This document shows, in pieces, positions 1-64,000 of a stretch of DNA of 64,000 bases. Below the pieces are notes generated by a model, which did no database searches, was not told the origin of the DNA, and saw only the letters and a program-made list of their open reading frames with translations. How positions within the stretch are numbered: the first letter of the stretch is position 1; the number at the start of each line of letters is the position of its first letter. Made by a program: the position numbers and the translations under genes. The stretch comes from Paragordius varius (taxonomy: Eukaryota; Animalia; Nematomorpha), in contig OZ176054.1 in the NCBI GenBank assembly GCA_964247055.1, positions 2,418,001 through 2,482,000 of the forward strand, in the 5' to 3' direction.

Positions 1-427
1 CCCATTATTATCAGACTAAGCGTGTTTTGACAAGGCCAGCTGTTATATTATATTTAAATGGTTTTATGATAATTTGGATTTCTCATACTCTATACCTTAT
101 AAATCAAATAAGATAAGCTCGGAGTCTAAATAGATGCATCGTTTGTATTTTAGTAACTTATAAAATATTACTTTTATCTTCTTTATTTCCGAATGAAATT
201 CAAATATAAAATGGATATTAATTAATTTAAGCGCGATTTTTTTAAATCTCATATGTTTTTGTATCCATTGCCGGTGTTTATAACAAAAGAATTATAAAAA
301 ATATTACCATATGTTTAATCTTTACTTTTTTATAAAAGATTACATTTTAGAGTAGTTTTATAACCATAACCTATTACTTTGGCTTATTTTATCAAATTAT
401 AATTGCTAAATAAATCTTCTGTTTTAA

Positions 428-945
428 CACTTCGATTTAAATTAGGGTATCTAAATACCCCAGATAAAATTTAAATTATTATTTTTAAAAAACTATTGAA
501 GAAAACGGTCCCAATTCAAATTTATGTTTCTATCCTGATAAAAATTGTAAAATAAGCCAAATATTTAAATATCATTTTGTTTTGAAAAAAAATTTCATGT
601 CAGACTACTTGGATGCCATTTTTATTTAAAAATTTTGAAAATGTAGTGTTCATATAATTTTAAGGTAAAATTAAAGCTAATTTTTTGCTTAAAATTCAGC
701 TAACATTGATAGAATTAGAAAAAGTGGTTAATTTTTTAATTTAGCCAATGCACACATGTTCGTCTAACTTTTTAGCTTTGGGTTTTACATTAAAATGGGA
801 ATAAAGTATTTTTGAATATTTTTTTTATATTTCTCTTTATCAGTGTTATATAAGCGCAAAATTTTGCCATGGTTTAGATATCTTCCATATTTAATTTTAA
901 ATAGGCCTGGGGTATATAACTACCCCAATTAAAATCGAAGGACTG
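428..945 (+). mobile_element. ~520 bp MITE-like element with ~35 bp imperfect terminal inverted repeats (family A, copy 1)
   Basis: Left end TTAA|CACTTCGATTTAAATTAGGGTATCTAAATACCCCAG is the inverted counterpart of CTGGGGTATATAACTACCCCAATTAAAATCGAAG at ~907-940. A homologous inverted copy lies at 26792-28894. The TTAA|CAC end resembles piggyBac, but the other end lacks TTAA. Confidence 0.7.
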
Positions 946-1089
946 AAATGAGTATGTTGTATCATTTTACTGTGGCAAACATAGTGTATAGGGTGCGAAG
1001 CTGGTATTTGAAAATAGGGCTTAACAAAATTGGACTTCTATGGTGGCGAATTTTTTAGGACAAGGGCTTAATAGGCGGGTTATTTGATA

Positions 1090-2010
1090 AAATCGCTCTA
1101 CTTAAATTATTGCTCCTTAGGGGTAATATTTCAGGGCCTATTAAACTTATATGGCCTGATATGTTTTCTAAAATTTGACTCCAAAGTCACGCTGTATCGA
1201 TATGATGGCATAGTTGTAGACGAGTAGTCCCCTACCCAGGGCCAATATAAAAATGTAGTTCGATAAAAAAATTGCCTTTATACGGGATTTCTTGGAATCA
1301 TCATTCATTCCATATGTTCTTAATAGTTTTTGGAAGAAGGGCTCAAAACTAAATATTAGTTCAATGATAGCGCATTTTTTAGGGCGTAAAGGGCCTATTT
1401 AACCCCTAATTAAAAAAAACCGCTCGACTAAATTTTTGCCTTTTTACGGGTATTATTTCAGGCCCTTTATTAACCTTATATGGCCTGATAAGTTTTTTGA
1501 AAATTAACTCCTAAATAACGCATTTTCGATATGGTGGGGCAGTTTTAGGCGGGCAGCTTCCCTACCCAGAGGCTGATACAAAAAAAGCGCTTTATTAAAA
1601 TTTTCTTTTTACGGAGAATGCCTGGAATCATCATTCATTCCATATGCTCTCATTAGTTTTTGGAAAAATTGCCTAAAAACTAAAAAATCATTCTATGATG
1701 GCGCATAAATAACGGCTAATTTTAAAAACCGTACGACCTAATTTTTGCCTTATTACGGGTAATATTTTAAGCAGCTATTAAACTCATAAGGCCTGATAGA
1801 TTTTCTGAAATTTAGCCTCAAAGGCACGCTATTTCAATATGTCGGGTCAGTTTTTAGCGGGTATCTCCTTACCCGGCAGCCAATATAAAAACAATCGAGT
1901 AAAATTTTGTCACGGAGAATACCTGGAATTCTTATTAAATTTTTACGGTCTCATACCTTTGGCGAAAAATCTATTCAAAAAATTGTTTTTGTGGACTTTG
2001 TTTTTTTGAA
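1090..2010. repeat. Degenerate tandem array, about 3 units of ~310-330 bp
   Basis: Marker motifs recur: GGCCTGATA at ~1154/1483/1791, CCYTACCCRG at ~1230/1561/1868, GGAATCATCATTCATTCCATATG at ~1294/1624. Related sequence at 33510-34310. Confidence 0.75.
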
Positions 2011-3399
2011 AAAATGGTGTTTTCGGGGAGAGCGGGTAAAACGAGGGCCTAAATTAAAGGTGAGCCGACTATGTTCGGCGCAATCAAAAATAAGTAAAAA
2101 AAATCTGAAATCGAATGGCTCAACATGTTTTCCGCAAAATTGTCTCAAAGACATGGTTTTTATGGACTTCTGTTTTTAAAACCCTTTTTTCACACGGGGT
2201 GGGCCCTAACTGGGGGCCGAATTCAAAAAGGGCTAAGCTATTGTCGGGGCATTCATTAATGATTATATTTTTTCGACATTTGGATTTGAATGGGTCTACC
2301 GGTTTTCCGGAAACACATCAAGCCACCACTTTCCATTTTTATAAATATAAAGATAATATATTCTCTTGTGCAATTTAATGGAAGTTTTAAAAAATTTATG
2401 TATAAATACGCTTTAAAAGGACATAAAATGCACTTTATAGTTTTCCAATTTTATGGTGCATAAGTGTTGATCACATACTTTCGGGCATATTTTAAATGCA
2501 AAATTTAACATAAAAATTACCTAAAAATTACCATCTGCATTATAAAATTACTTTTTTTATAAATATTATATCGCTGAATTCCACCGTTACTCTTGGTAAT
2601 AATTATGATATCCAAAAAAAATATTTTTTTATAATTAATAAATTGTTATATTTAAGTTTTGACTTCCCCTATAAGCTAATTACGGATTTATTTCGCAACG
2701 GTATATTATGTCGAATTTTTATCAAAATCGTAAAGCGTGGTTTTGAAAAACACAATTCGATTATTCAGTTTTTATTATATCAAACAACCTTGAAATTTTA
2801 TATTAGCATATATTTATTTGTGCGCCACTTAAAAGCAAAAATAATTAGTTATTACCTGCTGAAATTAATATCTGTGCCAAAAAATTGTTCCGCAAAATAA
2901 ATGTAATTATGACCACTATTTTTTGAAAGCAAAACACAAGGTCAAACTAAAAATGCCATAAATAAAGCCTTGTGCCGAAAAAAACTTAAATGTGTTAATT
3001 ATAAATGTTTTATATCAGTAAATTCATATTTATTTTGAAAAATAACTAAATTGTTAATTATCTAGAGTTTAAAGTTTTGTAATTTTTTAATAGGTGGGGG
3101 GGATTGTTTTTAAATAGTTTGAAATAAGTAACTGGGTCCATATATATATTCAAAACCCAAGCTAAAAAATATTTGGACTATTAACAAGTAGAAAATTAGC
3201 TTATGAGATTATATTGAAAACGAATTTTTTTCACAGTTAAATTTTCTAGTAACACAGAATTCTAAATAATTTACACAAATTAACATTAATATACACACCT
3301 TTTCCCGTAATAATATACATAACAACAAATCGTATTTGTTTTTCACCTTTTGATATTTTTTTATATCAAAAAAATTTTTTTGATTCGACAATTCGATTG

Positions 3400-4601
3400 A
3401 TTTAATTGTTTATTTTGTAGAAGTTTGCAATATAAATAATAATATACCAACCTAAAAAACAAAATATATATATCAGTAAATAATTTATAAATATATCACT
3501 TGAATCTTCTCTTAGTATTTTAGTTATACCAAATTTTATTTATAGCTATATCCTGATCAACTATGGATTTACCTGTAATTTTTGATAATATTTTACTTAG
3601 AAAAACTTGATTTATCAAAATCCCTAATTAACAACCTCTTTGTTTTAATGAAAATTTCCAGGAACCTATAATTCAATGATATATAATTGATAGATTTTTG
3701 ACGTTCTCGATAGTAAAATAATCCCAAATCTAATTCAAACTTGAAATGGTATAATTTTCTTGCTTTTTGATTTATTAAATTTATATTTAGAATTATATAT
3801 TTTAAGTAATACATTAATTATTTTTGATAAATTGTAGCCCCTTAAAAATTATCAATGACACTCATTTATAAATTTTTAGACGAACGCTGAAATAAACTTA
3901 AATCATTTCTTTTTAAACAAATATTTTAGAATAAACTGATTGGAAATTTTAAATATTTTTAAATATCATTAGAAAAATTTTGATACCCATTTTGACTTTT
4001 GCCATATATAAACTTTTTTAAAATTTCATATTTTTGCAAAATTATTTTTATATCATCGAGTAAAGGTGCATTATTATCAAATAATTTAATTATATATATA
4101 TATATATATATAATATATATATATTTAATTTGTTTGCATATTTTACATTATAATAACTGATTGATAAAAATGAGGTTAATTAATAGGTGTCGTTTTATCA
4201 ATTATAATTATATTGATATATCATCTATCTTTCAAAAGTCACAATTAACTTACTTTTTTAGCAAATAATTTGCTTTTTAAGTTGATATTTGATATCAAAT
4301 ATCTAACTAAAATTATTTATATAGTTCGATTTTTTTATATAAGACTTAATGTCTTTCAAAGTTAAAGATTAAAATAATAAGAAAAATCAACCAACCAACT
4401 CATGTTCCCACAAGGTAATTGAGTGTTAAATTTAACACTTTCCTACCAATTTTTTGCGATTTTTTTGCGATTTTTTTACGATTCTATTAGATATTTTATT
4501 TTTTCTTTTATAAAAAATTATGATTTGATATATATATTTATTAATACGGTTCAAAATGGTGCACATAGCTATATCCTTTTAGTCTAATTAACTATACCTT
4601 T

Positions 4602-4632
<31 letters not shown>

Positions 4633-5800
4633 TTCATGGACATTTCTTATCTTTTATGATGTTTATTTCGACATTATGATTTTTAAGACAAAAGGTTTTT
4701 TAGAAGTAACTTGTTATATGTAGATATAATAAAAAAAATTACGCAAAAATTGATAAAATAATGATAATAAATTAGTTTGTTTAACTTAAACACTTGCAAT
4801 GCAAATTTGTCATTGAACTTTTTATGGTAAGTGATTTTTGAAATGAAGAAAAAATTGTTTAATATAAACTCTCAAAAGAGTAACCTATGGTCTATTATTG
4901 ATATAATATATACATTTTCAGAAGGGCTCAGGACCGCCCTAAAAGTTTTTAAACTTTTCTTTTAACTCGATACTATAAAAAATTTTAAGCAATAGACTAC
5001 ATTCTTATTGTATCTAAAAAATCTAGTAATCTTGACTTTCTCTGTATTTTGGAGCCTCTCTTTTATAAAATAAAGTTAAATTTTACTTAAATTTTCGAGA
5101 ACCATAATTTTGAACAGAATACAATTATGTACCTAACTTTAATAATTCCGCATATAAATTTTTAATATATGGATTTTAGACTTCTAAAAAGCTGTTGATT
5201 TGGGTAAAATAAATTTAAATCATTACCAAACTCCCTTACCCTAATTGTGTTTAATTCGTAAAGCTTGTTTGAATTTTGTTATATGCAACTAAAATGGCCT
5301 TAATCCAGAATAATACATTTTTTCCTATAAATAAAATTCTAATCAGTAATTTTTCCATTTTTTTAATTATATTAATATCAGCAATACATCGTTTGCTATT
5401 TGTAATATTCAACTTTGTGGCAATATATTAAAAATGATTTTTTTATTTTGAGAAATATGTTTTAAAATTGTAAGCCATATATAAATAATCTATTTTATTA
5501 TAATTCTATCAACCTTGACAATGAATGTATATAATATCTCTTCACACATTCAATAGTAAGCAGGTATTTATTTGTTAAATATTCATTTTTTTGTTATAAA
5601 AAGAATAAAAAAGCAGATTTTATCTTTTTTTCTATTTTCAAACAAATAGGTATATATTTTGAAAAGAAGAAAACAGCAAAATCTTATAAAAATTAGCTTT
5701 GATATGCAAATTTTAACAATAAACCACTTTTATATCCTGAAATTCAATCCGTTTTTACGCTAAAATAATTGTGATGAAATACATATCTGTAGTAAAATAT
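3400..5800 (+). pseudogene. Possible heavily decayed leucine-rich-repeat gene
   Basis: Short LRR-like peptides among many stops and frameshifts: LEKLDLSKSLINNL (~3597), AVDLG/NKFKSLPNSL (~5191-5238, frameshifted), NPF..C (~5745). No continuous ORF. Confidence 0.25.
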
Positions 5801-6212
5801 TTGGTTTTTTTGTATCTTTTGAGACAGTTATTTAAAATAAGAAATTGTAAATTTTGAGCACATTATGACATAAAAATGATGGAAATAAAACTAAATGCCT
5901 TACACTCAATTATTATTTTTCCTAAATATCAGATATTTTATAGAGTAAAATACAAAAACATTATCAATCCGTAAAATAAACCGTATAAGTTTCATCTCTC
6001 TTAATTTTTTAACGTGATCATTTGAGACTCTTATACAATACCATACCCAAAAAGTCGCGATTAAGCGATAGAATTTTTGATATTGGCCAAGTTTATCTAT
6101 AAAAATAAAATTTAGGTAAATAATTTAGCTAAATTTTGTTAAAACACATATCGCTTAAAAAAGCCATTTGCTGAATATATATTTAAATGCAGCAATTAAT
6201 ATTTAACTAAAA

Positions 6213-6275
6213 CAGGTGGGTCCAACACCCGCGGGCCGCATGGCTCGTCAAATTGCAACCCGCAAAAACGTTATC
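6213..6275 (+). mobile_element. Probable terminus of a hAT (Charlie-type) MITE, other end not found
   Basis: CAGGTGGGTCCAACACCCGCGGGCCGCATGGC resembles the left end of the complete hAT MITE at 34831 (CAGAGCTGTCCAACATGCGGCCC). Confidence 0.35.
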
Positions 6276-7105
6276 TAATTAAAAGATATTTTCTTAAACC
6301 AATTTTCCGATTTTTTAATTATCAAATAATAGTAGTTTTTACAGTCCCATGTTTAAAATGTGATAAAATACTTGGTTTTGCTATATATATTCGGCAAATG
6401 CGGGCTATCGGATTTTTGATCCAAAAATGTTACTCAGGATATGTTTGAAATCTGCTAAAATATATATTAACCCATGTGGATTTATGCCATCCGTAGCATT
6501 TTTAAGTTAAAATTGCCTCCTACGAAGCATTTTATGTTAGTATTATTTTAAAGGGTATTATAGGGCGGAAATTCCAAATATTTTTTTTACTTTTTTAACA
6601 CAGTCAAGCCTTGCATTTTCAAGCATTTCTTCGGTTAAAACACTTAAATTTAAAAACAAATGTAATTATTATATTTTAAGCTGGCATGCACAAATATTTT
6701 TTATGCATTTTTAGCTGGAATAATTTGCTACTTCTTTGATTGCGAAAATCTAATCCCATATTTATATTAACCTTAGTCATCAAAGAGTTAATGTCATTTC
6801 CTAATTTTCTTTGCTTTTATTATATAAGGATTTTATTTATTTTGTCTCAACATGTCCTTTTATAGCATACTTAATTAGTATATTGTATATTGGCAAGACA
6901 CATCTCAAAAACTTTTTTATTTATATATATAGATATAAATATTTTTTTCGAATTGTAGATGTTTTTATTTAATGAGAATGATGTAAATTATCAACTTTAA
7001 TATAAATTTTCAATTCGATTTCATTCAATTCATGGTCATGGTCAATTGAGTCATATTAAAAAAAACATACAAAATAATATAAAATTTATATTTCATAAAA
7101 ATTGT

Positions 7106-7125
7106 TGTGTGTGTGTGTGTGTGTG
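7106..7125. repeat. (TG)10 microsatellite
   Basis: Read directly from the sequence. Confidence 0.95.
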
Positions 7126-9199
7126 CTTTTTGACAAATGCGCACATATCATAAAAATGACCTTAATTACTACTTATTATATATTATTTAATATAAATAAT
7201 TTTTATTCAGTTACAAGACAAAAACATATTAGCTAAAGTGTTTTTTTGCTTAGGCATTTAAAAACCAATCAACCGCTCATATAAAGACACATCAAATTAT
7301 ATTAAAAAATGCTGCCAAAAGTAATGTTTTAGAGGTTGTAGAGTTAATTATATGAGACAAAAATATTTCTAAACTTTTGTTTTGTAATCCAAAAAAATAC
7401 GAACGGGTTAGAGATGGATTATCGATGCCCTTTTAAAGCCAAAATTGATATATTCGCTTTATTAATAGCAATAAGGTTGGTTTTCCCAGTTTTAACTGTA
7501 TAATTTAGGACTTTCTATATATATATATATATATATATATTAAAGCATGCGCGTATAAACCAGTATATTGTGACAAAATGGTTAGTAAATAAATAACAAA
7601 TTTAAAATGTTTACATAAAAGCTTATCGGCTACACTAAAACTGTGTATACGTTTTCGTATTTATTCAATTCAATTTACTATAATTTATTGTCCAATTAAT
7701 ATAAAAATATTAGTGTCTGAATTTCCTTTTTTTTCGGATTTTATATCACATTTAATATAATTCTGCTTGAAAATTATCATTCATGCGATTCCATATACAG
7801 TTAGTAAGATATATTACGATAAATTTAGAAAAATAATCGTTAAAATCTGAATTTTTATGAATTAGAGTCAACTAATGATTGATTGTAAAAAATAGTATGG
7901 CACACTAGAGATTGATATTAAAACAAAACAGAACAGTTACGATTTCGACCTCGACATACAACTTACCGACTCCATATTTCAAAAAACGGTTCTGAGATTA
8001 TAAATAAAAATTGCTTTTTTTTCAAAATTGATTAACAGAGAGTACATCTTTTATATATGTAAATCTCCCTTAAGTTTTCCATCAAATTTTGAGATCATTT
8101 ATAACACATTAGACTCCAATTACGGTTAGTTTTAAGTTATTTAGTTTAAGTTAGATATCTTTTTAATATCACATGCCTACTTTTTAAATATGCTTTATGG
8201 ATAACAAAACATTTTTCCCATTTCATTTGCTCTCAATAAGGGACACGTTGAGGTTAAAAATATAAATTCACCCAAAACAAATGTATAATTATCGGCTGTC
8301 CAAATTTTATGAACTAAACTTAAAAACTTGTTTAAAAAATTATAAGAATTACTTTTATTTTGTTTTCTACAATTTATATATCGATAAAATAAACTTATTT
8401 TTTGTTTTATCAATAAAACTTATAATATCTTAATTAACAGCGGGATACTTGTTAAAACTTTTTTTATCCTTTTTTGTAAATCCTCCTTATTCTAAAGATC
8501 AAGTTCATTCATATTTTAAGTAAAAATTAAGTTGGATTTTTCTTATTTTATATTAAAAAGAACATTATATTGAACAAATAGGAGTTGATTTGCAAATAAC
8601 TTTAACATTATTACATTCATTTTTATCGGATTAATCGTGCTACATTGTAATACATACATAGTTAACGTGTTGCGGGTAAATGTATCAATTTCAATTTCAA
8701 TTCGCTTTGATGATATCAAAACCAACCAATATTTTTATGCTGTATGATAAAATATGATTTAAGTAAATTATAATATATTTTTTACAAAATTATGATATGT
8801 GGTGCATAACATTTTATATCATCTCTGCCCTATACCCTCTTAACTTAATTTAAAATTAATGTTAATGTGTCAAAAAAGTTGACATTTGTCACATTTATTA
8901 ATTTATTTTTCCACCCGCCCAAACATATTTTATGTTATACAAATATATGTTTTGGCTCAAAAACTTGTGGATTTAGTTAATTAATATATATATTTCGCAC
9001 ATTAACAAAAATTTATGTACTAAGTACTGCTATTCTTTTTTTTACATTCATCAATAATTTTTACATAATTTTACAATGTTGAATAATTAATTTTTAGAGA
9101 TAACTAACTGATCACGAAAAATACCAATCGAATCTGGATTGCATATGGGTAAAATTTAATGGATATATCCACACAAACAATATCTTTTCTTTTGATTGA

Positions 9200-12100
9200 A
9201 TGCGAATCCCATCACCCTATGATATTGAACAACAAAATATTCATTTGAGAAAACAAAATATGTTACAAAACACCCCTTCTTATCATAATTTTAATCATAA
9301 TTCCACCATCTCACCAACGGGTAATAGATCGACGTCTCAAGGGCCCGCCGCGAAATCTAATCAACCATACTATAAAGAATATGATGTCAGTCGAGATGAT
9401 TTCAATATTAATAACCGAGGAGCAAAAAATAATGGGCTTGGTGGATATACGTATGAAACTACTGATTATACGGAACAAACTACAGTAGCTTATGAACAGC
9501 CACAACAGCGGCGTAATAAGAGTGGGAATGAACAACAACCCTCTCGAAATGGTGGTCGATATTTTTATTACCAAGATTTCGATGATTCTGGAATACAGGA
9601 TGTTGATAACGTGGGAAGGGGCACAAGGCAAGACACTATTTCACATCATCATTATCAAGCTCCAATCATACTTAAGGATGGACACGAGATAGATCAGGGT
9701 TATTATAGAACCCCAGTTCCACATAGGAGTAAAAGGCAAGTGAATACAGTCCAAAATTATCATGAATTTGATCGGGAACATGGGATAACTCCTTCGCCCA
9801 TTCCTGCTGACGAGTTAGGTTGTTCAACCAGGCAAACATCTAAATACATTGCACCCAGTCCCCGGAGAGCAAAACTATACGATATGGAAAACGATGGCGA
9901 AAACAATAATTGCGTTGAATGTGCAAATACCAGCAATTATGGAAAACGGAGTCTTTCGACCCCAACCCACAAAGTATATGGTACAAGCCATAAAAATAAT
10001 ATGACACGGCAAGAAGAAGATAGATCCACAAAAAGTGGACAATACATGACAAACTATCCAGAATACGTGGATGATGATGAGTTTACGCCTAGGAGACACC
10101 ATAATCATTATGGTGAAAATAGGTCGACATTACGGTAATATATCTAATGATTTTCTCAATGTGACATATATTTACAGTAAAAATTGAAATTATACGGACA
10201 AAACGTAAAAATATAAAGATAAAAGTTTTTCTTTTCAAAGACAACTATACTTTTTAAACCCTAATTCATCCTATAAAAATCATTATTTTACAATCGTAAA
10301 CTATATAATTGATTGTATTACCAATTTACATCTCTATTTTATACTTTGCAGTTTAAAACAATCAATTATATTTTAAAGAATCAAAATTTAAAAAGTATGA
10401 TTGTCTCTTTATATTATTACGTTTGTCCGTATAATTTTAGTTTTTACTGTAATAAATCCTAAACATTTATAAAGAGATTTATTGTGTCTTTAGGCCGACC
10501 ATACATTACAGTTTTTATGCAAAATTCAAAAAATCGATTATTAATTTGATAAAATAGCGATAAATTTTAGATTTCTTGGATATTAGTTTTACTTTATATC
10601 TTTAAAACCAAACTTTGCCCTATGTTATGTAATTATCTATCTCTCTATCATAAGCATAACACTTTAACAGAAATGGTAATGCCACTAAAATAATTAATTG
10701 TGCACAACGGGCTACGTATTATGACTGACCCTATGATAAATGGGCACACACCATGTTATTCTTATAAATTCCATAATATATATATTAAAGATTTTATTTT
10801 TCAAATAGACCGGGGGAAACGCAAACCCCAAACGTACACCATATGCGTCACATAAGTGATGGACAAGATTCCAGTCTTTCGACTCTAGAGAGGCGAGAAG
10901 GCAAAAGCAATTATAATTCTACTATACGTCAGCGAGCAGTGGGTGGAGATGCGATTAGTACGGCAAGTACAAACCCCGATGATATATATTGGTTGAAACC
11001 GGAACCCGTTTCCCCTCAAGACCTAAGTGCCCCAGGCTATTTCTCCAGTCGATCGGTTTTAGCTGCTGTTCCGCCCGCGAGACCGACCGTTATAACTCTT
11101 ATGCCAACATCCCCTCCCCAAGCCCCTCAAAGAAAAGGGAAACGAGTCAAGGGTGTAAGACCTGCCTCTGTGGCTACCGCTAAACCTGCATCTTATCCTA
11201 CCCAAGAAGGTAGTTTTTGAAATAAAATTTTTTTTAACATAAAATTTGGAAATTATGTTTCGGTGACATTCGTGACTACCTAAACATAGTCAATCTTTGT
11301 CATATTTTCTATGAAGTTCATTGTGAAACTTAGTTCTTTTTAAAAATTAATTTATATTAACCAGTTTCTGTTATTTAAGTGACAACTCTATCTAAAAATT
11401 TCTCGTTATAGGTTTGGGTAGATCTCCCGCCATGGATCCGTACGATCCTAGTTTAGCCACTTCTTCCCAAGTTACTGAAACGAATATGGCATATGCTGAT
11501 GGTAATATGATGATTCCTTTAGATGTCATTTCAACTAGAAGTTCAGGCGGCGGACCAACTAGTCCCCAAAAAAGTGGACAAAAAAAGCCCTCACCCCAAA
11601 GAACTTTTATGGCCTTCCAACAAATGAAAGAAGCTATGAAGTAAATTAATACTGGTGTTTTATTAAATTATAGAGTTATTGGAAACTCATTTTTTACACG
11701 GTCTTTATTTGATTCAGAGGTATCCAACACGCTTTGTTCAGTACGCAAAATGCTCTAAAGAATGTTAAAAAATAAAAAATTGGATTCACAATCAAAAATT
11801 TACGATTATTTATAAGATATACCATTTGAAATCAAACTTAAAATAAATAAAAAACCCAAAATAATAAAGTAGCCCGTGACATATCTGTACAGCCCTGATT
11901 TTATACTTTTTGTGTTATCGTTTCTTATGTAAATAAAAATTTATAAAGCTACAAAATATTGTTTTTGTACTTCATTGATTTTTTTAAAACAAAGCAAAAT
12001 TTATAATTTTTATTTAAGCGCTAATAAACATAAATTTCAATTAATTTTTGCTATAAGAAATTTTAGAAAAATCAATTGTTTATAATTTTTTTATTTTATG

Positions 12101-15100
12101 ATAATTTGTGAAAAAATATATTATTTTTCATAATTTACTCACCATATTTTTGTTGTGTTACAAAAAATTAATTAAAAAACTTGTAAAAAAATAAAAATAA
12201 AAACATGCGGGAAACTAAATTAGAATTATGCACTGTTTGTAGCAATAATTCACTAGCGAAGTTCAAAGTGCTAAAATAAATGTAGTATGTTTTTTAGTTT
12301 AATAAAAATATTTTTATTATTCAATACATAAATTATGATTCGAATTTTTGAGTTAATTAAAAAAATCAATTATAAATATTATTTATCGATGTGAAAATTT
12401 TTAATTAATCAATCAGTATGCTGTATGATTAATTGGTATATTAGAATTCCATAACAATATTCAGGGTTATTTATGTTCATAGTATTAATATTTTTATTTT
12501 GAAATTGAATTTAGATTTTTGATCAAGTTTGTTTAAGGCTCAGCTTACTATTTTTCGTTTATGAATTTTATTTGTTAAATATAAAAAAAAATTTTCTGGA
12601 GAAAATATTTGTTTTTAAATGCCTTGGTTTTGATTATAATGAAATTATGCCATAATTACCTCTATTTTTTAATATTTTGATGGGAAAAAGGTCCATAAGT
12701 AACAAACTATGGCTTAAATAAGAGTGTTTTTGCCCTAAAAGGCAAATCTTAGGTAGGATTTCGAAAAAATATTAAATTTAAAATATTGTTAAAAGATAAT
12801 TTCCAAGTGTGTTTGTGGTTTATATATCAAATTTTTATTTCTTAGTCAATACATCGCTTACCTCAAAGTTCGTATCAATGAAATGATTGAAAGGTATGAG
12901 AATATACCACCAGGCTCCTTTTTACTTCATCAAGAATCACAGACCCCTATGTCCAACGTTAAAGCCCTAAAACAAAAACAAAACGCCAACAAGAAAAAAG
13001 AAAACGGGGAATATAAATCTAAATCAGTTGGATATTCCCGAGGTCGGAAACATTTGAAAGAACTAGCATCAGATAGTATTTCAGTTCATTCAACCAATGA
13101 AGTTAGAGCTGGAGACACGGATAATCCAATCATGCTGGAGCGAAAAATCAAAAATGCCCAAAGATTACTCAAGCATTTAGAGTACCATGGTACTAAGGTG
13201 GATCGACTATACGATGATTATCTCCAGTTCCATAAAACACGAACAAGTATAAAATTTTGAAGTATCAAACAGATTTTTATTGGAGTTTTGAAGTTTAAAC
13301 AAGATTTGACGTAAAAATCAAAATTTTTTAGTCGACAAACAATTGAAACCTTATTTTATTTATAAAAACCCAACAAAAAATTTTTAAGCTATGAAGTTTG
13401 TAATTATAATGCCTTAAAGAACAAAACTATAAAAATAAAATTAATATATAAAGGTGCAAAAACGATGTCATTTGCTTACTGCGATCCCAATAACATATCG
13501 AATTCGGCTAAAGCGATGAAAGAATCCCTTATACAACTCGAGGCTGAACGCAAAAATTGTGATAAAAATATGTATTTGATTGAAAATAGATTACAAGCAC
13601 TTATGGGCACTTTTCATTTTGTCATCAAAGGTAATGAATATTATTATCCATATCTAAAACACTTTTTTACAATATTTACCCGTAACATACTTTTTTGTGT
13701 GAAACTTTAATTAAAAAATATGGTTGTAATTTGTTTTTTTGCAAATATTATTGCCATTTTAAACCATTATTCTGTTAAAAAATTGATTAGAGGTGTCCGG
13801 ATATGCCCGTGTCGGAGCTGGTGATCAATTTCAGATCGAAACAAAATATGGATTTCCCAAATTCAAGAAATTCACAGCACGTTGCAAAGTGGACAGAAAA
13901 CTTTTTCAACTTTGGGATAAACGAGGGAGAGCTTACCCATTGCTTTTACACGAATATATGCAATTAAAAGTATATTTTTTTAGGAGTGCAAATTAATTTT
14001 TATTCAAATTAAAAGAAGTTGTAAAAGAAACATTTATTTATGGTTTTATATATTTACTACATACAGATATTTGTCTCTAAAATAAGGTTTGTATGGCAAT
14101 CGGTAAGAAAAATATATAAAAATGTGCAAAATTAGAGAAATTATATATTATTATATATGGCTTTTTACATTAGGCCAAAGAAATCAAAACGTTAAACAAC
14201 CATTTGCTTATGAAAACTAGTCTTGATCCGTTAGAATTGCTATCTGTTGTGCCCATCCTCAAATACATAAAGATGACACCGAATGGATCATTGAAGCTTA
14301 ATGTCCTATTTTTCTGGAAGTATATATCGATTAAATAACTTTTGACTTTTTGGAGATGTTTTTATATTTCTTATAATTTATATTAGTCCTTTGGGTAATG
14401 AGCCGGCTGAAGAGCTAGATTTTTTATATGAAAATTCCGGCTTCTTTGATAATTTTGTCATGTCTAAAACACCATCTGAATACGTGTTGCCTAATCTCCC
14501 ACCCCTGCTTACTACTGTTGGGGGAGGATCTGAAAGCAGTTACAGAGGTTCTGCCCAAGACCTTGCTGGTCAACAAACACATTCAAATTACAGTCGTGGG
14601 ACTTCTAGGTATATATATAATTAATTGTGAGTAGTTTTTAAATTGAAAAAAAAAGCAAAAATGTACGTTAAAAATTAAAATTATAAAGACAAAAAGTTAA
14701 AACAAAAAGTCTTATATTTTTTAATAATGACAGCCGTATGTATTACCTTGTTTTAACCTAAATGAATTACTACAATTGTGAAATATATGGTAGTTTCTAT
14801 TTATTATTTTGCAAACCCGATAATTAAGTAAAAAATTGAGCATAGATATGGATGGATATCCTTATATAAAAACATTAGCCTTTTTTGTGCGTTTTGCCTT
14901 TTTAATTACAATTTTTGCCTCTGTACTATACGGATCTTCTTTTGTTACATTAACTTTTATATCTAATAAATTATAAAAAAGATAAATTTACAAAATTAAT
15001 AGCTTACTTTGTTCAAATTATTTTATCAAATAGGCCTTTGAATACCCCAGCATCTCCATATAACCAAAGAATCGTCCAGGATATAGCATATATTGATTCG

Positions 15101-18100
15101 ATTGGCCCTAAACCACAATATCAAATGCCAGTTGGCTCAACTCCTATTAGATCAGTTTCAGAAAATTTTCGTAAAACAAAAACTAAACGCACTCCATCTG
15201 CCAGATTAGATCCCCAATCTCCATACTATGCACAAAATAATGCGCATGTTCAAGACCAAGGAGAATATGGTATAAACTCTATATATTTTGCGTCTAAATT
15301 TTTTATTTGGACCAAATAATATGACTAGCGACAATATTAAAAATTTTAAGCCTCCTAAATTTGGACTTATTTAGTAGGCCATAAGAGATTTTTTACTGCC
15401 TAAAGACTGTATGCGTTAATATATTTTTGCATGTTAATAATAATTTGTAAAAAATAGTTATTAAACTAAATAAATTTATATTTTTTTTTATAATCCGACT
15501 TTTAAGGTTCTCATCAACGACCCTACGCAGAAACACATCTGCCCTTACATAGTACGCCTGATATGAAGCCAAGACCCAAAACACCTAGTGGAACTAGATT
15601 TGTTAATTATGATTACACACCTAGTGAAAGAGAACCGCTTAGCACTGGGCGATTAAATTACAGGGAGCACCCAGTTAGAGATGAACGTGAAAATCAGGTG
15701 TCACGAGACATTATCGTAAGCCAATAACTTTTTAATGTAAAGTATCAAATATAAAAAATAAATAAATGGCTTATTTACACTTTTATCCAAACATCTATTT
15801 CTTAGTTCAAAAACTATTGTATATCGTTAAATAATACCATATTGCATTGCAACAAATTATTGGGTCACGTACTTTTAACAAAATAAATGAATCATTTTTT
15901 AACTAAACTCATATTTATTTTTTTACCATTTACTGCAGCAAAAATCTCACATGGAATATCCATCCATTGTTGAATACAGAAGCCACGAAGTGAATCGACC
16001 ACCAACAGATAGATCGCCTCAAAGGGAAGTTATCCAACATACACCATCTCATGCGGTTAGATATGGAGATGGGAGCGGATTTAACAGGTCCTATGACGAT
16101 ACCATTGCAAATAATTTTGCCCAAAGTTCCAGGAACCCTCAACATCCACAGCATATGACATCTATGGCGATAACAACCTCAGCCGATGATAATTTGAATC
16201 GGTATGATCCGCTTCGGGGTATATACCATCCAAGTCGTGATAATTTAGAATTTTATAGCAATGTGTATAAAACAACAACATCAACTAACAAGCAATATCA
16301 TCACAAAGTCATGAGAGAAAATGTGCCCAATGATTTAACTGGTGTTTGTAATCGCTTACCTCTGCACCAAGAAGAATCGTTCAAAAACTATCCGGTTGAG
16401 AATTTTGGTGGAAAAAATAATAATAATAATTGGAGATTACAACAAATAGCTAGTCGTGAACTTCCCATACATTCATCATCCTCACCAATTCAACCTAAAA
16501 ATGTAGTTGTTAACAGTGATTATGAGATCGGGAGAGATTTCCGCCGCGCCCAAACACAATTTTTACAGCCAGCCATGGGCTTAGGGTATCCCTCAGTGAA
16601 TTACCAACAAATTGAAAGTTTCCACAACGCAAATAATCATATTGATTCACACGCTTACAATTTACCACCGCCCATAATAAGCCCAAATAACCAGTATCAA
16701 AGGCCAGCAAACCAAGAAATCGATCCGTTTTCCTCTGAGACTTTGTCTAATAATTATATTCAAAATCAAAGAAATCATACATTTGAACCACATGGTTCAA
16801 GTTTTGCGTCACCCCTTTTGGAGGATCAAATCGGAGGACATGGTCTGATTGGAAATCAAAATATTAGTAATACACCATTAAAAGCAAAGCAGCCCACTTC
16901 CAACCTAAATTTGGAACCGGATTTTAGAGCTTTTTTTCTGGAACTTGATAGGTGTAGAAGTATCTTGGGCCAAAAATATATGACTGCGGATCCTAATAAC
17001 TTTAATAAGACTGGTTCCAACAATGCTAATCACACTGCCAATGCCACGCTATTTTCTGGGACAGAATTACGAGAGTTAACGGACATAGCTCAACAGTTTT
17101 ATGAGTATTTGTGTTACACAAGCCCATCCCAAAACAAAACATCGATAATGAATAAAATTAATACGCAACAACAAAAAGGATTTGAAGCATTACCACTACA
17201 AAGTAGTAAGAATGATTCATCCCAAATAGGTGTTCATGATCCTTTAGTTCAGGTCAGACCAGTTACTATTCATCACAAGACAGTGGATTCCACAGCTAAT
17301 GACCCACAGATTACAGCACCAAATAATTCACCCAATTCACCTCAAAGTCCCCTTTCGGATGAAGCCACGACGAAGAAAAAATCCAAAAATAAGGAAGGCG
17401 TGAAAAAGAAAGGAACACTAGACTCAAGTTTGTAGTTTGGCATAATTTTATTTAAATTTGGTTTTTTATATGAGACATTATGTGGTAAAGTATATGTCAT
17501 TTATCCATATTTCTTTTAGATATTATTAACCGAGCGTTGCGAAGTTTCGACTTTTTGAGCAATACCGATAAACAGCTGTTTGGGGAATCAAAAACAAAGA
17601 AAGATTCAAAGTAATGCCATAAATTAATTAATGCTTTTATTTCAAAATTAATTAAATTTTTATTATAAAAAATCTCGTATTTTAGGAAAGGCAAAAAAAT
17701 CGAAAATCCTCCAAATACCCCATTAACTGTGGCACCTTTAGTAAAACCCTTAGGTTCAGACCCGCTCTCTTCTCCCTCCAATATAAATGCAGCTAGTCCA
17801 ATAAATCCTAACATCAGCGGTAATAATAAAAATTTAAGCACACCACATTCGATGCTAAATACCCTTGACTCTGGCTTCGATTCTTCTGGAAGTGCTAGTT
17901 TGGAACGGATAAAACATAAAGGAGGATCCCATAATAATTTTATCAGTAGTCCCCTTTTTAAAGGTATCATATACTTGTTATAATTACAATCGAAAAAATT
18001 ATGTATGATTATTTAATAATTTTGTGTGTGGCTTTAGAGGGTATCAATTTAAGGTTAACGACTCATGACCAATCTTTGGATATGTGCTTGAAAATACATT

Positions 18101-20355
18101 TGGCCCAACTTGTACAAACACTGAAAGCTTTGTCAATTGAGGTGCCTAACATTTTTAATAGTTTATAAATACTATTGTTTTACAAAAAAATTATATTTTT
18201 ATGTTAGAATACGCGAACACATGAACAGGAAGGCATAAGTAACTTCATTACCTGTGGAAAACTTCTGAAAGTCATTAAAGTTCACAGTTTATGTCTAGAA
18301 ATCTATTTTGAGATTGCCACACATCAAGGTTCAGCAAATGATCTCAATGTTGTCCAAGCCATTTTAAACAGTAAAATATAAAATATAGTGAAATATTTAT
18401 ATAATTTTTTGATAAAAAACCAATTTTCTCTCCAAAATGTTAATATTTTGTCTTTATCTTTCTAGAATATACCAATCTCAATGGTTGGGGTAATATCAAT
18501 CGTATAGTCACATTCTGGTCTAAAGCTTTGGCCTCCAAAAACGTTGGGTTAGATTTTGGAAATAAATCTGATAGCAGAATGAGCCAAGAACAACAAATAT
18601 TGCTTATAAATCAACAGGCTTTTGAAACGGCGCTAGAAAAGGAATTTCTACCATTCCTGTTAACGTTACACACACAACAAGTTATATCCTTAGGTAATTA
18701 GGAATTTACATTCAATAAGAGTGAGTAAAGTTTGTTTATCTGAATATGTATGCATAAAGGACCGCAACTAGAACCACTTTCAAAAATAAATTCAAAATTA
18801 TTTCAAACGCGTGTTAATCATATGATTTAATGACAATTTAAGTCATAGGGGGATACACATTAGTAAATTTATAAGCTGTACAAATAAATAGGGCTTTTAA
18901 TAATTATACAGCATATTCACATTAAAAGTCAATATTTTTTTTAATTTTAAATGCAATACATTTTAATTATTTATCAGTCTTCCCAAAAATTTGTGCCGAG
19001 ATGCAGAGAATTATTATTTTCCCACCGGGTATTTCGGTGTCACATCTACTGTCAGAATTATCCAACCCAAATATTCATGATCCCGCTTCACCAAACCTGG
19101 TCCTTACTTTGGCCAACTATATAACACTCCTGCAATTTGTGTTTTACATAAAGCTAAACAACATAACTGATTTCAAGGCTCACCTGGATGATATAGCCAA
19201 AGAATGTAAATATTATATTTAATTATTCAATACTGATTTAAAATATATCTCGTATATTTAATTTTAAGTTTTGTTAAATTTTTGATACATGGTATGTCTA
19301 TTTATTATTTAATTCAAAAGGTAACATTCATAAAAATAATATTTTTATAATAGTGGAGTTTCGGGAGATGTTTAATGCAGGAAACCAGAATGGTCTCATA
19401 AAATACGTATTAGGGATGGGAACACGGTTACCGCCTGCCAATAGTTTTGATCTCGTGTGTCGACTCTTATGTAATAATGAAGAAATACATAGATTTACTG
19501 GTATAGTAATTTATATATACATATATATATTATGAAATAATTAACTAAAAAAACTTTTTTATAGTCTCATACTTACACGGGTTAGCTCATGACCCAATAA
19601 AACGGAAACGAGCTATATACCATGCTTTGGCATGTTTAGAATCAAAGGATGTCATTATACGATGTGGAGCATGCCGAGCTTTACAAAACTTAAAAGTATT
19701 TATATCAATATTTGTGTTTTATAATTGAATCAAACTTAAAGTTTCAAAATCATACTTATTTCTATATATTCAGGCAACAGAATCCATTAGTTCACTTCTA
19801 AATACGTTTACGGATGATCCCAATGTCCGAGTGAATGAATCAGCCAGAATCGCTCTATTAAACCTCGGTCCTGCTGGAGTCAAAGCGTACGAAAATTTTG
19901 TTAATATAACCGCTAAAAATAAGTTGCATGGTGTGGTTTCATTAACTAGCTCTAACCCAATTTCTTCCTACGTTGTTTCTAACACGATTACTACTAATTC
20001 TAATTTTAACACTCCTCCTAATCATGAATATAATACGTCTGATTTGCATGAGAAACTGTCGGATCAAATTTATCAAAGCAACCCAAATGAATCAAATAAT
20101 AGCTATCGTATTTCAGACAATGATGATTATAAAAGAATGATTAGCTTAAACAACTACTTTGATGATGACGTTTGGAAGGATAAAATAAATTCTGACATAT
20201 ATGATAAATTGCGAGATAGACCAAACAGTTTGGTAACCAGTGATTTTTCAAACACTTTTTCCACTTATGTTGCGTCTTCAAGCAGGGAATCACCATGGCA
20301 ACAACATCAAAAGAGTTGGTTTACTAACAATACTAATACCTATGATAGTCAGTAG
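9200..20355 (+). CDS. RIPOR: RIPOR/FAM65-family protein (RHO family-interacting cell polarization regulator), ~2191 aa, 20 exons
   Basis: Exons 9200-10134, 10809-11209, 11412-11640, 12846-13246, 13454-13630, 13791-13969, 14174-14319, 14387-14608, 15034-15269, 15507-15715, 15939-17427, 17520-17610, 17686-17963, 18038-18141, 18208-18370, 18466-18693, 18978-19205, 19354-19500, 19565-19695, 19774-20355 (6576 nt, all GT-AG, phases consistent). PL48-domain motifs LKHLEYHGTKVDRLYDDY, VSGYARVGAGDQFQIETKYG and GSLKLNVLFFWNP match recalled FAM65 RLEFHISKVDELYEAY and [20 protein letters not shown]. Also ALRSFDFL and a C-terminal HEAT/ARM region (GACRALQNLKATESI...ALLNLGPAGVKAYE). Paralog not assignable; start codon inferred. 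Confidence 0.88.
10175..10449. mobile_element. Tc1/mariner-type MITE (family B, copy 1) in RIPOR intron 1
   Basis: TA|CAGTAAAAATTGAAATTATACGGACAAAACGTAAAAATATAAAGA ... TCTCTTTATATTATTACGTTTGTCCGTATAATTTTAGTTTTTACTG|TA; ~45 bp TIRs and TA flanks. Confidence 0.85.
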
Positions 20356-21984
20356 TTTTAATCAAATATATATTTAATCTTTTTCTTTAACCCATATGCT
20401 TGTTTCTTACGTCTTTGTGTTATACCCTTAGTATTTTAATATATAGGGTTAAGTTTTGACTAAGCATAAAATATAAACAGTTTAACTGCTTAATAGTGCG
20501 GTCGTTCATGGTCAGAACCAGTCAATTAATGATTTTAACCAATTAAATATATTCATTTTATTAATATAGCGTTATCATTATTTGAACGAATAAAGATGAA
20601 TTTTCTAATTCTTAAATTATATTAATGTTTCATACCATAGTATATAATTAATTTTATATTATTTTAAAAACATATTAAAATTTTAACTGAATATTTTATA
20701 TGGCCCGTGTCATGATTACAAATAAGTTCACAACCGGTCAGACCTAACGCGACTAATATATTATAATCTGCCTTGTATACATTAATTTAAGTTAAAATTG
20801 CTATAAATAAAATGCATGCTATTATTAGTTAAATATCATTTTTTTGCTGAATATATAAAAATTTTTTAACCAAAAATTTTGTATTTTTAGTACCAGTTGA
20901 TTCTGTGCCCATTAGTGTTTTCCATCGACCACCAGGAATTAGTGATGTATAAAACGAATGATATGATGAATATTTCAAATACCCATTTTATATATAAATG
21001 ACAAATTTGTAAAAGTTATGCAATATTGACGTACGCAAAATTATATATATATATATATATATGACATTTATTTTGATATTTTGAAATTGATTTGACATAC
21101 AAAATATTAAATATATTTATCTGCTTTGTCTTACGTTCCAAGCTTCCGTTAATTTAAGATCCTTCCATTTTGAATTTCTATTTCCCCCTTTATGTGACAT
21201 ATATGACTAAATTATGTGGTTATGCAATTTTATAATATTATTTTATTTTCAAAAGAAAAATATGCAAGCAAAATTATTTCGAAATTGTGCAACACTAAAA
21301 CATGACATTGTATTTGTATTATTACAATATAATATATTATTATAAAGTAAAAAATCAAATTAATAAATTTATTTTAAAAAGATTTCTAACCATTTACAAA
21401 AATAATAAAACTTAAAATTACCATTATTGATAATATTAAGAAGCTTGCCCCATAAGAACATTAGATTTGGTAATTGAAAACTTTGGCAGCTAATTTAATA
21501 AATATATCATATAAAATGAAGAAGTATAATGCATCTATATTAAATAAAATTCTCAGCGGTATATTAATAATTTGATTGATATTTTGTTCAAAACTCAATG
21601 GTTTTAATATCATTATACATTCTGGCATTTATTTTTGATAATTGTGGGATATTAAACCAAAAATATATAATTTATACAAAGATAAAAGGTAGCATTTGAG
21701 CTAAATAAACCATTCTTACATTATATCAATAATAGAAGTTATAAAAAAAATTTTGAACTAACAAAACATACCTTTTTTGACATTTATTCTAACTAATAAA
21801 TTGAGCTAATCTGTGGTCCCAAAATTAAAAACAGTAAGTATAAGAATGCTGACACATATTTATTGCCAGATATCTATCTATATTTATAAGGAAAAAGTTT
21901 AAGGACCCTCATTTGTAATAAAACAAGATAAAATTCAAATTGTTTCAAGATTTTAAAAAATATGGCATTTTAAAACTTACAGTG

Positions 21985-24900
21985 CTACACACTAATACTA
22001 TATTTAAAATTTACCATATTTACATGGGTAGTTGTTAATGGATTTATACCCAACGCATTACGATAGAGTTGAGGTGGAAAAACGCGCTCAAACTTTCTTA
22101 GCACGGTTGGAATAACCATCGTTTCAAATAAATATTTCATTTCTTGAATCTCCAAATATTCTACAGAGGCGTTTTCATCTTTCTCCAATGTATTGGTGGA
22201 TAAAAGTCTCAAGTCAAATTTGCTAAAAAATAGCGAAAATATAAAAATAAAAAAAAGGTTTTGTGAAATAGAATTTTCAGATATGATTTGATAATAAGTT
22301 TTGGTTAAATAAAGTTGTATGATCCTCTAAATAACATAATTAATGGATATAATTTGCATCTATAATTTTTAAATTAAGAAAAACCTAAACTCACAATACT
22401 TAAAGAAAGAAATTAAATAACATCTAAAATTTTAAAATTTAACTTTTTATCAAAAAAGGTCATAACGTAAATATTGAATAATATTTCCTAAAATTGAGTT
22501 GATTATATGGGATGGGTGGGTCCACTCTCCATATACATTTACAAATATAAACAAAGTTATTACTCATAAAATTGCTCAATAGCATGCCAAGTTTCACCCA
22601 TCAATTCTTGTATTTGTTTCAAGCAAACCGGTTGTAAGAAAAAATATGACGGTAACTTTTCCAAACTAGCCCCAATATCGATATGGTCTTGCTGATTTTC
22701 GCTAAAATTATTTTGATCCATATTGGCGATGGAATGTAAAAAATTATCGATTCTCAGGATAAATCTTTCAAGTATGATTGGTAAAGTTGCAGAATAATTT
22801 TCTTCTTTTATTATATTTTCTAAGGTGTTTGAGCTGGTGGTGATGGCTAAACAACAAACATTATGTTGTTTTGTGTGTAAAAGATGGCAAATTTCACGCG
22901 ATATATTTGATGTTAAATAGGGGATATGTTGAATTACACAAGTCTTAAGTGTGATGTTAAATTGAGTTAGGACACAATGAAAAGTAGATTTTTCAAGTAG
23001 GATTTTATTAAAGGAATCCAAAAGTGATTGACAATGATTTTGGAAAGATTTAAAAGCATAATTATCGAGAGTTGTGACAAAATTGGGGCTAAAATTATTA
23101 ATTGAATTATTTTGAATGGTAAAGTTAAATTTTTTTGGTGCTGGAAAGGTTTGTTGAACTACACTTTGGAATAAGTTGTGATAGTTAGTAAACTGTAGGC
23201 AAAAAAATAAAGTTGAAATAATATAAAATATACGATTATTTTTATCAAACGATCATAAATAATTTTTAAGATAAAAAACACCGTAAAAATTACTTTACTT
23301 AGCTATTACCTAATAGAGATAATTATGAATGAAATTAAATAATATTTGCTTGAAAAATGGGGACAGTTTATAAAAAATGAAAATTTTTATTTAATACTTA
23401 ATTAAAAAAGAATAAGAGAGAAATAAAATTTATCAAAAAGGAGGTTACCTCAAAAGTTAACCAGGATTCCAGTATGTTATCGTATGCAATAGTGTGCGTT
23501 AATTCGCTATTTCCTCCGGTTTCAATACGACTTATTCGGCCAAAAATAGCATTGTAATTGGATAAATTATCCAATAAATGTTTCCTAACCATATCAAGTA
23601 TCATCAAATTTTGAGGTTGAATATGCATCATGGTGTCTATAATATTTAGGAGCATATTTTCAAATATATCAAAATAAAGGGAGCAATTTTCGAATACTAT
23701 TTCTTTTAAAGGAACCTATTTAGATAAAATGGTTTAAAGCGCCCAAAATTTATTTATTTTTCGGTTGTTACTAAGTCGATCCAACTAAGTGCAACATTAA
23801 AATTATATCTTTTCTACTCATTGAGTATATCAGGTCTAGCGTTTAGATCGGCTAATGTTTGGTTTGCTTTTTTGAGGATGTTATCCATCCACCGAGTTTT
23901 TCTTCCTCTTTTACGAGCACCATTCATTTTTCCCAGCATCAGTGACTTTTAAGTGAGTTAGATCTCGTATTGTGTCCGAAATAGGAGAGTTTTTGGTGTA
24001 TTAGGCTGCCAAGTAGTGACATTTCCGGGGGATTAATTTTATTTAAAATAGTAGAGTTAGGATTTTGCGACCATTTTGTTTGGAAAAGTTTCCTCCAAAC
24101 CCATAGTTCAATCGAAATCGTTCGTCATATATTTTCAATGTCCAGCTTTCGCACCCATATAGTAATGTGGGGAATATTGTTGCCTTGATTAATCCGATTT
24201 TGGTTTTTAATTGAATATCATCATGCGACGACCAAGTCTTATAGGATTTAAATGCAACTGCTTCAATGACTATTCTTCATTTTATTTCTGGAATAGAGTA
24301 GTTGTCATAGTTTATAATACTGCCCAATTACGTGTAACTGTTTAAGGTTTCAATAAGGCATATTGAGTGGGTTGTTTGAGTCGAGTTGATTTGTATTACT
24401 TTTGTTTTTTAAAGTTAATTTTTATATTTGTTGCATTCAATTGCTAATTGCAGAACTTGCGATAATGTGTCGATATTGTCCGCATATATAAAGTCATCTG
24501 CATAATGAATGGATGTGAGCAACTTATCTCATACGTTGATGTCAGAAGTTTCTTTCCTTAAAATAATACAGTCGCTAAATACCATTTCCTAACCACGATT
24601 CAGGCAGGTTTCCGAAAAGGAACATATAGAATTCACCAAGGAACTGCATATGCGCTTTGTCGAAATTTTTCAAAGCATATGATTATTCAATCGAATACAA
24701 TAAATTACAAACATCCCCTAAAACAACTTGGAGTATAGCCCCATCAAATCAACGTCATATCAATTTACTTAAATCTCACAGCTCAAGTATCTACACCTCA
24801 CGATATAACTGATTCCAAGGTGCAAGTCGGCTTATGCCCAGGCTGCGTTTTATTCCTAATTAACGCATATCTCGAATACATTCTAAGAAACATATGGCAT

Positions 24901-26221
24901 ACACATAAGAGGAAACTTAATCAAATCCGTTCATTAGGCGATGACACAGTTATATTCGCTGACAGTGTAGACACATTATCGCAAGCTCTGCAATTATTTA
25001 CAACTGAATGCGATAAATACGGATAAAAAATTATCTCTAAAAAAACAAAAGTAAATAAGGTCTGCAAAAGTTTGATTTAAAATTTTTATTAAGGCATTTA
25101 CAGTAAAATTTAATGGAGAATTTGTTATACAGTAGCTCGTGTCATAAAACAAATATTGTTTATAATTAAATTAACAAAATAATTTAAAATTGGAAATGTT
25201 ATATTTCAAAATTATGTTGATTTTTTATACAAAACTGGGTTGCTCATTTTATTATGTGAATAGACCAGAATAAATATGCATATTGTAAGACAAATAATTC
25301 ATACAGGAATGTCATCAAAATAAAATAGTTTATACTCACTCAATAAAAAATCTTCAATAAATATACTAAAATTAAAATAAAAAAATATTCTTAGACACCT
25401 GTTTCACCCAATTTAAAAACCAAAATTAATTGTTGAGCAAAAAATAAAAATATGCAATACCGATTTTTGTTTCAGGAGAGACTTGCTGACAATGATTTTG
25501 TTCTTTTTGAAAACTAATGATAACAAATAAAAGCTACCTTATACAATGTTGACGGATATTTGATCTGAGTAATTTACTTACAGATTTCAAATATAAGAGA
25601 CGTAATGCAATTTCATCGTTCTTAAAAACTGACATTGACCGTAATAATGTAATAATTTTAATTGAAGTAGTTAATGACTCTAATTTGGATAATTCTGTAA
25701 TGCATGTTTCAATTAAATGCAGATACATTGTATGGGCAAATTCAAAAGTTTTCTCAAGATAAATGTTAAATAATACTTCAATATGTTGTGAATTGCTTTC
25801 GGATTTCATAAATTTTAACTGCAAATATAATTTGTATACAGACTCATAAAGTTTATTTTTCAAACAAGTTTGCATCAATTTAGGAATTGTGCAAATATCA
25901 TTAATATTTTTAACATTTTCGGCCGCGAATGTTAGTGCTGTATATCTATTTATAACAGTAAAAAATTACTCATTCCTAATCGCACCCAATTTCCCTTTAT
26001 TGTCAAGAAGCGACTTATGTACAGTTGGCAAATACGCGTTAAATTCTTGGTTTAATATTAATATATCATTTATCTAATCATAGTTAAGCAGAAAAAACTT
26101 TGCTTTTTGCTTCAGTATTTTTAGAAATGATGTTTAATATCGTACTTTGATTGCATTTAACATAATTTCCAATTTCCTTGTCAATTTCACCCAATCTCTG
26201 TTCTATGACCGTAGTATCCAT
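21985..26221 (-). CDS. COG8: Conserved oligomeric Golgi complex subunit 8 (Dor1 family), divergent, ~574 aa
   Basis: Exons (minus) 26221-26099, 26073-25970, 25945-25582, 23715-23449, 23192-22564, 22222-21985 (1725 nt). Matches to recalled COG8: ICTIPKLMQTCLKNKLYE ~ ILEIPQLMDTCVRNSYYE; IITLLRSMSVF ~ VIGYLRRMDVF; VRKHLLDNLSNYNAIF ~ SRVHLFDIITQYRAIF; IPTVLRKFERVFPP ~ VPYLNRCLQVLFPP. The extreme 3' end could include a further exon. Confidence 0.8.
23830..24300 (-). mobile_element. Degenerate 3' fragment of an RTE-type LINE in COG8 intron 3
   Basis: Minus strand reads KSLMLGKMNGARKRGRKTRWMDNI, the same C-terminal motif as LMTGKVEGSRKRGRYKMRWIENL at ~38085-38155. Boundaries approximate. Confidence 0.6.
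24590..25060 (+). mobile_element. Degenerate LINE reverse-transcriptase fragment in COG8 intron 3
   Basis: QAGFRKG (~24601), QVGLCPGCVLF (decayed GVRQGCVLSP) and GDDTVIFADS (decayed YADD); ORF 24820-25026. Confidence 0.7.
25946..25969 (-). other. 24-nt micro-intron (COG8 intron 2)
   Basis: GTAATTTTTTACTGTTATAAATAG. Retention gives GAG TAA; removal gives ...GAIRNEYTALTFAAENVKNINDICTIPKLM, in register with COG8. Confidence 0.85.
26074..26098 (-). other. 25-nt micro-intron (COG8 intron 1)
   Basis: GTTTTTTCTGCTTAACTATGATTAG, with an in-frame TAA. Removal joins ...NTEAKSK|INDILILNQE. Confidence 0.75.
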
Positions 26222-26791
26222 TTCGCATGCGTTAATTTATAATAATAAACATGTGTGCAACATTTTGACAAATCTGTTCCCAGGTATCCAGAAAAGGCTG
26301 TGAAAGTTCATTACCGCCACCGTTATGGAGGAGCCTGTTCGCCTTACCTTTTAGGGTAAGCGGAACGTTACTTCATCCAGTAATATATTCAATGAAACGT
26401 ATAATATCATGCATATGATACGCAAACAAAGAAACATTTAAATTATTGGTTTACCTAAGGCGCTGAAAAACCATCAAATTGACATGATTATTTTTGGATC
26501 GACATACGGTTGAACCTATAAGTAACAATAGGGTATTGTGATAAAAGTAAATATCCTTGGATATAAATTTATTCAAATTTTTATAATTACCAATCGATTT
26601 TTGAAGCAGAAATAAGCATTATATCCAGTTGGTAAGGTTTATGACATAAGTGGTCATAAATTAATGATTAAATTTCAACCAGATTAAATAAGTTTGTAAC
26701 TTAATTTGGTTTTTAATTCAATTCGATGAATAGTGAAATATTTTTTGGCTGTAAAAAAGAATTTGATTTCCAATATAATAATATATCCTTG

Positions 26792-28894
26792 TTCTTTAAT
26801 ATTTTCTAAAACTGGATACAAACACATTCATAGTCCTTCGATTCGAATTGGGGTAGTTAAATACCCCAGACCTGTTTAAAATTAAATTTTAAATATGGAA
26901 GAAATCAAAATCATGGCAAAATTTTGCACTTATATAACATTAATAAACCGAAATATATAATAAACTTTTTTTCAAAAATACTTGATATTACTTATTTTAA
27001 GCTAAAACCGAAAGGTAAAAATTTAGTCAACGTGACATGTGCTTAATGTGACCAGATAGGCTGTTTTTCGCAGTACAGTACTGGGTTTTCAGAAAAAAAC
27101 TGCGCCAGTACTGCGCCCACTTTTGTACTGCTTTTTGAAAGTAAAAAAAATTAATTTGTTATAAATTTATATTAATTACCTTTTATTAATTCAAAAAAAT
27201 TATTTTAGAACTTAATTATATAGTACCCTCAATAAAAATAACCCCATAACTTGAAAAGAAATGGTTCATTTTGCGGTAATAAAACTAAGATTGGCCTATT
27301 ATTAATTATTTAAAATTTTATTTTCTGCTTGAATTATATATAAAACTTAGGATTGCAGCCTTTCGCGCAGTGGCGAAACTATCTCGGACTCCATACCGTA
27401 AGATTCAGGCAAATGGCTCTTTCACTCAGGGCTTCCGCAAAAAGAGGTGCCTCAAAATTTAAAATTAACAAAATTAATTTATGATATTTTGAAAAATGTT
27501 TGATCAAGTTTAGAAAGCTCATTTTTTGTTATAATTATCAAACGGAAAATTATATAGAAAATTGTTATTCCCTTAACATATTATATAAAATTTATTATAT
27601 ATGGCATATATCAAACCGGTTTTCGTATTAAAAAATTAAATTTTTACGTTTTCTATACTCATTAGGTGGGAGGTATGATAATACTTAATTTCCTAAACTT
27701 TAATTTTTATTAATTTATTTATTGTTTTACATAAACAAATTTGAGATATTTTGTTGAAGCGTACTTCTTACGATTTTGAAGCATGATGGAAACGGTGTAA
27801 GCTTTAAGATATAATAAATACCTTTTTCTAAATAATTCGATTAGGTTTAGAAGTTTAATTTAAAAGTTTGTTTGCTTGCAAATTTTGGAGAATTTTTGTA
27901 AAAAAAACAATTTTTATTTAACATAAATTTGCAAACGAACGAATATTTTAATCATAATTTTGATTGATTAGCAGTATCGAATTATATATATAAAATTAAC
28001 ATCTGAACCGTTTATATCGTTTCCATATGCTCAAAATAATACAAAGTACGCTTCAACAAAATTTTTCTAAAATTAAATTTATGAAAGTGTGTATATCAAA
28101 ATTTAGTATATATTTAAAATTATTGCACAATGTCGGAATTTTTGCCTTTATTTTAAGAGAACACTCCATTTTAAAAGAGCCAAAAAATTTGGGACTTTCA
28201 GAACCCACATCTAAAAATTTAAAATGATTAAAAACATTTTTTGCTTTTTAAATGTAGTTTATGTTATATTTTAGTGATTTTTTTTGAAATAAAGCATTTG
28301 GCTTTCAGCAAAAAATATATTTGAAAAAATTGCGCACTTGCAATTTTATATGGAGCACCTACCTCAAAAGTGTAAATAACTTTTTTTAATACTCGTAAAG
28401 GTTAAAACTAAAAGCACCATGATAATCCTGAATTTTGCTATCAGAATATATATATAATTCATCAGGATATTTTGTGGAAACTGTGTAATATACCACACCG
28501 ATGGTGTAAAAACAGGCAAAGTATGTTTTAATTTTGTGCCGCGTCTAAGTTCAAAATATCTGGTTACATTACATGTGCTCAATAGTAAAATTGAAAAATA
28601 ATAAAATTAAACCCTTTTTCTATTTAAATCAATGTTAGATGCAAATAAAAAGTAGCTTTAATTTTACCCTCAAAATTAAATGAAGCCCATATTTTTCAAA
28701 AATTTTGTAAAACAAAAATGGCGTCGAAGTAGTTTGACATAAAACTTTTTTCAAAACAAAATTTTTAGATATTTTGGCATATTTATATAATTTTTATTAG
28801 GATAGAATTATTTTAAATTGGGACTGCTTTCTTCGGTAGTTTTTTAAAAATCCTAACTTGTCTGGATTTAGATACTCCAATTTGTATAGAAGTG
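26792..28894 (-). mobile_element. Family A MITE copy 2 (inverted), split by a hAT insertion
   Basis: 26792-27043 and 28572-28894 are reverse-complement homologues of 428-945; the right end is GAAGTG|TTAA. Confidence 0.75.
27044..28571 (+). mobile_element. Non-autonomous hAT (Tip100-like) element, 1528 bp (family D, copy 1)
   Basis: 15-bp TIRs TAATGTGACCAGATA / TATCTGGTTACATTA (14/15 match) and a perfect 8-bp TSD CATGTGCT at 27036-27043 and 28572-28579. No transposase ORF. Second copy at 35951-40071. Confidence 0.85.
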
Positions 28895-29141
28895 TTAAGA
28901 TAAAAACTCATATGAGATAAAATAATTTAAATATTTAATTTCCAATTTAAAAAATAACCAGCTTATATAGTGTAACGCTTCTTACTTAAATTTTATATAG
29001 TTATTTATATATGGTTCTCCGAAGTACTTATCACTTTGCATATGATTAACCAGCCGCTAGTTTTTTGAACATATAACCATATGATTTATTTACGGTGATC
29101 CTTGAATGCTATGTTGTTTTAGTTGGCCCGTATTTTTCATT

Positions 29142-32100
29142 ATGGATTACTTTTCAATAAAAAAAGTTTTATTTGATAATAAAATTTATATATTGGGACA
29201 CAAATATACAGGTTTTTAATATTTTTATCGTTTAGATGAGACCCAAATATCGCATGAAATATTGAAAAAATATGTTTTTACATATAGGAAAGATTTTCCT
29301 GCAATCAGTAAATTTAATCTCATTTATGTTTTAGATAGTAGTCAACACCTAACCTCAGATGCAGGATGGGGTTGCATGTTACGCGCAGGTCAAATGATGT
29401 TAGCAGAAGCCCTAAGTCGTCATTTCGCTAATCATAGTATGCAAAAATCAAAACTTTCATATTTTTAGGGCATATCTTAGATTTATCGATAGATAGTTTT
29501 CATGCTATTAATACCCAATTGGATCAAAAGACCACGATTTCGTTACCCGATTGCCAAACAGGTGATTCATTACAATGGGCATCTCCCTTGCAAAAGAAAT
29601 TATCTCAAGTGTATGAGTCGGCGAAACGAACCCTTATAGAGTATTGGTATTCATCACCTCAAACAATGTCGGAAACGCTCAATAATTCATATTACAATTA
29701 CTGTAAAATGGATAGTTTTGAGGCACGAGAGGATATGTTTTTCAAAATTTTTACTCATTTATCCACAATTTATAGCAGCACAACAGCTGATCAAACAAAT
29801 ATTCGTCTGAAATTGCTTGAAATGTTTGCTGATGACTGTAATGCCTTGTTTTCTATCCATAACATTTCAACGACCTCCACAAATAAAGGCGGAACAGCTG
29901 AACAAACCAATTCACCAAAATCTACAGGATTATCTTGTGAATATTCGGTTCCCGGTAAATGGTTTGGACCAAATTCCGTTTCCCAAGCCATAAAGTTTTT
30001 TACTTTTTGTTTTTCAAAAATCACAATTTTTTGACTCTTAATTATTTTAGAATGAGTTAAAATATCAATTATTAAACTAATCGAAAATAATGTTTAAATA
30101 TGGATAATTAATTTGTCTGTTTTGATGTTAATAGGTTTCGTAAGCTAATGTCAAAATATAAATATCATATATGTGGTGAATATACATTTTAATTTATTTA
30201 ACCATTCTTTTGTATTTTTATAACTATTTAACATTTTTTTAGAGCAATCATTCAAAATGAACCCGAGTTATGGTTAAATTTTCACGTAGCAATGGATAAT
30301 GCAATTGTTTTATCCGTCATAAGTAATTATAATTACGAATTTACTAAATATGTTATTTTAATTAAGTTATTAATGTAATATTTATATAAAAAGCGTATTT
30401 TATATTAAAACAGTATCTTTATAATCATGTAAATATAAGCAAATTAAATTATAACAAAAAAAACTAATTATCTTTTGCATATATTAATTTTAAAACCTTT
30501 TTGAAATTCATTATGAAACTGAGATGAAATGATTTTTTTTTGAAAATAGTCATTGTTTAAATAAATATTATACATTGTTTCGTTTATATTGAAAGATATT
30601 TAATTATATATATTATTAATTGAAAAACTACAATTTAGGAAAATATTTTGAAACAAAAAGCACTGGACAAAATTTATTTGCACCTGAAAATTCTGTTGTT
30701 GAATCCACCATTTCAGTAGATACCGGTTTATCCAACAATCAATCGCAATCATCTGAACCATTAAATATTTCAACTCCATCTCAAAAATCATTAATTTTAG
30801 TTATACCGCTTCGATTGGGTTTAACCAACATAATTCCCGCTTATTTTGATGCATTAAAGGTATTTTTCTAGAAATATAAAAAAACTTTTTACTTAATTAC
30901 TGAGGACTAAAAGTTTCATAATATGTAAAAATATTCCACATAATAAAAAAATGGTTTATAATCTTACGTATAAAAATATATGAATTAATACAATAATCAA
31001 TATAAAGTCATATTGACACCTCCGCGTGGTAATGCGCTAAAGGTAGGGGCCAGTTTTTAATGATCTGTAAACTCATTAGTTGTACACAAGGGCATGTGTT
31101 ACGTAAAAAATCGTCTCAGATTACCACGAAGTATAAAAATTATGAATATGAATTTACTTACTAGTACCAAAACTCTGAATCAGGACTCCTACTCTTGATG
31201 ATCATAATATCGATTATAAATTAGTTTAAGCCTTATTTTAAATACATGATATGCGCTCGAAAATTACTTACAATATAAAATGTAATGTGTTTAAGGGTGG
31301 AATACAACCTTGTTAAAGCCATTCTTATTTTCATTTATTACAGTAAAAATTGATTATAAGACAATTATTTAAAACTAGAAGACAAATATTTTGTAGCAGA
31401 ATAAGGATTATATGGATGTAAATTGGAAACATAATTTATTATATAGTTTTAGATATTATGAGGTCACAATTGTATGACTCCCTTAAAAAATATTTTATCT
31501 TTTAGTTTTTGCGTTTATGATATGTTTTCTATTTTTAGGCCTTTTTCCAAATACCACAATGTTTGGGTATTCTTGGTGGTCAGCCTAAACATGCTCTTTG
31601 GTTTTTTGGGTATTCAGGTAAGATAATCCATAAAGATTTTTATATATATATTTGCTTTTTTTATTTTAAACCTTGTTTAAAAGTAAATTTGGAATGTTTT
31701 ATTCTGATTTTTGTATGTGGGAGACATTGCATACAGACAATTTCGCATCTGTATTTTAATTTTTTAATTATTCTTTAAGTTAAAATCCTCAAAACCGTGT
31801 TTTTTGGTTAAAATTATATTTTTATAAATGATTTTTTACATAATTTAGTTTTAATACGACTTTATTTGACAAAACTTTTAACCATTTAGATAATGATCTC
31901 ATATATTTTGATCCACACATTGTGCAAACAGCTGTTCCACTCACCGAATTAAAGAGCTTGACAAACAAGTTATCGAAAGCGCAATCGTTTTCTTACAAGG
32001 ATTTAGTTACTGAGGGTATGCAAAAAACGCTCAGTATTCTAAAATCATATCATTGTATAATCACACACAATGAGGAGAACCATATATCCGAAACGCCTAA

Positions 32101-33335
32101 AAAGAATGAAAAAAAGTCCGAGGATGTTTTGTTAAATGATTATTATAATGATAAGTCTACCGCCGAAAAAATTTCAACAAAAACTAAAAATGAAAATAGC
32201 AATAATAATAGTAATTTACGGCAAGAATTTGACATAATAAACGGCGAATTCCTTGGAACAATGGCATTTTCTCAATTAGATCCATCCTTGTGCCTTGCTT
32301 TTTATTGCAAGGATTTGTCCGATTTTAATGATCTAGTTGATAATATAAGAGAGGTAAAAATAAATTTTTTATTTAATTGTTTGAAACTAGAATGGATTTG
32401 ATTATTGTTCCATATTTAATAATCCTTTTTAATTGATATTTTATGTTAGAAAATGTTGAAACCATTTACGTGCCCAATGTTTGAAGTTTTGGAGGAACCT
32501 TTGATGCCATTTTGGGAGGTTGATCCACAAACCATGAATGATAATATGAAATCAAGTATGGATTTTTTTTATTTTGTAAACCATTTTTAATGTTAGCTTT
32601 TTAAAATTTACCTTAATTAAATGAAATTCATGGTTCGGTCAAATATAATTAAATTTTCAAAACCCCGAGGCATAATACACAAAAATCCAAAATCATAGTA
32701 CTAAAAAACCAAAACAATTCGCAATGAAAAAATAAGTATTTTTTGCCTATTTAAGCTCATAAGTTTTGTACAAAGATATTTCACTAAAAAATGTTAAATT
32801 ACAAATGTAAGCGTTTAAAAAAAATGGTATATACTTTCCGATGATTGAATAAGTAATTTTAATCTGTTTTTAACTATAAATATTTACAGATTTAAATCCT
32901 GGTAATAACCCATATGAAAGCGATCATAGTTCCTCAGGATTAAGTATAGGGAACACACCAGATCACAATTATTTAATTGGCCCCAATGTTAAGGCTGGTG
33001 ACAAAAGTCGCACACTTTCACAATGCTCATCATCAACCACCAAATCCAAACAAAGTTTTTTGAAAATTATTTTAATCCTTTTATAAGTTTTGTTTGAATA
33101 AAATTTTAAAAAGTTTCAACAAATGATGTTTATTTTGAAATTTTATGTGAATTTTTTATATATACCATATAAATATTATATTTTAATAGCAAGGATCTTT
33201 TAAGTGTTAACAAATTTTATTAAGAAATATTTTTTTATAAAAATTTGAATTTTATATTTTTAAAATGCTTTTATAACGTGATTTATTTTTATAGATATTA
33301 CATCGGATGTCTTTGAAGAGTTTGAAGTTATTTAG
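29142..33335 (+). CDS. ATG4: ATG4 cysteine protease (peptidase C54, ATG4B-like), ~641 aa, 11 exons
   Basis: Exons 29142-29211, 29236-29307, 29335-29436, 29469-29994, 30243-30322, 30639-30859, 31539-31617, 31890-32353, 32450-32555, 32890-33054, 33295-33335 (1926 nt). Motifs FTYRKDF, TSDAGWGCMLRAGQMMLAEAL (catalytic Cys codon 29373), PGKWFGPNSV, LILVIPLRLG, GILGGQP, YFDPH (Asp/His), LDPSLCLAFYC, C-terminal EEFEVI*. Start may lie slightly upstream (in-frame ATGs at 29106, or 29081 via a candidate intron). Confidence 0.95.
29212..29235 (+). other. 24-nt micro-intron (ATG4 intron 1)
   Basis: GTTTTTAATATTTTTATCGTTTAG, in-frame TAA. Removal gives IYILGHKYT-D-ETQISHEILKKYVFTYRK, matching ATG4B VWILGRKYSIFTEKDEILSDVASRLWFTYRK. 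Confidence 0.85.
29308..29334 (+). other. 27-nt micro-intron (ATG4 intron 2; 3n, no stop)
   Basis: GTAAATTTAATCTCATTTATGTTTTAG. Removal gives FPAINSSQHLTSDAGWGC, within one residue of ATG4B FPAIGGTGPTSDTGWGC. The ORF also stays open if it is retained. Confidence 0.75.
29437..29468 (+). other. 32-nt micro-intron (ATG4 intron 3)
   Basis: GTATGCAAAAATCAAAACTTTCATATTTTTAG. Needed to link ORF 29262-29468 (which ends at this TAG) to the frame of ORF 29519. Confidence 0.85.
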
Positions 33336-33509
33336 CTAAAGTAGCATATTTAATGTTGATTATTGTGTATTAAAGTAATTTTTACGGGCTTGCATTATTT
33401 ATCCTATATTAATATATTGTTTGCAAGGTAAATAAATTAGTATACGCATATTACTTGTTTATATGTTGATAAAATATAATTAATTGATATTCTCTCCCAA
33501 CTTTGGACA

Positions 33510-34310
33510 AAAATTGCTTCAAAGCCACGTTATTTTTTTCTGGCCTCGTATTTTTCAGAGAATAGGGTGCTATCTAGCGGTTTAAAGAAAATGCGCTGAA
33601 TTTTCGCCTTTACTGGAAACACCTTATACTACATATATAGTCTTATAATTTTGGTGAACCTCATCGTGGCCCTAGTTAGGCCACTTTTTGCAAAATACAA
33701 CATGGCTTATTTTACAGAGGAACCATCAAGCTAAGGGATATTTAAAAAAACCGTTTGACTTAAATTTTTACCCTTATACTGGAAATAGGTAAAACTTTTT
33801 ACGGAACCATATCATCAATGTGTTTTTCGAAATTTACTTTCAAAGCCACGTTAATTTTATATACCGCCCATTGTAGAGTGAGTGGAATCTTAACCTAGCG
33901 GTTAATTTATTAAATAGGCGAGCTTATTTTTTATGCTGGGAATAACTAAATTTCCTATATATATGCTCGCAACTTTGGCGTAAAATTGCTTTTAAGCCAC
34001 GTTATTATTATATGGTGGTTTATTTTACAGGTTATGGGGCCCTTACCACCTGACTTTTATAAAAGAAGCGGTCAAATTTTTTTACATTTGTCCTAGAAAT
34101 AGCTAGAACCCTTATTTTAGACGGTCTCTTGGTCGAAAACCTGTGCATAGTTTTTTTTAAATGATGATTCATTTTACATAGGATGAACCTTACCGAGAGG
34201 CTCATTTAAAAAGACGCTGATATACAAATTTTATCTATGAGCTGAAAATTTCTGAAGTCATTATTGAATCCATATGATCTCACGAGTTTTCCGTAATTTG
34301 CTTCAAAGCT
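33510..34310. repeat. Degenerate internally repetitive element related to the 1090-2010 array
   Basis: AAGCCACGTTA recurs at ~33522/33844/33994 and resembles CAAAGTCACGCT / CAAAGGCACGCT at ~1183/1820. AAAAAAACCGTTTGACTTAAATTTTTACC matches AAAAAAACCGCTCGACTAAATTTTTGCC at ~1413. Confidence 0.6.
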
Positions 34311-34830
34311 CCTATATAGTGGTGCATTTTACAGAAGGTAAAGCCCTAGTCCCAATTTGACAAAAAAAGCGCTGGATCAAAAGTTTCCCTTTATACTGGT
34401 AATATCTAAATTTCCATATATTTGTATAATATGCTTGGGAGAAGAATTGCTTAACAAATATATTTTTTGGCAGTAGGTTTTGTAAAAATGTTATTTTACG
34501 GGTTATTGGACTAATTTTAACAACCGAGCCCAGCATTTCGGATTATTCGTAAAAAATATATTATTGAATTTGATTAGGTTTTCACTTTTCCAGAATACTT
34601 TATTTAAAAACTCGTATTTTCTAATGGTATGCGAAATTAAGAGTCTAATTCGAAAAAGCATCTTGACTGTAGCGTGCGCATTTATATCTAAATGAAAATT
34701 TCCCACTTTTGGCTTTGAATAGGCAAGTCCGTTTATTGAAATTTCAAATCCAACATTTTTTATACATATATTAAACAATTATTTTGCTGACACTACCGAT
34801 TCCTTCTATTCACATCCGAAATGTCTAGAT

Positions 34831-35110
34831 CAGAGCTGTCCAACATGCGGCCCTCCGTGGCTTAATGCACGGCTCGCGAGAAATCTGAAAAATAATTTGC
34901 ATAATATGCTCATAAAATATTATTAAAATTGATATTTTTCAAATATGTCTTTCCAATTGGCATAAACTAGTTAAAATTGTTATATTATGTTTGAAATTTA
35001 CAGTCTTACATTTGGTATGTACTATATTTATGAATGCCCATATATCCTTTTGCCGCCCGTCAGTTTCAAGTCAAAAACGCGGCCCTGTACATTTGTTTTG
35101 GATACTCCTG
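34831..35110. mobile_element. hAT (Charlie-type) MITE, 280 bp
   Basis: TIRs CAGAGCTGTCCAA / TTGGATACTCCTG; 8-bp flanks GTCTAGAT and GTCTACGT (6/8 match, TCTAG-type target). Confidence 0.75.
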
Positions 35111-36279
35111 GTCTACGTCATTTCTATTTCTGCTCTAACAAATTTTAAATACGTTTTTCGGGTTTTTTATAACTTTTTGGGTTATATTAATTTCTTTTTC
35201 ATATAGATAAACACATCATATAACAATAGATTTTAGTTATAAACTGCCTAGGAACACTATGGATAATACCCGTTTTCAAATGTTTTAAATTGCACAGTGT
35301 CTGCAAAATATCCCGATAAAATATATATTCGGATAGAAAAATGTATCAGGATTATCATGATAATTTTGGTTTTGACGCTTACGAGTGATATAAGAAGGTT
35401 ATTCTCAATTTTAGGGAACTGCTCCATATCAGAAAATGACGAAATTGCGCTTCTTTCTTACTTTATGACCTTTTCCATTTTCTATCCTAGTTGACATGGT
35501 AGTTTTACATCCCAGAGCTCAGTTTTATAAATAAACTAACATGAAAGGTATTTTAATTAAAATTTAGTTAGCAAAAATTGTCTCAGGATGTATAATAAAA
35601 ACCTTGTTTTTACAGTTTTTAGACTTTTAGCTCTAAAATTGGGACAGCTCCAAAACACGCTTGAAACGAACAGCTGATATTAAAATCAAAAATATTTTTT
35701 TGATGGTAAAATGTAGCCTGAAAGCTTTCTAAAGTGGATTATTTATATTTTTAGCCATAATATACATAAAGTTGTCTGTTGAAATAACGATTATGAAAAA
35801 ACATAGAAAAAAATGGCAACAAAGTTTTTACAATTTAACATTTTTTTAAAAAAAAATTATTTATGCACCTTGGCTAAATATTATTTGATTCGACTCAATT
35901 TCTTATACACTTATTAAAGTATTTAATTTTCATATCGCTCTATATAAAACTAAGACCAGGTAGGCTGTTTTTCGCAGTACATACTTTCAGGAAAAAAAAT
36001 GCGCCTGTACTGCGCCCACTTTTGTACTGCTTTTTGAAATTATACAGTGCTCAACAAGGTTTTGCGCCACCCCATTTTTTTGCATTTTCTGTTACCTAAT
36101 GGCATGGAAAGGCCAAAACAAAAAAAAATTGAGGCCCCAATAGGATTTTTTTAAATTTTAAATTAAATTTTGTATTTAGTTTTAAAAAACAATTATTCCT
36201 CGTGCACATATATTTAAACGAGCAAGTAAATACAAGTGGTATTCAAAGCCAGGTTTTTTATTTTAATTTTAGAACGATG

Positions 36280-38273
36280 CAAAAATGATCCAAATATACC
36301 AGCCCCAGTATACGATACCACAGAAGATTTATTTAGAAGATGCCAAAAATGTTATTGATGATCCCTATAATAGAACTTTATAAAAATGTCGTCGATCTTT
36401 ATCTTAAAATATAAACTGCCCCAAATCGCTGATGAAGGTTTGTTATTTCTTTTGCATGAATACTTCTTATCGAGCGGGCTTGTTATAAGACAAAGAAATA
36501 CACAATTCCAAAAAAGCGCTCGGGAAGACAAAAACGATCACTACAATCAGCTGTGCTTAAAATTAGAAAACGCTGCTAAATATAACAACAACTACTTTGC
36601 TGAAGTAGATCCCATTGCTCCACGCAGGTCTAAAAGCTACAAAGGCCCAATGAGAGAGGAAGATGGATATATCATCACAGACAAAAAAACACTGGTGGAA
36701 CAATGGGAACAATATGTATTAAAATTATACGGCTCCAGTCCATCGAACGCCGATAAAAACAGTAATATCTATCAACATGACCCGCCAATCAGAAGAAGTT
36801 GAATGGGCGCTCAACCATTCCCCAAACAACAAATCTGAGGGGTACAACGATATTCCGACCGAACTCATTCGTTTTATCCCAATTCATATCCTAACTGACT
36901 TATTCCAAAAGATATTTGCTCACGCCTCATTCTCCCAAGATTGGTGCAAATCAATACTCATCCCCATCTTTAAAAAGGCGATCCTAAATTATTTAACAAC
37001 TATAGAACTATAGCGCTAATCAATTAAGCATCAAAAGTTTTTCTCAAAATAATTCACAGGCGTATCCAAGGCATAATTGAAGCCGAACTTTCTAATACCC
37101 AAGCGGAATCTAGAACCAATCGCGGATGCAGGGACATGATCAGCAATATACGTTGGATATTCAAAAAACAAATTAATTTCAGAAAGACCCACATCTGCTT
37201 CATTGAGTTTTCAAAGGCCTTCGACAGCGTGAAGCACGACACGCTGTGGAAGGCTCTATCTCAGATGGGAGTTTCAGATCACATATTAAACGTCATCAAA
37301 TCCCTTTACTCCAATTCATCACTAACCATAAAAACCCCACACGACACGAGTAATTGGATACGAATGAACAATGGTTTACGACAAGGATGCGTCCTTTCAC
37401 CGACTCTTTTTAACGTCTGCATAGAAAGCGTATTAAGAAACATATATAAAGCTAATGACATAAGCATCGCCGGCAATATTATATCATCACTTCACTATGC
37501 TGATGATACTATATTGCTGTAAAATTCAGTGGACAACCTAAAAAAACTCTTAACTGAATTCTCAAATGAATGTCAAAAATTTGGATTGACGATCAACTAC
37601 AAAAAACTAAAATCATGATTATAAACGCTCATAACCACTATAACAACTTATCTTTTCACAACCAACAAATAGAAGTAGTGTCCCAATACACTTACATAGG
37701 CAGTCTTATAAATACGACTAACAACAGCACCCCTGACATCAGAAGAAGAATAGGAATTGCTAAGACAAAAATGATAAAATATAATAAACTATGGTCATCA
37801 TATGACATCAAACTTAAAACAAAAATCCGTTTAGTTAAATCCCAATATTTCCTAGCATGCTATACGCATCAGAAAGCTGGACAATAAAAACGGTAGACGA
37901 AAAATACATTAACGCCTTTGAAATCTGGTGCTGGCGGAAGATACTTCGAATCACTTGGAAAGACAAAATAAAGAACACTGTAATCCTTGACAAAATAAAC
38001 CCCGAGATACACCTGATTGGCATGTGCCTCATGAAATTATCATACTTTGATCTCATTACCAGAACTAACGACTTGGAATTCCAACTAATGACAGGCAAGG
38101 TCGAAGGATCCAGGAAACGTGGACGCTACAAGATGCGCTGGATCGAAAACCTAACCAAAGAAACCAATCTCTCTTTACAACAGCTAACATCATCACTTAC
38201 CATCGAATAAACTGGAGAAAATACACCTTCGAAAAGCAATAAATCGACAACGATCTTTGCTATAATAATAATA
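36280..38273 (+). mobile_element. RTE-clade non-LTR retrotransposon, 5'-truncated and frameshifted
   Basis: Endonuclease remnant (MIQIY..P...YLEDAKNVIDD, ~36285), RT motifs NNKSEGYNDIPTELI, FIEFSKAFDSV, GLRQGCVLSPTLFN, LHYADD, YTYIGS, C-terminal GKVEGSRKRGRYKMRW, and a (TAA)n tail at ~38262-38273. Split over ORFs 36386, 36777, 37136, 37570 and 37857. Confidence 0.9.
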
Positions 38274-38379
38274 AATATCAATTTATTCAATATGTTAATT
38301 AAAAATTCTATATGTATTTAATAAAAAAAAACTTTAATAGAATCAAAATATACTGCTAATAGCCAAAGAGTATTCAACA

Positions 38380-38712
38380 TCAAAAATTTTAAAAATCGAA
38401 AAGGAATATATGGTGTGTGATATGATATCTCGGCGGCTTGCACAATATCTGCAAAAATCCCTCAGGAATCCTATAATTATGCCAGATAAACGCTTTAATA
38501 AATGATATTAATTTTATAACATAATAACTTTTTATTAGTTATCTAAATTTTCTCTCAATATTCTCTTGTTTTAAAAATTGAAAAAACTATAATATCTCAA
38601 AATTCTGATTGGGGGATCAAAAGTTTTTCAAATTCGGTTTTACACTCAAATTAGTTATAATTTATTTTTTTGAGGGGTGGTGCTCAAAAATGTCCAAATT
38701 TGTCGAGTAGTA
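38380..38712. repeat. Dispersed repeat (family X), internally deleted copy
   Basis: Shares GGCGGCTTGCA...CCTWTAATTATGCCAGATA and ...GGTGGTGCTC..AAA.TCCAAATTTGTCGA with 41880-43596. Confidence 0.65.
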
Positions 38713-40150
38713 TTATTACCTTTTATTAATTCAAAAAATTATTTTAGAATTAAATATACCCTCTGTAAAAATAACCCCATAATTTTTAAAGAAATGGTTT
38801 CTTTTGCCGTAAAAAACTAAGATTGGCCTTTTTTTAATTGGTTAATATTTTATTTGCTCGAATTATCAATTGCGCGCAATAAAACTATAAATCCAGGACT
38901 CCACTCAATTCAGGCTAATGGCTCTTACACACAGGGCTACCGCAAAAAGAGGTGCCTTAAAATTAAATTAACAAAATCAATTTATGATATTAATAAATCT
39001 TTGATCAAGATTAAAAAGTTTATTTTGTGTTATTTATCAAAAGGAAACTTATATATAAAATTGTTATTCCCGTAACTATCATATATATGGCATATGATTT
39101 CGAAATAACTTGTTTTTGTAAAAATTAAGAGTTTTTACGTGTTCTATACTCATTAGGTGGGAGGTATGATATTATTTAATTTTTTTCCTTAACTTTATTA
39201 GCTTTCTAATTTTTTGCATAGTATTTTATTGAAGCGTACTTCTAACGATTTTAAAGCATGATGGAAACAGTATAACGCTTTAAGATATAATAAAACCATT
39301 TTTCTCAATAATTTGATAATATTGAACATTCAGAATTTCAATGTAAAGGTTGTTTATTTGGAAATTTTGGTGAATTTTCGTAAAAAATAATTTTTTAACA
39401 TAAATTTAAAAACGAACGAATATTTTAATCAAATTTCTGATTGAGAAATTAGCACATCGAATTATATATATAAAATGTTATAACATCTCAACGGTTTATA
39501 TTGTTTCCATCATGTTCGAAATAGTGTGTGGTATAATTCCACAAAATTTTGATAAAAATTAAATTTTTGAGAGTATGCATTTTGTAAAAATATATTTAGT
39601 TGATATCAAAATTTACCATATATTTGAAATTATTACACAATGTCTGAATTTTGCGTTTATTTTAAGAAAACATCCATTTCAAGCCAAATAATTTGGGACT
39701 TTTAGAGCTAATATCTAATTTAAAAAAATTGTTTTGCTTTCTATAAGTAGTTTATGTTATATTTTAGTAATATTTTTCAAAATAAAGCATTTAGCATTGA
39801 CTAAAAAATATATTTAAGAAATTGCGCATCTTTTGCAATTTTATACGGAGCATTTAAAACAAAAGTTTAAATTTTCTTTAGTAATCGTTAAGGTTAAAAC
39901 CGAGGCACCATGATAATCCTGATATTTTCCTATGAAAATATATATATATATATATTTCATCAGTATATTTTTTCTGGAAACTGTGTAATATATTACACCA
40001 ATGGTGTAAAAACAGGCAAAGTATATTATAATTTTGTACTGCGTCAAAGTTCAAAATATCCGGTCACATATATAAAACCAAGAGGTAATAAAGCGACTGC
40101 AGAAAAATATTTTATGATTATGAGACATTCATACAGGTGTTAACTTTTGG

Positions 40151-43100
40151 ATGGATCTTAAACCTGCCGGTGTTGAAAAACTTTGGACAAAGCTGCAAAT
40201 ACGTTTGGAGGATAAAAATTTTTATGAAGCACATCAACTTTATAAAATTATATATTTTCGGCTTTTGAATCAACATAAATATCAAGATGCGTTTGATGTT
40301 TTAATAAACGGATCCTTAAAACTGATTACTAATAACCAAGTATTAATTATACCAATAAAAGGTTCCAAGTGGATATGAATTGGTTACGATTTATTTAGAA
40401 GATGGGGTAAAGAAACATAAAATTAGCACAGATCATATCAAATTAGGTTTATTTTATGAGTGAATTTAGATATGCTCATTGATATATTTCGTCTTTTGCC
40501 ACCAAATTCTCACGAAAGAACTCAATATCAATGCAATATCTTAGACATTTTTCAAAATTGCAATGAATTTTCTTCCACAACAGCGCAAACATTTTTAAAC
40601 AAAATTCACACCGAATTCGCTAAAATTTTATGGAAAGGTTTTAGTATTTAATTAAATTTAGTGATTATTATACTATTGATGCATAAATTGTTAAAATATA
40701 TCATAATGTTTCTTTTATTTTCAATAAAAAGGGTACTTAAATACTTTAGGGCCAGTTTGACCCTTAATCTATATATTTATTAATTAAATAATTATTTAAA
40801 TTAAATCACATCTGGTTGAATAAATTAGGGTTTTGATTCAAATCGGCTCTAACAAATTGATGTTTTAAATTTGATCGACTTGATGTTTTTAAAAGTTCGC
40901 TAATATTGCAGAAACACAATTTCTCAATTTTGCCTTCTATTATAGCATGGTTTTATTCCCTAAAATAAACACCTTAAACGCGAATTAATCGAATCAAAAT
41001 GTGAATCAATCTGTTTTATTTGTCGTGCATCAATAAACTTACATGACATATTGCATTAGTATTAAAAATTAAATACATCATGATTTATGAATTCAGAATA
41101 AAATTTAATCATACTTGAATTAACCTAAAACATCCTTTAATTTGTGTCAATAAGGGCCTTACATAAATTATTTGTTTTTTTGATACACATACCATTTATC
41201 ATATATTGATTAATCGTTATTTGGCCTAAAATATTTAAATTCCAGTCTATGACTTATGCGTTTGCCTTAAACATATTTTTTGTTTATATTTTTATTTTAT
41301 ATTGTGATTCTAGAAAAAGATTTTTCACAATCCCGGTACCATTTTATACGCTGTAGTGATGGGCTCTCATGTGCAACAATGTTAGTTGAGTATGCAACAT
41401 TGAAAGGTTACCCGTCCGAAACTGATTTATTTATAGCTCAAGCTGTTTTACAGTAATTATATTTTGGCAAAAAACCCAATACTTTTTTTGATTTTGCTTT
41501 AAATTTAAAGCATATATACATGCATATATATTTATATATATATATTTATATATATATATATATATATATATAATGACCGTATGATTCAGATGTACAAAGG
41601 AGTCATAGTTTTAGGGTATAATCATTTGAGGAATCCTTTTTAAAAATTTATTTTCGAGCTTGTCTCCATTTTATACCTATTATAAAGTGACTCAAATACA
41701 ATAAAACATTTAATTTAATCATTTAATATTTTATTTTCTAATATAATAGTAGAATTAAAGTTATACATTATTATTATTATTATTATTGGGTAAATTTGAA
41801 AATTAATTTTGTTAAATTTGGTCGTGATGCGAGTTATAGAATTATAATAAATTGAAGGCTAAGAGCTAAAGTATTGAAAATTGAAAATGGGTAATATATG
41901 GTGCGGTGTAATAGATTCGGGCGGCTTGCATAAGCTCCGCATAAATTCCCAAGCAATCCTTTAATTATGCCAGATATGGCAAAGTTATACAATGAGAGAG
42001 GTACAAGTGATCCTATAATAGCCCATAACAGTATGGTAAGATATCCACTATCCAGTTAATAAAAGTGGCTGCCCAATATCCATCTAAAATTCAAAATATA
42101 CCTCATCCAATCATTTTAAAAAAAATAATATCAACTAGGTATAATTAACGGGGTTTTTTGTTAGAATCAACCGAAGAGAAAAACCCTATAAGTACTAAAA
42201 ATAACCTAAACTAACATAATAAATATAGCCTATCTGAAAGCCTAAGGTTTAAACCACAAGATGCCTCTTTTAGTATTTTTTAATATATATTTATACGTTT
42301 TTAAAATTAGCTTTAAAAAACCCAAATCTTAACGTTTATACCCGTACTATTTTTTTCATATTTAAATGACATATTAATATTCAAAAGATAGAGTTTAAAC
42401 GCTCTATATGACAGGGCTTATTAAACTATGGGTCGCGACCCCATTTGGGGTCGCGAATGATAAAAATACAATTAAACAAAAAATGCTTTTAAACTTGAAA
42501 AATTATTGTTATAAAGAAAAATAACAATCATCGTAGATAAATATATCATAAAATATTCTCTTTCGAAAATACTCTTATACCAGTATTTCTATTCCAATAT
42601 CTTGTATTACTATGAATCAGTAGATATTATTACTTCAAACGCTAAATTTGAAAGTTTTATTAAAAATCAGCATTTGGAGTAGGGTCGAAATATATTCGTT
42701 CGTATTGATTTACAAAAAATAGTTTGGATTTAAAAGCCGTTTTGGATTGGCTTAAGTGAGATTGATCATCCACTTAAAGCTCAAGGGGAATTTGCAGATC
42801 ATTCCTGTGACTCAAACTCTACAATTCCAAAAAAAACCCTTGACTGAGTTCTGGATCGGAACTATAACTGAATTTCCTACAATCGCCGATATGGCGTTAA
42901 TTGTACTTCTGCCATTCAATACCATATATTTATGCAAAGTTACTTTCTCAGCTTTAAGACATATTAAATCCCAATATCGTTCAGCGATAAAAAATGTTGA
43001 AGAGGTCTTACGTCCATCAATTTTAAACATTGCAACAATATTTGATTTGTTATGCAATAAAAAACAGGCACATCCATCTCATTAAATTTTTAACGTAAAC

Positions 43101-45155
43101 TTTAATTTAATATTTACCACGCAACTACATATTCGAGAGAATTAAGATTGTCAGAATCCTGTTTTTGAAACTATAATAAAAACTTTTCTTTAACATTTTG
43201 TGCAAATTTCAATTTTTGATTTTTAGTTTTCAAAACGAATTCTAAATTTATATTATTTTCATATGCATATGTATATTGGTACCTAATAAATATATCATTA
43301 AAAAATATTAAATATTTCTTTTATATTTATTGGGGTCATTAAGAAACTCGCAATTATAATCGCAAATTAAAAAAGTTTAAGAAGCCCTGCTCTATGATAT
43401 TAATTTTATATTTTTAAAGTTATATTTGATTTTCTGTCTATTTTCTCTTGTTTTTGAAAAATTGAAAAACCTTTAATATCTCAAAATTCTAAGGAGGGGG
43501 AATCAAATTTTTTTTCACGGTTTTAGAAAACTGAAATTAGTCAAAATTTAAAATTTTGAGTGGTGGTGCTCGAAAAAATCCAAATTTGTCGACTATTATG
43601 CAATTAGTTGTTTTATTGGTTTATTTATCTTTTTTTCAAATTTTAGTTGTACATCTTATATGATAAGTTATAATATAATATAGCTTTAATACTTTTTTAT
43701 AACTTATATTTTTTAATTTGAACATTTTACTCAATTTCGTTTACCAAAATTATTTTATAATAATTTTTTAATAGATATCTTTGCCTAAAAAACAAGGATA
43801 CAGCTCACCATGCCTTTTATGCCTACGTTAAACTCCATCCTGTAATTCATCGAGAAAAACCACCTTTTCCCTTCCCCCTCCTAAATTTCTTGTGCTTTCT
43901 GTTGGCTGCCATACAAAGGTAATTTTATCAAAAAAATTTTGATATAATTTTAGATTTTGGCATATTGAATAATAGATTTGATTAAAAATTAGATGAATAA
44001 TACTTTTAGATGCCGGTTTTTTTACAAATATATAGAGTAATTATTATAAATTAATTTTTTTAAAAAAATATTTTACCTTTTACATAATCTAATTTTGGGT
44101 TTTAATAACATATGAAATTAAAGTTTAAATTTTTTGATAATGCATATTTAAATTTTATCTGATATAACAGGAATTACAAATTAACCGTTTTCTCCATACT
44201 CTGTGATAAATATGAGCCTAGTTTGAGACGTGATCCGTCTTTTTTTACGGTAATTTTTTTATTTTAAATATATTTTATTATAAAGAATATTTTATTACAT
44301 TTTAATTTTTTGTGGTTATATTAACTAATCTAAATAAATAATTATTTAGACTCTATTATATGTATGTTTTAGTATTTGGATCGTATTGGGCAAATATTTT
44401 TTAATTTACCCCCCAAGCCTACATCAACCGGTCTATTTGGTACGCATTTGTTAAATTTCATAAAATACTTTTTAATGTTTTTAAAATATCTTTACATTTC
44501 ATATTTAATTAATTTTTATATTTCATTTACACCAAATCCTTGAACATTCACTCTAAAATTAATTATGTGTAATGGAATATTAAAAATTACCACCTATATA
44601 TATTTGTAAAGAATGAAATTTCATTTATGATTAACTAACATAAACTGAAAAAATAATAAACTATGCCGTAAAGAAATTTTTTATATCCATGATTAATTAT
44701 ATTAGCCTGAAAACACTTAATTTATTATTAAGGTGAATGTGAATTGTTTAAGGGTAATTTGAATTGTACGAGGGTGAATTTGAAATGTAAATGGTATAAT
44801 TCTTTATATTATTATAGATAATTTTTTCTCAAATCTCATGACCAACTTCCAAAGCATTGTTGGGGAACCGCTTGAAACAGATAATAATAATAGCCATCAT
44901 ACTGTAAAAAATAATGCATCAGAAAATGTAACCTTTAACCATTTTAATAATAATGCCACAGAAGAAATTGATTATAGTTATTGCAATAATTTTAGTGATA
45001 AAAATTATAACAATACAAATTTTGATAATTTTAACACAAAATCTACGCCCTATTTCACCAAAGAAACGATCGAAACAAACGAAGGCACAGGAACGAATGT
45101 TGGCAAATTTAAAAGCAAAACTAAACTGGAATTAAGAGAGGACGATTTAGATTGA
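40151..45155 (+). CDS. GET4: Golgi to ER traffic protein 4 (GET4/TRC35), ~402 aa, 8 exons
   Basis: Exons 40151-40339, 40362-40446, 40470-40637, 41314-41452, 43775-43918, 44171-44249, 44373-44439, 44818-45155 (1209 nt). Motifs KNFYEAHQLYK, PPNSHER, SRYHF, GYPSETDLFIAQAVLQYLCLKN, PLLNFL, LCDKYEPSLRRDP, YLDRIGQIFF, C-terminal EDDLD*. Confidence 0.95.
40340..40361 (+). other. 22-nt micro-intron (GET4 intron 1), shortest in the window
   Basis: GTATTAATTATACCAATAAAAG. Retention frameshifts to TGA at 40376-40378; removal gives LITNNQ|VPSGYELVTIYLE, matching GET4 FFSHGQQNSAADLSMLVLE. Confidence 0.85.
40447..40469 (+). other. 23-nt micro-intron (GET4 intron 2)
   Basis: GTTTATTTTATGAGTGAATTTAG, in-frame TGA. 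Removal gives DHIKL-D-MLIDIFRLLPPNSHER, matching [21 protein letters not shown]. Confidence 0.88.
41880..43596. repeat. Family X repeat in GET4 intron 4, interrupted by a hAT element
   Basis: Flanks 41880-42000 and 43440-43596 match 38380-38712; left boundary approximate. Confidence 0.6.
42412..43389 (+). mobile_element. Internally deleted hAT (Charlie/Buster-like) transposon, 978 bp, keeping the transposase C-terminal dimerization region
   Basis: 16-bp TIRs CAGGGCTTATTAAACT / AGTTTAAGAAGCCCTG (15/16), 8-bp TSD CTATATGA / CTCTATGA (7/8). ORF 42756-43085 has LTEFWIGTITEFPTIADMALIVLLPFNTIYLCKVTFSAL...KQAHPSH. Confidence 0.9.
44519..44796. mobile_element. MITE with ~20-bp subterminal tandem repeats (family C, copy 1) in GET4 intron 7
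   Basis: Right end AGGGTAATTTGAATTGTACGAGGGTGAATTTGAAATGTAAATGGTA; the left end is a degenerate inverse. Confidence 0.7.
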
Positions 45156-46423
45156 GAAAAAAATAATTTTTAAAAGAGATTTTTTTCAATGTTTTTAAGG
45201 TTAAATTGAAATTATAGATATATATGCAACTCAATCATCATCATTTTGTTTAATTTTTAATGGCGAAATTGTGTTAATTGTATATGTTTAATATTGCATT
45301 GTAAATAACCAATGATGATGATATCCAATATTTAATGCATAAATGAATATTTGACTTATATTGATTTTGTTGAATGATTATTAAAACAGCTTAAAACACT
45401 TCTTTACATATGTTTTTTCTCGGAGTTTAAATTAGTAACAAAAATGATAATGAGTTACATAAGGCAAAGAAACCCGGAATTGACAGTTTCGTGATTTCTA
45501 ATGTCCAATAAACTTAGTCAAATCTAACAACTGATTCTTAACATCGTTGATTCTGCCATATATATGCAACTAAAGTTAATTAAATTATACTTTTGAAAAA
45601 GTTTGCGATGACAATTTTTATATAATGCACCTAAAAGGCCATATAATGCCTATTTTTAATTTAGCCCGATATCATAGATATTTTATTAGATATTAACTAT
45701 TGGAATTGCTTTGGTGTAGAAAACTGCCTTAAAACTAAGTTATGTGTTTTTATTCGAAACTTTCAATAATTTATTTTATAATGAAAAAATTGTATGTTTG
45801 ACTAGTTGGAGAGACGATTGCATCGAAAAATCCTCTAAACCAGGAGTGTATAACACAAAACAAAAAATCCGCCGTGCCGCATTCGCAAGATATATGGGGA
45901 TTAACAAATAATTTATTAGATTCTTAACACAAGACTGTTAAAACTACTATTTATTTTAACATTTTTTTTCTAGTTTATTCTAAAATTCGGGACGATTAAA
46001 GCAGAAAATTTGTTTAAAAAAAGTAATTGTACTTAGGATTTGGTTAAATTTTGCATTTGAAACTTCTCACGGACTGCAGAAATAATTCGAGCAGCCAGCA
46101 GACCTAAATATCTAAGCATATAATAATTACTAAAAATTTATTTCCTCATATTGCATTTCTCATCATACCATATTTCCATAATAATAACATTATTTAAATA
46201 GAGTATATTCACAATTGGTAAATCAAATCATAAAATAGCTACCAAGTTTTTGTGATATACATTGTATATTATTATTATGGCATTTAAAGCATTCATTACG
46301 TCAAAAAATATGGGTATTCAATAATTTTTGATATAAAATATTTTCAGTTGTTGGACACCAATTATAATAGGAATTCCATTATATTCTCTTTTTTGAAGTA
46401 ATTTTGGGCAACATTATTTTTAT

Positions 46424-49400
46424 TTAATCTTCCACAAAAGAAATTTGACCAGGACCACCCTTTTTCATCCAACGCCGATAACTTTTGTATTTACCGCTTT
46501 GGAGTAATTTGGCTTTGTTTTCGGCGTCACGTGCTTTTTGCCATACCTTAATACATTTATAAAAGAGAAAAAATAAAATGATAAAGAGACCAAACAATTA
46601 TAATTTAAAAAATTCTATATTTTTTAATAACCATATTCTTTTAATAACCATATAAAAGAAATATGTAAAATGCTACATATTTAATTTTATATTATCCATT
46701 AATAGATATGTAGTCATTTGCTGTTTTGGTTTGCCGTTATACTTTAAAATATTCTGCATATGAAATAAAAGAAAATCGTTTCTAATGCAAAATAAAATTA
46801 TCTCTAATATTTTTAAACGAAAAAAACATAAGAGAAAAATGTTTTAGAGTTTCTATGCAAAATACTTATAAAACAATTTTGAAAAAAATTTAATTCATAT
46901 TTTTTTTTTAAAAAAAAAAGGTTTTTACATCAAAATTGGATTTTATCCAAAGTTCCTGATCCAAGTATTCCAGCTGTTCCTCTTCTGAGAATTGATTGAA
47001 TTGAGCCTCACTCATTTTCATGTAGCGACGTATAAGGTATAACTTTTGTTCATCATAATATGGCTAAAATGATGGATATATAAAATATAAAATTAAACCT
47101 TTTCCTTGGACGACGATTGTAAATTTTATATATAAACTCTGAAATAACTATTTGTTTTCTAAGCTCTACAATTTTTATGAATATGTATGTTCCGAATATA
47201 ATATACCGTTTACAGTTCAATTTCACCCTTGAACAATTCATGAACAATTCAAATTCACCCTTGAACAATTCGAATTCACCCTAAAAATATATTATGTGTC
47301 CTTGAACTAATATAACTCATTGTTAATATAAAAAATATCTTTATTGCATAGTTTATTATTTATTCAGTATTACTTTAATTTTAAACAAAATTTTAAAAAT
47401 ATAAATAATTTTTAATCTTAAAAAAACACTTAATTTATTATAGGTGAACTTGAATTTTTTAAGGGTGATGAATTATTTAAGGGTGAATTTGAATTGTAAA
47501 TGTCCAGTAAAATATTAAATATTACTTAGAAATTTAAAATCGTTTTTAAATAAAATCTCTCGTTACATATGCTAAATAAATTCCGGATATTTTATATTTT
47601 AGGAACAGTCCTCTATTTAAACTAACATGTTCAACTGTATGTACTATAAAATTTAGTATAACTGTGCAAGTTAGTTTAAAGAGTAAAAAAATTACAAAAT
47701 ATATACCAATTTTAGGTAATTGAATTTGTATATCCATGTAACATACCAAACAATGTATTTATAAGCCAAATATGGAAGCATAACGATTTGAACAGCTAAT
47801 ATATCTGTCCATTCTGGTTTGGCATATGCACCTCTATAATATTTTTTTTTGAAAAAAAATTAAATACAAAAATTACTAATTAATATGAATGCCAAAATTA
47901 AATATTAACATACTTGATATCCATTTGATCTCTTATGATGGTTTTAAGTATATTTTCCTCGTTTAATTTCATTTCCTCCTAAAAACAATATAATATAAGG
48001 GAATTAATTAAACATGTGAAAATATAAAGAACCGAAACAATTGACTTTTTTGGGGATAGGTTGGCAAAAAAAGATTTTAAAATCCTTCTCAAATTATTTT
48101 TTATGAGAAAAGTAATAATACAATCTTTGCAATTATAAATTATGAGTTAATTCACATTGTGTGTCAAATTAATTAGGCTAAGTGCATATAAAAATAAAAT
48201 AAAACTATTACCAAATACTAACTACAAAAAACAATGGAATTAAAACTATTTTTTCGACAAAAAAATCCGAATTGAAACTATATCGCTAAAACCGTTTGTT
48301 AATGATACCTTGGACTTTTTAATTTAAATTCGATTCTACAAACATTATAAACATTTGGTGCAAAATTTGAGTTTTTTTTCAAAAAGTTTTTAACAATCAA
48401 ACCATTTTTTTTATAAAAAAATCAAAATTAAAACTATACCGCCAGAGCGGTTTTTTAAACCTAAATTTTTAGGACTCAAAAACTTTATAAAAATTCTAAA
48501 TGTTAATAATCTATTCATATTAGACATAAAAATTAAAAAATATTTTATACTTTTGTTAATTTGACCACAAGCATCTCCGTTTGTGATCAAAATTTTTTTA
48601 AAATCAAAACAATATCTTAAGAACCGAGTTTAAGGCATTTTTTTCACTGAAACCATAATCGTTGTTTAATTAAATTTGTAGATACACTTGTCAAAGTATA
48701 GCATCTAACTTTTGCTCAAAATTAAATCTTTTAGAATTTAACATTTTAAAATTCCCTTAATTTGGTCAAAAAATGAAATGCAGACACCGTTTTATTTGAT
48801 AAAAGAATTTTCAAAATCGAAATGTATCGTAAAAACCGTTTATAACATAATTTTTATCGAAATTAAATCATATGGATCCAATAAACCTGTTAAATTTATA
48901 TCTATGGGCGCATATTTTTACATATAAATATCAATTAAGTTTTAATTTTTTTAATTTAAAAAAAGCATAAAACCTAAAACCATTTTTTATAAAAAAAATT
49001 CTGGAATCAAAACTAAATCATGATAACCGTTTTAAAGTATTTTTTTCTCCAGAACCGGTGTTTTATACAATTTAAAGATAAACCTTTTGTATATTACATA
49101 TATTTTTGCTAACTAAATTTATTAATTTGACCAAGATACAAAATAAACACCAAAACCATTTTTTTGTGCATTACAAATTGCAAAATCGAAAAGTAAAAAT
49201 AAAAATCCACATTTTGAATTGGTAATTTTTTTTAAAATCAATACTTTTGTTAGCTTAACACCGCCAATACGATTTTTGCTTCGTTTCCCTGAGTTACCTC
49301 CAGAGTCAATAAGACCGTCTCGTTCTGCTATTTCCTTGGCTTTTATACGATATTTGGGAACAGTTAGAAAGTAATCAACCACTTCATTATATTTTTGCCA

Positions 49401-50879
49401 TGATGTCCAATACTAAAAATATATGTGTGTGTGTATAAACTACATTGTATTTGTCGGAATATTAACAATGAAATATATTTGAATATATGTGTGCTAAATT
49501 TTGTGACTTAATTTTTAGATTTTGAACGAAAAATATAGTGTTCAATGCATAAAAATATATTTTGTCATGAAATTGTGTTGAATTTCATAAAAAAACAATA
49601 TTTATTGATATAACAAATAAATGGATATTATTTAATCAAATGAATTTAGTAATTTTGTTTAAATGCCATAAATCAATCATTAATTAAAATAGCATTAATA
49701 TTTAATAATCATAAACAATTAATCGAATTGGACATTACTAAAAAACTGGGATCAATGTATTTTTTAAGGTATCAAATATAAATTTCTTAAACTTTTTAAA
49801 ATAAAAATTAAGACAAATATTATATTTGACATTTTAAATCACATAATTTACATAATTGTAACATCCTGTAAATAATAGTCAAATTTTCTTATCCAAATTT
49901 TTTTATTTTCTTAAATTAAAATCCAATAAAAATGTGTTACCTGTATGGCAGAAATAGCAGTTAATAAAACTGCAAGAACGATACGGACATCAACTTTAGG
50001 TGAATAACGTCTTCGGTAATAATAATAATAATTTCGAATGTCATCTAAATAATTGGATCATTTTTTTAAATAAAAAATGTACAAATAATTGAAAAATATT
50101 TTTTTCAATGATTTTATGAAATATAAGAAATTCGAGAGCAGAAATAAGAGAAATGAAATTTTTTTAAAGTAAGATATAAATAAAATAATCTTTGATCCTA
50201 ACAGATAATTATAGAACTTTAGAAAGTTATGAATTATATATTGAAATAATGAAAAAACCTGGATGATCTAATAAGTAATCATAATCTTTCCTGGCTTCCT
50301 CGTCTTTTAAAACCTAAAAGTTATGAAAAAATATTTAAGTTTATTGATATGATGGACATTTTCCAATTAAATATAAGTTTAAATTCTTTTAAATAATTTT
50401 TAATCAATTGATTTGACTATAACCCTTCAAAAAACAATTTAAAAAGAAGGTTTATTAATATATTTCGGAACTTAACCGTTAAAAAGTCAAATAAAAGATA
50501 TTTAGAGGTAAAGTGGAGTTAAGGATCTATAAGTACGGTAGATGCATCATAAAAAAGGAGTAAAATAAAGGTATCACTTTTAATCCAAAATATGAAATTT
50601 AAAAATAAAATAAAACTTCATAAGCTTGTGCAATTTTTTGAAATATTTTTTGGTTTTCTAATTTTTCTTCCGCTGTTTGAAAACGATCTGGATGATGTTT
50701 TCTGGCTAGAGTTCGGTAGTTTTTAGCAATATCTTGTTTACTGGCATCCCGGGTAAGATTTAAGACTAGTCATAATTAAAATTAATAAAAATACTTTCAT
50801 AACAATTATCTCTTCCACAGTAAATGGCATATCCAAGCTTGATGTTGGATAATAAATATAACAGGATATAAAATTTCAT
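46424..50879 (-). CDS. DNAJC25: DnaJ homolog subfamily C member 25, ~336 aa, 9 exons
   Basis: Exons (minus) 50879-50795, 50765-50617, 50313-50259, 50044-49941, 49412-49245, 47978-47914, 47833-47707, 47063-46929, 46546-46424 (1011 nt). Signal-like MKFYILLYLL, IYCGRDNCYE, J domain with HPD (LARKHHPDR), RKDYDYLLDHP, PKVDVRIV, LTVPKYRIKAKEIA, YRRWMKKGGPGQISFVED*. Confidence 0.95.
47204..47503. mobile_element. Family C MITE copy 2 in DNAJC25 intron 7
   Basis: TACCGTTTACAGTTCAATTTCACCCTTGAACAATTC... with an inverted array ...AAGGGTGAATTTGAATTGTAAATG. Confidence 0.8.
48240..49060. repeat. Degenerate internal repeat array (~155-220 bp spacing) in DNAJC25 intron 5
   Basis: An AAAACTATA.CGC.A.A.CCGTTT-like motif recurs at ~48275, 48430, 48605, 48820 and 49010. 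Confidence 0.5.
50766..50794 (-). other. 29-nt micro-intron (DNAJC25 intron 1)
   Basis: GTATTTTTATTAATTTTAATTATGACTAG, with the terminal TAG in frame. Removal gives YCGRDNCYE-I-LNLTRDAS, matching YCGTRDCYEVLGVSRSA. Confidence 0.9.
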
Positions 50880-51054
50880 AAAGCTATAAAATACATGCCC
50901 TAATACTGATTTAATGACTGCAAATTGTTCACATATATTTTTTAAAAATATTTCAAATAATATTTTAAAAATAATTTTAAATACAAACATTTTATTTTTT
51001 GCTGGATAAAACAGCTTGCGCATTTGTTTTGTGACTAATCCACCCGATTCTGAT
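50880..51054. promoter_or_regulatory. Putative compact bidirectional promoter (175 bp between divergent start codons)
   Basis: DNAJC25 ATG at 50879 (-) and PLEKHF2 ATG at 51055 (+). Inferred from geometry only; no motif identified. Confidence 0.6.
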
Positions 51055-53494
51055 ATGGTTGACAAGTTAGGTGTGTTTTCGATATTTTTTAAATTTTAAT
51101 TATATAAAAAATCTAATTTTTATTTTTGGTTAGCCAACACTGAAGCAAACACAAGACGGATTCAATTCGTTGAAAGCTGTTTTGGCACATCAGGCCAACC
51201 ATTACTTATTCCAGGTAGAGTTTTGGTGGGGGAAGGTGTGTTGACAAAAATATGTCGTAAGAAACCAAAACCTCGACAATTCTTTCTTTTCAACGATATT
51301 CTCGTTTATGGCAATATTGTTATCAATAAGAAAAAGGTATAATTCTATATAATATATTTAGTATAATAAGCAACATATCATTCCCCTTGAAGAAGTTAAA
51401 ATAAAAAGTTTACCAGATGAGGGTAGCCTGAAGAATGGATGGTTAATTTCAAGTCGAACCAAATCTTTTGCGGTATATGCTGCTACTGGAACGGAAAAAT
51501 CGGAATGGATCGCGCACATAAATAAATGTATTGGTGACTTATTGGCCAAAAGTAAAATCAATTATATATATATCCCCCAAAATTGAATTTTGTATCATAA
51601 AACATATAAATACATCATATTTAAATAAAAAATTTTTAAATAACCTGTGATTATAAATAATTTTTTATAACTAGTTTATGAATTATCCAACACAATGAGC
51701 TCAAATAATCAAATTAAATTTCCAATTATTAAACTTAAAAATCAAATATCCATCGAATAATATTTATTATTACCATTCCAAATAATTTTCAGATAAATTA
51801 AATTCATTTTAAAAATCTGTAGGTCGGATTTTACCAGTTATTAACGCATTTATGCTCGTGATTAACCGTGACTAAAATGAGAAGATAATTATGGTTTTTA
51901 AATAAATTAATTGAAAATACTTTTTAAAATTGTTTTTGTTATTACCATATTATATAAACTATTGAAATCGATTTGAACCGTTACATAGCATTTATTATAT
52001 TTTTGACAATATAAAAATCCAACACCTAGTTATAAAGTAATAATTAGTCTATATATTTTCTTTATTATTGGGTTCATTTTATAAACCTCATCATTATCTT
52101 TTTTTTATTTTTATGTAAGAATTTGGTTTTAATTAAATTATTAAATTTTAGCTGGGAAAACTGCCGCATCTGAACATGCTGCTCCTTGGGTTCCTGACTC
52201 AGAAGCTTCCATATGCATGCATTGCAAAAAGGCTCAATTTACGCTTATAAACAGAAGGGTACGCTATTTTGGTTTTCGCTTCAAAGATTTTTAAAAATGA
52301 ATTTTAAATATGTACTTTGTAAACATTTTTTTTCCTTTGAGTTAAAGAAGGTGAGACTAATTAATTTATTATATATACCATTACAGTTCAAATTTATTCT
52401 TGAACAATTTAAATTCACCCTTGAACAATTCAAATACACCCTAAAAAACAATTATGTGTTTTCCTAATATAACTCATTATTAATATGAAATATATCTTTA
52501 TGGCATAGTTTATTGAGGGTGCATTTGAATTGTTTAAAGGTGAATTTAAATTGTATAAGGGTGACTTTGAATTGTTCAAGGGTGAGTTTGAATTAAATGG
52601 TATTATAAAGCTTAAATAGATATTTGTTTTATGACGCATATTTATAAACAATATATTTGATGGGTTTGTTAATGCGAACGGTCCTTATCGTTTTGTGGAA
52701 AAACGTCATTGTACGATTATATCGAAAATTTTTAACATATAAATTAAATTTTATAAAAATTTAAATACTGAAACTTTTTGAAAAAATGCCTAATTTTTTA
52801 GTTTATATTTTTAATGATATTCATGAAATATACCTATTAGATTCATTATAAATCAATAATATATAAGTATTAGACAGGAGTGTGAATTATTTAATTGAAG
52901 TTTTCCCATAACGGATTTTATATTTAAATAGGCTTAGATGAAATTTTTCAAGAGAAACTTATTTTTTAACCTGAATTATTACTTGTTTTGGGTTGCGAAA
53001 TAGGAGTTGATGTGTTAGCGCATTCAAATATATATTTTACAATTGTTATCATTGAAGTTATTTATAAAATAATGGATAAATAATATGGGTTTTTCCGTTT
53101 TTATATTTTATAATAATCAAGGAAGCTACATTACGGAGAAAAAAATCAAAAGATTTCACTATTAACTTTTATATGCTAAATAGGAAAATGATTTCTTATA
53201 TGTGTATTTCTTATTAATTTTACCCCAAGTACCATAAAATTTAAATTATTCTCCTTCTAAATAGCACCATTGTAGAAACTGTGGTCTTGTGGTTTGTGGT
53301 GCGTGTGGAAGTAAAAAGTTTTTACTCCCACACCAATCATCTAAACCGTTACGAGTTTGCTTGACTTGTTATGATAAACTCATCAGCAGTAGTAGTGATT
53401 CGATGGGTGCTTCAACAAAATTTCATTCAAATAATAACGCAAATATTGGTGTTCCAGGAACTCAAAACTCTAACAATTTGAATGATGACTCAGG

Positions 53495-53531
<37 letters not shown>

Positions 53532-55315
53532 GTTTTCTAAAAATGTTGTAAACTATTGTTAAAATTTATACCACCAGAAGATATATTTGTCTTTGTTAGT
53601 CTGCTTTGGATTTTTTGATTAAATTTTTTTGTTAAAATAATAACCTACAACTCAGATTTATCTATGTTTTTGTGAAATTTGTGTTCAAATTTTGTTTAAA
53701 TGGCACGTTTTTGTTATTAAAGATTTATTTTATGATGCTAAAAGTTTGTGCGCATAACTTATTATTAACGAAGCATTTTCAATTTAAATTAAGCTTAAAC
53801 CTGTTTTAGATTTAAATTTATCTTTTTTAGCTATTTTACAAGACCTAACATTCATACATATTTCACCATTGAATCAAAATCAATGATATTATAACCTTGA
53901 TAAAATTTTTGTTCAACTTCAGATATATAAATTTAAAATTTGCCAAAACTTTATACCAGATTCCTCAAGCACGGACAATGATGATGAAACTAATGCGAGC
54001 GATGATAACGTTTTGGCACAAAATTCTAACACTGTTGCCACGTATAACAGTTTCCAAGATACTACTAAAAGTAACAGTTTATAAAGATAACCGACTAGTT
54101 AAGAAAAAATATTTTTTTAAGGTTTATTAAATCGTGAAATATAAAATTGAGTGTGTGGCATTTATTTGCATATAAACCGATATGTTATAAAAAATTAAGG
54201 TTAATTTATAAAAAAATATATTTGCCTTTACTCTTGTGTTTTATCTTCATTTTTTTATGTCGCTACATGTGTATTTACATTGTTAATCAGGTAATGAATC
54301 ATTATTTACTTAATGCCAAAATAAATATTACCGACATTTGTGTTTAGACGATACATCAACACCAAAAGTAAACCTAATAGATGGCGCAGAAACTCCCAAT
54401 AGGTCTCTACCCCCTCCCATTCCACCTCCGCCCACAAATACACCCATTAAACGAGAAGGTAACACAGCAGACGAAACAAAAACACAAACAACTGTTTTAA
54501 CTGAAAATTCCAATATACTGCACAATGTAAGTTTAATTTATTGCTAAACATTATAATCAATTTTATTATAATCTTTGATAAAACCGTCTTGTAAAAGCAT
54601 TAGAGTTTAAGTAAATATACCATACTATTTTTTCATTATTGCCAGTTAGTGTTTAGAAAGAGAGCAATATGGTTTAAATTTGATGATAATTATGTGTTTA
54701 TTGACATTTTCCTTATTAGCTCTTCACTTAAATACTGATTGGCATTAATATTTAGTAAAAAATTACTATATCTACAAAGTTATTTCCCATATTACTGTAA
54801 ATAAATAAATCTTAATATGGCTAATGCCCCCATTTAAAACTAGGGCTATAAATATTTTTTTGAAAATGACTCTCTTTTTACCTTATGCCTATAATGAATC
54901 TTATTTTGGAACCTCCCAATTTTTTCTTAATGAATGTTTATTTTTTAAAAAATTATTAACATAAGTGTTACTAACAAATTTATTTATGCTAATTAATTTT
55001 TGTTATATTAAAATTAAATTGGCCAAATTTTTCTCTTTTATGGCATACGTTTTTTAAAATATATATTATCTGTAATTCTACATCGATTTTATTGAATAAA
55101 ATATACTAATATGTTTTTTGTTTGTGATATAGACAACAGATCACCTTATTAATGACGATATTACTAGCAGCAAAACATTTAGCAATGGTCATACTAAGGA
55201 CTTACTCGATGACAGTACTGAAAATTTAATGGGGGACATTGCTAAAAATTCGGACAAAGAAAATCGTTTATCAAAAGATTTGGAAGGCGTCGAATTTTCC
55301 ACCCAAACTCAATGA
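51055..55315 (+). CDS. PLEKHF2: Pleckstrin homology and FYVE domain protein (Phafin2), ~405 aa, 8 exons
   Basis: Exons 51055-51070, 51134-51336, 51362-51551, 52152-52258, 53265-53493, 53960-54070, 54348-54526, 55133-55315 (1218 nt). MVDKLANTEANTRRI, PH domain (GRVLVGEGVLTKICRKKPKPRQFFLFNDILVYG), FYVE (WVPDSEASICMHC...RRHHCRNCGLVVCGAC...RVCLTCY), acidic DDSDSSSTDNDDE motif. Confidence 0.96.
51337..51361 (+). other. 25-nt micro-intron (PLEKHF2 intron 2)
   Basis: GTATAATTCTATATAATATATTTAG, in-frame TAA at codon 2. Removal gives YGNIVINKKK|YNKQHIIPLE, as in recalled vertebrate Phafin2. Confidence 0.95.
52376..52602. mobile_element. Family C MITE copy 3 in PLEKHF2 intron 4
   Basis: TACCATTACAGTTCAAATTTATTCTTGAACAATTTAAATTCACCCTTGAACAATTC ... 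GAATTGTTCAAGGGTGAGTTTGAATTAAATGGTA. Confidence 0.8.
53496..53527. repeat. (TA)n microsatellite immediately after a PLEKHF2 5' splice site
   Basis: Read directly. Other (TA)n runs occur at ~4090, 4602, 7517, 21043 and 41520. Confidence 0.9.
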
Positions 55316-56157
55316 AAATTTGAATTAAAATTATTTTTTATTATAGAAAATTTTATATTATATTTATAATATATTTTCCACTTATATACAAGAGACAAAT
55401 ATTTCAGTTACATATTTCTTTTTGGGTTGGCTTACAAATTATGCTTTAAACTATATTATTATTTTTTATTGGTTTGCTCACATGCATATGTAATTCAATA
55501 TCTTTTTATTCGATACAAAATATAAAGTTTTCAATCATTTTATATATAATTTATTCAATTTAATTTGATATAAGTGCACTTTATGACAAATTATATATTT
55601 TATTGCATCTTCGAGATTTAAGTTTAAAATTGATTTCATAATTACATATTAATTTTATCGATTATAAACAAGCACCACAAAAGTATTGGGTGTTTGGTTT
55701 CAACCATATATATTACAGGATAAAAATATTTTAAATAAATAAAAAAATTATATTATTGTTTATAAATTATTTTTAATATATTATTTTGATTAAATAAATA
55801 TTGAAAATTTATAATTGTTATGTAACTATAATATAAATTAGCATGAAAGAACTTAGGTTATAGTTTTTTAGACATATTGTAAAAAAATAATAAAATGATA
55901 ATTAAAATATATATCTTTTTAAGATGGCTTAATATTAATAAAAATAGCCATGTAAGTATCGTTTTTTATACGTCCAAAATTAAATTTGTCTACATGATTT
56001 GTAAAACAAAAGTGAAATAGCTTCAAGGAAGGACAAATATGTTTTCAAATGATGCTATTTTACATGTAAAACAAATTAAATATCAAATTTTCTACTTATT
56101 TTATTCTAAAAAATAGCAAAAACTGACCATATGTCAATTCAAAATTTAACTTAATAA

Positions 56158-63468
<7,311 letters not shown>

Positions 63469-64000
63469 CGAGCAATACATATATACAAAAATGCAATAAA
63501 ATTTTAAAGCATATATAACCTTACTTTTACTTTAATAAATAATAATTTCCTAATTTCTTAGTCTTTTATGAGAGAGTATTAATAGAGTTTTTAAAAGCGC
63601 GGTAATTTTTTTTGTAAACCGCTCTGATTAAATGAAATCTACGTCCAGAAAAAATTGGATATTATGTAGTTTTTTATTTAAATTTTTAGAAAAACCAATT
63701 TTATAACAAAGAGAAAATACTGGGCGCATAGCATCATCAGATATAACATAAATGAAATCAAATATCAAATACTTATTTGAAAAAAGAATTATTTCAAAGT
63801 TTTTCATAAATATTTATATTTACGTCGCAGATGGTACAAAAGATCCCATAATAACCATATATACCAGGTGCATTCCTAAGTTATTACCGGTTTAACTTAG
63901 AGAAGACGCCATAGCAAAGTACTCAGACGATTAATTTGATATATACCCCATATTTATTAATTTGACAAAATACGACAAACACACACAAATTAGGTTCACC

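What the first reader, a model, noticed from the sequence alone, without database searches (positions are those of the whole stretch)
40340..40469. GET4 has tandem 22- and 23-nt introns flanking an 85-nt exon, apparently at ancestral positions
Seen: both are obligatory (frameshift and in-frame TGA) and restore exact register with GET4. From memory, human GET4 has introns at the matching sites (GQ|QNS phase 0; ELL-E-NL phase 1); this is recalled, not verified. If correct, these are old introns shrunk to near the physical minimum rather than new insertions, while later introns of the same gene are 123-2322 nt.
Basis: partly seen in the sequence, partly recalled or inferred. Interest (0 to 1): 0.75.

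Follow-up and report, generated by a model that had tools for sequence, protein, structure and literature searches.

The report
Two tiny ancestral introns in GET4
An ordinary housekeeping gene (GET4) of an AT-rich animal genome, whose closest relative in the databases is a horsehair worm, can be read only if two segments of 22 and 23 bases are cut out; these lie exactly where a bird and several invertebrates have normal introns of 86-959 bases, so they are almost certainly real, extremely shrunken introns, though I could not see the cutting in RNA.

Summary
Observation confirmed. GET4 (+ strand, 40151-45155) reads as an open 402-codon gene only with eight exons and seven GT-AG introns of 22, 23, 676, 2322, 252, 123 and 378 nt. 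The 22-nt (40340-40361, phase 0) and 23-nt (40447-40469, phase 1) introns flank an 85-nt exon. That exon matches residues 63-89 of the horsehair worm Gordionus GET4 (46% identity, 0 of 5000 shuffles as good).

Of 34 junction combinations that keep the frame open, the 22+23 model fits all five reference proteins best.

Interpretation supported, without human DNA. Genomic GET4 contigs from metagenomes show introns at the same codon and phase in a bird (416 and 959 nt) and in unidentified invertebrates. All seven introns match the bird in position and phase. These are old introns that shrank, not insertions.

Not shown: removal from RNA.

Published work (Mol Biol Evol, Sept 2026) reports animal introns under 30 nt only in myxobolid Myxozoa and Dicyema. 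The scan has already noted such tiny introns on many other windows of this genome; this is one more well-supported case.

The parts
40151..40339 (+). GET4 exon 1 (63 codons, starts at ATG)
   Evidence: Translation. A local GET4 profile matches positions 8-66, E 7e-18. 49% identical to Gordionus GET4, with a shared 14-residue run.
40340..40361 (+). Intron 1, 22 nt, GT..AG, phase 0
   Evidence: Same site and phase as introns of 416 nt (bird L035), 280 nt (L031), 190 nt (L045) and 86-88 nt (insect L021/L025).
40362..40446 (+). GET4 exon 2, 85 nt (28 codons plus 1 nt); encodes the conserved SG-x-(D/E)-L motif
   Evidence: The matching exon is 82 nt in L031, L035 and L042.
40447..40469 (+). Intron 2, 23 nt, GT..AG, phase 1 (splits a G|AT Asp codon); in-frame TGA if retained
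   Evidence: Same site and phase (G|GT, an E codon split) in bird L035 (959 nt), L031 (450), L042 (529) and L034 (255).
40470..40637 (+). GET4 exon 3 (168 nt, phase 1 to phase 1)
   Evidence: Profile positions 91-143, E 7e-6. A cassette exon in Tachypleus, Salvelinus and Ahaetulla isoforms.
40638..41313 (+). Intron 3, 676 nt, phase 1
   Evidence: Same site in L035, L031, L042 and L043.
41314..41452 (+). GET4 exon 4
   Evidence: Pfam PF04190 4e-8, 33.7 bits against a cut-off of 30. Own-genome search gives 35.2 bits. Profile E 8.5e-23.
41453..43774 (+). Intron 4, 2322 nt, phase 2
   Evidence: Same site in L031, L042, L025, L022 and L041 and in bird L035.
43775..43918 (+). GET4 exon 5
   Evidence: E 2.6e-16.
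43919..44170 (+). Intron 5, 252 nt, phase 2
44171..44249 (+). GET4 exon 6
   Evidence: E 1.3e-7. 81% identical to Gordionus.
44250..44372 (+). Intron 6, 123 nt, phase 0
44373..44439 (+). GET4 exon 7
   Evidence: E 5e-6.
44440..44817 (+). Intron 7, 378 nt, phase 1
44818..45155 (+). GET4 exon 8 with an Asn-rich insert, the conserved C-terminal ..EDDLD and a TGA stop

Best explanation
The two segments are genuine U2-type (GT-AG) spliceosomal introns of the single-copy GET4 gene. They were inherited from the bilaterian ancestor and shrank in this lineage to 22 and 23 nt. The five downstream introns of the same pre-mRNA kept ordinary to large sizes (123-2322 nt).

Shown here:
- The gene is intact only with both introns removed.
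- Exon 2 is coding in the shifted frame.
- Site and phase are identical to introns of other animals.
- A canonical U2 snRNA is present in the genome.

Inferred:
- Both introns are removed by the major spliceosome through intron definition.
- The branch-point A lies only about 15-17 nt from the 5' splice site and 5-6 nt from the AG. Candidate motifs are CCAAT in intron 1 and GTGAAT in intron 2.
- Neither intron length is a multiple of three and each brings a premature stop, so an unspliced message would be untranslatable and probably degraded.
For: - Gene model: an open 402-codon frame with seven GT-AG introns.
- Junction choice: the 22+23 pair is the best of 34 frame-preserving solutions for all five references.
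- Exon 2 against Gordionus GET4 residues 63-89: 46% identity, E 6e-7, 0 of 5000 shuffles as good. A GET4 profile places exon 2 at positions 62-88, between exon 1 (8-66) and exon 3 (91-143).
- Orthologous introns at nucleotide level. The codon pair CAA/CAG|GT ... AG|next codon is phase 0 in the window, bird L035, L031, L045, L021 and L025. G|GT ... AG plus two bases, making an E or D codon, is phase 1 in the window, L035, L031, L042 and L034.
- All seven intron sites and phases are shared with the bird and with L031.
- Isoforms skip the exon 3 equivalent exactly at these columns in three species.
- GET4 is single-copy in the 110.6-Mb genome.
- The U2 snRNA has the canonical GUAGUA branch-point-pairing box.
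- The same window holds other short GT-AG gaps of 25-32 nt in PH-domain, ATG4 and amylase-like genes.
Against: - No RNA evidence.
- No spliced retrocopy of GET4 is in the genome.
- Exon 2 alone scores only 2.8 bits against a general metazoan GET4 profile. Its support rests mainly on the Gordionus sequence and on the SG-x-(D/E)-L motif.
- Intron 1 has no pyrimidine tract; it ends AAAAG.
- Branch points are guessed, not mapped.
- A homology-free scan for ORF-joining tiny GT-AG gaps in the window found no more than control dinucleotides did (24 against 19-36). Genome-wide prevalence was therefore not shown by me.
Confidence: 0.8

Rival explanations
1. The introns are real but are spliced inefficiently or in a regulated way. 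A sizeable share of transcripts would keep one of them, meet a premature stop and be degraded, so the tiny introns would act as an expression throttle.
For: Retaining either intron gives an early stop. Very short introns of Microsporidia are reported to be spliced at about 25% efficiency (cited in PMC13644364). Splice-site motifs are weak: GTATTA and GTTTAT at the 5' ends, and AAAAG at the 3' end of intron 1.
Against: GET4 is a single-copy housekeeping gene with a fully conserved exon 2 frame. No data on splicing efficiency exist.
Confidence: 0.12
2. There is only one intron of 99-108 nt (40362 to 40460 or 40469). Exon 1 would read on through the 22-nt segment and 'exon 2' would be non-coding.
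For: These are 2 of the 3 single-intron solutions that keep the frame open.
Against: They score 285 and 271 against 369 for the two-intron model with Gordionus, and lower with most of the other references too. They delete the conserved SG-x-(D/E)-L segment, which is present in frame in exon 2. Their donor is not at any intron site seen in other animals.
Confidence: 0.03
3. The gene is decaying. The 22- and 23-nt segments would be frameshifting insertions in a pseudogene, or assembly errors.
For: Read as plain sequence, both segments break the frame.
Against: Both segments start with GT and end with AG, at the exact codon and phase of introns in a bird and in invertebrates. The other 1209 coding bases are intact, with a conserved C-terminal motif. 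GET4 is the only copy in the genome.
Confidence: 0.03
4. The segments are removed at the DNA level, as ciliate internal eliminated sequences are, or are bypassed by the ribosome rather than spliced.
For: None found here. It is considered only because no RNA was seen.
Against: The GT-AG ends and the identity with spliceosomal intron sites of other animals argue for splicing. The genome has conventional U2 snRNA genes.
Confidence: 0.01

Closest known systems
Ultra-short introns of myxobolid Myxozoa (Henneguya salminicola, median 27 bp; Thelohanellus kitauei and Myxobolus rasmusseni, median 22 bp) and of Dicyema japonicum (PMC13644364)
   Same: These are animal GT-AG introns under 30 nt at conserved positions between conserved exons. 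Splice-site motifs are reduced, and A residues lie shortly before the AG (intron 1 here ends AAAAG). A conventional U2 snRNA is present.
   Different: The lineage differs: the nearest relative is a nematomorph, an ecdysozoan that the main text of that paper does not mention. Here 22-23-nt introns sit in the same gene as introns of 676 and 2322 nt, in a repeat-rich 110-Mb genome. Splicing was confirmed with long-read RNA in Henneguya but not here.
Tiny introns of ciliates (Paramecium about 20-34 nt, Stentor 15-16 nt) and of the Bigelowiella nucleomorph (18-21 nt)
   Same: The size class is the same, the ends are GT-AG and retention gives premature stops. The sizes for Stentor come from PMC13644364; those for Paramecium and Bigelowiella are from my own knowledge.
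   Different: In those genomes nearly all introns are tiny. Here only the first two of seven are. Those organisms are not animals.
GET4 / TRC35 (Pfam PF04190), a subunit of the tail-anchored protein targeting complex
   Same: Exon 4 passes the Pfam cut-off (33.7 against 30 bits). Six exons match a GET4 profile in order. The gene is colinear with Gordionus, arthropod and vertebrate GET4.
   Different: The protein is 402 residues against about 320, because of an Asn-rich insert in the last exon. Its function was not tested.

Membership tests
U2-type GT-AG spliceosomal intron | GT at the 5' end and AG at the 3' end | tested here: met
   Both segments: GTATTAAT...AAAAG and GTTTATTT...ATTTAG.
U2-type GT-AG spliceosomal intron | Removal restores an open frame colinear with orthologues | tested here: met
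   Open 402 codons. Best of 34 junction solutions. Exon 2 matches Gordionus residues 63-89.
U2-type GT-AG spliceosomal intron | Orthologous introns at the same site and phase in other species | tested here: met
   Bird L035, invertebrates L031, L042, L045 and L034, and insect L021/L025 for intron 1.
U2-type GT-AG spliceosomal intron | Branch-point adenosine and pyrimidine tract upstream of the AG | tested here: inconclusive
   Candidate A residues lie 5-6 nt before the AG (CCAAT, GTGAAT). Intron 2 has a short TTT before the AG and intron 1 has none. Nothing was mapped.
U2-type GT-AG spliceosomal intron | Excision from pre-mRNA seen in cDNA or RNA-seq | not testable with these tools
No spliced retrocopy.
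U2-type GT-AG spliceosomal intron | Major-spliceosome snRNA present in the genome | tested here: met
   U2 (RF00004): 46 matches, best 177.7 bits, with the GUAGUA box at position 34.
U12-type (minor) intron | Extended 5' consensus (A/G)TATCCTT | tested here: not met
   The 5' ends are GTATTAAT and GTTTATTT. The consensus is from my own knowledge.
Animal ultra-short (<30 nt) intron class (Myxobolidae, Dicyema) | Length under 30 nt at a conserved intron position | tested here: met
   22 and 23 nt. Positions conserved.
Animal ultra-short (<30 nt) intron class (Myxobolidae, Dicyema) | Prevalent across the genome (median intron length under 30 nt) | tested here: inconclusive
   In this gene only 2 of 7 introns are tiny. 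The window has four more gaps of 25-32 nt. A homology-free scan was no better than controls.
GET4 (PF04190) | Pfam score above the gathering cut-off | tested here: met
   33.7 bits against 30 on exon 4 alone. 36.1 and 35.2 bits in the own-genome search.

The most novel reading that the evidence does not exclude
This nematomorph-like animal would be a third, independent animal lineage with spliceosomal introns under 30 nt. It would differ in kind from the two published ones because the shrinkage is selective. In a single pre-mRNA the two 5'-most ancestral introns are 22-23 nt while downstream ancestral introns stay at up to 2.3 kb. One spliceosome would then handle a 100-fold length range, and some position-dependent force would drive introns near the start of the gene to a floor of about 21-23 nt.
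Probability: 0.6. Interest if true: 0.75.

Novelty: new member of a known kind. Interest (0 to 1): 0.6.

Why it matters
Introns under about 30 nt were long thought impossible in animals. The one comparative study I found (Mol Biol Evol, Sept 2026) reports them in only two parasite groups. GET4 gives an unusually clean test case in a third lineage. All seven intron sites are ancestral, so the length change can be read directly (22 nt against 86-416 nt, and 23 nt against 255-959 nt). The tiny and the kilobase-sized introns share one transcript. That makes two questions directly testable by RT-PCR, lariat mapping and minigene assays: what is the minimum distance between the 5' splice site and the branch point for an animal spliceosome, and why do only some introns shrink? 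It also has a practical side. Gene finders with a minimum intron length of 30-40 nt would mis-annotate this gene, and many others in this genome, as broken.

Tried and rejected
Intron sizes in the nearest relative are therefore unknown.
2. A word search with the Gordionus protein found no GET4 of the window's species among proteins of 152-485 residues. The 75-residue exon 1 ORF found no candidate at all.
3. Spliced-junction patterns for exons 1/2 and 2/3, with up to 2 mismatches, are absent from the whole genome, so there is no processed retrocopy.
4. Pfam on exons 1-3 alone gave nothing because they are too short. Exon 2 scores only 2.8 bits against a general GET4 profile.
5. A homology-free scan for tiny GT-AG gaps that join long open frames gave 24 hits against 19-36 for control dinucleotides. 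It is not specific and was rejected as evidence.
6. Paper searches for intron reports in Nematomorpha found none.
7. The single-intron, pseudogene and assembly-error readings were rejected (see rival explanations).
8. The spliced (joined) protein was never sent to a database or remote tool. Exons were joined only inside local scripts, to count stops and to score alternative junctions. No joined sequence was printed or saved.
9. No contig that I took for human was seen or used. The vertebrate contig used (L035) is avian.

Full report
**What is there**

The window is very AT-rich (about 26% G+C). It lies at contig 5, 2,418,001-2,482,000, of a 110.6-Mb assembly in 44 contigs. From the ATG at 40151 the + strand encodes a GET4 homologue:
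- Exon 4 alone passes the Pfam PF04190 cut-off (33.7 against 30 bits).
- A whole-genome six-frame search finds this locus and no other.
- A profile built from 20 animal GET4 proteins hits six ORF pieces of the window in order. These are exon 1 at profile positions 8-66, exon 3 at 91-143, exon 4 at 144-190, exon 5 at 190-236, exon 6 at 238-261 and exon 7 at 263-294.

**Gene model**

The eight exons are 40151-40339, 40362-40446, 40470-40637, 41314-41452, 43775-43918, 44171-44249, 44373-44439 and 44818-45155. Together they give an open frame of 402 codons ending in TGA. All seven introns are GT-AG: 22, 23, 676, 2322, 252, 123 and 378 nt.

- Keeping the 22-nt segment shifts the frame, with a stop at codon 76.
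- Keeping the 23-nt segment brings an in-frame TGA at codon 97.
- Skipping the 85-nt exon gives a stop at codon 88.

**Is the 22+23 solution forced?**

I listed every GT/GC...AG combination around 40290-40540 that keeps the frame open from the ATG to the end of exon 3. There are 3 one-intron and 31 two-intron solutions. The proposed pair scores highest against each of five reference proteins: a hairworm, a spider, an annelid, a bird and an unnamed arthropod-like transcript. Against Gordionus it scores 369, compared with 285 for the best single-intron model.

The 28-residue exon 2 peptide is readable only if both tiny introns are removed. It aligns to Gordionus GET4 residues 63-89 with 46% identity (E 6e-7). 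That stretch lies directly after the part matched by exon 1 and before the part matched by exon 3. None of 5000 shuffles reached its score (66 against a mean of 23.5 and a maximum of 42).

Against a general animal profile exon 2 scores only 2.8 bits, though at the expected positions 62-88. Its support is therefore lineage-specific conservation plus the SG-x-(D/E)-L motif.

**Whose genome**

- The closest protein among 1.8 billion cluster representatives is GET4 of Gordionus sp. m RMFG-2023, a horsehair worm.
- Per-exon identity to it is 44-81%, against about 30-40% between Gordionus and other animals.
- Gordionus has 26.9% G+C (10.1101/2023.06.26.546503).
- Studied nematomorph genomes are 200-300 Mb (10.1101/2024.06.11.598342), and this assembly is 110.6 Mb.
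- I therefore call it a nematomorph or close relative, species unknown.

**Ancestral positions**

One scan of metagenome contigs with the GET4 alignment returned 63 loci. Many are intron-less transcript contigs, but more than a dozen are genomic.

L035 is avian: it is 95% identical to Todus and Mionectes GET4. L042 and L034 are closest to the annelid Capitella (53-60%). L031 and L045 are unidentified invertebrates. L021, L022 and L024-L027 resemble an unnamed arthropod-like GET4 most closely; I take them for insect DNA because their record names look like termite-gut samples.

Intron site 1 has the same layout everywhere it occurs: a Q codon, then GT...AG, then the codon before SG-x-D-L, in phase 0.

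| Source | Intron 1 length (nt) |
|---|---|
| window | 22 |
| L035 (bird) | 416 |
| L031 | 280 |
| L045 | 190 |
| L025 / L021 (insect) | 88 / 86 |
| L042 | acceptor at the same place; upstream exon not found |

Intron site 2 also has one layout...L codon, then G|GT...AG followed by two bases that complete a D or E codon, in phase 1.

| Source | Intron 2 length (nt) |
|---|---|
| window | 23 |
| L035 (bird) | 959 |
| L031 | 450 |
| L042 | 529 |
| L034 | 255 |

The exon between the two sites is 82 nt in L031, L035 and L042, and 85 nt here.

Not every animal has these introns:
- L036, L064, L049, L030 and L020 lack both.
- L034 lacks intron 1 and L045 lacks intron 2.
- The insect contigs have, instead of intron 2, a phase-2 intron 13 nt further downstream.

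A crude HSP-chaining script then showed that introns 3-7 of the window also share site and phase with L031 and the bird, and mostly with L042. For the bird the match is 7 of 7.

Independent hints come from annotated isoforms:
- Tachypleus X2, Salvelinus X2 and Ahaetulla X2 lack exactly the exon 3 equivalent.
- Two fish models diverge right after ..NQ with a valine (a GTN codon), as expected if an intron starts there.

Human DNA itself was neither needed nor used.

**Mechanism**

Shown here:
- GT-AG ends.
- Site and phase identical to spliceosomal introns of other animals.
- An intact gene only after removal of both segments.
- Conventional U2 snRNA genes with the GUAGUA box.

Inferred:
- Removal by the major spliceosome, with a branch-point A about 15-17 nt from the 5' end and 5-6 nt from the AG.
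- The 5' sites are weak (GTATTA, GTTTAT), like those of the long introns of the same gene (GTTTTA, GTAATT, GTACGC).
- Intron 1 ends in an A-run (AAAAG). This recalls the A residues just upstream of the AG described for myxobolid and Dicyema micro-introns (PMC13644364).
- Because either intron, if retained, gives a premature stop, mis-spliced messages would not yield protein.

**What is missing**

Direct RNA evidence is missing:
- No GET4 protein or transcript of this species is in the collections.
- No spliced retrocopy is in the genome.
- The spliced protein has no reference, so it was not searched as a whole. Exons were searched one by one, and the joined search step was left out.

**Context and novelty**

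PMC13644364 (Sept 2026) states that animal introns under 30 bp are known only from myxobolid Myxozoa and Dicyema japonicum. Its main text does not mention nematomorphs. Papers on hairworm genomes that I could read say nothing about introns.

Earlier notes of this scan report tiny introns in many other windows of this genome. I used them as leads only. In this window I saw four more short GT-AG gaps: 25 nt in a PH-domain gene, 27 and 32 nt in ATG4, and 30 nt in an amylase-like gene.

The GET4 case is thus a new, well-documented member of a known kind (ultra-short spliceosomal introns) in a lineage for which I found no publication. Its added feature is that 22-nt and 2.3-kb ancestral introns lie in the same gene.

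Noticed in passing
window 51337-51361 (+): A 25-nt GT..AG gap in phase 0 joins two open pieces of a PLEKHF/phafin-like PH-domain gene (..VINKKK | YNKQHIIPLEE..). Pfam PH matches the right-hand piece at 2.5e-4.
   Followed up: partly
window 29308-29334 and 29437-29468 (+): The ATG4 gene (Peptidase_C54, 1.4e-17 and 6e-8 on the flanking pieces) has GT..AG gaps of 27 and 32 nt around the catalytic-cysteine exon.
   Followed up: partly
window 62550-62579 (+): A 30-nt GT..AG gap in phase 0 lies in an alpha-amylase/maltase-like gene (PF00128 2.5e-10 on the left-hand piece). It is near the 3' part of the catalytic domain, so short introns here are not confined to gene starts.
   Followed up: partly
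window 36386-38210 (+): A remnant of a reverse-transcriptase (RVT_1, 1.3e-19) retroelement is split over several frames just upstream of GET4. The G+C content is locally higher (0.36).
   Followed up: no
G000 C3 0.25-0.53 Mb, C2 11.95-11.99 Mb, C5 12.73-12.79 Mb; L066: The genome has at least 46 U2 snRNA matches ranging from 178 down to 38 bits, many in clusters of diverged variants. The best copy has the canonical GUAGUA box. I did not examine whether the variants differ in that box.
   Followed up: partly
window 44818-45155 (+): The last GET4 exon carries an Asn-rich, low-complexity insert of about 80 residues before the conserved C-terminal ..EDDLD. This makes the protein 402 residues against about 320 in other animals.
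   Followed up: no
P0009 versus P0151 (Gordionus); P0158, P0161, P0164, P0168 (vertebrates): The 277-residue Gordionus GET4 model and several vertebrate isoforms of 278-290 residues all lack the 48-codon exon 5 equivalent. This symmetrical exon may be an old alternative cassette.
   Followed up: no
L031:1681-2062; L025:3787-3947: An extra phase-2 intron in the R codon of ..YF-R-Y.. occurs in an invertebrate contig and in the insect contigs. It is absent from the window and from the bird. The insect contigs also have a phase-2 intron 13 nt downstream of intron site 2 in place of that intron.
   Followed up: partly
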